Of a DNA stretch of 64,000 bases, positions 1-64,000 are shown piece by piece. Source of the DNA: Candidatus Omnitrophota bacterium (GTDB taxonomy: Bacteria; Omnitrophota; Omnitrophia; Omnitrophales; JACROU01). The stretch lies in assembly GCA_029261035.1 (NCBI GenBank), contig JAJDCD010000023.1:301126-365125 (forward strand), given 5' to 3'. Every line of letters starts with the position of its first letter. Positions within the stretch are counted from its first letter, which is position 1. Position numbers and translations under genes: made by a program. Under the pieces are notes generated by a model. That model was not told the DNA's origin. It was given only the letters and a program-made list of their open reading frames with translations, and made no database searches.

Positions 1-2
1 GA

Positions 3-449
3 CAACCTTCTTATAAAAAAGATAAAATAGATACTATTATTTGTATGAATGTGTTGGAGCATATTAAGGATGATTTGTTTGCATTACGCCAGCTGCATTC
101 TATGTTAGAAGATGATGGGAAGTTATTGCTTTTGGTTCCTGCCCATCAATTTTTATTTGGGACCTTAGATACAGCCTTAGGGCATTTCCGCCGTTATAAT
201 CATAAAAATTTACCTCCGAAACTTATTCGTTCGGGGTTCGCAATTGAAAAAATGTTTTATTTTAATCGGTTTGCCACATTAGGTTGGTGGTTGAATGGAC
301 GTGTTTTAAAAAAAGAGATTCTTCCTGAAGGTCAACTGTCCCTTTTTGGACAGTTAGTTCCAGTGCTTTCTATTTTGGATAAAATCCTCGCTTTTCCTTT
401 TGGTATTTCTATTATTGCTGTTGCTCGTAAAGTAACAGTGAACTACTAG
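3..449 (+). CDS. Class I SAM-dependent methyltransferase, C-terminal part. The ORF runs off the 5' edge of the window.
   Basis: Frame 3 is open from position 3. It carries a ...DTIICMNVLEHIKDD... motif typical of the Methyltransf_11/23 C-terminal region. The annotated ATG at 45 is internal. Confidence 0.45.
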   Translation, partial: QPSYKKDKIDTIICMNVLEHIKDDLFALRQLHSMLEDDGKLLLLVPAHQFLFGTLDTALGHFRRYNHKNLPPKLIRSGFAIEKMFYFNRFATLGWWLNGRVLKKEILPEGQLSLFGQLVPVLSILDKILAFPFGISIIAVARKVTVNY

Positions 450-465
450 TATTGGAGTTCTTCTA

Positions 466-1731
466 ATGACAGATGACAACATAATAGAATTAACAATAGA
501 CGCTTTGGCTTATGGCGGAGAAGGCGTTGCTCGACATGACGGAAAAGTATATTTCGTTTTTGGAGCTCTTCCCGGAGAAACCGTAAAAGCTCGTCTTACT
601 CAAGAGAAAAAAAGTTTTAATCGTGCAGAAACCGTCGAAGTGGTGAAAGCTTCTCCAGATCGAGTGGAGCCACCGTGTGCTTATTTTGGGGAGTGTGGGG
701 GGTGTCAATTACAGCATTTGAATTATCATCAGCAAATCGTTTGGAAAGAGAAGTGGCTGAAAGACCTCATAGACAAAATAGGACATATCTCTGAAATTTC
801 TGTGGAGCCTCTGCAAGCTTCTCCTCGTGAGTATGAATATAGAAATCGAATTAGCTTAACGGTATCTCAAGATAGAAAAGGATCATTCCGGCAAGGCTTT
901 CTTTCTAGAGACAATAAGTCGTTGGTTCCTATTTCAGGATGTTCTATCGCGCACTCTTCCATCAATCAATTTATGAAAGAAGTTGCAGAGAAACGGCTTT
1001 TCCCAGAGATTGTTGGGCCCCATTTGCGGCACAAATTAAAGTTGGATATTGTGACAAATGAAGATGAAGTGCTTATTTTGCCATGGAGAAAAGTGCAGGA
1101 AAAAAGAAAGAGCAGATATACTTTTAAAGAGGATGAGATTCTTACTAAAAAAGTGGGACAGTATCAATTTTGTTTTTCTCCTCATGTTTTTTTTCAAACT
1201 AATTTTTACCTCACTCCTCAATTGCTGACAACGGTAGAAAGGTTCCTTTTTCACGGGAAAGAGGCTTCTCCAAGTGAAGAGTCGGCGCTATTTGATCTTT
1301 ATTCTGGAGTAGGACTTTTCGGAATATCTCTTTCGCCTTACGTTAAAAAAGTAGTTGGGTTAGAAGAAAATAAAGGTTCTCACCAATACGCTATTCATAA
1401 CATAAAGAAAAATAAGATCGAAAATGTATTGGCGTACTCCGGAAAAGTGGAAAGACAGTTCCCTAAATTATTCGAACGTCATAAACAAAAAAATAACTAC
1501 GTAATAGTGGATCCTCCTCGACAAGGGTTAGAAGCGGATTTAGTGGAAGCAATTAAAACCTTAAAAGAAGACATTCGGTCTATGGTTTATATTTCTTGCG
1601 AACCTTCCATTCTGGCAAGAGATCTGGATCGATTAAAAGAAGCAGGGTTTCACCCGAAACAAATAGCCCCATTCGACTTATTCCCACAAACGAAATTCTT
1701 CGAAACTATTGTCCTCTTAGAAAAGTCTTAG
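466..1731 (+). CDS. rlmD: 23S rRNA (uracil-5)-methyltransferase RlmD/RumA (TRAM domain, 4Fe-4S cluster and methyltransferase domain)
   Basis: N-terminal TRAM-like beta domain (GEGVARHDGKVYFVFGALPGETVKARL) and a Cys cluster (CAYFGECGGCQLQH). C-terminal motifs DPPRQGL and YISCEP are typical of RumA/TrmA-family methyltransferases. Confidence 0.8.
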   Translation: MTDDNIIELTIDALAYGGEGVARHDGKVYFVFGALPGETVKARLTQEKKSFNRAETVEVVKASPDRVEPPCAYFGECGGCQLQHLNYHQQIVWKEKWLKDLIDKIGHISEISVEPLQASPREYEYRNRISLTVSQDRKGSFRQGFLSRDNKSLVPISGCSIAHSSINQFMKEVAEKRLFPEIVGPHLRHKLKLDIVTNEDEVLILPWRKVQEKRKSRYTFKEDEILTKKVGQYQFCFSPHVFFQTNFYLTPQLLTTVERFLFHGKEASPSEESALFDLYSGVGLFGISLSPYVKKVVGLEENKGSHQYAIHNIKKNKIENVLAYSGKVERQFPKLFERHKQKNNYVIVDPPRQGLEADLVEAIKTLKEDIRSMVYISCEPSILARDLDRLKEAGFHPKQIAPFDLFPQTKFFETIVLLEKS

Positions 1732-1732
1732 C

Positions 1733-1803
1733 TTGTCATCCTGAACGGAGAGAAGGATTTTAGCCTCAGAGATTCTTCGTCGTTGCACTCCTCAGAATGA
1801 CAC
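1733..1803. repeat. Family B nested inverted-repeat element (about 70-95 bp)
   Basis: TTGTCATCCTGAACG ... GAAGGATTT ... AGATTCTTCGTCG ... CTCAGAATGACA. Confidence 0.8.
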
Positions 1804-1814
1804 TATACTGCTGT

Positions 1815-3179
1815 TTAGAGTTCTATAATGGGGTCAGGCTTATGAATCGCCAGAAACTGCCCCATAGAAGCATTTAGTTCTTCCTTAACACGGGTTAGTT
1901 TTCGACGGCTTTTAGTCTCGTACAAACACCAAGACTTAAAAGAACTGCGGACGAGATGGAGTTGATATAAATTCTTCCATTGTTTGGAAGGAATAGAATA
2001 AAGCCCTTTCAGCTCTTCGAATTTTCTCTTACTTTTCCACAACGGAATTCCTAAAAAAGAACTTCTTTTTTCTGCGATGTGACTTTCTGGAAAAAGGTGG
2101 ATAGAAGAGTGGCTTAGTATTGCGATTCCTAAAAAGACAGATGTTAGAGCGGGCATAAAATAAATCCAGTTCCAATTGTCTTTTTCTAGGAATGGAAATG
2201 AGATCCAAGGGAAGACACCCAATCGACTAACAAGTTCTGCAGTAGGATAAGGGAAGAAGCTTAAAAATAAAGAAACAAAAAACATCAGAGCAATAATTAA
2301 GTGAAGTTTAAAAGAAAAAGAGGGTGAAGATACAACACTATCTTTTTCAATGCGTACATGGGGCTTTGGAAGCAGAGGGGCTTTAAGTTTCAATTTGTAT
2401 TTTGCTTTACTCATCTCTTTTGTGATTTTTCTTTGCACTTTTTTAATAGGAACATCGTGTTGAAATTCTCCGTGCGAAGCAATGGAAACCTCTCCGGTAT
2501 CGCCAGAAACAATAATCACAAGAGCATCTGTTTTTTCAGACAAACCTAATCCAGCGCGATACCGAGCTCCTAAAGATTCTGAAACTTCATGATTTTCCGA
2601 TTCGGGAAACACACAACGACAAGCTGCAATTCGTTGATGGGCGATGATAACCCCACCTTCATGAGTAGGAGCGTCCGGAGTAAAAAGGGAAGAAAGAACT
2701 TCTTTTGTAATTTCCCCCTTAACTAAAATTCCAGATTCAATATATTTAGAGAGAGAAATGTGTCTTTCAATAGCAATTAAAGCACCGGTCTTATTTTTAG
2801 AAAGCAATTTTACTGTTTGTTGAATTTCGGAGGCAACCCGAGAGAAAAAAAGTTTTCCAATATATTCTTTTCTCTTTCTTTCAAATCCATGAATGAAAGG
2901 ACTAATAACAAAAAAACCCATTACTAAAGAGACCAACAAAATTCGCTTCTCATTTGTTTGTTGCCACAGATCAAATTCCCAAATAATAGGAGCGAGAAAA
3001 ACAGCAGAAGAAGCTATCAAAAGAAGTGGAGTGATCCACGTTTTACGAGTCAGAATATAGCGAGTACAAAAAAGGGCTACCAATAAGGTAATAAGGCACT
3101 GAATCCCTAACGTATAATTTGGATTACTAAAAGACCATGTTTCAAGCGTCATTCTAAACAATCTCCTTTTCAAATCCAT
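1815..3179 (-). CDS. dacA: Membrane-anchored diadenylate cyclase (c-di-AMP synthase, DacA/CdaA type) with an extra C-terminal transmembrane region
   Basis: N-terminal transmembrane helices are followed by a DAC/DisA_N core (ALIAIERH..., HEGGVIIA, GARYRAGLG, equivalent to DGA/RHR motifs). The roughly 170-aa C-terminal extension carries more transmembrane segments. Confidence 0.7.
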   Translation of the reverse strand: MDLKRRLFRMTLETWSFSNPNYTLGIQCLITLLVALFCTRYILTRKTWITPLLLIASSAVFLAPIIWEFDLWQQTNEKRILLVSLVMGFFVISPFIHGFERKRKEYIGKLFFSRVASEIQQTVKLLSKNKTGALIAIERHISLSKYIESGILVKGEITKEVLSSLFTPDAPTHEGGVIIAHQRIAACRCVFPESENHEVSESLGARYRAGLGLSEKTDALVIIVSGDTGEVSIASHGEFQHDVPIKKVQRKITKEMSKAKYKLKLKAPLLPKPHVRIEKDSVVSSPSFSFKLHLIIALMFFVSLFLSFFPYPTAELVSRLGVFPWISFPFLEKDNWNWIYFMPALTSVFLGIAILSHSSIHLFPESHIAEKRSSFLGIPLWKSKRKFEELKGLYSIPSKQWKNLYQLHLVRSSFKSWCLYETKSRRKLTRVKEELNASMGQFLAIHKPDPIIEL

Positions 3180-3484
3180 TATATCGTCTAAACAGCTATG
3201 AATGTTTAATTTAACCTTTTAATTGTGATTCTGAGTGCAGCCGAAGGCCCTTGAGAAAGGAACTATCTGTGCCACCCCCTCCTTAGAGAGGAGAGGGGAT
3301 TTGGTCTAGGGCTCCTTGATTTCGTGGTTATGGGAGCTTTACTAGGGGTTTCCTCGTTTTTCCCCTTGAAAGGCGGGGGGTGTAGGCGTATACTAACCTA
3401 TCTTTAGATATGGATATCTTGCCGGTTTATCTCAAGGTTTTTGAGGTTTTTAATTAACAATTAAATAATAAGGGAGTACAAGAG

Positions 3485-3946
3485 ATGAGTATTAGAAAAA
3501 TGGTTTTATTTCTTGTCGTTGGAGCACTTTCTTTAGGTGTTTCAGGGTGTGTTAGTAATGCAAAATATAATAAAAATACCAATTTAATGCGTTCTCAATT
3601 ACAACTACTTCAAACAGATATTGATAGTTTGAGAACAGGACAACAAAAAGTTGAAGACAACTTGTTAGAAGTCTCTAAAACAAGCTCTTCAAGTGCAGTT
3701 ATTTCTGACACAAAAGAAATTTACCGTACTCCTTCTGGATTCACCCTTGCTTCTCGTGACATCCAAGCAGCTTTAAAAAATTCTGGGTACTACAATGGCC
3801 CTGTTGATGGAAAAATTGGTCCTTTAACAAAAACATCTCTCAAACGTTTCCAAGAAGATAACGGTTTAGTTCCTGATGGTGTTTGTGGTCGTAACACATG
3901 GGACAAGTTAAATGCATTTCTTCAAAGTCCTTCTCGCGTAAAATAA
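3485..3946 (+). CDS. Lipoprotein with a C-terminal peptidoglycan-binding (PG_binding_1-like) domain
   Basis: Signal peptide plus lipobox (LSLGVSGC). C-terminal GYYNGPVDGKIGPLTKTSLKRFQEDNGLVPDGVCG resembles a peptidoglycan-binding domain. Confidence 0.5.
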   Translation: MSIRKMVLFLVVGALSLGVSGCVSNAKYNKNTNLMRSQLQLLQTDIDSLRTGQQKVEDNLLEVSKTSSSSAVISDTKEIYRTPSGFTLASRDIQAALKNSGYYNGPVDGKIGPLTKTSLKRFQEDNGLVPDGVCGRNTWDKLNAFLQSPSRVK

Positions 3947-4028
3947 TTTTTAAGTTTGTCTTAAGAGACTTGAGGAATAAGTGTTTAAACTCATCCTCAA
4001 GTCTTTGGACATTAGTTTGGAGTATTAG

Positions 4029-4739
4029 ATGAAAACTATTTTTATTCGTTTCTCTTTATTTGTTCTTCCCTTAATTTTTCTTACCACAGGTTGTTCCTCT
4101 ACAAAATCTCAGTTGGAATATGAAAATACACTTCTTAAAGGACGCATCTCTCAGTTAGAGCGTTTACATCAAGATGACCTTAGAAGAACCAAGATTGATA
4201 AGGAATTACAAATTAATTCGTTAAAGTCTAGTAACCGTGGTTTGATGGATAAAGCATCCGGACTTGAGTTATCCAGAGATGAGTTAGCACGATCTTTGGC
4301 TCAAGAAATAGCGGGTTATCAAGCTAAATTGGAGCTTTCCAACCGAGGGCTCGTAGTTACTTTCTTACAAGATATCCTATTTGACTCTGGAAAAGCTGAG
4401 ATTAAAGAGGGTGCTTTTTCTGCCCTTTCTAATGTGGCGGGAGTTATTCGAGATAAAGCAAAAGACCATATGTTGGTTATCGAAGGATATACAGACAACA
4501 CTCCAATCAGGCATTCTAATTGGAAAACAAATTGGGATTTGTCTTCAGCAAGAGCGTTGAGTGTTTTTCATTATTTTGTTGAAAAAGAATCTATCGATCC
4601 TAGTCGCTTATCTGTGATGGGTAATGGCTCTAATCGTCCTCTAGCTTCGAATGATGATGCCGCAGGACGAAAACAAAATCGACGTGTTGAAATCGTAATT
4701 TTTCCTGAAAAAATAAAGCGCGTTGCAGCAGTAAGATAA
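4029..4739 (+). CDS. OmpA/MotB-family peptidoglycan-associated lipoprotein (Pal-like) with a coiled-coil linker
   Basis: Lipobox (LTTGCSS). C-terminal OmpA-like domain (GYTDNTP...SSARALSV...NRRVEIVIF). Confidence 0.75.
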   Translation: MKTIFIRFSLFVLPLIFLTTGCSSTKSQLEYENTLLKGRISQLERLHQDDLRRTKIDKELQINSLKSSNRGLMDKASGLELSRDELARSLAQEIAGYQAKLELSNRGLVVTFLQDILFDSGKAEIKEGAFSALSNVAGVIRDKAKDHMLVIEGYTDNTPIRHSNWKTNWDLSSARALSVFHYFVEKESIDPSRLSVMGNGSNRPLASNDDAAGRKQNRRVEIVIFPEKIKRVAAVR

Positions 4740-4768
4740 AAATATTTTTTGTTCAGAGTGTGATAGTC

Positions 4769-4885
4769 CTGTCATTGCGAGACTTCAACAATAAGGTCGC
4801 GGTAATCTCATACATCGGAAAGATAGAAGCAAAACCGTTTGCATGAGATTGCCACGGCCCTTATGCAGTAGCCTCGCAATGACGG
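4769..4885. repeat. Family A nested inverted-repeat element (about 115 bp, MITE/REP-like)
   Basis: Outer arms GTCATTGCGAG / CTCGCAATGAC. Inner arms GCGGTAATCTCAT / ATGAGATTGCCACGGC. Confidence 0.8.
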
Positions 4886-4952
4886 ATGCTCATGCTGCTA
4901 AAATAATGGATAGGCGGGTTTATTTAAACCCGCCTTTTTCTGTTGAGGCCTT

Positions 4953-6794
4953 ATGAAAAAACCTCTTTTGATTTTTGATGGGGCATGCCACTTTTGTTGT
5001 CGGTGGATTCAGTATTGGAAACGTTTAACAGAACCCCATATTAATTTTGCCCCCTATCAAGATGTGTCTTCGGAATATCCTCAGATTGAAAAAGAACAAT
5101 TCAAACAATCTATTATTTTAATTGATGAAACAGGGGCTTCTTACAAAGCTGCGCATGCTGTTTTTAAAATGCTGTCACGAGTGAAAAAGAAGCCATGGCT
5201 TCTAAACTTGTATTACCGACTTCCTGGGTTTAAGCAGGTATCCGAATTTGCCTACCAAGTTGTTGCTCGCTTTAGACCTTTCTTCTCTTTATGCACCGAT
5301 CTTTTTTGGGGAAAAGATGTAGGCCCTTTCAGTTACTCATCTGCGGCATGGCTTTTTTTAAGGGTCATGGGATTAATTTATGCGATTGCCTTTATATCCT
5401 TAGGAACTCAGATTTTGGGGTTGGTTGGGGCGGAGGGGATATTGCCCGTTAATTTATTGCTAGAGGCGGTTGAAACGCAGATGGGACTAGAGAAGTATCT
5501 GTTTTTCCCTACGCTGCTTTGGGTGAATACAAGTGATGCTTTTCTGCTTATTTTATGTTTTGGAGGAGCTATTTTATCCCTTTTATTGGCGTATGGTTTT
5601 GCTCCTGTTTTATTGTCCTTTGTGGTGTGGTTTTTTTATCTTTCTTTAACGGTGGCTGGGGGTGAGTTTTTAACATTTCAATGGGATATTTTGTTATTAG
5701 AAACAGGATTTTTAACTATTCTTTTAAGTTCTTTTCACCTTTCACCAAAGAAAGCTTCCGATCTTAATTATTCCATAGCTATTATTTGGTTGTTTCGGCT
5801 GTTGCTTTTTAAACTTATGTTTTTATCAGGGTCTGTAAAGTTATTGAGCGGAGATATTTCGTGGCAAAACCTGACAGCTCTTCTTTTTCATTATGAGACA
5901 CAACCCTTACCCACTGTATTGGGATGGTATGCGCATCAGTTGCCTGTATGGTTTCAAAAAATTTCTGTAGTTCTTATGTTTGTGATTGAATTAATAGTAC
6001 CTTTCTTTATTTTTGGGCCGAGAAGATTACGTTTAATTGCAGCGAGCTTATTTATCTTTTTCCAAATTTTAATTATGCTCACCGGAAACTATTGTTTTTT
6101 TAACTTGCTAGCGATTGCTTTATGCCTTTTTCTAATCGATGATGACTTCTTCAAAGGGGCCAGGCCCTTTAGGGGCCTGGCCCCTTTGACGGAGGGGGTT
6201 GGGCGGAAAAAATCAGGGGTATGGCCTCAATGGGTTATTCGACCTTTTTTTATTTTAGTTTTGCTTGTAACGATGTCTCAGTTTACAACTTTATTTAGAA
6301 TTTCGATTCCTTTTTCTCAACCCTTGATGATTGTTCGAGGTATTTTATCCCCTTTCTATATTACGAATACTTATGGACTGTTCTCGGTGATGACTCAGGG
6401 GAGGCCTGAGATTGAGGTTGAGGGATCTCGAGATGGAACACAATGGTTTCCGTATAAATTTAAATATAAACCAGATGATTTATCACAGAGGCCTCGCTTT
6501 ACCTTATTTCATCAACCTCGGCTTGATTGGCAGCTGTGGTTTGCGGCGTTAGGGCGTTTTCAAGATAATCCTTGGTTTTTTAATTTTTGTTCCCGTTTGC
6601 TGCAAGGTTCTCCAGAGGTTTTGAAGTTATTAGAAGAAAATCCTTTTGAGGAGCGCCCTCCTCGGTATGTGAGAGCTAGTCTTTACCAGTACCGTTTTTC
6701 TAATTTTAAAATAAAAGAAAAAACAGGAAATTGGTGGCAACGAGAATATCTAGGCAGGTACTCTCCCATCCTTCCTCCTATAGATAAATCATAG
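4953..6794 (+). CDS. Fusion protein: DCC1-like thiol-disulfide oxidoreductase (DUF393) N-terminus joined to a polytopic HTTM/lipase-maturation-factor-like membrane domain
   Basis: N-terminal LLIFDGACHFCCRWI (the FDGxCxxC motif of DUF393). It is followed by more than 8 predicted transmembrane helices and a C-terminal W-rich segment (WQLWFAALGRFQDNPWF), as in LMF/HTTM proteins. A GC-rich palindrome is inserted in-frame at 6154-6188. Confidence 0.5.
   Translation: MKKPLLIFDGACHFCCRWIQYWKRLTEPHINFAPYQDVSSEYPQIEKEQFKQSIILIDETGASYKAAHAVFKMLSRVKKKPWLLNLYYRLPGFKQVSEFAYQVVARFRPFFSLCTDLFWGKDVGPFSYSSAAWLFLRVMGLIYAIAFISLGTQILGLVGAEGILPVNLLLEAVETQMGLEKYLFFPTLLWVNTSDAFLLILCFGGAILSLLLAYGFAPVLLSFVVWFFYLSLTVAGGEFLTFQWDILLLETGFLTILLSSFHLSPKKASDLNYSIAIIWLFRLLLFKLMFLSGSVKLLSGDISWQNLTALLFHYETQPLPTVLGWYAHQLPVWFQKISVVLMFVIELIVPFFIFGPRRLRLIAASLFIFFQILIMLTGNYCFFNLLAIALCLFLIDDDFFKGARPFRGLAPLTEGVGRKKSGVWPQWVIRPFFILVLLVTMSQFTTLFRISIPFSQPLMIVRGILSPFYITNTYGLFSVMTQGRPEIEVEGSRDGTQWFPYKFKYKPDDLSQRPRFTLFHQPRLDWQLWFAALGRFQDNPWFFNFCSRLLQGSPEVLKLLEENPFEERPPRYVRASLYQYRFSNFKIKEKTGNWWQREYLGRYSPILPPIDKS
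6154..6188. repeat. Family E GC-rich palindrome inserted in-frame inside the DCC1/LMF-like CDS
   Basis: AAAGGGGCCAGGCCCTTTAGGGGCCTGGCCCCTTT. It encodes ...KGARPFRGLAPL.... Confidence 0.75.
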
Positions 6795-6814
6795 AGCGAG
6801 ATTCTATTATAGGA

Positions 6815-6899
6815 ATGTCATCCTGAGTGTAAGGAAGGATCTAAGACAAATTTTAAAGTCATTATAGATTTCTCGTCGTTATAATCCTCAAAATGACAA
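6815..6899. repeat. Family B element
   Basis: TGTCATCCTGAG ... GGAAGGATCT ... GATTTCTCGTCG ... CTCAAAATGACA. Confidence 0.75.
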
Positions 6900-6905
6900 T
6901 AAAAA

Positions 6906-7742
6906 ATGGCATTAAGCATTACAGAAAAGGAAATTATGAATCTTCGTGTTGTTTCATTAAATTGTTGGAGCGAAGGGAAAGACTATGAAAAACGATGGCC
7001 TTTTCTTATTGAGCAATTAATCGGGTTAAAGCCGGATGTTATTTGTCTTCAAGAAGTATTTGAAAGAAGCAAAGCTATTTTAATCCAAAAAGCTCTTAAG
7101 CTACCAACGTTAGTTTATTCGAAAGATAAAGGAGGGCTTTGTCTCCTAAGTCGTTTTCCAAAAGAAAAGAGTAGCACCCATTCTTTAAAAACAATTTCTC
7201 CTATAGAAAAAGAGTCTCGTTTTGTATTGTGGGCACAACTTAAAATCAAAAGACAGAATTTTGATTTCTATGTTACTCATTTAACTTGGCGCCCTAAGGA
7301 AGCTTTTATTCGCCAAAAACAAGTTTTAGAGCTAACTCAATGGATAGAGCAAAAGAATGAAGGGGTCAAACGGGCTGTGCTGACGGGGGATATGAATTCT
7401 ATTTCCACATCCGATGAAATGTTATTTTTGATTGGGCGAAAGAGTTTAGGCTCGGTTTCAATAGCAAATCCATGGAAAGACTCCTTTGCTGAAAAGCACC
7501 AACTTTATGAGAATAAAAATAAAATAAAAGAAAACAAGAAAACACATACTTGGTCCTATGACAATAAATACACACACCGTGCAGATTTACCCGCAAGACG
7601 GATTGATTATTTATATTATTGGTTGCCGGAAACAGAAAAATCCGTTAAATTAAAACAATCTCAAAGGTGTTTTACAGATAAGCACCCAGAAGGTTTTTGT
7701 GCTTCGGATCATTTTGGTGTTGTGACCGATTTTGAGATGTAG
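6906..7742 (+). CDS. Endonuclease/exonuclease/phosphatase (EEP) family protein
   Basis: VVSLNCWSEG, CLQEV, GDMNS and a C-terminal SDHFGV match EEP catalytic motifs. Confidence 0.6.
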   Translation: MALSITEKEIMNLRVVSLNCWSEGKDYEKRWPFLIEQLIGLKPDVICLQEVFERSKAILIQKALKLPTLVYSKDKGGLCLLSRFPKEKSSTHSLKTISPIEKESRFVLWAQLKIKRQNFDFYVTHLTWRPKEAFIRQKQVLELTQWIEQKNEGVKRAVLTGDMNSISTSDEMLFLIGRKSLGSVSIANPWKDSFAEKHQLYENKNKIKENKKTHTWSYDNKYTHRADLPARRIDYLYYWLPETEKSVKLKQSQRCFTDKHPEGFCASDHFGVVTDFEM

Positions 7743-7778
7743 CAACAAGAAACGAGTCTTTTTAACCATAGGAAATAG

Positions 7779-8156
7779 ATGAAACAACATACAATCTTAT
7801 TTTTAGCTTTATGGATGCCTTTGATGTTCGGCTGCCAAACCTTGCAGCCTGTAAGTGAAAGTGCTTTTCCAAAATTTAAAATTGAGAAGGATAGTGTTGT
7901 TAAGGTGTTTTCTGGAACCCCAGAGATTTTATATCCAAAAGCTATGGAAGCGGTGCGTTTTAGAGGGGTTGTCACAAAGCAGTATAAAGAGCTCGGAGAA
8001 TTTGAAGCTTTGATCGAAAATATTAATGTACGCGTACGTATTCAAAGCGTTTCTGATTCTTCCAGTCAGATTAAAGTATCTGCCAGAAAAGATTTAATTC
8101 CTCAGATTAAAACGGCAGAAAATATTCTAACTGTCATTGCTAGCCAAATAAAGTAA
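7779..8156 (+). CDS. Hypothetical lipoprotein
   Basis: Signal peptide with lipobox (LMFGCQT). No recognisable domain. Confidence 0.35.
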   Translation: MKQHTILFLALWMPLMFGCQTLQPVSESAFPKFKIEKDSVVKVFSGTPEILYPKAMEAVRFRGVVTKQYKELGEFEALIENINVRVRIQSVSDSSSQIKVSARKDLIPQIKTAENILTVIASQIK

Positions 8157-8160
8157 ACAG

Positions 8161-17160: not shown

Positions 17161-18273
17161 TTAATTTTTAACTTTCGATCTTTTCTGGCAATCTTCGATA
17201 TTTTTTAAGGGACAGAAACTTTGGATGATAGCGTCACTGCAGCTGTAGTGATAAGGGTAGGAGTGGAAGTAAGCAGAGGTGATGATGTTGTTTAATTCCT
17301 TGTCCGAAAGTCCTACGCGTTGTTTGTGATTCCATGAGTGCATTAATTTTTCTGAGTCTTCTTGGTTTAAACCATTTCTTCTAAATTCTGATACTAATCG
17401 AATAGCACAATTATTACGAAAACCTTTTTCAATAGACGAATGTAAAATTTGCAACATTCCTGGACATAAAAAAACTTCGGGGTCTTTACCTAACTTTGCC
17501 TTGATGGGATAGCGAAAAGGTTTCTTTGTGATTTGCCGCACAACTCTTTTAGATCGGTAGAAGATGCGGGAAAGCGTTGGGTTTTCATCGATATGTTTTA
17601 TTCTAGAGACGAGACCCGAATCGTCCGTAAAATGAAGTTCGTGAGGGTAGGTTGCTTTTTCTAAAATGTCTTTAGTAGAAAATTGAAATAGTTCTTCGGG
17701 AAGTAGTTGAACTTTATATTTCTGAGTTTTTTGGTTTTTGGTGTTTGGCAAACGAAGCAAACGAACTTTATCTTTGATGGTAAGATCAAAAATATTTTGC
17801 TCTATTTCAGGCATTTGTAATAAGATTTCTTTTCTAAATTGAGAGAAAGTAATATGTAGATTTTTTGACGGGGTGATGTGTCCTAAGACCCTTGTATCTA
17901 ACATAAAATGAAAACCTTTAGCCCCACTAAAGTAAATTAAACAATCCTCTGCATTAAGGCCGCAATGAGAAAAGAGCATGTTGGCAAAAATACGTGCTTG
18001 ATCTAATGCTTTTTCCAAATCTTGAGAATCTAAATCAAAGGCTAGAAAAGTGGCCCATACTTTCCCGTCATATCCGCCAATCGAAGGACGTCCTTTGTTG
18101 AGATGCATTTCCATATAAGTGAGTATTTCTGGAGGAAAGAAAAAGCAAGATGCGTGACATTCATAATTTTTATAAGATTGAATAAGGTGAGGGATTTCCT
18201 GTAAGGGTACGATGTGATTTCGAAACCCCTTTTGGTGCTGTGCGGCAAATTCCACCAAATGATAGCGTCGCAT
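17161..18273 (-). CDS. Archaeo-eukaryotic-type primase-polymerase (Prim-Pol/AEP) with a PriCT-like C-terminal domain
   Basis: AEP motif I FLAFDLD, motif II FSGAKGFHFMLD, motif III DLTIKDKVRLLRLPNTKN. C-terminal Cys...FRNNCAIRLVSEFRRNGLNQEDSEKLMHSW is PriCT-1-like. Confidence 0.65.
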   Translation of the reverse strand: MRRYHLVEFAAQHQKGFRNHIVPLQEIPHLIQSYKNYECHASCFFFPPEILTYMEMHLNKGRPSIGGYDGKVWATFLAFDLDSQDLEKALDQARIFANMLFSHCGLNAEDCLIYFSGAKGFHFMLDTRVLGHITPSKNLHITFSQFRKEILLQMPEIEQNIFDLTIKDKVRLLRLPNTKNQKTQKYKVQLLPEELFQFSTKDILEKATYPHELHFTDDSGLVSRIKHIDENPTLSRIFYRSKRVVRQITKKPFRYPIKAKLGKDPEVFLCPGMLQILHSSIEKGFRNNCAIRLVSEFRRNGLNQEDSEKLMHSWNHKQRVGLSDKELNNIITSAYFHSYPYHYSCSDAIIQSFCPLKNIEDCQKRSKVKN

Positions 18274-18333
18274 TTGAGACCCTCGTGGTTACAAAATAAG
18301 TATAACAGGTGGGAGGGGGGAATTGTGGCGGGG

Positions 18334-18412
18334 GCGTCGTCGGAAGAGTTGTTCCCGCAGCTCAGACAGCACAAAAGCAAAAGCCGCTTTTGTGAACTCG
18401 CTTCGGAAACAA
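18334..18412. repeat. Family C palindromic element (partial)
   Basis: GTTGTTCCCGCAGCTCAGACAGCACAAAAGC ... GCTTTTGTGAACTCGCTTCGGAAACAAC. Confidence 0.7.
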
Positions 18413-18453
18413 CTCCTCCTCCTTGTGGAGCACAATTTTGAGGGTGGAGGAGT

Positions 18454-18518
18454 GACAATTATTGGCATCGAGCCAATAATTGTTATAGGGTAACAGTATC
18501 GTCACATGTGTGACGATG
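18454..18518. repeat. H1 (CATCGAG-loop hairpin) plus H2' (CGTCACATGTGTGACG) modules
   Basis: ATTATTGGCATCGAGCCAATAAT ... ATCGTCACATGTGTGACGAT. Confidence 0.7.
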
Positions 18519-18725
18519 CTCTTTTGATGGTTTGAATAGCCTGGGCCCTTTATGCATACAGGCAGGCAAGGGTGTTTGGCCTAAATACCCTCTCGGCTTT
18601 ACAATCTGGTAGGGGGAGAGTATACTTATTTGTAAAGAACTGTAACTCTTTATTTGGTGATATGTTAACGAGTTGCTGGGTGATATGAAAGGATTAGGGG
18701 TAGATTTTTTACCCTCATAAACTAT

Positions 18726-19127
18726 ATGTATTCAACTAAACAACTTTCCGTATTTTTAGAAAACCGTCCTGGTGTGTTGGCTCATGCGTGTAATGTCTTA
18801 GGTAGTTCGGATATTAACATTCATGCTATTTCTGTTCATGATACCGTAGATCAAGCGGTTGTTCGTTTCATGGTCGACAATCCAACCAAAGCTTTGCTTC
18901 TCTTGGAACAAGAAGGTTTTTATGTGATTGAGCAAAATGTGGTTGTGATGAATATGGCGAATCAACCTGGAAATTTAGGTGAGATTTCTCGACGTCTTGC
19001 ACTTGCAGATATTAATATTAATTATGCATATGCAACGGCTGGAGAAGGAATGTCTAAAGCGCTTTTGATTTTACGTACAGATGAAATGGAAAGAGCTATC
19101 GAAGCCTTGGAAGAGTTAGAAGCGTAA
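18726..19127 (+). CDS. Tandem ACT-domain protein
   Basis: Two beta-alpha-beta-beta-alpha-beta ACT-like units (VFLENRPGVLAHACNVLG... and VVMNMANQPGNLGEISRRLA...). Confidence 0.6.
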   Translation: MYSTKQLSVFLENRPGVLAHACNVLGSSDINIHAISVHDTVDQAVVRFMVDNPTKALLLLEQEGFYVIEQNVVVMNMANQPGNLGEISRRLALADININYAYATAGEGMSKALLILRTDEMERAIEALEELEA

Positions 19128-19186
19128 GAATCGGTTGCTTATAGCTGTCAGCCATTAGCTCTTAGCTTTTAGTAAATCATTCAAAT

Positions 19187-19285
19187 TTGTCTTTGCGAGG
19201 CTAGTAACAAAAAGGGCCACGGCAATCTCAGGTTTTCTATACCTGAGATTGCCGCGGCCCTTTTGTTTAATGACTCGCAATGACT
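19187..19285. repeat. Family A element
   Basis: TTTGCGAGGC ... CCACGGCAATCTCAGG ... CTGAGATTGCCGCGG ... CTCGCAATGAC. It abuts the fabI stop. Confidence 0.8.
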
Positions 19286-19293
19286 GATTCTAA

Positions 19294-20100
19294 CTACATT
19301 CCCATAATGGAATAACCAGAATCTACGTACAAAATATTTCCTGTAATCCCACGGGATAAATTACTCGCTAAAAATAAAGCGGTGTCACCCACTTCGCTTG
19401 CTTCGGTGTTTCTTTTAAGAGGAGCTTTTTCTCTAACAACCTTCAACATTTCGGTGAATCCAGAGATGCCTCTAGCCGCTAGTGTGTTAATTGGGCCTGC
19501 AGAAATTCCGTTAACACGAATGTTTTTAGCGCCCAAGTCACTCGCAAGATAACGAATGCTTGCTTCAAGAGCCGCTTTAGCAACTCCCATTACATTGTAT
19601 CGAGGTACTACAGCAACACTTCCAAGATAGGTTAACGCAACAATGCTTCCACCTTCGGTCATAAGAGGAACGGCATGTTTTGAGATGGCTGTTAAAGAGT
19701 AGGCGCTGATATCATGAGCAAGGTGAAACCCGTCTCGTGAAGTGCTGACGAAATCTGTTTCCAAATCTTCCTTTTTAGCAAATGCAACGCAATGTACTAG
19801 GATATCAATTTGACCAAAGCTATTTTTAAGCTCGTCAAACACAGCTTTAATTTCATCATCGTTAGTTACATCACAAGGAAGTACTTGTGAGCCTTCTAGT
19901 GTGTCTGCTAAATCACGGACATTCTTTTCGATTCTTTCGCCTTGGAAAGTGAAAGCTATTTGAGCTCCTTGAGACGCTAAAGATTGTGCGATGGCCCAAG
20001 CAATGCTTCTTTTGTTGGCAACACCGAAAATGACCGCTTTTTTACCTTTCAATAACATGGTTTCTCCTTTATTTTGAGTTTCAGTCGTTGTTTCACTCAT
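19294..20100 (-). CDS. fabI: Enoyl-[acyl-carrier-protein] reductase (NADH), FabI
   Basis: SDR fold with LKGKKAVIFGVANKRSIAWAIAQ and the FabI-type Y...K active-site spacing. The start may be the internal M at MLLKGKK. Confidence 0.85.
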   Translation of the reverse strand: MSETTTETQNKGETMLLKGKKAVIFGVANKRSIAWAIAQSLASQGAQIAFTFQGERIEKNVRDLADTLEGSQVLPCDVTNDDEIKAVFDELKNSFGQIDILVHCVAFAKKEDLETDFVSTSRDGFHLAHDISAYSLTAISKHAVPLMTEGGSIVALTYLGSVAVVPRYNVMGVAKAALEASIRYLASDLGAKNIRVNGISAGPINTLAARGISGFTEMLKVVREKAPLKRNTEASEVGDTALFLASNLSRGITGNILYVDSGYSIMGM

Positions 20101-20215
20101 GATATTCTCCAGTCTAAACAGATAATTGTGAACCCCTGTCCTATAAGGGATAAGGGTTTATTTTTTGTGATTACCGGTGTATTATACAGCTCCTTTTAGG
20201 GATGTAAAGAGAACG

Positions 20216-20258
20216 TTAGCGGATAGCGTTTAGCGTAGAGCGGATAGGAAAATCTTTG
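20216..20258. repeat. Family F direct-repeat module (AGCGGATAGCGT...TAGAGCG...ATAGGAAAA)
   Basis: TTAGCGGATAGCGTTTAGCGTAGAGCGGATAGGAAAATCTTTGTC. A second copy lies at 25538-25586. Confidence 0.65.
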
Positions 20259-20345
20259 TCATCCCCGGCTTGATCGGGGATCCAGTGTCTTTGTTGTATC
20301 TGCTTACAAAATAAAACCTTTTGTCTATCTGGATCCCGCCATGCC
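20258..20345. repeat. Family B-variant (TTTGTCATCCCCGG type) composite hairpins upstream of ispH
   Basis: TTTGTCATCCCCGGCTTGATCGGGGATCC ... GGATCCCGCC...GCGGGATGAGAGG. It overlaps the spurious 5' extension of the ispH ORF. Confidence 0.7.
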
Positions 20346-20415
20346 TTCGGCAGGCATTAAGTGCGGGATGAGAGGGTGGAAGGTTTTACTAAGGACTATA
20401 GAAAAGAGAAGAGTG

Positions 20416-21606
20416 ATGACGAATAAGAAAAATCAAGTTATTAGAACCAGTTTAGGGCTGAAAGATGAAGTCCTAGACGATTTAGAAAAAGACTATAAAA
20501 GCCCGCTCGTTGAGAAGATGAAGCAGGAGGGTAACCGTCTGTCTATTGGGAACTTCAATTTTCACATTGCCCAAGAATTTGGGTTTTGTTATGGAGTTGA
20601 AAAAACGGTCGACTTTGCTTACCAAACGATTAAAAAATTTCCAGATAAGAAAATTTATACAACTAGCGAAATGATTCATAACCCCAGAGTTAATTTAAGA
20701 TTAAGGGATTTGGGCGTCGAGTTTTTAGATGGACAGTATTCTCAAGGAAAGAGTCTAAACGATATCACTGAAGAGGATGTGGTTTTAATCCCTGCTTTTG
20801 GTTTAACACCCAATGATTTAGAGAGGCTGAAAGAAAAAGGATGTATTTTAGTGGATACGACTTGCGGGTCGGTTGTCCATGTATGGAAACGTGTAGAACG
20901 TTATGCAAAAGAAGGTTTTACATCTTTGATTCACGGCAAATACAATCATGAAGAAACGATTGCGACGAGTTCGCATGTTACGGAAGGTCCTGGAGGACAC
21001 TTTATTGTTGTGCGTGATATGCCTCAAACACAAACCGTTTGTGATTACATAGAAAATGGTGGAGATAAAGACAAGTTCCTTGAGGAGTTTAAGCTGGCTG
21101 TTTCTGAAGGGTTTGATCCAGATAAACATCTACCTCAGATGGGGGTTGCTAACCAAACAACCATGTTAAGTTCAGAGTCTTTGGAGATAGCAGAAAAAAT
21201 AAAGCAATCTTTAAGCAAGCGATATGGGAGTGAAAATATAAATGAACACTTTCGCTCATTCGACACTATCTGTAGCGCCACACAAGAACGACAAGATGCT
21301 ATTTTGGAATTAGCTCAATCCAAGACAATCGATTTGATTTTGGTCATAGGAGGTTATAACTCCAGCAATACAACGCATTTGGCTGAGCTGAGTTTGGAGT
21401 ATCACCCTGCATTTCATATTCAAGAAGCTTCTGAAATTTTATCTTTAAAAGAGATTCGACATCAGCCTATTGGGAAAGAAGACCAGGTTGTGGAATCGGG
21501 TTGGTTGCCTCAGGGCAAAGTTTCCATTGGATTAACGGCAGGAGCCTCTACGCCTAACCGTGTGATAGAGGATGTTATTCAAAGACTGATTGAACTGAGC
21601 AAATAA
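20416..21606 (+). CDS. ispH: 4-hydroxy-3-methylbut-2-enyl diphosphate reductase IspH (LytB)
   Basis: FGFCYGVEKTV, NPRVN and VSIGLTAGASTPN motifs. The track start at 20341 runs into a palindromic repeat, so the start was placed at the MTNKK ATG (20416). Confidence 0.85.
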   Translation: MTNKKNQVIRTSLGLKDEVLDDLEKDYKSPLVEKMKQEGNRLSIGNFNFHIAQEFGFCYGVEKTVDFAYQTIKKFPDKKIYTTSEMIHNPRVNLRLRDLGVEFLDGQYSQGKSLNDITEEDVVLIPAFGLTPNDLERLKEKGCILVDTTCGSVVHVWKRVERYAKEGFTSLIHGKYNHEETIATSSHVTEGPGGHFIVVRDMPQTQTVCDYIENGGDKDKFLEEFKLAVSEGFDPDKHLPQMGVANQTTMLSSESLEIAEKIKQSLSKRYGSENINEHFRSFDTICSATQERQDAILELAQSKTIDLILVIGGYNSSNTTHLAELSLEYHPAFHIQEASEILSLKEIRHQPIGKEDQVVESGWLPQGKVSIGLTAGASTPNRVIEDVIQRLIELSK

Positions 21607-21896
21607 TAAAGCTATTATAAGTCTCTCTTATTATTAAAGTTTGATTGGATAGAGACAAAGGGCACGAATGAAAGCATTTCAATTTATTTATATTTTTATT
21701 ATCGGCCATTTATTTGTTTGGGTTCCGTTTGCATTACTGGATTTTTTGTTTTGTCACGGAAAGATGTTTGCTGATGGCCCTTCTTTATTTTTGGTTGAGA
21801 TGGTAGCAATTACATTTGTTGCAGCTAAGTTGAAAAAAACATGGACACAAGAAGGGTGACGGCGTTCGTTATCCTTATCAAGGGATTCTTATCATT

Positions 21897-22247
21897 ATGA
21901 TGAAATTAGTAGCTCTAGGCTTAGCAGTCTTTTTAATATTCTACTTTTTTAATTGGGCCCGCAGAAAAAATTTATATGGGGATACAAAAGAAGTTGAGAC
22001 TAAAAAAATAAAATTGCCTGAAATTTTGAAAGAAAGCTGGATTCAGCTTTACGAAACAGCATCTAAAGCCGAAGCGCAGCAGTTAAAAGCGCATTTAGAA
22101 GAATTAGAAGTGCAAAGTATTTTATATGAACAAGGAAAGAAAAGCGTTGATGGAAAAGAGCTTCCTGGAATTGGCTTTGTTGTTCCAAAAAGTCAATTAC
22201 GGCGCGCACAAAATTTATTATTTAGATTTTTAGAACGAAATAAATAA
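21897..22247 (+). CDS. Small membrane-anchored protein, DUF2007-like
   Basis: One N-terminal transmembrane helix, then a segment resembling the DUF2007 pattern (AHLEELEVQSILYEQG...GIGFVVPKSQLRRAQNLL). Confidence 0.3.
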   Translation: MMKLVALGLAVFLIFYFFNWARRKNLYGDTKEVETKKIKLPEILKESWIQLYETASKAEAQQLKAHLEELEVQSILYEQGKKSVDGKELPGIGFVVPKSQLRRAQNLLFRFLERNK

Positions 22248-22279
22248 ACAGATAGATTATTTAAGAGGAGAAGCTGCGC

Positions 22280-22828
22280 ATGTTATTACCTAAAAAAGCA
22301 TTTTTAACTAAAGGTGTTGGAGTTCATACCGAAAAATTATCTAGTTTTGAAGTTGCGCTTCGAGATGCGAGCATTGCTCAATACAACCTGGTGCGTGTTT
22401 CTAGTATTTATCCTCCGCATTGCCAAATGATTCCTAAAAGTTCAGGGCAAAAACACATGAGTCCAGGCCAGATTGTTCATGTCGTAATGAGTGAATCTTC
22501 TACGAATGAACCCAACCGTCTGATTGCAGCATCTGTTGGGGTTGCCAGACCTAAAGATCCTAATCACTACGGTTATCTTTCTGAGCATCACTCCTATGGT
22601 GAAACAGCAAAAAAAGCAAATGATTATGCAGAAGATTTAGCCGCAGAAATGCTGGCAACAATTTTGGGTGCAAAGCGTTTTGATTTAGATAAAAGTTGGA
22701 ACGAAAAACGAGAAGAATGGAAAATTATGTCTGATATCGTAAAGACCCAATCGATCACTCAATCGGCACAAGGCGATAAAAGTGGTAAGTGGACAACAGT
22801 CGTAGCTGCTTGTGTTTTTATTATGTAA
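22280..22828 (+). CDS. aaxB: Pyruvoyl-dependent arginine decarboxylase (PvlArgDC, AaxB/PdaD type)
   Basis: AFLTKGVGVHTEKLSSFEVALRDASIAQYNLVRVSSIYPP includes the serine that forms the pyruvoyl group and is characteristic of PvlArgDC. Confidence 0.8.
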   Translation: MLLPKKAFLTKGVGVHTEKLSSFEVALRDASIAQYNLVRVSSIYPPHCQMIPKSSGQKHMSPGQIVHVVMSESSTNEPNRLIAASVGVARPKDPNHYGYLSEHHSYGETAKKANDYAEDLAAEMLATILGAKRFDLDKSWNEKREEWKIMSDIVKTQSITQSAQGDKSGKWTTVVAACVFIM

Positions 22829-22875
22829 TATTTATTTCCCTCGCCTCTTTGAGGAGAGGGTTAGGGTGAGGAGGG

Positions 22876-23811
22876 TTACTTCCGATCTTTCCTGCCATAT
22901 TTAAATGCAATCATCTGATAAGCAATTCTCGCACACGTAAATTCCGAATAAACAAAATCTTCCTTTGGGGCTAATTCCATAATATCCAATCCAACCACAT
23001 TTTTTCTTTTTGCAACTTCTCTTAAAAGTTCTATAAGTTCGATGTATTCTAACCCTCCAGGTTCTGGAGTCCCTGTAGCGGGAATGATCGAGGGGTCCAA
23101 CCCATCTGTATCAATCGAAATATAGACATTTTTATTTAAACTTGTAACTACTTCATTAACCCAATCTTTAGTGGGTTTCTCATGGAGTTCATGCGCAAAA
23201 AACATTTTAATTTTGTTCTTCTTCACATAATCCCATTGATCTTGAGAAAGTGTTCTCATTCCTACATGGACTGTTTTAACTAAATCGCTGACCCGTCGTA
23301 GAGCAGAAGCATGAGAGTAATTTGTGCCTTCATAAGAATCTCTTAAGTCTCCATGCGCATCAATATGCAGAACAGAAAGTTTGGGAGTAAATTCGTGAAA
23401 GGCCTTGATGATCCCCGAAGAAACGGAATGCTCTCCTCCTAACGAAATAATAAACTTCTTATCTTTAACGCACTTAAGTGTTTGCTGATACACTTTTTCG
23501 ATATAAGGCTCTGGCTTAGAATATTTTTTCGAAGGGTTTAGAGGGGCAGAGGTGTGTATTCCTAACGCTTTAAATGATTTTTTGGAATAAACATCGAAGT
23601 CTTCAATAAAACGAGAGGCATCGATAATAGCCCGAGGGCCTTTGCTGGTTCCGGTAGTGTAAGAGACGGTTCCTTCATAGGGAAATAACTGAACGACAAT
23701 CGCGGACTTTTTGTAGTCGACATATTTTTTAGGTAACCCCAAAAAGTTATAAGGAGGATCTTTTCTTTTGAGGTACGCTACTTTTTTAGGTCGTATATTT
23801 TTCTTCTTCAC
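22876..23811 (-). CDS. speB: Agmatinase / arginase-family ureohydrolase
   Basis: GGEHSVS, HIDAHGDLRD and SIDTDGLDP are Mn-binding motifs of the arginase/agmatinase family. Confidence 0.75.
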   Translation of the reverse strand: MKKKNIRPKKVAYLKRKDPPYNFLGLPKKYVDYKKSAIVVQLFPYEGTVSYTTGTSKGPRAIIDASRFIEDFDVYSKKSFKALGIHTSAPLNPSKKYSKPEPYIEKVYQQTLKCVKDKKFIISLGGEHSVSSGIIKAFHEFTPKLSVLHIDAHGDLRDSYEGTNYSHASALRRVSDLVKTVHVGMRTLSQDQWDYVKKNKIKMFFAHELHEKPTKDWVNEVVTSLNKNVYISIDTDGLDPSIIPATGTPEPGGLEYIELIELLREVAKRKNVVGLDIMELAPKEDFVYSEFTCARIAYQMIAFKYGRKDRK

Positions 23812-23876
23812 AAAAAATCACCATCCCACATAAAAGTATGCCATAGGATAGGTGATATTGCTTTTGGAGTTCGAAA

Positions 23877-24527
23877 CTAAACAACTTCGTCAAACCCTTC
23901 AGGGACGGTGTATTCGAAAATTTGAGGGTCTATTTCGGCATTGATTTCTACTTGGGAGAAGGTGATTTGGGTGATGTCGCCGCTGGTTTCTTTCATGATG
24001 ACTTTTCTGGGGAAAAGGTCTTTGGATGAAAGGTGGATGACGATTTGTGTGTAAAAGGGAGTTAGTGATTTGTCTGTGGGTGTTAGAGAAAGAGAGTATG
24101 TTGTTTCGTTTCGAATGTCGCCAGGTTCAATGATAAAAGAATCGGCGAGTTTTAAGTCTTTGTTTCCCAATCCTAAAATTTGAAAGATGCGATCCGAACT
24201 TCCTCCAGCTACGGATATTTTTTGAACTTGTTTTGCCTCGGGAGACATCATCCAGGAGTTTTCTCCATTTAAAACTATTTTAGACTCTTTAGGTATCATG
24301 TAGTGCCACAAAATTTGTTGTGGTTCTTGATACCAAACCGTTCCATCTGAAATATATTCTTCTTCAAAAAGTGTGAATACTTTTTTCTGAGAAAAGTTGG
24401 CTTTTAAGGTTATGATTTCTTTTTTTGCTGATTCGTAGGATTCTACAATGGAAGGAGAGGCACCGTCGGATACTGGGACCATGGTGGCGCATAGAAAAAT
24501 GGAAATACCTAGTAATTTTGAAAACAT
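23877..24527 (-). CDS. Secreted or lipoprotein of unknown function (LolA-like fold suspected), paralog of 24661-25464
   Basis: N-terminal signal peptide. A C-terminal ...FEYTVPEGFDEV is shared with the neighbouring ORF (FEYKIPDGVEIE). Confidence 0.4.
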   Translation of the reverse strand: MFSKLLGISIFLCATMVPVSDGASPSIVESYESAKKEIITLKANFSQKKVFTLFEEEYISDGTVWYQEPQQILWHYMIPKESKIVLNGENSWMMSPEAKQVQKISVAGGSSDRIFQILGLGNKDLKLADSFIIEPGDIRNETTYSLSLTPTDKSLTPFYTQIVIHLSSKDLFPRKVIMKETSGDITQITFSQVEINAEIDPQIFEYTVPEGFDEVV

Positions 24528-24565
24528 GGTGCGGCTCCTATGTTTATTAAGCGAGATTTTTTAAT

Positions 24566-24647
24566 GCTTACAGCCTGCCCTTTGCCTAGGGGACACACAC
24601 TTTTGTCACAATTACTGTGTAATGGTTACAAAAGTCTATGTCCCCGA
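24566..24647. repeat. Family D palindromic element (about 85 bp)
   Basis: TTACAGCCTGCCCTTTGCCTAGGGGACACACACTTTTGTCACAATTACTGTGTAATGGTTACAAAAGTCTATGTCCCCG. Confidence 0.8.
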
Positions 24648-24660
24648 CTTCCTTTTCGCT

Positions 24661-25464
24661 CTACTCATTGGTGATTGTTTCTATTTCGACGCCATCGGGT
24701 ATTTTATATTCAAAGAGTTCGGGTTTGAGTGAGCTGTTTATTTTGTATTTTTTCATTTCCCAATAAAGACTGGTTCTTGGGTTGGTTCGAATTATTTGAG
24801 TTTCTTTTGGAAGGAAGACACTTCCTTCTTGAACGTAGTTGCTGCGATGAATTTCAAGTTCTTTAATGCCTAAATTGTTGTAATAAATTTCTCGTTCGAT
24901 GTTTAGAAAATAGCGCTCTACCCAGATTTGTCTTTCCATGAATTTATCTATACCCTTTTTTCTAAATACGGTAATGATGTAATGCTCTGGTTCGGTTTGA
25001 AACTCGATGATGTAGTCCGATGTTTGAGGGATGGGTTGAGCTTCTATTGCTTTAATGAGGTCGTCAGGACGTAAGCCTAAAGTGAATTCTTCAATTTTAT
25101 TTAATTTGTTTATGTTTCCTGTTAACACAATATTTTCTCTTGGGACATGGAGCCAAAATTCTTTGCTGTCTGAAACGAGTGTAAAGAAGGTTGGGATGAG
25201 AGACTTGTAACCTTTAAGGTAGAGTTTTCCTTCTTTTTCGTAAGCAAGAACCCCTTGGCATTTATTTGTGCCAGCCATCCCTGGGTCGACATATTCCAAG
25301 TCGATGTTTGTTTTTACAGATTTAAGGTTAGCAAAAGAAGTGTTTATTTTAAGAGTTAATTGTTCTAAGGAAGCGGATTGAATAGGAGCTTTGGTCGGTG
25401 TTGTTGCGCAACTAGAGCAAAGAAATAAAACAGTTAAGATGTAAGACAAATATTTGGTTTTCAC
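24661..25464 (-). CDS. Lipoprotein of unknown function (LolA/LolB-like suspected), paralog of 23877-24527
   Basis: Lipobox LFLCSSCAT. The C-terminal motif is shared with the adjacent ORF. Confidence 0.4.
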   Translation of the reverse strand: MKTKYLSYILTVLFLCSSCATTPTKAPIQSASLEQLTLKINTSFANLKSVKTNIDLEYVDPGMAGTNKCQGVLAYEKEGKLYLKGYKSLIPTFFTLVSDSKEFWLHVPRENIVLTGNINKLNKIEEFTLGLRPDDLIKAIEAQPIPQTSDYIIEFQTEPEHYIITVFRKKGIDKFMERQIWVERYFLNIEREIYYNNLGIKELEIHRSNYVQEGSVFLPKETQIIRTNPRTSLYWEMKKYKINSSLKPELFEYKIPDGVEIETITNE

Positions 25465-25537
25465 AAAGACGCTCCTTTAAGAAAGCAAAGATAACAGAAG
25501 ATGGGGGTGAAGAGCAAGGGAATAAATCCTTTGTCTA

Positions 25538-25586
25538 CTAGCGGATAGCGTAGAGCGTTTAGGGTATAGGAAAAACTTCTTTTGTC
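25538..25586. repeat. Family F module
   Basis: CTAGCGGATAGCGTAGAGCGTTTAGGGTATAGGAAAAACTTCTTTTGTC. Confidence 0.65.
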
Positions 25587-25628
25587 TGAGATTGTCACGG
25601 CTCATATATCTTTGCCTCACAATGACAA
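25584..25628. repeat. Family A half-element (right half only)
   Basis: TCTGAGATTGTCACGGCTC ... GCCTCACAATGACA. Confidence 0.6.
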
Positions 25629-25638
25629 TGTTGAGGGG

Positions 25639-25690
25639 TTGTCATTCCCGACTGGGTTGATTGTCATCCTAGAGCGAAGCGAAGGATCTG
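25639..25690. repeat. Family B-variant fragments
   Basis: GTCATTCCCGACTGGG ... TTGTCATCCTAGAGCGAAGCGAAGGATCTG. Confidence 0.6.
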
Positions 25691-25729
25691 TTTGTACTAT
25701 ATAAAGGGGATCTATAATGACAGGGGCTG

Positions 25730-26320
25730 CTAGGCTTCACGCGTGAGTTCAGATTTTGCGTAGAGAATGCGTTGAATGGCTGTGAAGTTAGAGAGTATAG
25801 CGATGGTCCAAAGAGCAAAAATCATAATGACAGGGAAAAGAGCAGCGATACCTAGAATAACAAGGCGTTCTCCGCGTTCCATAAAGCCTGCTTTGCATTC
25901 CACACCTAAGGCTTCCATTCGGGCGCGGCTGTAACTGGTAACGCTGCTTCCTATTAGAACTAAAATACAGACAAATACGGCGCTTATATTGTCCATTTGA
26001 ACATAATGAAAAAGAACCCCTCCGAAGATAAAAAAGTCAGCGAACCGGTCCATGGTTGAGTCAAAAAAAGCTCCAAATTTAGAACCTAGATTACAAGTCC
26101 GAGAAAGAGAACCGTCCAGCAAATCTAAAAAACCAGAGATAAGTCCGAGCATGCAGGCCAAGAACCAATTGTGGTAGATTCCAATAGTGATCCCAGTGAG
26201 CAAACTGAAAAAAACTCCGAGTAAAGTTAAGTGGTCTGGTTTCACGTTGAAAGAGTTTAGTTTATGAGAAGCTGCTTCCAAGCTTTTTTTTAGATGAGGG
26301 TAAACGTGTTTTCTGAGCAT
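25730..26320 (-). CDS. CDP-alcohol phosphatidyltransferase (PgsA-like)
   Basis: DLLDGSLSRTCNLGSKFGAFFDSTMDRFAD matches the D-G-x2-A-R-x8-G-x3-D-x3-D signature. Polytopic membrane protein. Confidence 0.7.
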   Translation of the reverse strand: MLRKHVYPHLKKSLEAASHKLNSFNVKPDHLTLLGVFFSLLTGITIGIYHNWFLACMLGLISGFLDLLDGSLSRTCNLGSKFGAFFDSTMDRFADFFIFGGVLFHYVQMDNISAVFVCILVLIGSSVTSYSRARMEALGVECKAGFMERGERLVILGIAALFPVIMIFALWTIAILSNFTAIQRILYAKSELTREA

Positions 26321-26424
26321 TTGGGTCCTTTTTAAGCCTTGCTTTTAGAGATAAGTTCTTTGATAATAACGGCACGCAGGTGGCTGTCACTTTAGTGACT
26401 GTCACCGTTTATTTAAGTATTTTA

Positions 26425-26532
26425 ATGGGTACAGCCTTTCCTTTGTCTAGGAGACACGCACTTTTGTCACAATTGCTGCCCGCCAACAAGGCGGCGGACA
26501 AGCGTAATGGTTCCAAAAGTCCACGTCCCCGG
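26425..26532. repeat. Family D element with a CCGCCAACAAGGCGGCGG insertion in the loop
   Basis: GGGTACAGCCTTTCCTTTGTCTAGGAGACACGCACTTTTGTCACAATTGCTGCCCGCCAACAAGGCGGCGGACAAGCGTAATGGTTCCAAAAGTCCACGTCCCCGG. Confidence 0.8.
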
Positions 26533-26575
26533 TTTTGCTCTTCATTAAAGCTTTTATTTAAAAAAAGGAAATAAT

Positions 26576-26902
26576 ATGGAAACAGTTACGATTAATGATT
26601 TTGCAAAGTTGGATATTCGCATTGCTGAAATCACAGCAGCGGAGGAACATCCAAATGCAGATAAACTTATTTTGTTGAAGTTGAAAGTTGGGGAAGAGGA
26701 AAAGCAGATCGTTGCAGGTATTAAAAAGTTTTATTCTTTTGATGAGTTGGTTGGAAAGAAGATTACGATTATTAATAACTTGGAGCCTGTGGAACTTCGA
26801 GGTGAGCGTTCTGAGGGGATGCTTTTAGCTGCAAGTGATGATGATGGACTTACGCTTGTTACTCCCGAAAAAGACATTTCATGTGGGGCGAGAGTTAAGT
26901 AA
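26576..26902 (+). CDS. tRNA-binding domain protein (CsaA/Trbp111/EMAP-like)
   Basis: FAKLDIRIAEITAAEEHPNADKL...VAGIKKFY...GERSEGMLLAA is the OB-fold tRNA-binding domain signature. Confidence 0.75.
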   Translation: METVTINDFAKLDIRIAEITAAEEHPNADKLILLKLKVGEEEKQIVAGIKKFYSFDELVGKKITIINNLEPVELRGERSEGMLLAASDDDGLTLVTPEKDISCGARVK

Positions 26903-26949
26903 CTAGTGACAGTCACCATGGTCTGCGACGCGCAGCCTGTTGACAGTCA

Positions 26950-29391
26950 CTAATTCCTGCCTTGTTGTTCTTCGGAGATGTTTCCAATACCAAAACTTCT
27001 AAGGCTGAGACTTTGATTAGGATCCATTGGATTGATGTTTCTTTGGCTTGCCCCTGTGCTGATTGAGGCTTTTTGATTTTCCTCTAACTTTCTTAAATTT
27101 GCGGCCGCATTTTTGTGTGTTGGCTTTGCTCTTAAAGCAGATCTAAAGGCGTCTTTGGCTTGAGTGTCTTTTCCGGTTTTAGCATAGAGAGATCCGAGGT
27201 TGTTGAAGGCGTCTGCGTACTGCGGATTAATTTCTGTGGCTTTAATAAGCTGTTCTATGGCGGCATTTGTTTGTTCTTGCTTTTCTAAAGCCAGCGCAAG
27301 ATTAAAGTAAGCCTCTGCATAATTAGCATCCTTTTCAATAGCCAACCGGTATTGCTCTTCCGCCTTCTTGTTTTTACCTTCTCCAATATAAAGGAGTCCC
27401 AAGTTGTTGTAAGCTTTTGGATACTGAGCATCAATTTCTATTGCTTTGTTAAAGTGTTCAATAGCCAAATCTAGTTTTTTCTCTGAAACATAAACAATTG
27501 CAATATCATTATAAATAGCAGGATTTTCTGGGGCGAGTGTAATAGCTTTTGAAAAATTGTTATGGGCTTCTTCAAAATTCCCTATTTTGAAATCAACTTG
27601 ACCTAAACCGTAATAAGCTTCTGAATAATTAGGATTCACTTCCAGAGCTTTTAAATATAACTGTTTTGCTTTAGTCATATCTCCAAACTCGTAATACATT
27701 TTTCCGAGGTTGTGATAACCGATCGCATAATTTGGGTTAAGCTCAAGGGATTTTTCCATGTAAGCCATTGCTTCCGTTTTTCTTCCCATATCATTATATA
27801 TAACACCCAACAAGTTATAAGCAGCTTGAAAATTAGGGTCAATCTGAAGGGCCATTTTCAATTCTTGGATAGCCTTTTCGAACTTACCTTGTTTTTTAAG
27901 TAAGGTCGCCAAGTTATAATGAACTTGTTCGTTATCAACGCGGAGGTCTTTGGATTTTTCGTACAGAGCTTCTGCTTTTTCCATTTCTCCACGATCCACA
28001 TACATATTTGCTAGGTTGTTGTAAGCATTGGCGTGATTGGGGTCTAGTTCCAAAGTTTTTTCATATTGTCTTATGGCTTTATCGTCCAACCCTTTTTCTT
28101 GGTAGATGACGCCCATATTATTGTTTGCCTCTATGGCTCTTGGGTATTTACTTAAGACATCGTTGTAAAGGATTTCACTGTTTTTCCAAACAAGTGTACG
28201 TTCGTAAGCGGCATAAGAAAGTCCGGATGTAATCATTAGAACAAAAAATGTAAAGATACCTTTTTTCAACATGGGCGATAGAATAAGTCGAGAGTTGAGA
28301 TAGACAAAAAATAAACAAAACAAATAAATAATTCCTACGGAAGGTAAATACATATAACGATCTGCAGCAACAACAACAGTTGAGGAGGTTGTCACAGCAA
28401 GCGTTGGAGCCAATGTGACAAGAAATAAAGTGATTCCAAAATAGATTTCTCTCGTTTTATCTAAAGAAAGAAGCGTCAAGAGAATCAGGACAGAAAACAA
28501 GGCGAGAGGAATAGAGTATGCAGCATCGAGTAAGCGAATCGTTTCTGGAAAAGGGTACATGGCGGACAAGTTTAAAGGGACAAAGAGTTTTTCCAAATAA
28601 AAAATAATAGATTGAACTCCAACTAAAATACGATCCAAGTTCGAAAGAGCACTCATATAAGCTTCTTCCTGAAGCGAAAGAGCAATGAAACCAAAAACAA
28701 GGCTTAAAGCAAAAAATGGAAGCTTTTCAATTAAGTATTTTTCTCTATAGGGTTTTGGAAATTTAAAATCGATGAGAAACAGAATGAGAGGGAGTGTCAC
28801 GGACATGGGTTTTGATAGAAGAGCTAAAATAAACAGAACAAGACACAATATATATTGTTTAGCCGACCGAGAGTTTCGGTAATAGATGTAACTAATCAAT
28901 GCTCCAAAATAAAATAGGGTTGAGAGAACATCTCTTCTCTCCGTTACCCAAACGACAGATTCTACGTGTAAAGGGTGAACGGCAAAGATCAGCGCGGCAA
29001 AAAATGAAACCCATTTCTTCTGGCATAAGAGGTAAACCACCCACATTAAAAGAAGACAATTCAGCATGTGAAGAATGAGATTGTTTAAATGATAGAGATA
29101 CGGATCTAGCTCTACGAAAAAATATTCGAATTGATAAGTCAACAATGAAAGGGGGATGTAAATCAACTGTCCCTTAGGAGTGAATATTTCTTTGATATTT
29201 TCCCATGCGAGTGAGGTAATCACCGGGTTTTCGTATACGAATTTGTCATCATCCCAGCTGACAAATTCATTACTGAGAGAAGGTGCGTAAAGACAAGCAG
29301 TTAGTGCAATTATTATAAGACAAAAGAGAAAAATCCATTTTTTGGAAAATGAAGGTGTTATGGGTGCTAGCTTCTCTTTTTTTCGGCTCAT
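26950..29391 (-). CDS. TMTC-like protein: N-terminal DUF1736/PMT-like polytopic membrane domain plus about 11 C-terminal TPR repeats
   Basis: N-terminal W-DDKFVYENPVI signature, multiple transmembrane helices, then repeated TPR units (AxxYxNLGxxY...). Confidence 0.65.
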   Translation of the reverse strand: MSRKKEKLAPITPSFSKKWIFLFCLIIIALTACLYAPSLSNEFVSWDDDKFVYENPVITSLAWENIKEIFTPKGQLIYIPLSLLTYQFEYFFVELDPYLYHLNNLILHMLNCLLLMWVVYLLCQKKWVSFFAALIFAVHPLHVESVVWVTERRDVLSTLFYFGALISYIYYRNSRSAKQYILCLVLFILALLSKPMSVTLPLILFLIDFKFPKPYREKYLIEKLPFFALSLVFGFIALSLQEEAYMSALSNLDRILVGVQSIIFYLEKLFVPLNLSAMYPFPETIRLLDAAYSIPLALFSVLILLTLLSLDKTREIYFGITLFLVTLAPTLAVTTSSTVVVAADRYMYLPSVGIIYLFCLFFVYLNSRLILSPMLKKGIFTFFVLMITSGLSYAAYERTLVWKNSEILYNDVLSKYPRAIEANNNMGVIYQEKGLDDKAIRQYEKTLELDPNHANAYNNLANMYVDRGEMEKAEALYEKSKDLRVDNEQVHYNLATLLKKQGKFEKAIQELKMALQIDPNFQAAYNLLGVIYNDMGRKTEAMAYMEKSLELNPNYAIGYHNLGKMYYEFGDMTKAKQLYLKALEVNPNYSEAYYGLGQVDFKIGNFEEAHNNFSKAITLAPENPAIYNDIAIVYVSEKKLDLAIEHFNKAIEIDAQYPKAYNNLGLLYIGEGKNKKAEEQYRLAIEKDANYAEAYFNLALALEKQEQTNAAIEQLIKATEINPQYADAFNNLGSLYAKTGKDTQAKDAFRSALRAKPTHKNAAANLRKLEENQKASISTGASQRNINPMDPNQSLSLRSFGIGNISEEQQGRN

Positions 29392-29437
29392 TTGACAAGG
29401 GCTCCTTTACCCTGTAAATAGAAATAAATTAAAATAG

Positions 29438-29556
29438 TTTGTCATTGCGAGGCATTTGATAATTGAGCCGTGGCAATCTAGAATACTGTAATTACAAGAA
29501 TACACCCTTTGTCTGAGATTGCTGCGGCTCTTTATGTTTACGCCTCGCAATGACGG
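29438..29556. repeat. Family A element
   Basis: GTCATTGCGAGGC ... GCCGTGGCAATCTAG ... TCTGAGATTGCTGCGGC ... GCCTCGCAATGACGG. Confidence 0.85.
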
Positions 29557-29677
29557 ATGCGGGGTTGGTCACTCCATGTACTAGATAAAGCATGTACTAG
29601 TTTTCGTCTCTTTTGGGAGGGGGCTTAAGAGTGTTCCTAATTATATAGCTGTTAGGCCGCTTTTATGAGAGTCGGAG

Positions 29678-29729
29678 AGTTATGTGCCAGGCCTGCCATT
29701 GAGGGGCCTGGCACATCGGGTACATAACT
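29678..29729. repeat. Family E palindrome
   Basis: AGTTATGTGCCAGGCCTGCCATTGAGGGGCCTGGCACATCGGGTACATAACT. Confidence 0.75.
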
Positions 29730-29879
29730 AAGATGAACAGGTTAAAAGGGTATCGTTTGAATATAACTATTATTAAGCAATATAACGCTGGGATGTTGTC
29801 CTTCGACCCCTTTCTGTGTTAACATAAGCGTTCTTTAATCCGCATTGTTTAACCCTTTAAACCTATTAGAGAAGGATTT

Positions 29880-31178
29880 ATGGCTACAATACGTTCATTT
29901 CAAGGGCTTAGATATAATCCCAAAAGAGTAAAAATTGGTTTGGTAACAGCGCCTCCTTATGATGTAATTTCTCCTAAGGAACAGCAGGCTTTTTATGATT
30001 TAGACGAGAGAAATGTTGTCCGTCTTATTTTGGGGCAAGAGTTTCCTTTAGATGATTCTTCGCATAATCGCTATACCCGATCTCGAGAATTCTTAGAAAG
30101 TTGGCAAAAGGAAAAGGTTCTTATTCAAGAAAAGGAACCTGCAATCTATGTGTATCAACAAGAATTTGCTCACCCTGAAACAAAAAAGAAGATCAAGCGC
30201 CTTTCATTTTTGTGTGCTTTAAAAGTAGAAGAGTTTGGGAAAGGGAAAGTTTATCCTCATGAGGCAACTCTTAAAGGCCCAAAAGCAGATCGCTTGAAAC
30301 TGATATCAACGACTCGAGCTAATTTGTCTGCAGTGTATGGGTTGTATAACGACAATAAAAACGCAGTTCGAAAAAACTTATTACCTGTAACTAAGAAAAA
30401 AGCTTTGTTTGCGTTTAAAGATAAACAAAATGTTTCTCACAAAGTGTGGCCTGTTACAGATAAAAACAAAATCCAAAAAATAACCAAACTATTTAAAACT
30501 AAAGATATTTTTATTGCGGATGGGCATCATCGTTATGAAACGGCATTTAATTATTCGCGCTCTTTAAAGAAGGGTTCCGTAAGCCCAAATGAGAAAGATA
30601 ATGCAGGACACATTCTAATAGCGATGTCTGCTTTTGAAGATCCGGGTTTAGCGATGTTTCCAACGCATCGTTTATTGATGAACTCCCCAAAGTTTGATTT
30701 GGACAAAGTGATTAAAAAACTGAGTCAAGTTTTTGAGATCGAGGCATACGACATAAATAAACTTGAGAAAAGACTCAATAAGGTTTCTAAAAAAGAGCAG
30801 TGTCTTGGTATTTATTCTGAAGGGGAAGCTTATTTAATAAAAATCTCAAATACGCAGTTATTCAAGAAGAAAGCGCCTAAAGGAAAATCAAAAGAATGGC
30901 AAAAACTTTCCGCCAGCGTTGCTTCTGAATTGGTGATTAAACCTATTTTTAAGATTAATGAAAAAAATAAAGAAAAGCATTTGGTCTACACCCACTTTTT
31001 CCAAGAGTCCGTAGATCTTGTGGATAGCGGAGATGCGCAATGCGCTGTAATTTTACCTCCAACTTCTATTGAAGAAATGAAGAAGATTTGTAAACTTAAA
31101 CAACGTATGCCGCAGAAATCAACCTACTTTTATCCAAAACTAGCCAGCGGTGTTGTTTTCCATAAACACGAAGCGTAA
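29880..31178 (+). CDS. DUF1015-family protein
   Basis: N-terminal IRSFQGLRYNP...VTAPPYDVIS matches the DUF1015 signature. Confidence 0.55.
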   Translation: MATIRSFQGLRYNPKRVKIGLVTAPPYDVISPKEQQAFYDLDERNVVRLILGQEFPLDDSSHNRYTRSREFLESWQKEKVLIQEKEPAIYVYQQEFAHPETKKKIKRLSFLCALKVEEFGKGKVYPHEATLKGPKADRLKLISTTRANLSAVYGLYNDNKNAVRKNLLPVTKKKALFAFKDKQNVSHKVWPVTDKNKIQKITKLFKTKDIFIADGHHRYETAFNYSRSLKKGSVSPNEKDNAGHILIAMSAFEDPGLAMFPTHRLLMNSPKFDLDKVIKKLSQVFEIEAYDINKLEKRLNKVSKKEQCLGIYSEGEAYLIKISNTQLFKKKAPKGKSKEWQKLSASVASELVIKPIFKINEKNKEKHLVYTHFFQESVDLVDSGDAQCAVILPPTSIEEMKKICKLKQRMPQKSTYFYPKLASGVVFHKHEA

Positions 31179-31214
31179 GAGTGGCTAATAGCTTTTAGTA
31201 AGAAATTCTAAGTT

Positions 31215-31285
31215 GTCATTCTCGAAATCTTTTTTCGGGGATGAGAGAAAAACCAAAGATTGTCATTTTGAAACAAATGACAAAG
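31215..31285. repeat. Family B-variant upstream of hflK
   Basis: TTGTCATTCTCGAAATCTTTTTTCGGGGATGAGAG ... TTGTCATTTTGAAACAAATGACAA. Confidence 0.6.
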
Positions 31286-31305
31286 ACTTAACAAAGGAGT
31301 TCATT

Positions 31306-32355
31306 ATGGCCGATATTAATATTCCGAATTCGGATGATTTCAAAATGCCACAAATGCCTAATTTAAAAGGTTGGTTGGTGCCCGTTATTTTGGTGTTTGC
31401 ATTATTTTCTGTGGGTAGCACAGCTTTTTATACCGTGAATCCGGACTCTGTTGGAGTTACGTTGCGTTTTGGTGAATACGTTCGAACAACACAGCCGGGC
31501 CTTCATTGGAAGATTCCCTTTGGGATTGAAACCGTAGAGAAAGTGCGAGTAACACACGTTTTTAAAGAGGAATTTGGTTTTAGAACCGTTCGCACTGGAG
31601 TTAGAACAGCCTACGCTGGAGATCAAGGGGGGTATTCGACACGCCAGAATACAGGCAATATGGGATTTCCTCGAGGTTCTTTCTTGGCAGAATCTATGAT
31701 GTTGAGCGGAGATCTGAATATGGCGGTTGTGGAGTTCATTGTTCAGTACCGAATTAAGGATCCTGTAAAATATTTATTTAATGTTCGTGATGTGAGCGCT
31801 ACGATTCGTGCAATGGCCGAAGCGGCAATGCGTTCTGTTGTGGGCGACCGAATTGTAAATGAAGTTTTAACTTCAGGTCGAGAAGAAATTCGTGTTCAAG
31901 CTCAGGTGGAGCTGCAAGAGCTTTTAGATCGTCTGGAAACAGGGATTTTGATTTCTAATGTGGTTCTTCAAGATGTGAACCCTCCAGATGAAGTAAGACC
32001 TTCCTTTAATGAGGTGAATGAAGCAAAACAAGAAAAAGAAAAAACTATTAACCAAGCTCGTCAGGAGTATAACCGAGTTGTTCCTCGAGCAAAGGGTGAA
32101 GCGGAAAAAGTACTTCGCGAAGCTGAAGGTTATGCGTTGGACAGGGTCAATCGAGCTCAAGGGGATGCTGCAAAATTTCTTTTAACTTGGGAAGCTTATA
32201 ATATAGCTCAAGACGTAACACGCCGCAGACTTTTTATTGAAATGATGAACGAGGTCTTGCCGCAGGTGGACCATAAATTTATCGTTGATGAAGATGAAAA
32301 GGGTTTAGTGCCCTTACTTCAGCTAGCGGGTAAATCCTTAGATGGAGGGAAGTAA
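31306..32355 (+). CDS. hflK: HflK (SPFH/band-7 protease modulator)
   Basis: Transmembrane helix plus SPFH domain. It immediately precedes hflC. The track start at 31213 runs through a repeat, so the start was placed at the MADINIP ATG. Confidence 0.8.
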   Translation: MADINIPNSDDFKMPQMPNLKGWLVPVILVFALFSVGSTAFYTVNPDSVGVTLRFGEYVRTTQPGLHWKIPFGIETVEKVRVTHVFKEEFGFRTVRTGVRTAYAGDQGGYSTRQNTGNMGFPRGSFLAESMMLSGDLNMAVVEFIVQYRIKDPVKYLFNVRDVSATIRAMAEAAMRSVVGDRIVNEVLTSGREEIRVQAQVELQELLDRLETGILISNVVLQDVNPPDEVRPSFNEVNEAKQEKEKTINQARQEYNRVVPRAKGEAEKVLREAEGYALDRVNRAQGDAAKFLLTWEAYNIAQDVTRRRLFIEMMNEVLPQVDHKFIVDEDEKGLVPLLQLAGKSLDGGK

Positions 32356-32357
32356 TA

Positions 32358-33302
32358 ATGAAAAATACATGGCTTGCACCTTTTTTTGCTCTTTTCTTTT
32401 TGTTAATCATTCTTGTTGTTAATTCAGCATATATTGTTAATGAGGCACAACAAGTTATTATTACTCAGTTTGGAGAACCGATTAAAAAACCTATTATAGA
32501 ACCAGGACTTCATTTTAAAACCCCTTTTATTCAAAATGCTAATATTTTTGATAAAAGGATTCTACAATGGGATGGTTATCCAAACGAAATTCCAACTAAG
32601 GATAAGAAATTTATCTGGCTGGATATCACAGCACGTTGGCAGATTGTCGATCCGCTTGCTTTCTTAAGAACGATGGGCAATGAAAATAATGCTCAGAGTC
32701 GTTTGGACGATATTATTGATGGTATTGCTCGTGACTTTATTACAAGCAATAACTTGATTGAGATTGTGCGTGGGACAAATCGAATCTTGGAGATTCCTAG
32801 AAAAGAAGAAGATATTAATGCAGATGTTCAGATCGAAGAAATAACAACAGGACGAGATACTATTATGAGAGCTGTTGTTGATAAAACACGAGAAGCTGTT
32901 AAAGATTACGGAATTCAGATTGTTGACGTTCAAATTAAACGTATCAATTATGTGGATCGCGTACGACAAAAAGTATTTGAACGAATGATCTCGGAAAGAA
33001 AGCGGGCCGCGGAAAAACTTCGTTCTGAAGGACTTGGGGTTAGTGCAGAGATCGAAGGGGAAAAAGGGAAAGAAGTAAAACGCATTCTTTCAGGAGCCTA
33101 TAAAGAGGCTCAAACCCTAAAAGGTCAAGCGGATGCAGAGGCAACGAATGTTTATGCAGAAGCTTATAATAAAGGTCCTGAGTTTTATTCTTTTATGAAG
33201 ACAATGGAAACCTATCGCAATACCATTGCTACCGGAACTACATTAATTCTTTCCACAGATTCTGATTACATGAAGTATTTAAAGGACACAGTAAAAAATT
33301 AA
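32358..33302 (+). CDS. hflC: HflC (SPFH/band-7)
   Basis: Transmembrane helix plus SPFH domain, 2 bp after hflK. Confidence 0.8.
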   Translation: MKNTWLAPFFALFFLLIILVVNSAYIVNEAQQVIITQFGEPIKKPIIEPGLHFKTPFIQNANIFDKRILQWDGYPNEIPTKDKKFIWLDITARWQIVDPLAFLRTMGNENNAQSRLDDIIDGIARDFITSNNLIEIVRGTNRILEIPRKEEDINADVQIEEITTGRDTIMRAVVDKTREAVKDYGIQIVDVQIKRINYVDRVRQKVFERMISERKRAAEKLRSEGLGVSAEIEGEKGKEVKRILSGAYKEAQTLKGQADAEATNVYAEAYNKGPEFYSFMKTMETYRNTIATGTTLILSTDSDYMKYLKDTVKN

Positions 33303-33344
33303 TTGGCTTTTTTCTTTAAAATCATAGCAATTTAAAATGCAAAA

Positions 33345-33452
33345 AGTCATTGCGAGGCAAAGACAAAATAGCCGTGGCAATCCCAGAAGTAAGGAGATTT
33401 ATCTTTTATCTGAGATTGCCACGGCGTATGAGTCGGATGCCTCGAAATGACA
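33345..33452. repeat. Family A element
   Basis: GTCATTGCGAGGC ... GCCGTGGCAATCCCAG ... TCTGAGATTGCCACGGC ... GCCTCGAAATGAC. Confidence 0.85.
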
Positions 33453-33465
33453 AACTCTTTTCATC

Positions 33466-34860
33466 ATGAAAACTTTCCACAAACAATTCTCTTTTGATTC
33501 TATATCTCCTTTCAATTTTTTCTATCATTTTACGCAAGCAAAAACCCGAATTTTTTTGGATAGCCCAGAAGAAAATAAATTAGGGCAATACTCTTATGTG
33601 TTGTGGGACGAGATTGCTTCTTTTGCTTCTAGAAAAAATAAAATTGAAATTGAAAGTAATAATAAAGTAACAAAGCTAACGAAAGAACCCTTCTCTCAGC
33701 TTCAGTCATTTTATAAAAAATATCAAAAAACAAAAAAACAGCCGAAATCTTTTTTCACAGGAGGGCTTGTCGGGTACTTGTCTTATGAAGTAAATGGAAC
33801 TTTTGAAACTCTCCCTAAGCCTAAAGAAGATAAAGAATTAGAGTTCCTGCCAGACATTTATTTTATAGTTCCAAAAAATGTTGTCGTATTTGATCACTTT
33901 AAAAATAAAATACATTTATTCGTCCATGGCACAGCCGAGGAAAAAACAAAGCAAGAGTTTGAGTTTTTAATTAGGAGCATAAAAGAGTATTTAAAAGGAA
34001 CGCTCAGATCAAATTTTAATGGCAAGTCTGTTTCAATATCTAATCTAAAGCCACAGATTAAAAAACCGCATTTTAAACGAATGGTTCAAAAGGCTAAGAG
34101 CTATATTGCTGCAGGTGACATTTATCAAGCAAATCTATCTCAACGATTTTCATTTGACCACAAAGGCTCTTTGTTGCGGCTATATCAAAAATTAAGAGAA
34201 ATTAATCCTTCTCCTTTTTCCTCCTATTTAGAGACAAAAGATTTTACGATTGTAAGCTCTTCTCCAGAACGTTTGGTGCGAGTGGAAAAAGGTGTTTGTG
34301 AAACGCGGCCTATTGCTGGGACACGCCGACGTGGAAAAAACAAGAAGGAAGATGGAAAGCTTTCCAAAGAGTTACTCTTAAATGAGAAAGAACAAGCAGA
34401 GCATTTGATGTTGGTGGATTTAGAAAGAAATGATTTGGGGAGAGTATGTGATTTTAATACGGTACATGTAGACGAGTGGATGACGTTAGAAAAATATTCT
34501 CACGTGATTCATATTGTTTCCAATGTAAAAGGGAAGCTTTCTAAGAACAAAAATAATTTTGATGTGATTCGCACCATGTTTCCAGGAGGGACAATTACGG
34601 GATGTCCTAAGATTCGATCCATGGAAGTGATTCATGAATTGGAGCCTACAAAAAGGAGTTTGTATACGGGATCTATTGGTTATATCGATTTTAGTGGGTT
34701 GATGGATTTGAATATTGTGATTCGGACGATTCTTTGCTCTAAGAAGAAGGGGTATGTGCAGGTGGGGGCGGGAATTGTGCATGACTCGGATCCGGAGAGG
34801 GAGTATGAGGAGACGCTTCATAAGGCGGAGGCGATGTTTGAGGCGTTGAGGGGGAGTTGA
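33466..34860 (+). CDS. pabB: Aminodeoxychorismate synthase component I (chorismate-binding enzyme family)
   Basis: PIAGTRRRG, LMLVDLERNDLGRV and FPGGTITGCPK motifs. It is followed by pabC. Confidence 0.75.
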   Translation: MKTFHKQFSFDSISPFNFFYHFTQAKTRIFLDSPEENKLGQYSYVLWDEIASFASRKNKIEIESNNKVTKLTKEPFSQLQSFYKKYQKTKKQPKSFFTGGLVGYLSYEVNGTFETLPKPKEDKELEFLPDIYFIVPKNVVVFDHFKNKIHLFVHGTAEEKTKQEFEFLIRSIKEYLKGTLRSNFNGKSVSISNLKPQIKKPHFKRMVQKAKSYIAAGDIYQANLSQRFSFDHKGSLLRLYQKLREINPSPFSSYLETKDFTIVSSSPERLVRVEKGVCETRPIAGTRRRGKNKKEDGKLSKELLLNEKEQAEHLMLVDLERNDLGRVCDFNTVHVDEWMTLEKYSHVIHIVSNVKGKLSKNKNNFDVIRTMFPGGTITGCPKIRSMEVIHELEPTKRSLYTGSIGYIDFSGLMDLNIVIRTILCSKKKGYVQVGAGIVHDSDPEREYEETLHKAEAMFEALRGS

Positions 34861-34871
34861 TGTTGAAGTGG

Positions 34872-34977
34872 GTGCTCAGAGAATGTTCTCCGGCGCTCAG
34901 ACAGCACAAAAGTGACTGTCACCTAGGGTGACTATCACTTTTGTGAACTCGCTGCGGAGAACATTCTCTGAGCACTT
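34872..34977. repeat. Family C palindromic element (about 100 bp)
   Basis: GTGCTCAGAGAATGTTCTCCGGCGCTCAGACAGCACAAAAGTGACTGTCACC TAGG GTGACTATCACTTTTGTGAACTCGCTGCGGAGAACATTCTCTGAGCAC. Confidence 0.9.
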
Positions 34978-35007
34978 CTATTATTCGCTGGGGGTGTGTT
35001 AGGGCGT

Positions 35008-35081
35008 TGAAAACAAGAACGCCATCGAGGGTTCTTGTTTTCTTGGCATAAGGTGTTTCGTTATTGTGTAAATAACGAAAC
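35008..35081. repeat. H1 plus H2 modules downstream of a C element
   Basis: GAAAACAAGAACGCCATCGAGGGTTCTTGTTTTC ... GTTTCGTTATTGTGTAAATAACGAAAC. Confidence 0.8.
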
Positions 35082-35174
35082 GCGTTTTTGTTTTTGGAGT
35101 TTAGATTTGTTTCAGGGATAAAGGCGCTTGTTATTTGGAAGAGATTGTTAGGATTTAGTGAAGACAAAGAATAT

Positions 35175-35216
35175 TTGTCATTGCGATACGGCTCTTTGGT
35201 TGTGCCTCGCAATGGT
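35175..35216. repeat. Family A remnant (outer arms only)
   Basis: TTGTCATTGCGATACGG ... GCCTCGCAATGG. Confidence 0.55.
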
Positions 35217-35236
35217 TATAAGAAAAGGAGCTCGGG

Positions 35237-36064
35237 TTGAGGGTTTATTTGTTTCGGGATGAGACATTGGTGGATGTGGATAGGGTTGAGGGGGTGGATT
35301 ATTTTGAGGGGCCTTCTTTTAATGTGTTTGAGAGCATTCGTACTTATGGGGGGATTCCGTTTCAACTTGAAGAGCATTTACAGCGGTTGAGGGAATCGTC
35401 TGTTACTTCAGGTCTTGAGTTAAAAGATGCGGCTTCTGAGCTTAAGAAGAAGGTAATGGCTTGTTTAAAGCAGGTTCCTAGAGGTGATTATTTTATTCGC
35501 TTAACGTTAACTCCCAAACATTTTTGGATTCTTTTTCTTCCTGAGAAGAAGAGGGACAAAGCTATTTATCAAAAGGGTGTTTCCGTTCGGACAGCCCCTA
35601 CAGTAAGACATTCTTCGCATAGCTCTTATCCGGGAGTGAAGAGTTCTAATTTTCTAAATCAGGTGTTGGGCACTTTGGATATGGGAAAAAAAGAAGTTTT
35701 TGAGATTATGTTTCTGTCTCCTTCAGGAGAGCTTCAGGAGGCGAGAACCTGGAATTTTTTTCTTATTAAGAAGGGCACTTTGAGAACACCTGATTTACCA
35801 GGGATCCTGGGTGGAGTGACCCGTAAGTTTGTGATAGAATTAGCCTCCATTTTAAGTATTCCTGTTGAGGAGACAACGTTGAGTCGAGCGGACGCTTATA
35901 ATGCGGATGAAGCTTTTTTGACGAATACTTCAGGTGAGATTGTTCCCATTCAAGAGTGGGATGGTAGAAAGATCGGAAATGGAAAGTTGGGACCTTTAAC
36001 TAAAAGTTTAACAAAGAAATATAAGCAAGAAGTAAGGAATTGGGTGAAGCGGAATGAAAAATAA
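35237..36064 (+). CDS. pabC: Class IV aminotransferase, probably aminodeoxychorismate lyase
   Basis: FETIRTYGG..PF.LEEHLQRL is a fold-type IV PLP enzyme signature. It overlaps purH by 11 bp. Confidence 0.6.
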   Translation: MRVYLFRDETLVDVDRVEGVDYFEGPSFNVFESIRTYGGIPFQLEEHLQRLRESSVTSGLELKDAASELKKKVMACLKQVPRGDYFIRLTLTPKHFWILFLPEKKRDKAIYQKGVSVRTAPTVRHSSHSSYPGVKSSNFLNQVLGTLDMGKKEVFEIMFLSPSGELQEARTWNFFLIKKGTLRTPDLPGILGGVTRKFVIELASILSIPVEETTLSRADAYNADEAFLTNTSGEIVPIQEWDGRKIGNGKLGPLTKSLTKKYKQEVRNWVKRNEK

Positions 36065-37604
36065 GTTAGCGCTTGTGAGTGTTTCAGATAAATCAGGGCT
36101 AGCTCCTTTTTGTCGAGGTTTGAGAAAAATGGGGTACGATATTGTGTCGACAGGGGGAACTTTAAAGTTTTTAAAGAAAAATAAAATTGCGGTTCAATCC
36201 ATTTCTGAGCTCACTGAATTTCCAGAAATATTAGATGGACGTGTGAAGACTTTGCATCCGAAAGTGCATGGAGGTTTGCTTTATCGAAGAAATGATGTGA
36301 ATCATAAGAAGCAAGTTAAAGAGCATGAGATTCAGCCTATTGATATGGTTGTTGTTAATCTTTATCCTTTTAAAGCGGTTGTTCAAAAGCCTAATGTCAA
36401 ATTTCAAGATGCGATTGAGAATATTGATATTGGAGGTCCTAGCATGTTGCGTTCTGCAGCGAAAAACTTTGAATCTGTTGCCGTTGTGACAGATCCTCAA
36501 GATTACGCATCTGTTTTAGAAGAAATGCAAAAAGCTAAAGGTAAAATCTCTTTAAGTACACGAAAAAAATTGTCGGCCAAGGTTTTTCAATTAACCAGTC
36601 GTTATGATGCCTTAATCGGATCTTTTCTCTCTGAAGATTCTGAAATACTTCCTGAAACAATCAACTTATCCTTTCAAAAAAAGAACCCTTTACGTTATGG
36701 AGAAAATCCACACCAACAAGCGGCTGTTTATGAGATGGAAACAACTCATCCTGAAATTTTTCCAGAGCAGTTGAGTGGAAAAGAATTGTCTTATAATAAC
36801 TTATTGGATACATTTGCTACGCTTTCAATTATTCAGGAATTTTCTAAACCTTCAGCGTGTGTAATTAAACATAACAACCCTTGCGGCATTGCGCAAAGCA
36901 CACAACTTGCAGATGCTGTTTCTAAAGCTATTGAATGTGATTCTCAATCTGCATTTGGTGGGATTGTGGGTTTAAATAAGAAGTGTGATTCAAAAACAGC
37001 AAAAGTCTTGTTGGAGCAACTTCGTTTTTTTGAAGTTGTTATTGCGCCAGATTATGATTCGAAAGCTCTAGCGGCTTTGAAAAAGAGAAAAAATTTACGT
37101 ATTCTTAAAGTTGATTTAAAAAAAACATCAGAGCGGTTTTCATATCAAATTAATAACGGATCTCTTCTGCTTCAAGAACGCAACACGTCTTTGGTCGAGC
37201 GAGAACAGAAAATTCTTAAAGGCCTTAAGTGGGTGACAAAGGTTAAAGGGAGCAAGAAAGATGCTGAGGATCTTTTATTTGCTTGGAAATGCGCAAAGCA
37301 AGTAAAGTCGAATGCTATTGTTTTGACCCAAGGCTCACAGACGGTTGGTATTGGTGCGGGACAAATGTCTCGTGTGGATTCGGTTCGAATTGCTTGTGAT
37401 AAGGCAGGTAATAAGACTCAAGGGGCTCTTCTCGCAAGTGATGGATTTTTCCCAATGCCTGACAATATCGAAGTAGCTAGCCGCCATGGAATTCGATTGA
37501 TCATACAACCTGGAGGTTCAATTAAGGACCCGGATGTCATAGAAGCTTGTGATTTTTATGGTATTGGTATGTGTCTTACAGGGGAACGCCACTTTAAGCA
37601 CTAA
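36054..37604 (+). CDS. purH: Bifunctional AICAR transformylase / IMP cyclohydrolase PurH
   Basis: N-terminal MGS-like domain (ALVSVSDKSGL..., STGGT) and C-terminal AICARFT domain. Confidence 0.9.
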   Translation: MKNKLALVSVSDKSGLAPFCRGLRKMGYDIVSTGGTLKFLKKNKIAVQSISELTEFPEILDGRVKTLHPKVHGGLLYRRNDVNHKKQVKEHEIQPIDMVVVNLYPFKAVVQKPNVKFQDAIENIDIGGPSMLRSAAKNFESVAVVTDPQDYASVLEEMQKAKGKISLSTRKKLSAKVFQLTSRYDALIGSFLSEDSEILPETINLSFQKKNPLRYGENPHQQAAVYEMETTHPEIFPEQLSGKELSYNNLLDTFATLSIIQEFSKPSACVIKHNNPCGIAQSTQLADAVSKAIECDSQSAFGGIVGLNKKCDSKTAKVLLEQLRFFEVVIAPDYDSKALAALKKRKNLRILKVDLKKTSERFSYQINNGSLLLQERNTSLVEREQKILKGLKWVTKVKGSKKDAEDLLFAWKCAKQVKSNAIVLTQGSQTVGIGAGQMSRVDSVRIACDKAGNKTQGALLASDGFFPMPDNIEVASRHGIRLIIQPGGSIKDPDVIEACDFYGIGMCLTGERHFKH

Positions 37605-37625
37605 GGGGGTGTTGTTTGGGGTTTC

Positions 37626-37718
37626 TTGTCATTCTGAGCATAGCGAAGAATCTCAGACAAATAGCATATCATCCTAATCCATTTAGATTCTTCGTCGTTA
37701 CACTCCTCAGAATGACAA
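37626..37718. repeat. Family B element
   Basis: TTGTCATTCTGAGC ... GCGAAGAATCTC ... AGATTCTTCGTCG ... CTCAGAATGACAA. Confidence 0.85.
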
Positions 37719-37757
37719 ACAACTTAAAGGCTTATCAAGCGCTATAAACAGGACATC

Positions 37758-39092
37758 ATGATGACCTATACATCTGCAATCCAATTTTTAGATTCCTTTA
37801 TTAATTTTGAACAAATAAAGAATTTTAATCCAAATCGATGTTTTAATTTAGAGAGAATGAGATTATTCCTCAGTTGGTTTGAAGCTCCTCAGAATAATTA
37901 TCCTTCTGTACTTATTGCTGGAACTAAAGGAAAAGGTTCTACAGCTGCTTTTCTAACTTCTATTTTGAAAGAGTCGGGATATAAAGTTGGAACTTATATT
38001 TCTCCGCACCTTCAGCACGAAAGAGAACGTATCCAGATTAATCAACAACACATTTCAGAAAAAGAGTTTGTTTTAGGCGTTGAGCTGATCAAAAAAAAAT
38101 TCCAAAATAAAAAAATTCCAAAAGAATTAGGGCGACCTACTTATTATGAACTATTTACGCTTCTAACCTTTATTTTGTTTAAAAAGAAAAAAGTAGATAT
38201 TGCTGTTATTGAAGTGGGGATGGGTGGAAGGCTGGATGCAACCAATGTACTAGAGCCTCTTTGTTCTGTTATTACGAGCATTAGTTTAGATCATCAAGAT
38301 CAATTAGGGAACACTGTTGCAAAAATAGCTAAGGAGAAAGCAGATATTTTTCGAACCGGTAAATTAGCCGTTTCGGCCGAACAAGACAAAGAGGCGATGA
38401 AACAAATCCGATTCATAGCGAAGCAAAAGAAATCTTTTTTGTTTGAGGATAAAATAGATTTCTCCGTTTCTTTGAAAAAGATGAGCTCACAAGGCTTGGA
38501 GTTTACTTTCTCTATGAAATCTGTTTTAGGAAATAAAGCAATTCAATTTAAAACACCGTTGACAGGAGAGTTTCAGTTAAAGAATGCAGGTCTTGCTGTT
38601 GCTACAGCGTTATTAATAAAGAAAGAGGGTTGTAAGAAGATCTCCACCGCCTCGATAAGCCAAGGTTTGAAAAGAGTGAAGTGGCCTGGTCGTTTTGAGA
38701 TTGTTTCTCAAAAACCCTATATTGTTTTGGATGGAGCACATAATGGGGATTCTATGAAGAGCCTCGTTAGAAGTATTAAAAAAATTTTCCCTAAATATTG
38801 TGTGATTCCTATTCTTAGTGTATCTTGGGGGAAAGATGTGGCAGTTATCGCTAAGGAGCTAAGCGGAGTTTCGGAAAGAGTTATTTTGACAGAAACGGAA
38901 CACTCTCGATCTTATGAAGTTGGAGACTTGCTAGAGCAAGTTGCTCCTTATTTTAAACGTATCGAGATAGCATCTTCTGTTGAAAAAGCGATTCAATTAG
39001 CACGTATTTCTATGCAGCCCAAAGAGATTCTTTTGATTACAGGCTCCTTATTTTTAGTTGGAGAAGCCCGGACTTTATCTCAGCTGACATAG
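37758..39092 (+). CDS. folC: Folylpolyglutamate synthase / dihydrofolate synthase FolC
   Basis: Mur-ligase P-loop AGTKGKGST and HLQHERERI region. Confidence 0.8.
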   Translation: MMTYTSAIQFLDSFINFEQIKNFNPNRCFNLERMRLFLSWFEAPQNNYPSVLIAGTKGKGSTAAFLTSILKESGYKVGTYISPHLQHERERIQINQQHISEKEFVLGVELIKKKFQNKKIPKELGRPTYYELFTLLTFILFKKKKVDIAVIEVGMGGRLDATNVLEPLCSVITSISLDHQDQLGNTVAKIAKEKADIFRTGKLAVSAEQDKEAMKQIRFIAKQKKSFLFEDKIDFSVSLKKMSSQGLEFTFSMKSVLGNKAIQFKTPLTGEFQLKNAGLAVATALLIKKEGCKKISTASISQGLKRVKWPGRFEIVSQKPYIVLDGAHNGDSMKSLVRSIKKIFPKYCVIPILSVSWGKDVAVIAKELSGVSERVILTETEHSRSYEVGDLLEQVAPYFKRIEIASSVEKAIQLARISMQPKEILLITGSLFLVGEARTLSQLT

Positions 39093-39139
39093 TTAGATTC
39101 ATATGGACTTATTTTTTTGGCCACCCTTAGTTGGGTACC

Positions 39140-39173
39140 TAGTGTGCCTGGTCTTTAGACCTGGCACACACTA
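39140..39173. repeat. Family E palindrome
   Basis: TAGTGTGCCTGGTCTTTAGACCTGGCACACACTA. Confidence 0.8.
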
Positions 39174-39214
39174 AATTTTACCGTTTTCACATTCTCAGAA
39201 GTAAAGGAGCTTAA

Positions 39215-40603
39215 GTGCCCAATATTAATTTAGATGACACGATTGCTGCTATATCAACCCCTATTGGTGAAGGGGGGATTGGCATTGTCCGTATGAGCGG
39301 GCCTCAAGCTATCGAAGTAAGTGATGTTTTATTTAAAGCGAAATCCGGGAAAGCATTAGCAAAGGTAAAACCTTTTACGGTGCATTTTGGATTTGTTATG
39401 GATGATGAACGGGTTGTTGACGAAGTGCTGGTTACCGTGTTTAAGTCTCCAAAATCATATACAAGCCAGGACATGGTTGAGATTTCAAGCCATGGAGGGA
39501 TTGTGGTTACCCGTAAAATTTTAGACCTTATTTTCAAACAAGGAATTCGTGCTGCAGAACCCGGAGAGTTTACCAAACGAGCGTTTTTAAGTGGAAGATT
39601 AGATTTAACTCAAGCAGAAGCGGTGTTGGATGTGATTCAAGCAAAGACGGATGCGAGTTTGTCTGTCGCACAAGAGCAGCTTAAAGGGAGTTTGTCGAAA
39701 AAAGTTAAAAGTATTAAGGACAAGCTGATGCATGTCTATGCGCATGTGGAAGCGTTTGTGGATTTTCCTCAAGAAGATTTGGAAGTTTATTCTCAAAAAG
39801 AGGTGATTGAAAAAATAAAGGAAGTTGAGAGTGAGATTAACGAGCTTTTATTGAGTTATCAAAAAGGGGAAATTGTTCGCGAAGGAATACTGAGTGTTAT
39901 TGTGGGCCGTCCTAATGTTGGCAAATCTTCTCTTCTAAATGCGTTACTGGATAGAGATCGCGCTCTTGTTTCGGATGTTCCTGGAACAACACGAGATGCG
40001 CTAGAAGAGATGATTGAGTTAGAGGGCATTTTGTTTCGGTTGTGTGATACGGCTGGGCTTGGGGTTTTTGCGGACAAGATAGATACGTTGAGTATGGAGA
40101 GAACGAAGAAGTATTTAGATCAAGGCAATGTCTTTCTCTGGGTTTTAGACTCTTCAGAAGAGTTTAAAGAAGAAGATAAGAATATTGTGGCGATGGTTAA
40201 AAACAAAAAAGTAATTCCCGTTTTGAATAAGAGCGATCTTCCAGCACAATGGAAGTGGGAAGAGGTTCAAAAACAGTTTCAGATGGATGTGGAGCCGGTG
40301 CTTATTTCTGCTAAGAATAGAGAAGGGTTGAGCGAATTGGAAAAGCGAATGAAAGAGTTGGTTTGGGAGGGAAAAGTTACTACCGAAGGTATTGCGGTAA
40401 CTCGGGTGCGGCATAAAGCGGCATTGGAACAAGCTCTTATTGATTTGGCTCAGGCGGGGGTTGTGTTTCAGAATAAGGATTCTTTGGAGTTTTTGACGTT
40501 TAATATTAAGGCGGCTTTGGATTCTTTGAGTGAGTTGATTGGGGAAGTTTATTCTGAGGATTTGTTGGATGTTATTTTTGGGGAGTTTTGTATTGGGAAG
40601 TAA
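39215..40603 (+). CDS. mnmE: tRNA modification GTPase MnmE (TrmE)
   Basis: N-terminal THF-binding domain, G-domain GRPNVGKSSL / DTAG, and the C-terminal CIGK tail. Confidence 0.9.
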   Translation: MPNINLDDTIAAISTPIGEGGIGIVRMSGPQAIEVSDVLFKAKSGKALAKVKPFTVHFGFVMDDERVVDEVLVTVFKSPKSYTSQDMVEISSHGGIVVTRKILDLIFKQGIRAAEPGEFTKRAFLSGRLDLTQAEAVLDVIQAKTDASLSVAQEQLKGSLSKKVKSIKDKLMHVYAHVEAFVDFPQEDLEVYSQKEVIEKIKEVESEINELLLSYQKGEIVREGILSVIVGRPNVGKSSLLNALLDRDRALVSDVPGTTRDALEEMIELEGILFRLCDTAGLGVFADKIDTLSMERTKKYLDQGNVFLWVLDSSEEFKEEDKNIVAMVKNKKVIPVLNKSDLPAQWKWEEVQKQFQMDVEPVLISAKNREGLSELEKRMKELVWEGKVTTEGIAVTRVRHKAALEQALIDLAQAGVVFQNKDSLEFLTFNIKAALDSLSELIGEVYSEDLLDVIFGEFCIGK

Positions 40604-40624
40604 GGGGGTTTATAGTTGGGTTGC

Positions 40625-40710
40625 GGCTAGAGAATGTTCCCTGGCGCTCAGACAGCACAAAAATTGAGAAGCGATTTTTGTGAACTCGCGGCGGGGAACA
40701 TTCTCTAGCC
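40625..40710. repeat. Family C element
   Basis: GGCTAGAGAATGTTCCCTGGCGCTCAGACAGCACAAAAATTG ... TTTTTGTGAACTCGCGGCGGGGAACATTCTCTAGCC. Confidence 0.85.
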
Positions 40711-40742
40711 TTTTAAGTTATAAACTTTGGGTGGGGAGTGTT

Positions 40743-40815
40743 GAAAGCCGGAGCTGCATCGAGCAGCTCCGGCTTTCTTGGTTTAGGGTGTTTCGTTATT
40801 GTGTAAATAACGAAA
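40743..40815. repeat. H1 plus H2 modules
   Basis: GAAAGCCGGAGCTGCATCGAGCAGCTCCGGCTTTC ... GTTTCGTTATTGTGTAAATAACGAAAC. Confidence 0.8.
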
Positions 40816-40907
40816 CTCGTTTTTATTTTTTTGGTTTGGACTTGTTGTAGGGATAAAGGCATTTGTTGAATAGAGGGGTTGGTTTAGGATTTATTAAAGA
40901 TAAAGAA

Positions 40908-40995
40908 TGTTGTCATTCCCGAAATCTTTTGTCGGGAATCCAGGTTGTTTTTGTTTGTGGATCCCCGATAAAAACATTCGGGGATGACAGCCTTA
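40908..40995. repeat. Family B-variant nested hairpins
   Basis: TGTCATTCCCGAAATCTTTTGTCGGGAATCC ... GGATCCCCGATAAAAACATTCGGGGATGACAGC. Confidence 0.7.
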
Positions 40996-40996
40996 C

Positions 40997-43900
40997 CTAT
41001 GCCGCTTGGGCGATTTGTCGTTGGGTGAAGGCTTGGGTGAAGAGTTGTTGTAGGTGGTCGCTTAGCTGTAAGATCCATCGGTCTTTGGCTTTTTTCCAGA
41101 TGCCGAAGAGGTCGCGTTTTCCTTGGAAGAGGAATTCGATGGCTGCTGTGGGAGCGTATAAACTTTGTTCTACACTTAAGATTTCTGTGGTGCTTGCGCT
41201 TACTTCTGTTTGACCCAGTAAGTGGATTGCGTGGGTATTTGTGTTTCGTTTTAAGCGGTGTGCGTAGTCGTTGAGGTGGTCTTTGCTTCCGAATCGAGCG
41301 TTTCCTTCTAATTCAGGAAGCGGGCTCCAGTCGTTTGTCTCTTTGAGAATGAGGATATCTCTTTTCTTTTGTTTGAGATGGTAGTTTAATTCTTCTAGTT
41401 CTGAAGGACTCATTTGTCTTAAGGTTTCGACTGAAATGATAAAGGTTATTTTGTTTTGAAGTTGATCTGCTCGGTTAAAAATTTGAGAAACCTTTCCGGA
41501 GTCTTTTAGTTTCCATGGAAGAGTAATTCCTAAACTAGACCCTTCAGACTTTTCTTTTTCTATTTCTATTTTCTTTATTACTTTTGAAAATTCTTTTCTC
41601 CATGTGGATGTGCCATGAGAAGAGACAAGGCCATACCCGAGAAGCATATTATCTCTTTCCATATCTTTAAGCAGTCTAAAATTTTTAGGATTTCTTATAT
41701 CCTCATCTGTTATAACAAGAAAAAAAGGAGGGGAGTCTATAGTTCTTTTGAATAACGTGGCAAGATCGTAAACGGTTGTATCTGAGGTTAGAAAGCCCGT
41801 AGATACCCCCGTATGAAATAAGGATATGACCAAGTCAAAGGAATCGCTTTTCATGGCTTTGTTGGCATAAACAGCGCTTCCTTTTTCAGCAATTTCAAAA
41901 TCTATTTGTAGATCCGAGCTAATGCGGTCTAAGCCTCTTTTCACTTTTTCTCGTAACTCTTGTTTAACGCCAACAAGAAGAATTTTGTAGCTGGGTTTTT
42001 TCTCTGAGGCATTTCCTAAACTATTTGCATCAGATTTAGGGGGATTTTTTGTTTGTGCATTTGAGCCCCATTTAGGTTTTTTTATCTTTTCAAGGTCATC
42101 AAGAATGGATTTCATTCGACCTGAATCCAGGTTGTGTTTGTGCATGTGGTCGTGATGAGAAGGGGATTCTTCAATTTGAGCTAATTTTTTTTGAAATGCC
42201 TGGATGTCTAGACCTGTCTTTTTTGGACTTTCTGGAGTAAGTATGATTGTTGGAATCTTAATCTCATCATTATCTAAGGTGGATAAAAGGGCATCAGCTG
42301 TGGTGTTCGTTTTAGTCCACCATCCTGTTGTTCCTGTAACAAAATAAGAAATAACAAGGTTGAACGGTGCAGAGCTTCCGTTTGCTTTTTTTATTGCTGT
42401 AACTGCTTTTTTATTCCCTGTTACAGTGACGATTTCAAATTCTCGTCCCAAAATTTGTCCCAACTTTCCAAGTTTTTCTACTATAAAGGGAGTGTCTGTG
42501 TTAAGCCCAACAACTAAAATTTTTTTAACTTGACCTAAACTAGAGGCTTTAATAACTTTGTGCACCTTTACCGTGTTTAAAAATACGATTTTGGTTGCGA
42601 TGGCATCGGGTGTAGAGCGGTGCATACGTGTCTGAACACCGAAAGTGGCAAGTAAAGCGCCGAGATTATGGCTGATGCCGGGATAGAAAGAACGAGAAGA
42701 GCTAAGGGTGTCATAGGCAAAAAAACGGGGTTTGTTTTTTGCTAAGCCGTCATCGGGATTTTCGATTTTAGAAAAGGGAGTTGGAAGTTCAGTTCCTTGG
42801 TTGACGACTTGAATACGAAAAGGGCCTAACCCAAAATGATCCATTTCTCTTTGTATCAGCAGAGAGTCATAAGGGGCGTTGTGCATTACGAGCAATGATT
42901 TTTTGTAACGTTTTAAAAATTCGAGTATGTCTGGAAAAGCCTTTTCCGCTGGAATTCCTTTTTCCAAAATTTCTTTTTTTGTGATCCCTGTAAACTCTTC
43001 AATGTTGAAAGGCATATTGAAATTACCATCGGGTTTAATCAAGAGGGATACGCGCTCAACTTCTTGGAGTCCTTTATAGGCAATCGCGGTAAGCTCTATA
43101 ATTCTTGATTCTCTAATATTAAGGCCAGTGCTTTCTAAATCGATGACTACGTATTCAAGGTCTCGAAGTGTTTCATCTAAAAGAAAATCAGGAAGCGTTT
43201 TGTTTTCAAGTTGAGCTTTATAGTAAGCAAGTTCGATTTCGTTGCTAGGGTCTCTTTGAAGTTTTTCCATAAAGGCTCTCTTGAGAATCGTCATTTTCGC
43301 TAAGAGAAGGCCTTCCACACGAGAGGGAGAGAGTTTCTGAAGGGTATTTCGATATAGTTCTTCAAAGACCAAAGGAGGTAAATCCTTAGGAGGGCTGACC
43401 ATGTTAAATAGGCGGACAACACTGTGGTCACTGACCGGTCTTGTTCGTGGTTTTCTTTCATGCTCTGACCATCGAATGATTTTAGTTTCATTCCCTGGAA
43501 GAACTAAAACGGAATGTTGTTTATTCGTTTCTTTTGGAGTGGAGGGCTTTATTTCAACTTCTTGGACTTGGGGGTCAGATTCAGGAACGAATACAGGAGT
43601 TTTTTCTGATGAGGGTTCTTCTTGAAGAGAAGCTTTTAAAAGGCGATTGATGGCCGCAAATTGTTTTTGTATTTCAACAATGCCTACATTGTCCACGCCT
43701 TTAATGTTTTGCTTGATATAAGGGATGTTGGGGACAAGGATGTTGCCAAACATAATCCCTTGAATCATTTGCCCAATTAAAGGAAAGCCAGCTTCTTTAA
43801 TTTTATTTGAGAAACGGCTTTGAATTCCTAATTCTTCTATTGGCAGATAATGAATTGCTTCAAGTTCTCCTTTTTTTGCAGCACTTTTAAGTTTGCCACC

Positions 43901-45427
43901 TAAAGGTTTACCTAGACTGGCTGCTTTTGTTTGTGCTTGTCTCCAAGCTTGCTGAAACTGTAAGCCTTTGGAATTTAAAAGCACAAATTCCTGAATGGAA
44001 CGAAGTGCTTTTGGAGAGGAAAGCGTTCTAGGGGCTGAAAGTGCAGCTTGCTCTGTAATGGTCCAATCGTCGTTGAGGCGCTTAGAATAAAATCGGTTTT
44101 CTGAAATTTGAGAGATGCGAGGGGAGATGGTGATAAAGGAAAAACCTTTTTCTTCTAATTTTTGTTCTACAAACTCTGTGTGAAAGCCGCCAGTGACAAG
44201 CACGCAGCTTAGTTTGTCGTTGGGAGTTTTGTTTTGTTCTACTTGTACGCGTTTGAAAAACTGATTCATCATGATGCTATCTCTAAGACGTGCTTTTTGG
44301 TAAAAATCATGAACGGCTAAAACAGCATTGTCTGACAAAGATTCTAAAAGAGGAGAGTCTGGAGAGATAAGGTCTAAATCTTTGCGTGTTGCTTTGAGTT
44401 GTAGTGTGTTTTTAATCGATCGAAATGTTTCTAGTTGGTCAAAGAACAGTTGATCTTCTTCTGGATCTAAATAACTTTCTTTTATGTTTTTAACTAAACG
44501 CTCCAGCTCTTCAAAAAGGTGTTGTCCTTGAATTTGTTTTAGTTTTTGTGTCAATTCCAGCTCGCTTCTAAGCTGAGGGGCATTGGCGAGGTCATCTTCT
44601 GAAATCTGTTCTCCTAATTGTTTTGCTTCTCCTAGAGTTAAGCCTAAGGAGCTGAGTTCTTGATCTAACTTTCCTTTATCTGCAAAAGCTTGCAATTGTT
44701 GTATCTTGCGAAATAAGGTTAAGTTCCGGTAGGAAGAGCTGGCGATGCTTTTGCTTTCTGCGTCAGCGAGAACGGACTCTATATAAGTTATCAGATCTAT
44801 TTTTTCTGCTTCAAATTTTCTTTCGTTGTCATAAAGAGAATTCAGTTTATCCGAGAAACGACTCTTCCTTTCTTTTTTTAATTGTTGTTCTTTCTGAATG
44901 ATGAACTGCATGATATCTGCTTGAAAAGAGCGAGCGTTGAAATACGCTTGTCTGTTTTGATTATATACTTCAGCATCTTCGAGACCAAAAAAAGAATAAT
45001 TAGAATCTGTGGTAGCAGCTAAGCTAACCCCATCCATAAGAAGATTGTCTAAGAGAAAACCGGCGATTGTTTCAAAGTTTTTATTTTTAGATAAGATTTC
45101 TAATGAGTCGGTGTAAAGTTCTCCAGAAGCTCCTTCAGCCATAATCAGATTGGTACCGAGTCGAGAGTGGAGGAAATCAATGATGTTAAAGATATTGCGA
45201 TGAGCTTCGGGTTGATCATGAGCCTCTTGGATATGAAATATGAGAGGAGCGCCTGGTTTTGAAACATGCATTTTTTTAATCGAACCCCATTCTGTAGGAA
45301 TGGGAGGAAAGGAAAAGCCGCCAACAGAAAGAGTGGCTGCAGGAGCTAGAGGAAGCTGTAAACCCATCATGGATATCATGATGAGAGAACAAGTAAGTTT
45401 TTTAAGTAGTTGTGACTTTTTGATCAT
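40997..45427 (-). CDS. Giant (about 1477 aa) secreted multidomain protein with an embedded DnaQ-like DEDDh 3'-5' exonuclease domain, paralog of 11304-17150
   Basis: Track ORF is 40997-45679. The probable start is the ATG at 45427 (MIKKSQLLKK... signal peptide), because upstream codons run through a C-family repeat. N-module motifs are LIFHIQEAHDQPEA and LVTGGFHTEFV. The exonuclease motifs Exo I VVIDLESTGL, Exo II LLVMHNAPYDSLL and Exo III MHRSTPDAIAT sit at about 42578-43160. Two internal roughly 90-aa repeats. C-terminus ...QAFTQRQIAQAA. Confidence 0.8.
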   Translation of the reverse strand: MIKKSQLLKKLTCSLIMISMMGLQLPLAPAATLSVGGFSFPPIPTEWGSIKKMHVSKPGAPLIFHIQEAHDQPEAHRNIFNIIDFLHSRLGTNLIMAEGASGELYTDSLEILSKNKNFETIAGFLLDNLLMDGVSLAATTDSNYSFFGLEDAEVYNQNRQAYFNARSFQADIMQFIIQKEQQLKKERKSRFSDKLNSLYDNERKFEAEKIDLITYIESVLADAESKSIASSSYRNLTLFRKIQQLQAFADKGKLDQELSSLGLTLGEAKQLGEQISEDDLANAPQLRSELELTQKLKQIQGQHLFEELERLVKNIKESYLDPEEDQLFFDQLETFRSIKNTLQLKATRKDLDLISPDSPLLESLSDNAVLAVHDFYQKARLRDSIMMNQFFKRVQVEQNKTPNDKLSCVLVTGGFHTEFVEQKLEEKGFSFITISPRISQISENRFYSKRLNDDWTITEQAALSAPRTLSSPKALRSIQEFVLLNSKGLQFQQAWRQAQTKAASLGKPLGGKLKSAAKKGELEAIHYLPIEELGIQSRFSNKIKEAGFPLIGQMIQGIMFGNILVPNIPYIKQNIKGVDNVGIVEIQKQFAAINRLLKASLQEEPSSEKTPVFVPESDPQVQEVEIKPSTPKETNKQHSVLVLPGNETKIIRWSEHERKPRTRPVSDHSVVRLFNMVSPPKDLPPLVFEELYRNTLQKLSPSRVEGLLLAKMTILKRAFMEKLQRDPSNEIELAYYKAQLENKTLPDFLLDETLRDLEYVVIDLESTGLNIRESRIIELTAIAYKGLQEVERVSLLIKPDGNFNMPFNIEEFTGITKKEILEKGIPAEKAFPDILEFLKRYKKSLLVMHNAPYDSLLIQREMDHFGLGPFRIQVVNQGTELPTPFSKIENPDDGLAKNKPRFFAYDTLSSSRSFYPGISHNLGALLATFGVQTRMHRSTPDAIATKIVFLNTVKVHKVIKASSLGQVKKILVVGLNTDTPFIVEKLGKLGQILGREFEIVTVTGNKKAVTAIKKANGSSAPFNLVISYFVTGTTGWWTKTNTTADALLSTLDNDEIKIPTIILTPESPKKTGLDIQAFQKKLAQIEESPSHHDHMHKHNLDSGRMKSILDDLEKIKKPKWGSNAQTKNPPKSDANSLGNASEKKPSYKILLVGVKQELREKVKRGLDRISSDLQIDFEIAEKGSAVYANKAMKSDSFDLVISLFHTGVSTGFLTSDTTVYDLATLFKRTIDSPPFFLVITDEDIRNPKNFRLLKDMERDNMLLGYGLVSSHGTSTWRKEFSKVIKKIEIEKEKSEGSSLGITLPWKLKDSGKVSQIFNRADQLQNKITFIISVETLRQMSPSELEELNYHLKQKKRDILILKETNDWSPLPELEGNARFGSKDHLNDYAHRLKRNTNTHAIHLLGQTEVSASTTEILSVEQSLYAPTAAIEFLFQGKRDLFGIWKKAKDRWILQLSDHLQQLFTQAFTQRQIAQAA

Positions 45428-45546
45428 AAGCGTATGACTCAATAGTCTTCCGTGAAGGGATTTTTCTGTCCGTGAGCTAACTATCCTAGTCGAGATTGTT
45501 TGGCTGGTCAAGGGGATTGATGGGGGCGCGTATAGGGGCCGTTGTT

Positions 45547-45628
45547 GGCCATAGGATGTTCTCCGGCGCTCAGACATGCTCGTCTGGAAAAAGACTGCGC
45601 AACTCGCGGCGGAGAACATCCTATGGCC
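45547..45628. repeat. Family C element (divergent core)
   Basis: GGCCATAGGATGTTCTCCGGCGCTCAGACATGCTCG ... GCGCAACTCGCGGCGGAGAACATCCTATGGCC. Confidence 0.8.
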
Positions 45629-45663
45629 TTTTATGTTATACGCTGAGTGGGGGTTAGAGGGTT

Positions 45664-64000: not shown

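Follow-up and report, generated by a model that had tools for sequence, protein, structure and literature searches.

REP-type repeats with a CGTC or TGTC tag constitute a superfamily that includes RPE-4, RPE-6, and Neisseria dRS3 (Di Nocera, De Gregorio & Rocco 2013, BMC Genomics 14:522; PMC3733652). Units of this class contain an unpaired 5′ tag (CGTC or, alternatively, TGTC/CCTC), a stem of 8-9 bp, a loop of 4-5 nt, and a short unpaired 3′ tail with the consensus CCA. They are dispersed through genomes in high copy number, mostly as head-to-head dimers. They were reported never to flank genes for RAYT or other tyrosine transposases (PMC3733652). The GIY-YIG nuclease SsnA binds and cuts the NTS/SRM (Ssn-related motif) hairpins of Neisseria strand-specifically and as single-stranded DNA only (Chenal et al. 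2025, Nat Commun 16:2388; PMC11893778). Its gene, of the single-domain cd10448 type, typically has copies of the cognate repeat on both sides, and Ssn is encoded in 81% of genomes that have more than 200 SRMs; the effects of Ssn shown in Neisseria are DNA cutting and a limit on transformation (PMC11893778).

Here, we analyze the repeats in a 64-kb stretch of DNA (the window) from an Omnitrophota bacterium. Omnitrophota are ultra-small bacteria with giant genes that probably depend on a host. The initial annotation had reasoned from Chlamydiaceae, a premise that was wrong: the MnmE homologs that carry names all belong to ‘Candidatus Omnitrophica’, and the gene content of the window (purH, folC, hemACD, panB, and giant ORFs) is consistent with Omnitrophota. 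For comparison, we used a related genome represented by a 2.17 Mb contig (Ga0315338_1000003), which is syntenic with positions 1-47 kb of the window and encodes an MnmE that is 75% identical. The reading that we consider probable is that the intergenic DNA of this bacterium is saturated with REP-type repeats, of which families A and B and the short variants are CGTC/TGTC-tagged REPs with a likely Ssn-linked mechanism, while families C to H are additional hairpin repeats.

Repeat load of the window

Elements are scattered over the whole 64 kb, among housekeeping genes that are syntenic with the relative. At least one element is present in 22 of the 24 intergenic gaps of 100 bp or more, in agreement with the earlier impression that almost every gap above 100 bp holds a repeat, and all divergent, promoter-side gaps contain elements as well. 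At least six distinct families, designated A to F, had been proposed. The repeats themselves are real, but A and B, together with the variants, do not count as separate families and represent subtypes of one architecture. We recovered the copy numbers given for family A (four full and two partial copies), family B (five copies, with variants at 20257-20285, 25638-25688, and 40912-40988), family C (seven copies, recovered with a covariance model), and family D (four copies), whereas family E comprises three hairpins rather than the five claimed and family F three copies rather than two. The window also contains two additional small families, G and H.

Identity among full-length copies ranges from 59 to 93%, below 95% in every case. 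Identities in this range reveal turnover but not recent activity, which leaves the earlier suggestion of an active or recently active mobilization mechanism unsupported. A covariance search of Rfam 15 returned nothing at gathering thresholds and, at E values up to 1, only four chance-level matches, none of which fell on a repeat. CRISPR repeats, integron attC sites, dif sites, and IS ends were dismissed on the basis of sequence and architecture. As literal strings, GTCATTGCGAG and CTCGCAATGAC retrieved only unrelated primers from the literature.

Families A and B share one unit

The first full copy of family A, A1 (4771-4883), is an imperfect palindrome of 113 nt (GTCATTGCGAG...GGTAATCTCA / TGAGATTGCCACGG...CTCGCAATGAC) in which two units with TGTC tags and the stem ATTGC/GCAAT are arranged head to head. 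A1 is located between the stop codon of an OmpA-like gene (4739) and an intrinsic terminator (4912-4935); repeats in 3′ untranslated regions, A1 among them, are transcribed as well. The predicted single-stranded DNA fold of A1 has a free energy of -28.4 kcal/mol (z = -5.65), which was equaled by 0 of 200 shuffled sequences. The other full copies are also head-to-head dimers. A2 (19189-19284) lies between the convergent genes for an ACT-domain protein and fabI and is found in Logan contigs L001 and L002 as well; A3 (29441-29554) occupies a divergent intergenic region, and A4 (33346-33451) lies downstream of hflC. The partial copies are a half element on the minus strand (25590-25626) that consists of a single A-type unit (GTCATTGTGAG...GACAATC) and a short A-like palindrome without inner arms (GTCATTGCGAT...CCTCGCAATGG; 35177-35215). 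Allowing up to one mismatch, GTCATTGCGAG occurs 11 times in the window versus 0.58 expected, and the two-part family A pattern four times versus 0 expected.

Among the copies of family B, B1 (1734-1802), B2 (6816-6898), B3 (9624-9717), and B4 (37627-37717, downstream of purH) are head-to-head dimers, while B5 (63872-63945) is composed of two B-type units with inward-facing tags. The TGTC-tagged units of B1 have the stems ATCCT/AGGAT and ATTCT/AGAAT. A 16-nt GC hairpin module (9642-9668) is nested in the left unit of B3. In the relative, the site orthologous to B2 is empty and measures only 26 bp; the site orthologous to B3 measures 2 bp. The short variants comprise a canonical unit on the plus strand (TGTCATCCCCGGCTTGATCGGGGATCCAG; 20257-20285), two degenerate units on the same strand (TGTCATTCCCGA... 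and GTCATCCTAGAGCGAAGCGAAGGATC; 25638-25688), and a head-to-head dimer (GTCATTCCCGA...TCGGGAATC / GTCATCCCCGA...TCGGGGATC; 40912-40988) of a subtype that is also present in the relative.

All of these elements are built from units with the same layout: a (T/C)GTC tag without pairing, a stem beginning with AT, a variable inner hairpin, a closing AT, and an unpaired C. Two inverted units generate a foldback of ~70-115 nt. A descriptor of the layout (GTCAT-XYZ-(6-42 nt)-rc(XYZ)-ATC) identified 18 units in the window versus 1.5 in shuffled sequences, with TGC, TCT, CCT, CCC, TCC, and TGT as stem triplets. The tag of all 18 reads (T/C/A)GTC, mostly TGTC, and a C, which the descriptor demands, follows the stem in every unit, with CTCA, CTAG, CCAG, and CCCA as tails. 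The head-to-head arrangement is found in A1-A4, in B1-B4, and at 40912-40988. In A and B units, the outer stem of 5 bp is followed by an internal loop and an interior of 15-25 nt. GTC is the commonest trinucleotide preceding perfect hairpins that begin with AT (5 of 57, versus a background of 0.85%); the enrichment of the tag before perfect 7-bp AT-hairpins is weak because the stems of A and B are interrupted.

Relation to CGTC-tagged REPs and the Ssn system

Comparison with the CGTC-tagged REPs reveals several common features. The units have an unpaired CGTC/TGTC tag, a stem in which the first pair is A-T and the next T-A, and, as the descriptor presupposes, a short tail that starts with C. 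They occur mostly as head-to-head dimers, form several subfamilies in one genome, include intragenic copies, and adjoin no transposase gene. The resemblance to Rickettsia RPEs noted in the initial annotation is closer than an analogy, in that A and B fit the superfamily to which RPE-4 and RPE-6 belong (PMC3733652). Differences are also evident. A and B units are ~37 nt in length and combine a 5-bp outer stem and an internal loop with a second hairpin or an AT-rich interior; the 8-9-bp stem and 4-5-nt loop of the described repeats are approximated only by the short variants at 20257-20285 and 40912-40988, and A and B fail to match them. Moreover, Omnitrophota lie outside the five phyla given in PMC3733652, and the spread observed here exceeds 20 phylum-level groups. 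As with the RPEs (Ogata et al. 2000, 2002), an in-frame insertion with a typical translation (‘VIAR...’) is found, in this case in a giant ORF of the relative. The host is not an alphaproteobacterium, however, and the comparison applies to RPE-4 and RPE-6.

The Neisseria NTS/dRS3 repeat (CGTCAT-TCCCGC...GCGGGA-ATC-YRG) has the same tag-hairpin-C layout as the unit in the window (TGTCAT-TGC...GCA-ATC-TCA), and a further, probable likeness is that NTS/SRM repeats number in the hundreds within host-associated bacteria. The published SRM search pattern (HGTCWYN(0-2)YYVSBRHN(0-5)WNVSBRGN(0-2)RNCYNB) matched 1 of the 18 window units, the short canonical unit at 20257-20285, versus 0.13 in simulated sequence; this is the sole match in the window, and no A or B unit conforms to the pattern. 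A further difference from the Ssn system is that no ssn gene was found in either the window or the sequence sampled from the relative. Transposases, HUH proteins, and GIY-YIG proteins are all missing from the coding capacity of the window, and the GIY-YIG motif is absent from both the window and ~210 kb of sampled sequence (loci of the relative and related metagenome contigs).

A genome scan for GTCATTGCGAG N15-25 GGCAATC, a pattern built on the window’s own motif, identified at least 120 loci with labels from more than 20 phylum-level groups, although labels of MAGs may hold errors. Among the matches listed, 136 of 146 inner segments are distinct, and even so 47% contain a perfect stem of 5 bp or longer, versus 3.5% in shuffled sequences, and CGY precedes GGCAATC in 92% of units. 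For the 146 units from other phyla among these matches, GTC is preceded by T in 57% and by C in 34%. Head-to-head pairs hold 178 of the 333 units in other phyla, and co-occurring units with other stem triplets (TCC, CGC, TCT, CCC, CCT) number 100 versus 17.6 expected, both counts referring to the matches listed. When proteins encoded beside the 146 units were clustered, again among the matches listed, no recurrent family emerged, as is expected of dispersed non-autonomous repeats. In two loci from other phyla (L114 and L019), small GIY-YIG ORFs (PF01541, E ~3e-16) have A-type units on both sides. The initial annotation had suggested looking for a cognate IS200/IS605 TnpA or RAYT, a choice at odds with the report that CGTC repeats do not lie beside tyrosine transposase genes (PMC3733652). 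Our comparisons point to a small GIY-YIG Ssn nuclease, and not primarily to TnpA/RAYT, as the enzyme to seek.

Occurrence and turnover in a relative

A lineage-specific A-type pattern has 13 exact matches between 0.10 and 2.15 Mb on the 2.17 Mb contig of the relative, and loci of the relative that were anchored by proteins contain ~3 units per 10 kb. The distribution of A-type units over 13 places across this contig bears out the initial assumption that the families do not reflect a local duplication. At nearly all orthologous intergenic gaps, occupancy differs between the window and the relative, and the repeats therefore turn over, with gains and losses at different sites after the two lineages split. 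Repeats can also land in-frame inside genes. A giant protein of the relative (ORF L123 13946-20710, minus strand) contains the in-frame A-type insertion ‘VIARQKTSEPWQSL’, which corresponds to a gap in the window orthologue. Within the window, no in-frame unit was found in coding sequence.

Families C to H

Family C is represented by long hairpins such as C1 (18341-18421; 77 bits), which has the conserved internal loop CTCAGACAG/AACTC. C2 (34876-34972), which harbors an H hairpin in its apical loop, C3 (40627-40709), which lies directly 3′ of mnmE, and C5 (47776-47872), which also has a nested H hairpin, begin the three composite units described below. C4 (45549-45627) is diverged (57 bits) and lies upstream of the probable true start of a minus-strand gene encoding 1476 amino acids. 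C6 (54458-54540) is located directly 3′ of a cysG-N-like gene. C7 (59083-59200; 24 bits) is a chimera in which the left half derives from C and the right half is the same as the D2 interior with its 16-nt module. In five copies of C, compensatory double changes affect 17 of 33 pairs around the invariant internal loop. The covariance model of the family has 7 matches in the window and 0 in 236 kb of relatives, and a structured pattern had no match in a metagenome collection. The 14 matches of the C core in viral contigs all lie inside coding sequence and were rejected as chance. C is the youngest family.

The copies of family D are D1 (24554-24656), a hairpin (GGGGACAYGCACTTTTG...CAAAAGTCCATGTCCCC) between two minus-strand genes, D2 (26415-26535), in which the 16-nt module is nested in the loop (26476-26502), D3 (51266-51368), and D4 (59238-59340). 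The D core had no match among viral contigs. All seven C and all four D copies are on the plus strand, where C4 and D1 are antisense to local genes. The core CACTTTTGT[GC]ACA, thought to be common to C and D, is indeed common to the D copies, but within C it is confined to the chimera C7; ordinary C copies read CACTTTTGTGAAC. The proposal that the 16-nt module (CCGCCGTCTTGTTGGG) is shared among families holds, with copies at 9648 (plus), 26482 (minus), and 59170 (minus).

Family E consists of GC-rich E1 (ATGTGCCAGGCC...GGCCTGGCACAT; 29682-29716) and hairpins downstream of folC (E2, 39142-39169) and of a cyclophilin gene (E3, 59958-59984). In addition to the H hairpins nested in C2, C5, and C7, a free-standing H (GGTGGCTGTCAC-TTTA-GTGACTGTCACC) is found at 26379-26406, and H occurs in the relative as well. 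C, CATCGAG-loop, and F hairpins together form a composite of ~290 nt that has three plus-strand copies (34866-35158, 40615-40893, and 47765-48066). The tail of the first (34973-35158) contains a CATCGAG-loop hairpin (35009-35042), an F hairpin (35053-35083), and the conserved GGGATAAAGGC...TTAGGATTTA. The corresponding CATCGAG-loop and F hairpins are at 40743-40777 and 40790-40816 in the second tail (40710-40893) and at 47915-47947 and 47959-47989 in the third (47873-48066). F is terminator-like in all three composites, and the CATCGAG loop is invariant above fully covarying stems. A fourth CATCGAG-loop hairpin (18455-18483) and a G hairpin (CGTCACATGTGTGACG; 18496-18519) make up a plus-strand element at 18455-18519; other copies of G are at 45709-45731 and 54631-54652. 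Families C to H, like the 16-nt module, are thus hairpin repeats beyond A and B; some are lineage-specific, and some nest in one another’s loops.

Discussion

We propose, as the most likely mechanism, that the units would function as hairpins of single-stranded DNA when DNA is replicated, repaired, or taken up. The hairpin would be bound, and nicked beside the tag, by a small GIY-YIG nuclease of the Ssn family that has a single domain and is encoded elsewhere in the genome. The interaction between Ssn and the hairpin, or an ancestral mobile repeat-ssn-repeat cassette, may spread and maintain the repeats, and selection would preserve the hairpin while the sequence of the stem drifts. The link to Ssn is proposed for A and B units; families C to H are without such a link.

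Elements that are small, intergenic, and present in many copies, that have inverted-repeat ends (TGTCAT...ATGACA; end sequence TGTCATTGCGAG...), and that occupy different sites in relatives recall classical MITEs such as Correia/NEMIS, which are deletion derivatives of IS elements that a DDE transposase mobilizes in double-stranded form via terminal inverted repeats. Like Correia/NEMIS and other MITEs, the repeats are also palindromic, abundant, and co-transcribed with their neighbors. We nevertheless regard a MITE origin as very unlikely. The flanks of A1-A4 show no target-site duplication, of TA or of any other sequence, and the ends consist of units that fold on themselves, unlike the terminal repeats that transposases recognize in IS elements; the comparison with Correia elements in the initial annotation fails on both counts. 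Each arm is itself a hairpin in which the interior is variable yet paired, which fits recognition of structure rather than of sequence. Single units and pairs with inward-facing tags are present as well, the window contains no transposase or IS, and the absence of a recurrent protein family beside the 146 units of other phyla, among the matches listed, likewise speaks against MITEs. One unit is common to more than 20 phylum-level groups, and we know of no IS family that shares the A-type unit. More reminiscent of single-stranded DNA mechanisms are the REPINs, REP doublets copied by a single-copy, domesticated tyrosine (HUH/Y1) transposase of the IS200/IS605 type known as RAYT. Inverted hairpin doublets, a long foldback, stem-preserving compensatory changes, and vertical persistence with turnover are common to both (Bertels & Rainey 2011), the likeness in foldback and compensatory evolution being drawn from PMC3116915. 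The plus-strand orientation of 7/7 C and 4/4 D copies, two of which lie between minus-strand genes, would suit a strand-specific mechanism of this type. On the other hand, the GTAG tag is absent from the ends of the units, which carry (T/C)GTC instead, no Y1/HUH gene is found in the window, and CGTC repeats are reported never to flank genes for RAYT or tyrosine transposases (PMC3733652), which together make a REPIN-RAYT system quite unlikely.

Another explanation holds that the repeats are mainly functional elements of transcripts (3′-UTR stabilizers, terminators, or a multicopy small RNA) that are maintained by selection on RNA and multiplied through recombination instead of a dedicated mobilization enzyme. 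The location of A1 after a stop codon and ahead of an intrinsic terminator, the terminator-like F hairpin in every composite, the covarying stems around the invariant CATCGAG loop and the invariant internal loop of family C, and the presence of every C, D, and F copy on the gene-rich plus strand are consistent with such a role. We consider it unlikely, given that no Rfam family matches, that all divergent promoter-side gaps are filled too, and that C4 and D1 run antisense to the genes around them. Owing to their symmetry, A and B dimers read the same on both strands. Orthologous genes of the relative have no element or a different one, which argues against a gene-specific regulatory role, and the relative contains in-frame units inside coding sequence. 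The clustering of three C+F composites within 13 kb (34.9, 40.6, and 47.8 kb) could indicate a segmental duplication or an island rather than genome-wide families. This explanation is scarcely credible, as elements extend over the whole 64 kb among genes syntenic with the relative, A-type units of the relative are spread across 2 Mb, and the A-type unit recurs in at least 120 loci of unrelated genomes; for A and B, a local duplication is already contradicted.

The identification of the host as Omnitrophota rather than Chlamydiaceae adds a host lineage to the known CGTC/TGTC REP class, together with lineage-specific hairpin families. Two families that seemed lineage-specific are tied to a pan-bacterial hairpin unit, the cognate enzyme class of which was identified only in 2025. 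If the Ssn of this lineage is found, Omnitrophota would join Rickettsia, Wolbachia, and Neisseria as repeat-rich, host-dependent bacteria. In that case, the longer A-type unit would also extend the known range of Ssn recognition sites, which would be of practical interest for single-stranded DNA tools. In other respects, the window represents a well-documented case of an ordinary phenomenon. The in-frame unit in a giant gene indicates that RPE-like remodeling of proteins is not confined to Rickettsiales.

The ~290-nt composite deserves separate mention. We give low but appreciable credence to the idea that it is undescribed and may represent either a structured RNA present in several copies or a strand-specific mobile element that is carried by a hairpin and targets the loops of other hairpins for insertion. 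It appears to have originated after the split from the relative. The composite was found in this genome only, as were families C, F, and G and the 16-nt module, while D and H are common to the relative.

Repeat census and host lineage

Of the 24 intergenic gaps in the window that measure 100 bp or more, 22 carry at least one repeated hairpin. The initial annotation, which described palindromic families designated A–F, is confirmed with minor corrections. Copy numbers are near those reported: we found the same four full and two partial copies of A, seven of C, and four of D. For B, five copies and short variants were found (five and four variants reported), whereas E has three copies rather than five and F has three rather than two. 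We add two small families, G (CGTCACATGTGTGACG) and H (GGTGACTGTCAC...GTGACTGTCACC). A 16-nt module said to be shared among elements is present at all three places reported for it. However, the motif CACTTTTGT[GC]ACA, described as common to C and D, is restricted to D plus a single C copy (C7). C7 is a chimera, the right half of which aligns with the interior of D2. The loops of the larger hairpins C2, C5, and C7 hold a nested H hairpin, and those of B3 and D2 hold the 16-nt module. In view of this nesting and the C/D hybrid, "mosaic" is a fair description of sub-module sharing.

The flagged element (A1; 4771–4883) is an imperfect 113-nt palindrome with a predicted single-stranded DNA fold of -28.4 kcal/mol (z = -5.65 versus shuffles). 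The stop codon of an OmpA-family gene (4739) precedes it, and a canonical intrinsic terminator (4912–4935) follows; therefore, A1 is part of the 3′ untranslated region and is distinct from the terminator itself.

G+C content across the window is 36–42%, GC skew is positive over its whole length, and the + strand carries approximately three-quarters of the genes. The host had been assumed to be a chlamydia, which is wrong; MnmE homologues, FabI, and gene content identify a member of Omnitrophota. Named homologues of MnmE are all from "Candidatus Omnitrophica" (49–59% identity), as is the closest named homologue of FabI (77% identity). The gene content, which includes purH, folC, pabB/trpE, hemA/C/D, panB, folD, recQ, two-component systems, and ORFs of 1476–1948 aa without known domains, does not fit Chlamydiaceae.

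The nearest available genome is the metagenomic contig Ga0315338_1000003 (2,174,956 bp, 39% G+C), hereafter the relative, which is syntenic with the window over 1–47 kb and is 80% identical in FabI, 75% in MnmE, and 50% in a lipase-maturation-factor-like protein. Missing from the relative are genes for an OmpA-family protein (4029–4739), a GcvT-like aminomethyltransferase (8161–9201), and a 1476-aa RNase_T exonuclease-domain protein (40997–45427), all of which have repeat elements at their borders in the window. A 6671-aa protein of the relative contains many kinase domains (locus L141 1–6205). A primase-like gene at 17161–18273 (- strand; PriCT_1, weak DNA_primase_S) was considered as a sign of mobile DNA; both relatives retain it at this position, so the gene is probably resident.

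Families A and B are a longer variant of CGTC-tagged REPs

A, B, and the short variants share one unit architecture. Read from the tag, each arm follows the order GTC-AT-XYZ-(interior)-rc(XYZ)-AT-C. The XYZ triplet differs by type: A has TGC, B has TCT or CCT, and the variants have CCC or TCC. A descriptor of this architecture finds 18 units in the window versus 1.5 in shuffled sequence. Most units form head-to-head pairs with tags pointing outward; a single pair (63872–63945) has its tags inward, and some A/B-type units are unpaired.

CGTC-tagged REPs were defined by Di Nocera et al. 2013 (PMC3733652) as having a CGTC, often TGTC, tag, an AT-initiated stem, a short unpaired tail, and mostly head-to-head dimers. 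They were identified with Neisseria dRS3 and Rickettsia RPE-4 and RPE-6 and reported from five phyla, none of the PVC group, and no transposase was found associated with them (PMC3733652). A and B are a longer variant of this kind: the described CGTC families have an 8–9-bp stem and a 4–5-nt loop, whereas the A and B units of the window do not. For this known superfamily, the main families represent a new host lineage (Omnitrophota) as well as a longer variant.

The longer Neisseria form of the CGTC repeat, NTS (CGTCATTCCCGCGMAVGCGGGAATCYRG), is bound and cut by the small GIY-YIG nuclease SsnA only as single-stranded DNA and on one strand only (Chenal et al. 2025, PMC11893778). Nucleotides immediately 5′ of the stem contribute to cutting, and the C immediately 3′ of it contributes to binding. 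The ssn genes are typically bordered by their own repeats, called Ssn-related motifs (SRMs), and Ssn is encoded in 81% of genomes that have more than 200 SRMs (PMC11893778). Two loci from other phyla each contain a small GIY-YIG ORF (PF01541, E ~3e-16) with A-type units on both sides (L114 4132–4557 and L019 6533–6934); therefore, the long A-type unit belongs to the same protein-repeat association. Among window units, only 20257–20285 matches the published SRM search pattern.

We scanned one genome per species (GTDB) with the pattern GTCATTGCGAG N15-25 GGCAATC, in which both flanks are set by the query and the interior is unconstrained, and obtained at least 120 loci. With metagenome-assembled genome labels taken as given, and taxon counts from genome and metagenome scans as lower bounds, the matches listed are from Alpha-, Beta-, Gamma-, and Deltaproteobacteria, Campylobacterota, Planctomycetota, Verrucomicrobiota, Bacillota, Bacteroidota, Chloroflexota, Nitrospirota, Armatimonadota, Spirochaetota, Elusimicrobia, Actinomycetota, Gemmatimonadota, Melainabacteria, Margulisbacteria, Dadabacteria, and many Patescibacteria. 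Across these phyla, the tag and flanks are conserved, the interior is free but paired, and the dimer habit persists. Among the matches listed, 136 of 146 interiors are distinct, and a perfect stem of 5 bp or longer occurs in 47% (3.5% of shuffled interiors); T or C precedes GTC in 91%, CGY lies directly 5′ of GGCAATC in 92%, and an inverted partner lies no more than 120 nt away for over half of all units. Units with other stem triplets, those of family B among them, occur 100 times versus 17.6 expected in the same listed loci, which include mixed A/B-type dimers (e.g., the Alistipes locus L090) and show no recurrent protein family adjoining the units.

Turnover of repeats between syntenic relatives

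In protein-selected loci, the relative carries the same superfamily at approximately 3 units per 10 kb, and A-type dimers are among its units. Site occupancy differs between the two syntenic sequences. The B2 and B3 sites hold elements in the window but are empty in the relative, where they measure 26 and 2 bp, and the A4 and B4 sites are occupied in the relative by unrelated palindromes. Conversely, the relative has dimers in the LolA/arginase, PriCT/giant-gene, and aminotransferase/purH gaps and a single unit in the arginase/PvlArgDC gap, all of which are empty in the window (the aminotransferase and purH genes overlap there). In the window, the gap that follows the aminopeptidase P gene contains a unique 58-nt GC-rich near-perfect palindrome (11118–11175; CCTCAAACAGGCCCGGGCC...GGCCCGGGCCAGTTTGAGG); the orthologous gap of the relative has a short-unit dimer in its place.

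A lineage-specific pattern, the AT-rich A-type arm, has at least 13 matches on the relative between 0.10 and 2.15 Mb and occurs in at least 8 other metagenomic contigs (35–39% G+C). Because the A-type matches are dispersed over the relative's contig, local duplication is refuted for A. Genome-wide spread is seen in the relative, and the repeats turn over, as the differing orthologous sites show; on both points the initial interpretation is right.

The relative's giant ORF (L123 13946–20710, - strand, >2250 aa) contains an A-type unit (19587–19627), a (CGGAGTC)n run (19935–19968), and a D-like hairpin (20000–20051), all in-frame. The translated A-type unit, VIARQKTSEPWQSL, coincides with alignment gaps in the window orthologue (11304–17150). 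In-frame coding insertion was first described for Rickettsia RPEs, and the A-type unit behaves in the same way. The likeness to RPEs drawn initially is correct on this ground and through RPE-4 and RPE-6 in the CGTC class; the analogy to Correia elements is wrong.

The window contains no transposase, HUH, or GIY-YIG gene, and no Ssn-type enzyme was found in the ~10% of the relative's genome examined. Ssn nucleases recognise the CGTC-repeat class as single-stranded DNA, and the activity shown is DNA cutting, not repeat copying (PMC11893778). We somewhat favor a model in which the lineage encodes an Ssn-type nuclease elsewhere in the genome; this enzyme would act on the A/B hairpins, and their interaction would maintain and spread both families.

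Families C–H and a composite unit

C–H behave as hairpin repeats under structural constraint. C forms a long hairpin in which 17 of 33 outer-stem pairs (five copies) have compensatory double changes; the stem encloses an asymmetric internal loop, CTCAGACAG/AACTC, that is invariant. With a covariance model built for C, all seven window copies scored (24–99 bits) but no hit was obtained across 236 kb of related sequence; a structured C pattern had no match in the metagenome collection, and the 17-mer core of C matched viral contigs only by chance. Pairwise identities are 75–82% for A, 59–87% for B, 77–93% for C, and 78–86% for D; two A dimers in the relative are 90% identical. Judged by these values, C is the youngest family, though it has no near-identical pair. 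Turnover is shown; the recent activity proposed at the outset ("active or recently active") is unproven, as no pair is near-identical.

All copies of C (7/7), D (4/4), and F (3/3) lie on the + strand (18341–59340), presumably the leading strand as judged from GC skew. C4 and D1 do so between - strand genes; these discordant cases, only two, hint at a strand-specific process over transcriptional co-orientation for C and D. The orientation of C, D, and F may follow replication rather than transcription.

A composite unit of ~290 nt occurs in three copies, all + (34866–35158, 40615–40893, and 47765–48066), and consists of a C hairpin, a CATCGAG-loop hairpin, an F hairpin, and conserved GGGATAAAGGC...TTAGGATTTA; identity across its tail is 78–80%. 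The CATCGAG loop is invariant with fully covarying stems, and the F hairpin is followed by a T-run, terminator-like in 3/3 composites. No Rfam family matches the composite, which may be a multicopy structured RNA. Possible novelty is limited to this composite and the lineage-specific families. A fourth CATCGAG-loop hairpin follows C1 (18455–18483).

A comparison with 157 kb of the relative found no copy there of C, F, G, or the 16-nt module, and a single D, inside the giant ORF; H is common to both. The relative's own hairpin family, AGGGACGGTTCTAGA...TCTAGAACCGTCCCT, has 8 copies in the 157 kb (L141 6404–6440 and 13068–13102; L163 11654–11690; L153, L157, and L162) and none in the window. Short tandem CGGAGTC/CGAACTC runs occupy several intergenic gaps of the relative.

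Follow-up and report, generated by a model that had tools for sequence, protein, structure and literature searches.

A GC-rich hairpin read in frame in an LMF membrane-protein gene: a probable copy of a low-copy, lineage-specific palindromic repeat

The gene at positions 4953 to 6794 (+ strand) of the 64,000-nucleotide stretch of DNA analyzed here (the window) encodes a 613-amino-acid membrane protein that combines a DCC1-like thiol-disulfide oxidoreductase with a lipase maturation factor (LMF1 and LMF1_C; Pfam PF04134, PF06762, and PF25179). Within its coding sequence lies a GC-rich hairpin that is translated as part of the protein. The question raised by this locus is whether the hairpin is a native part of the gene that happens to be palindromic, a product of local rearrangement, or a copy of a repeat that was brought in from elsewhere. 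The last of these was favored. With a probability of roughly 60%, the LMF hairpin is a slightly diverged copy of a lineage-specific, low-copy palindromic repeat that was written into the loop-coding part of the LMF gene.

The 35-mer AAAGGGGCCAGGCCCTTTAGGGGCCTGGCCCCTTT was found within the open reading frame, as the original prediction had held, but at positions 6153 to 6187, one base to the left of the predicted 6154 to 6188. It had been described as a perfect 35-bp palindrome, but 3 central positions differ from its own reverse complement, and the structure is really a 17-bp perfect inverted repeat around a 5-nt loop. The left arm (6151 to 6167, TCAAAGGGGCCAGGCCC) encodes (F)KGARP, the loop TTTAG occupies 6168 to 6172, and the right arm (6173 to 6189, GGGCCTGGCCCCTTTGA) encodes (R)GLAPL(T). 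The perfect inverted repeat amounts to 15 bp, or to 17 bp when the flanking TC/GA is counted (6151 to 6189), and in RNA the first U and last G of the loop can also pair, giving an 18-pair stem with a 3-nt loop. An extended imperfect palindrome with 22-nt arms, complementary at 20/22 positions, spans 6146 to 6194, and its outer part overlaps native-looking FF codons. No strand was assigned to any of these palindromic features. The arms (GGGGCC-W-GGCCCC) are, one by one, close to palindromic, so that two 13-nt palindromic units set back to back are an alternative description of the element; the 35-nt core (6153 to 6187, no strand) comprises two self-palindromic units GGGGCC-W-GGCCC(C) with AAA/TTT flanks, and the element is built of paired GGGGYCWGRCCCC units. 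It measures ~35 to 39 bp, of which the longer figure corresponds to 13 codons, and 4 of its 6 reading frames are open. Neither direct repeats flanking the element nor a target-site duplication were visible.

The perfect stem of 17 compares with a longest stem of 8 to 13 in 20 shuffles of the window. Folding of the 79-nt context gave −48 kcal/mol for RNA (z = −5.9) and −24 kcal/mol for DNA (z = −6.3). Among the 19 perfect stems of at least 9 bp in the window, the LMF hairpin was the longest and the most stable, and it was the sole GC-rich one located within a gene.

The reading frame was kept through the hairpin, in agreement with the prediction of an unbroken frame, and thousands of homologs (best identity, 53%) were colinear with the host protein from end to end. 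As this colinearity extends to both sides of the hairpin, the LMF gene is intact across it. The encoded peptide, (F)KGARPFRGLAPL(T), falls within a variable hydrophilic loop (residues 398 to 423, DFFKGARPFRGLAPLTEGVGRKKSGV; positions 6144 to 6221, + strand) between the conserved LxDD and WP. By hydropathy, it occupies a hydrophilic stretch between the hydrophobic segments 372 to 400 and 423 to 452, which is where a loop had been predicted. The GC content was also far above that of the surrounding coding sequence, as foreseen, at 28/39 vs 0.39 for the gene, and was the highest among 39-nt coding stretches of the window. The 13 codons of the hairpin represented the most atypical synonymous choice among 17,911 such stretches in the window. 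Rare codons occur in the two arms alike, and either arm alone fell within the 0.4 to 5% tail of codon usage. A weak promoter-like sequence, TTGACG-16-AAAAAT, was noted at 6186 to 6213; such sites were found in the region at shuffle level, and the candidate was dismissed because their count was no higher than in shuffles.

The window had been thought to come from a chlamydia-like genome. In searches with IspH and PepP, the closest matches were on the 2.17-Mb metagenome contig Ga0315338_1000003 (75% and 73% identity, respectively), followed by a small group of metagenome contigs. The nearest named matches to IspH were Candidatus Omnitrophica MAGs, at 65 to 67%, and no matches named Chlamydiae were present among the best 120 of either search. 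Among exact protein matches, the window IspH was recorded on a single 3-kb Logan contig, the organism being contained in SRR15505518, and neither the LMF protein nor its neighbour had an identical recorded sequence. The gene order CdaA, PG-binding protein, LMF, Exo_endo_phos protein, PepP, giant ORF, and IspH was common to the window, Ga0315338_1000003, and a second contig, Ga0187892_10000109, and the window also encodes enzymes of haem, folate, purine, and tryptophan synthesis. Taken together, the IspH and PepP matches, the gene order, and these biosynthetic enzymes do not support a chlamydia-like genome; a better guess from the sequence relationships is that the window comes from an Omnitrophica-related lineage.

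To place the hairpin in this lineage, the corresponding loop was compared across homologs. None of the five homologous genes checked as DNA had a hairpin in this loop, and six homologous LMF genes without it, namely, those of both syntenic relatives and four others, were identified, as expected if the insertion is lineage specific, which was the check proposed with the original prediction. In the second-closest relative, the 21.8 kb surrounding its LMF ortholog contained no GC-rich hairpins. At the protein level, 361 proteins were compared, and the peptide words of the element occurred in the LMF loop of the window protein only. An ancestral origin would have been indicated by homologs with the same peptide segment, and this was not borne out, with 0/119 other homologs containing those words in the LMF loop. 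On these comparisons, the LMF hairpin is judged to be lineage specific and not ancestral.

The original prediction also stated that the element adds roughly 12 codons to the gene. The loop lengths indicated otherwise. From DD to WP, the loop has 26 residues, which is the median of 114 homologs (range, 16 to 87), and the anchors TGNYxFFN and YGLF are 89 residues apart, which is the median of 116 homologs. Relative to the two syntenic relatives, the excess was only 8 residues (P0024, loop of 18) and 4 residues (P0018, loop of 22). With 12 to 13 codons taken out, the loop would be shorter than in all 114 homologs, at 13 residues when 13 codons are removed. When the protein was aligned to a profile of the other homologs, every residue encoded by the hairpin fell in a match column and the window protein showed a 2-residue deletion. 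Removing 36 or 39 nt lowered the family profile score by ~19 bits, and the loss on removal of the element was 10 to 13 bits against a profile restricted to the 30 nearest homologs. A loop at the median length, together with a loss of 10 to 19 bits on deletion, argues against a plain insertion. What seems to have happened instead is a substitution of native loop codons by the element, more than a gain in loop length.

Some of the encoded residues coincide with family preferences: P is the residue of 84/114 homologs in the P405 column, and 78/114 have R or K in that of R407. The significance of such matches was evaluated with 2,000 random hairpins of the same composition, which scored 166.6 ± 2.0 bits against the family profile vs 168.4 bits for the real hairpin (p = 0.18). 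Because random hairpins score equally, the matches to P, R, K, and F columns provide no evidence of ancestry.

Further copies were sought by scanning 241 million metagenome records with the pattern AAAGGGGCCWGGCCC-N3-9-GGGCCWGGCCCCTTT, and 7 loci were found in total. One of them, L123, was on Ga0187892_10000109 (193 kb), the contig that also bears the second-closest relative's syntenic LMF ortholog, P0018, and two more, L119 and L124, were both on another large contig from the same sample. The pattern fixes 30/35 positions, and identity among the matches is therefore partly built in; the independent evidence is the location of the matches on the relative's contigs, among hundreds of gigabases. 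The relative's copies read AAAAAGGGGCCAGGCCCC-T(C/A)A-GGGGCCTGGCCCCTTTTT, and the window core was identical to them at 33/35 positions (alignment A3), a value to be read with the fixed positions in mind. The true siblings of the LMF hairpin are elements of the form A3-5 GGGGCCAGGCCCC NNN GGGGCCTGGCCCC T3-5 in related genomes. A contig scan with GGGGCCWGGCCC-N3-9-GGGCCWGGCCCC returned, among the matches listed, a hairpin repeat that abounds in high-GC Actinomycetes/Gaiellales MAGs, which was set aside as unrelated to the LMF element.

In the Ga0187892 relative, strict copies numbered 3 in 521 kb of contigs, plus variants, and across the related genomes the copies were mostly intergenic. A one-unit version, AAAAAGCGGCCTGGCCCCTTTT, was located in the Ga0187892 relative just 3' of the gene downstream of LMF, between convergent genes. 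A third relative, at a greater distance, has a pair of units separated by 12 nt that overlap the end of ispH, and one of them is read as KGPGPF. The L123 element lies inside gltB (glutamate synthase), in frame, and is read as KRGQAPEGPGPFL. At ~917 bp from this copy, the same gene contains the variant GGGGTCAGACCCC, which has compensated changes in both arms (22-bp stem, 48 nt) and is also in frame, being read as RKRGQTPLKGSDPFF. The two gltB elements encode 16 residues (first site) and 13 residues (second site), and alignment with three solved GltB sequences and the gltB product of the third relative gave net length differences of +1 to +2 and +3 to +6 residues, respectively. For the three in-frame copies (LMF once and gltB twice), 13 to 16 residues are thus encoded, and the host loops are 1 to 8 residues longer than those of homologs. 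From these alignments, all three look as if they had been written over native loop codons.

The placement of metagenome matches on the relative's contigs, the 33/35 identity of the copies there, and the in-frame copies in gltB bear out the view of the LMF hairpin as a member of a palindromic-repeat family read in frame within a coding sequence. That it constitutes direct evidence of recent mobility was too strong a claim, as mobility would have to be deduced indirectly: no empty-site allele was seen, in the 64-kb window no second copy was found at up to 3 mismatches, and no transposase of any kind was seen among the 30 window ORFs scanned. A partial match at 18537 to 18551 had no partner arm and was taken as chance. 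The other ORFs of the window had syntenic housekeeping counterparts in the relatives.

Within the window itself, the LMF hairpin had been assigned to a set of intergenic palindromes termed family E. The hairpins at 29682, 39143, and 59957 do form a true family, having in common the arm (A/G)TGTGCCAGGCC, the flank GGGTAYATRACT, and a distal ATGAATMTAAC box. The LMF hairpin lacks the conserved flank and outer stem of this family and has only the inner 8-mer GCCAGGCC in common with 29682 and 59957, while 39143 carries a diverged version of this inner stem. The remaining hairpin, at 11118, is unrelated. The proposed match therefore came down to an inner stem of 8 to 9 nt with differing flanks. GGGG/CCCC in the LMF hairpin vs TGTG/CACA in family E is a compensated change, and a distant sub-family relation by way of compensated changes in the outer stem is conceivable.

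The favored account of the locus is as follows. The repeat consists of two self-complementary GGGGCC-W-GGCCCC units placed back to back with A-run and T-run flanks, in a shape resembling a two-way terminator. One copy would have been written into the part of the LMF gene that codes for a poorly conserved loop between two membrane segments, presumably by copying from another locus. The range of loop lengths across homologs (16 to 87 residues) makes the LMF site permissive, and the element would be tolerated, its length being divisible by three and 4 of 6 frames being open. The LMF copy would have no selected function in the gene and would merely be tolerated there; with a T-run of only 3, any effect in the mRNA would be weak termination or pausing at most. 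A broader generalization, which we regard as quite unlikely, is that this uncultured lineage carries a class of terminator-like palindromes that move with no transposase of their own, each copy overwriting a comparable stretch of target DNA; loops (in LMF and twice in gltB) would be rewritten in this way, and copies inside genes might then terminate transcription only when translation lags. Microhomology-guided ectopic template switching would be a candidate route for such pasting.

Several other explanations were weighed against this account. In one, no repeat family is involved, and purely local template switching added the 12 nt AAAGGGGCCAGG (encoding KGAR) when the new strand, during replication, doubled back on the short repeat CCC-TTTAG-GGG and served as its own template, turning native loop sequence into a perfect hairpin. 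Such an event would be consistent with the perfection of the inverted repeat and with the lack of a net gain of 13 codons, and template switching can make long perfect stems in one event (PMC8794818). The predicted ancestor, DDDFFPFRG..., would have a loop of 22 residues, equal to that of P0018, and fits the DD-x-F-W-P-x-R motif of the nearest homologs. KGAR was also the best-scoring 4-codon deletion against the profile of the 30 nearest homologs, although its advantage was just 1.3 bits and random hairpins of the same composition fit the family profile equally well. Rare codons are found in both arms, however, and related genomes carry this 35-nt sequence (33/35) at unrelated loci, which a local copy of native LMF sequence cannot account for. 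A local origin is accordingly very doubtful, and at most the conversion of one imported unit into a pair could be put down to fold-back. A further case, in which the loop is ancestral and happens to be palindromic, or the hairpin is an assembly artefact, would fit the placement of the hairpin-coded residues, including P405 and R407, in match columns of the family profile. Against it, no homolog examined has the peptide or the hairpin at this place, no other stretch of the window is as atypical in its codons, and a perfect stem of 17 was reached in 0/20 shuffles. Frame and homology are continuous on both sides, and independent assemblies of relatives bear the same element, in-frame copies included. 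Both forms of this explanation are largely refuted and can hardly be credited any longer.

A different matter is whether selection maintains the hairpin, be it for termination or pausing only when ribosomes lag, as an RNase target, or as a protein-binding site of the form GGGGCC-W-GGCCCC. A selected function is compatible with either origin of the hairpin, imported or local. It is suggested by the stem, still perfect over 17 bp, by the compensation in both arms of the gltB variant in the relative, by the presence of two copies in one gene of a genome otherwise poor in hairpins, and by the A-run, T-run, and terminator-like shape of the intergenic copies. Yet the orthologous site is empty in both syntenic relatives, the T-run in the window stops at TTT, and the hairpin is absent from the output of the terminator scan. 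Likewise, no Rfam family was above threshold; at gathering thresholds nothing was returned, and below them the matches were to generic hairpins (miRNA precursors and a plastid 3'UTR stem). Selection for such a function is therefore considered unlikely, and the account of an imported, tolerated repeat copy was retained.

The imported repeat was compared with known classes of elements. Intragenic palindromic repeats are documented and are most abundant in Opitutus terrae, a PVC bacterium, and Rickettsia conorii, and repetitive extragenic palindromes (REPs) inside known genes include occasional in-frame copies encoding 10 to 30 residues (Di Nocera et al. 2013, PMC3733652). The family of the window copy resembles REPs as short (20 to 40 bp), GC-rich stem-loops that are dispersed mostly downstream of genes and form sub-families with compensated stem changes, and the window element, at 35 to 39 bp with a 15- to 17-bp perfect stem and a 5-nt loop, is of REP size. 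Unlike REPs, the family has stems of 15 to 20 bp (usually 6 to 13 in REPs), arms that are each palindromic, A/T-run flanks, a low copy number (3 strict copies in 521 kb of the relative), and intragenic copies with almost no net length gain. The GTAG/CGTC end tag of REPs is not conserved in the family, the flanks of eight related copies sharing none. A CGTC on the minus strand beside the window stem (GACG at 6188 to 6191) was dropped as a candidate tag because it is not conserved among family members. A REP-associated tyrosine transposase (RAYT) was not present among the 30 window ORFs scanned.

Rickettsia palindromic elements (RPEs) are palindromic repeats read in frame in otherwise conserved genes, at surface or loop positions. 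The classic RPE-1 is ~100 to 150 bp long and adds 30 to 50 residues as a clear insertion. RPEs are not known outside Rickettsia. The LMF element shares with them the in-frame read-through in a conserved gene but, at 35 to 39 bp, is far from the ~100 to 150 bp of an RPE, is replacement-like rather than an added block of residues, and occurs in another lineage. The shorter RPE-4 and RPE-6 are CGTC-tagged REPs (PMC3733652).

Template-switch (quasi-palindrome) mutations give rise to perfect inverted repeats in a single event, may exchange sequence at constant length, and are found in coding DNA (Loytynoja and Goldman 2017, PMC5453318; Monttinen and Loytynoja 2022, PMC8794818). Their products copy nearby sequence, whereas the window element recurs (33/35) at other loci in related genomes; ectopic template switching is a possible route by which the element was pasted in. 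Intrinsic terminators are resembled in the GC-rich stem, the A-run and T-run, and the position of intergenic members after or between genes. The window copy departs from the pattern of a stem followed by at least ~5 T: its stem is followed by TTTGACGG, it is intragenic, and it is unlisted by the terminator scan. The T-run is T5 in the relatives' copies vs TTT in the window copy. MITEs have terminal inverted repeats and a target-site duplication and are usually 50 to 500 bp long, whereas the LMF element is 35 to 39 bp long and has no flanking direct repeat.

Small palindromes that are read through inside genes are already known from Rickettsia and from some other repeat-rich bacteria; what differs here is the lineage, the untagged repeat, and the apparent replacement pattern. 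The phenomenon is now seen in a poorly known, uncultured lineage near Omnitrophica, in a repeat outside the tagged REP families. For annotation, the LMF gene can be treated as intact and the hairpin as no assembly error, an artefact having been largely refuted. Should the replacement pattern hold, it would favor some means of copying that differs from classical transposition, and it would represent a simple way for protein loops to be rewritten.

The gene for the glutamate synthase large subunit (gltB) on contig Ga0187892_10000109, from the second-closest relative, was found to carry two palindromic elements, both in frame and separated by 917 bp (locus L123, positions 1918 to 1960 and 2877 to 2924; gltB on the minus strand). 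One belongs to the same family as the hairpin at 6151 to 6189 of the window, and in the other, a variant, both arms carry compensated changes. Both look as if they had replaced native loop residues, leaving the length nearly unchanged. The conserved G-V-W-P motif is encoded in the window at 6216 to 6228, 28 nt 3' of the hairpin, by native codons (GGGGTATGGCCTC) that agree with the repeat unit GGGGYCWGRCCCC in 11 of 13 nucleotides. This is no more than chance would give in the window (0.9 such matches expected), but the resemblance could have provided microhomology to guide copying of the element into the gene.

Among the matches listed from genome contigs (L001 to L118), an abundant repeat of paired GGGGCC-W-GGCCCC units, the type found in the window hairpin, was observed in high-GC metagenome-assembled genomes of Actinomycetes and Gaiellales. 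Its loops are CG rich, e.g., CGCATGCG, and some copies occur in regular arrays, e.g., four with 120-bp spacing in L060 (40 to 430), or as tandem 19-nt repeats, as in L016 (1536 to 1605). The family is REP-like, and its similarity to the window hairpin probably reflects convergence rather than relatedness.

The original prediction had grouped the intergenic palindromes near 11118, 29678, 39140, and 59957 as one family (family E). A genuine family was recovered, with three copies at 29682 to 29716, 39143 to 39170 (opposite orientation), and 59957 to 59983, each with ∼70 nt of flank; the hairpin at 11118 is not a member. The copies have the hairpin (A/G)TGTGCCAGGCC...GGCCTGGCACA(T/C), then GGGTAYATRACT, with an ATGAATMTAAC box ∼25 nt beyond, and lie downstream of genes or between divergent genes.

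A separate intergenic module of ∼200 nt was present in seven copies in the window, at 18360 to 18530, 34890 to 35100, 40640 to 40830, 45530 to 45710, 47790 to 48000, 54440 to 54660, and 59080 to 59260. The blocks GCTCAGACAGCACAAAAG...CTTTTGTGAACTCGC, then GGGTG..GT, are kept across copies, and a terminal GTTTCGTTATT-gtgta-AATAACGAAAC is present in some. The stems vary from copy to copy with pairing preserved: one central hairpin, with a conserved ATCGAG loop, showed compensated changes at 9 of 17 predicted pairs, and an outer stem also covaries (45547/45606 versus 54456/54523). The module had no match in Rfam and may be an undescribed multicopy structured RNA or a composite repeat.

The window also contains two very large ORFs, at 11304 to 17150 (1,948 amino acids [aa]) and 40997 to 45679 (1,560 aa). 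The former shares only ∼30% identity with its syntenic counterpart, compared with 60 to 80% for neighboring genes. In the closest relative (contig Ga0315338_1000003; L131, 1 to 6205), one product exceeds 6,600 aa and has many protein kinase domains, and a second has 2,308 aa. That contig carries intergenic palindromes of another family, AGGGACGGTTCTAGA-nnn-TCTAGAACCGTCCCT, with three copies in 22 kb (L131, 6403 to 6437, 7788 to 7822, and 13070 to 13102), and no GGGGCC-type hairpin was found in the 37 kb covered by L131 and L132. Therefore, the palindrome families of related genomes seem to undergo turnover.

Follow-up and report, generated by a model that had tools for sequence, protein, structure and literature searches.

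The window analysed here, a 64-kb chromosomal stretch from an uncultured Candidatus Omnitrophota bacterium, has a G+C content of ~39% and a positive GC skew in every 2-kb bin. A Pfam scan assigned its 49 long open reading frames to housekeeping functions or left them unassigned, and found no transposase, integrase or HUH enzyme among them; the window also contains no tRNA genes. An ordered unit is distributed across the window in seven copies, six of them intact and one chimeric, all on the + strand; it consists of a G-rich leader, a long hairpin (A), a second hairpin with the loop C-ATCGA-G (B), and either a third hairpin with a tail (C1) or an alternative hairpin (C2). Whole-unit alignment separated a long form, comprising leader, A, spacer, B, C1, T-run and tail D (copies 34872, 40625 and 47776), from a short form comprising leader, A, spacer, B and C2 (copies 18334, 45547 and 54457). 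The units and their modules are given below, together with scores from R1, a covariance model of module A.

34846..35158, + strand: long-form unit, reference copy (34872), in the pabB-pabC gap
TTGAGGGGGAGTTGATG, + strand: leader of the reference copy, overlapping the pabB stop
34872-34975, + strand: module A of the reference copy (R1, 92.3 bits)
35009-35042, + strand: module B of the reference copy, loop CATCGAG at 35023-35029
35055-35081, + strand: C1 of the reference copy, T-run directly after it
GGGATAAAGGC at 35115-35125 to TTAGGATTTAG at 35148-35158, + strand: tail D of the reference copy
40600..40893, + strand: long-form unit (copy 40625) 3′ of mnmE, facing the 3′ end of a 1560-aa gene on the − strand
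40625-40710 (A), 40743-40777 (B), 40790-40816 (C1) and 40850-40893 (D), + strand: modules of copy 40625
47745..48066, + strand: long-form unit (copy 47776) in the divergent region between a GT2 gene (−) and a PIF1 helicase gene (+)
47776-47871 (A), 47914-47947 (B), 47961-47987 (C1) and 48023-48066 (D), + strand: modules of copy 47776
18312..18530, + strand: short-form unit (copy 18334) in the divergent region between a primase gene (−) and an ACT-domain gene (+)
18341-18420 (A, with three mismatches in the outer stem, P1), 18453-18485 (B) and 18495-18520 (C2), + strand: modules of copy 18334
45520..45745, + strand: short-form variant (copy 45547) between two − strand genes (R1, 61.6 bits)
45547-45628 (A), 45663-45697 (B) and 45710-45729 (C2, CGTCACCTGTGTGACG), + strand: modules of copy 45547
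54448..54660, + strand: short-form unit (copy 54457) between cysG-like and ccsA-like genes (both +)
54456-54541 (A), 54575-54611 (B, loop CATTGAG) and 54630-54653 (C2), + strand: modules of copy 54457
59040..59215, + strand: chimeric copy (59060), with the leader, the 5′ half of A and the inner hairpin kept (59066-59156)
20257, 35176 and 40911 (+ strand) and 40961 (− strand): TGTC-tagged REP-like hairpins, fitting the pattern of tag, 8-bp stem from AT and CCAG tail

Recurrence and mosaic composition of the unit

The original prediction had listed six copies of an ordered, modular, recurring unit of strong hairpins, and this description held: all six are present where it placed them, and R1 recovered them from the window at 62–92 bits. 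Their extents needed revision, with the true start of the unit lying ~25–30 nt further to the left, at the G-rich leader, and a seventh, degenerate copy had been overlooked, which R1 detected at 59083-59166 (23.2 bits, model positions 17-73). Beyond these seven copies, R1 found no further module A in the window, even with its filters off. All statistics reported here are based on the seven copies and one homologue from outside this genome.

Short motifs from the unit were overrepresented in the window. GCTCAGACAGCACAAAA occurred six times, always on the + strand, compared with 0.18 occurrences expected from shuffles of the window, and the 23-nt C1 palindrome occurred three times compared with none expected. 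Exact recurrences in the window also included TTTTGTGAACTCGC (five), and there were three occurrences each of CGTCACATGTGTGACG and of GGGATAAAGGC, the latter in the long form only. All four exact occurrences of GCATCGAGC lay in register 3′ of module A, and the same position was occupied by GCCATCGAGG in copy 34872 and by ACATTGAGT in copy 54457. C2 of copy 18334 was ATCGTCACATGTGTGACGAT plus CTTTTG. As for the leader, 13 of the 52 occurrences of GGGGG in the window (overlapping matches counted) were in or beside elements. The final codons of pabB and its stop overlap with the leader of copy 34872, and in copies 40625 and 59060 the leader begins at the stop codon. Open reading frames overlapping the element are spurious, with reading frames that vary between copies.

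Modules were combined as A+B+C1+D three times, as A+B+C2 three times and once as a chimera between A and a second hairpin family, F, making the unit a composite of motifs in alternative arrangements of the BIME type. That the unit recombines with family F was shown by copy 59060, which switches to family F sequence at a shared motif, CACTTTTGT, located 3′ of the inner hairpin, and whose F part is 79% identical to positions 26440-26535. The long A tips of copies 34872, 47776 and 59060 likewise share CCTAGGG..GAC...CACTTTTGT with the 5′ arm of F.

Pairing and co-variation in hairpins A and B

The invariant sequences TCAGACA and AACTC were used as anchors, which placed all module A copies in a single gap-free register. 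From the outside in, module A (~80–115 nt overall) has an outer stem of 17 to >30 bp, a G·G or 2×2 mismatch, a GC:GC step, a TCA bulge, a GA:TC step, a 3×3 internal loop (CAG/AAC), an inner stem (CACAAAAG/CTTTTGTG) and a tip of variable length. In the reference copy the outer stem, P1, is 25 bp long and is followed by the 2×2 mismatch GC/TG, the GC:GC step and the 3-nt bulge TCA; folding with DNA parameters gave z-scores of −12.5 on the + strand and −10.8 on the − strand. The A core of copy 45547 contains TCAGACA and AACTC, with an inner stem unlike those of the other copies. The stem of module B encloses the loop C-ATCGA-G and is closed by G-C.

Across seven sequences, 97.9% of the cells in module A were standard-paired, compared with 78% in shuffles and 42–56% in slid controls, and 17 of 29 pairs (39 cells) had changed on both sides, a count that was reached by none of 500 shuffles. 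For module B, a strict gap-free register gave pairing in 84.5% of cells, and changes on both sides were seen in 10 of 14 pairs. These counts bear out the earlier claim that the stems co-vary around conserved loops.

Mean pairwise identity among the six full copies was 0.52–0.59 for the leader, the stem arms and the A-B spacer, 0.84–0.86 for the A core and 0.95 for the B loop, while the inverted arms of A had an identity of 0.57–0.59 between copies. The hairpin arms have diverged as much as the unpaired spacers (~55% identity) with their pairing retained, and the constant parts, both nearly invariant, are a ~35-nt asymmetric core in A and the loop ATCGA in B. Within A, the most conserved stretch is central (alignment columns 15-32 and 68-82) and the base of the stem is the most variable. 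The low identity of arms and spacers indicates that the copies are old and diverged, and not fresh products of transposition.

G-U pairs accounted for 1 of 194 cells in module A, on a G+T-rich strand, and the reverse strand folded about as well as the forward strand under both RNA and DNA parameters (z-scores of −8 to −13). Co-variation had been put forward as an argument for structural selection; pairing has indeed been kept, but with a single G-U cell and folding of both strands it does not amount to proof of an RNA structure. Helices that are kept only as RNA normally tolerate wobble pairs. Complementarity restricted to Watson-Crick pairs is expected if both strands fold, as in a cruciform, or if a DNA hairpin is the active form, and it is also expected when intra-strand template switching homogenises quasi-palindromes. 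Near-pure Watson-Crick pairing combined with equal folding of the strands points to maintenance of the palindrome at the DNA level at least as much as to selection on RNA, and the hairpins are probably kept at the DNA level. As asymmetry would tend to be lost through template switching, separate purifying selection would have to act on the bulge and internal loop, which are invariant, and these fixed nucleotides of A would be most simply explained as a protein recognition site.

Gene context and occurrence beyond the window

Copy 40625 is the only one located between convergent genes. Copies 18334 and 47776 lie between divergent genes, copy 45547 between two − strand genes, and copies 34872, 54457 and 59060 each between two + strand genes. 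The idea that several units sit between convergent genes at the 3′ ends of operons therefore describes one of the seven copies, and three of the seven are not 3′ of any co-oriented gene; four A copies lie within ~10–35 nt 3′ of the stop of a + strand gene.

A scan for consensus terminators flagged module B at 40743-40777, 47923-47939 and 54586-54600, C1 at 35053-35083, 40790-40816 and 47959-47989, and C2 at 18495-18520, in all cases on the + strand. In both B and C, a stem-loop containing G+C is followed by a T-run on the + strand, as in intrinsic terminators. The suggested role as a transcription-termination module was matched by the form of B and C on the + strand, but not by the proposed placement at operon 3′ ends. 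Judged from sequence, the four copies located 3′ of + strand genes could plausibly help to end or stabilise + strand transcripts. Termination cannot be the whole story, because the same modules also occur where no + strand gene lies upstream, as in copy 18334. The B, C1 and C2 hairpins with their + strand T-runs resemble Rho-independent terminators, but differ from them in that B and C are repeated, conserved sequence families with a fixed loop, always follow module A and are present even without a co-oriented gene upstream.

Orientation was uniform for all seven A copies and all four copies of family F, which are on the + strand even where they lie between − strand genes (45547 for A and 24554 for F). 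As a usual rule in bacteria, positive GC skew reflects leading-strand composition, which we infer for the + strand here, and all 11 elements are located on this G-rich strand. Such uniformity fits a link with the chromosome strand better than a link with transcription, although this is a weak test with 11 elements in a window in which ~80% of genes are also on the + strand and the skew does not switch.

Gene order around the reference copy (DUF1015, Band7, Band7, pabB, pabC, purH, folC, mnmE) is conserved in four loci of related Omnitrophota with MnmE identities of 62–75%. The gap between pabB and pabC is 377 nt in our genome and filled by the element, whereas in the relatives it is 24, 25 or 33 nt, or the genes overlap, and R1 did not find module A in any of the loci fetched from the four relatives. 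The lack of the element at the syntenic site in all four indicates a lineage-specific insertion, and shows that insertion into intergenic gaps took place after the lineage had split from its sequenced relatives. The interval 3′ of mnmE carries different cargo in each relative, and the 1560-aa gene, which is flanked by copies 40625 and 45547, is missing from the closest one. Within the window, elements are located at the borders of conserved gene blocks.

A gapped 22-base pattern of module A retrieved one true homologue (L106) and one chance match in a coding region (L107) from JGI metagenome contigs. The homologue is on a 3.3-kb contig with 61% G+C and a FadL-like gene that has relatives in Planctomycetota. 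Its core, CTCCGGCGCTCAGACAGCAC ... GTGAACTCGCAGCGGAG, is identical to that of copy 34872 except at one position, and its outer stem is >30 bp long, GC-rich and wholly unlike the Omnitrophota copies in sequence. The hairpin begins 13 nt past a gene stop and lies upstream of a tRNA gene; the product of the gene 5′ of it appears, in our own reading of the translation, to end like isoleucyl-tRNA synthetase, and a protein search with this C-terminal fragment gave no matches. Modules B, C and D are not present on L106. The match between the cores, as seen on this single contig, cannot be chance and would reflect either a transfer from one phylum to another or a core that is strongly conserved. Two contigs from relatives of this organism, identified through the FadL-like gene (L121 and L122), were without module A and were not syntenic on the upstream side. 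The left leaders of L106 and copy 45547 aligned with a score of 31, which is in the top 0.1% of 80-mers in the window and was equalled by one unrelated coding locus, such that their resemblance is suggestive only.

Among viral contigs, the gapped A pattern, C1 and C2 had no matches, and a 17-mer from the A core had eight, none of which was confirmed by R1. A blastn search with the unit against plasmids gave no match, and the 16-mer CTCAGACAGCACAAAA is too short a pattern to discriminate, with 102 chance matches in 596 Gb of genome contigs. Literature searches returned only unrelated primers for the core sequence and nothing specific on repeats in Omnitrophota. In exact-protein look-ups, the FolC of the window had no match, and the only match to its MnmE was on a 1.6-kb contig (L105) in the Logan assembly of the organism's sample. 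This contig ends ~70 nt after the module A hairpin, which suggests that such repeats may break up assemblies and that their numbers in metagenomes may be underestimated.

Affinities and interpretation of the repeat family

Closest in kind are REPIN and REP/BIME elements associated with RAYT transposases (Bertels & Rainey 2011, PMC3116915; PMC3337134; Nunvar 2010, PMC2817692; Di Nocera 2013, PMC3733652). These are likewise multi-copy, extragenic, imperfect palindromes that form long hairpins and mosaic composites, are mostly located just 3′ of genes, are considered non-autonomous elements that are mobilised in folded single-stranded form, and are present in the PVC superphylum. Module A was nevertheless rejected as a strict REP or REPIN: it is too long (80–115 nt compared with 20–40 bp), its conserved part is central with variable stems on both sides, whereas REPINs have two conserved 20–40-nt REPs at the base, and it has no consistent GTAG or CGTC tag, GTAG being present 5′ of the stem only in L106 and, 11 nt off, in copy 54457. 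Moreover, all A, B, C and F modules have one orientation and do not alternate as in REP/BIME arrays, and there is no RAYT gene among the open reading frames of the window.

Pneumococcal BOX (boxA-boxB-boxC), Neisseria Correia and enterobacterial ERIC elements are intergenic and modular, 100–300 bp in length, with ordered sub-elements and strong predicted hairpins, and it has been proposed that they affect termination or mRNA stability. They have conserved terminal inverted repeats, and Correia elements generate TA duplications. In the present unit, by contrast, the arms vary greatly and fixed nucleotides are confined to internal loops, and the likeness drawn here is one of description.

Integron attC sites also resemble the unit, as imperfect palindromes in which conservation extends to the structure and a few unpaired bases, with stems that differ widely in sequence and length; they act as folded single strands, and their orientation is tied to the lagging-strand template, as may hold for the unit. 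An attC site was ruled out, as there are no R″/R′ sites with RYYYAAC or GTTRRRY cores and the base of P1 differs in every copy; the conserved unpaired bases (TCA, CAG/AAC) are inside a 17–30-bp stem, compared with an outer stem of 7 bp in attC; and the copies are 2–17 kb apart among housekeeping genes, with neither a cassette array nor an integrase in the window. Palindrome-associated elements (PATEs), which derive from IS200/IS605, have no terminal inverted repeats (TIRs) and produce no target duplication, their hairpins are recognised as single-stranded DNA and their insertion orientation is coupled to the direction of replication. They carry two similar small subterminal hairpins, one at each end, whereas the sequences of A, B, C1 and C2 have nothing in common, and a PATE was ruled out on these unrelated hairpins; in addition, we found no conserved tetra- or pentanucleotide target, and no TnpA or TnpB gene in the window. 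A visual comparison of the A core with k-turn, sarcin-ricin, SRP and group II domain V motifs did not reveal a fit.

We consider it somewhat more probable than not (probability roughly 0.55) that the unit represents a previously undescribed, lineage-specific family of mosaic palindromic intergenic repeats, similar in kind to REPIN/BIME and BOX or Correia elements, that is maintained at the DNA level, non-autonomous and recognised through the A core, with retained copies that may have been co-opted as 3′-end cassettes. Under this reading, module A would be the recognised unit, either as a folded single strand or as a cruciform, through its invariant bulge and internal loop. The recogniser would be a trans-acting protein encoded elsewhere, for which the most economical candidate would be a transposase or recombinase specific for hairpins, and its action on the lagging-strand template could account for the uniform + orientation on a strongly G-skewed strand. 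The arms would stay complementary through selection for hairpin formation, intra-strand template switching or a combination of the two. Copies that are retained might double as 3′-end cassettes of + strand transcripts, in which A would serve as a stable hairpin and B and C as U-tract terminators.

Several observations weigh against a DNA-level repeat family of this kind. None of the 49 long open reading frames encodes a candidate mobilising enzyme, and neither a target-site duplication nor exact element ends could be defined. The copies are strongly diverged with no sign of recent movement, and a structure that persists in this way could equally mean an immobile host function. The orientation argument draws on few elements in a window whose genes are mostly in the same direction, the cross-phylum claim on one homologue from one short contig, and B and C are terminator-like in copy 18334 as well, where they could not serve an upstream + strand gene.

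Interspersed palindromic repeats break assemblies, mark points of rearrangement, end transcripts and feed hairpin-specific transposases, and to our knowledge almost all that is known of them comes from Proteobacteria and Firmicutes; the present family would be the first described from uncultured Omnitrophota. Its design is unusual in that unpaired nucleotides are fixed in the middle of the hairpin and the arms co-vary freely with Watson-Crick pairs only, and the core is found again in a Planctomycetota genome that differs strongly in base composition. A cognate protein, should there be one, would represent a new hairpin-recognising activity; if there is none, the family would still be a clean natural example in which selection on structure can be told apart from self-correction of palindromes.

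An alternative that we regard as possible, albeit unlikely, is that the unit is chiefly an RNA element, a 3′-UTR or intergenic transcript module in which A is a protective or protein-binding stem-loop and B and C are Rho-independent terminators or the body of a small RNA. The four copies that begin ~10–35 nt past the stop of a co-oriented gene, and the Planctomycetota copy with them, are consistent with this, as are the T-runs of B and C, which are on the + strand only and detected by the terminator scan, the folding z-scores of −9 to −10, and the conservation of loops and bulges with co-varying stems. However, copies 18334, 45547 and 47776 are not 3′ of any + strand gene, with 45547 antisense to both of its neighbours, G-U pairs are nearly missing despite a G+U-rich strand, folding is as good on the reverse strand as on the forward one, and no conserved promoter was found 5′ of A. 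The original prediction had also pointed to Rfam, but no family matched the window at the gathering score, and the best match to 34860-35240 in E-value mode was a microRNA model on a generic hairpin (E = 0.85).

A bolder reading, which we hold to be unlikely, is that A is a new structured nucleic-acid motif of at least two phyla, Omnitrophota and Planctomycetota, whose core is fixed as the recognition site of an undescribed hairpin-specific enzyme. It would then be either the cis element of a new system of single-stranded DNA transposition or recombination, or a new class of protein-binding RNA.

The unit could also be a host-encoded single-stranded DNA signal that folds on the lagging-strand template and functions in replication or recombination, for example in priming, primosome loading or as a recombinase site, but we judge this improbable. 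Uniform orientation on the G-rich strand, Watson-Crick-only pairing with folds that are equally good under DNA parameters, and invariant unpaired nucleotides within the hairpin would agree with such a signal, and copies adjoin the genes for an AEP primase (PriCT_1), a PIF1 helicase and the 1560-aa protein, which has a DEDDh exonuclease domain. This adjacency to DNA metabolism involves three loci, however, and may be coincidence. The syntenic loci of related Omnitrophota are entirely without the element, which makes a core role in replication unlikely, and we know of no similar system documented for chromosomes.

A classical MITE, that is, an internally deleted insertion sequence with TIRs bound by a DDE transposase, that generates target-site duplications, is highly improbable: the unit is small, non-coding, multi-copy, intergenic, equipped with inverted repeats and missing from relatives, but those repeats are the arms of one internal hairpin and not the ends of the 200–300-bp unit, which are unrelated to each other (the left one being the G-rich leader and the right one GGATTTAG or C2), the arms differ between copies to an extent that precludes a common transposase-binding TIR, the alignable block has no visible flanking duplications, and copies are only ~55–60% identical outside the cores. 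No direct repeat was present at the edges of the alignable block in either form, with the reservation that these ends are not base-exact and the empty sites of the relatives are too diverged to align. What survives of the proposed non-autonomous mobile element is a plausible mobile origin, given four relatives that lack the element at the syntenic site, and not the classical MITE.

Beside the preferred family of DNA-level mosaic repeats, the window harbours separate hairpins of REP-like appearance. TGTC-tagged hairpins directly follow the tail in copies 34872 and 40625, and the one after copy 40625 displays the TGTC tag, an 8-bp stem beginning with AT and the CCAG tail. CGTC-type REPs, which include dRS3 of Neisseria, were described by Di Nocera et al. 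(section 6; PMC3733652), and the TGTC-tagged hairpins would fit this type by their sequence. They occur in both orientations, unlike A and F.

Further hairpin repeats in the window

A second repeat family, which we term F, was found between genes in the window, with all four of its copies on the plus strand and with the sequence pattern TTAATGGGTACAGCC...TAGGGGACACGCACTTTTGTCACA...CAAAAGTCCATGTCCCC. Its hairpin shares the design of module A, the long hairpin with a near-constant unpaired core in the repeat element: the outer stem is G-rich and 7 bp long, the 3x3 internal loop is conserved, and the inner stem is rich in A/T. In the copy at 26415, the hairpin tip contains an additional insert.

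Hairpin repeats and other short repeats by window position
24554-24656, plus strand, intergenic copy of family F
26415-26545, plus strand, intergenic copy of family F
51266-51368, plus strand, intergenic copy of family F
59238-59340, plus strand, intergenic copy of family F
20257-20285, plus strand, TGTC-tagged hairpin
35176-35217, plus strand, TGTC-tagged hairpin
40911-40943, plus strand, TGTC-tagged hairpin
40961-40993, minus strand, TGTC-tagged hairpin
1734-1804, 4771-4860, 6816-6845, 9662-9719, 19158-19288, 25572-25603, 29499-29558, 33346-33455 and 37627-37719, other short intergenic repeat families

Hairpins tagged with TGTC occurred in both orientations, including an inverted pair around 40940, and match the description of CGTC-type REPs, which are Neisseria dRS3-like (Di Nocera et al. 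2013, PMC3733652, section 6). Those at 20257, 40911 and 40961 (for example, TGTCATTCCCGAAATCTTTTGTCGGGAATCCAG) have an 8-bp stem beginning with AT, a loop of 5-9 nt and a CCAG or CCAC tail; the loop at 35176 is longer (18 nt). Many other intergenic gaps of the window were occupied by additional short repeat families, such as TGTCATCCTGA...AGGATNTNAG and GTCATTGCGAG...GCGGCAATCTCAG. The two repeats at 19214-19260 fold together into a 20-bp hairpin, which has a T-run on the minus strand.

Genes beside the elements and two very large proteins

Two of the genes listed below, encoding a primase and a helicase, directly adjoin element copies; the PIF1-like gene was absent from the corresponding position in the related Omnitrophota contigs L103 and L116.

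Genes by window position
17161-18273, minus strand, archaeo-eukaryotic-type primase (PriCT_1, DNA_primase_S)
48155-49387, plus strand, PIF1-like helicase
11304-17150, plus strand, 1948-aa protein, no Pfam match
40997-45679, minus strand, 1560-aa protein, DEDDh (RNase_T) exonuclease domain (residues 844-1033)

Compared by eye, the 1948-aa and 1560-aa proteins appear to have an N-terminal region (H[IL]Q[DE]AH..PEA) in common and both to end in AQAA. With its start assigned mechanically (45679), the 1560-aa ORF overlaps modules B and C2 of the element copy at 45547. The real start looks to be a Met farther downstream, near 45427, after which comes a hydrophobic segment (MIKKSQLLKKLTCSLIMISMMGL). 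This gene was missing at the syntenic site of the closest relative, L103. In the same region of the related contig L118, downstream of mnmE, there were ORFs of 2341 aa and >1444 aa, neither with a Pfam match.

Repeats on other contigs

The 730-nt non-coding gap 3' of mnmE in L103 contains unrelated long palindromes (contig positions 11375-11450 and 11640-11690; e.g., CCCCACCTCGGGGTATGTTTTTGCTGC...GCAGCAAAAGCATACCCGCTCGGGGGG), so related genomes may have hairpin repeat families of their own. A Logan contig of the source organism (L105, sample SRR15505518, 1594 nt) stops ~70 nt past the module A hairpin located 3' of mnmE, which suggests that the repeats break short-read assemblies and are under-represented within metagenome contigs. 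On L106, a Planctomycetota contig with a module A homologue, a tRNA gene (832-906) lies ~320 nt downstream of the homologous hairpin, and a cobalamin riboswitch (2977-3237; 67.5 bits) lies at the far end.
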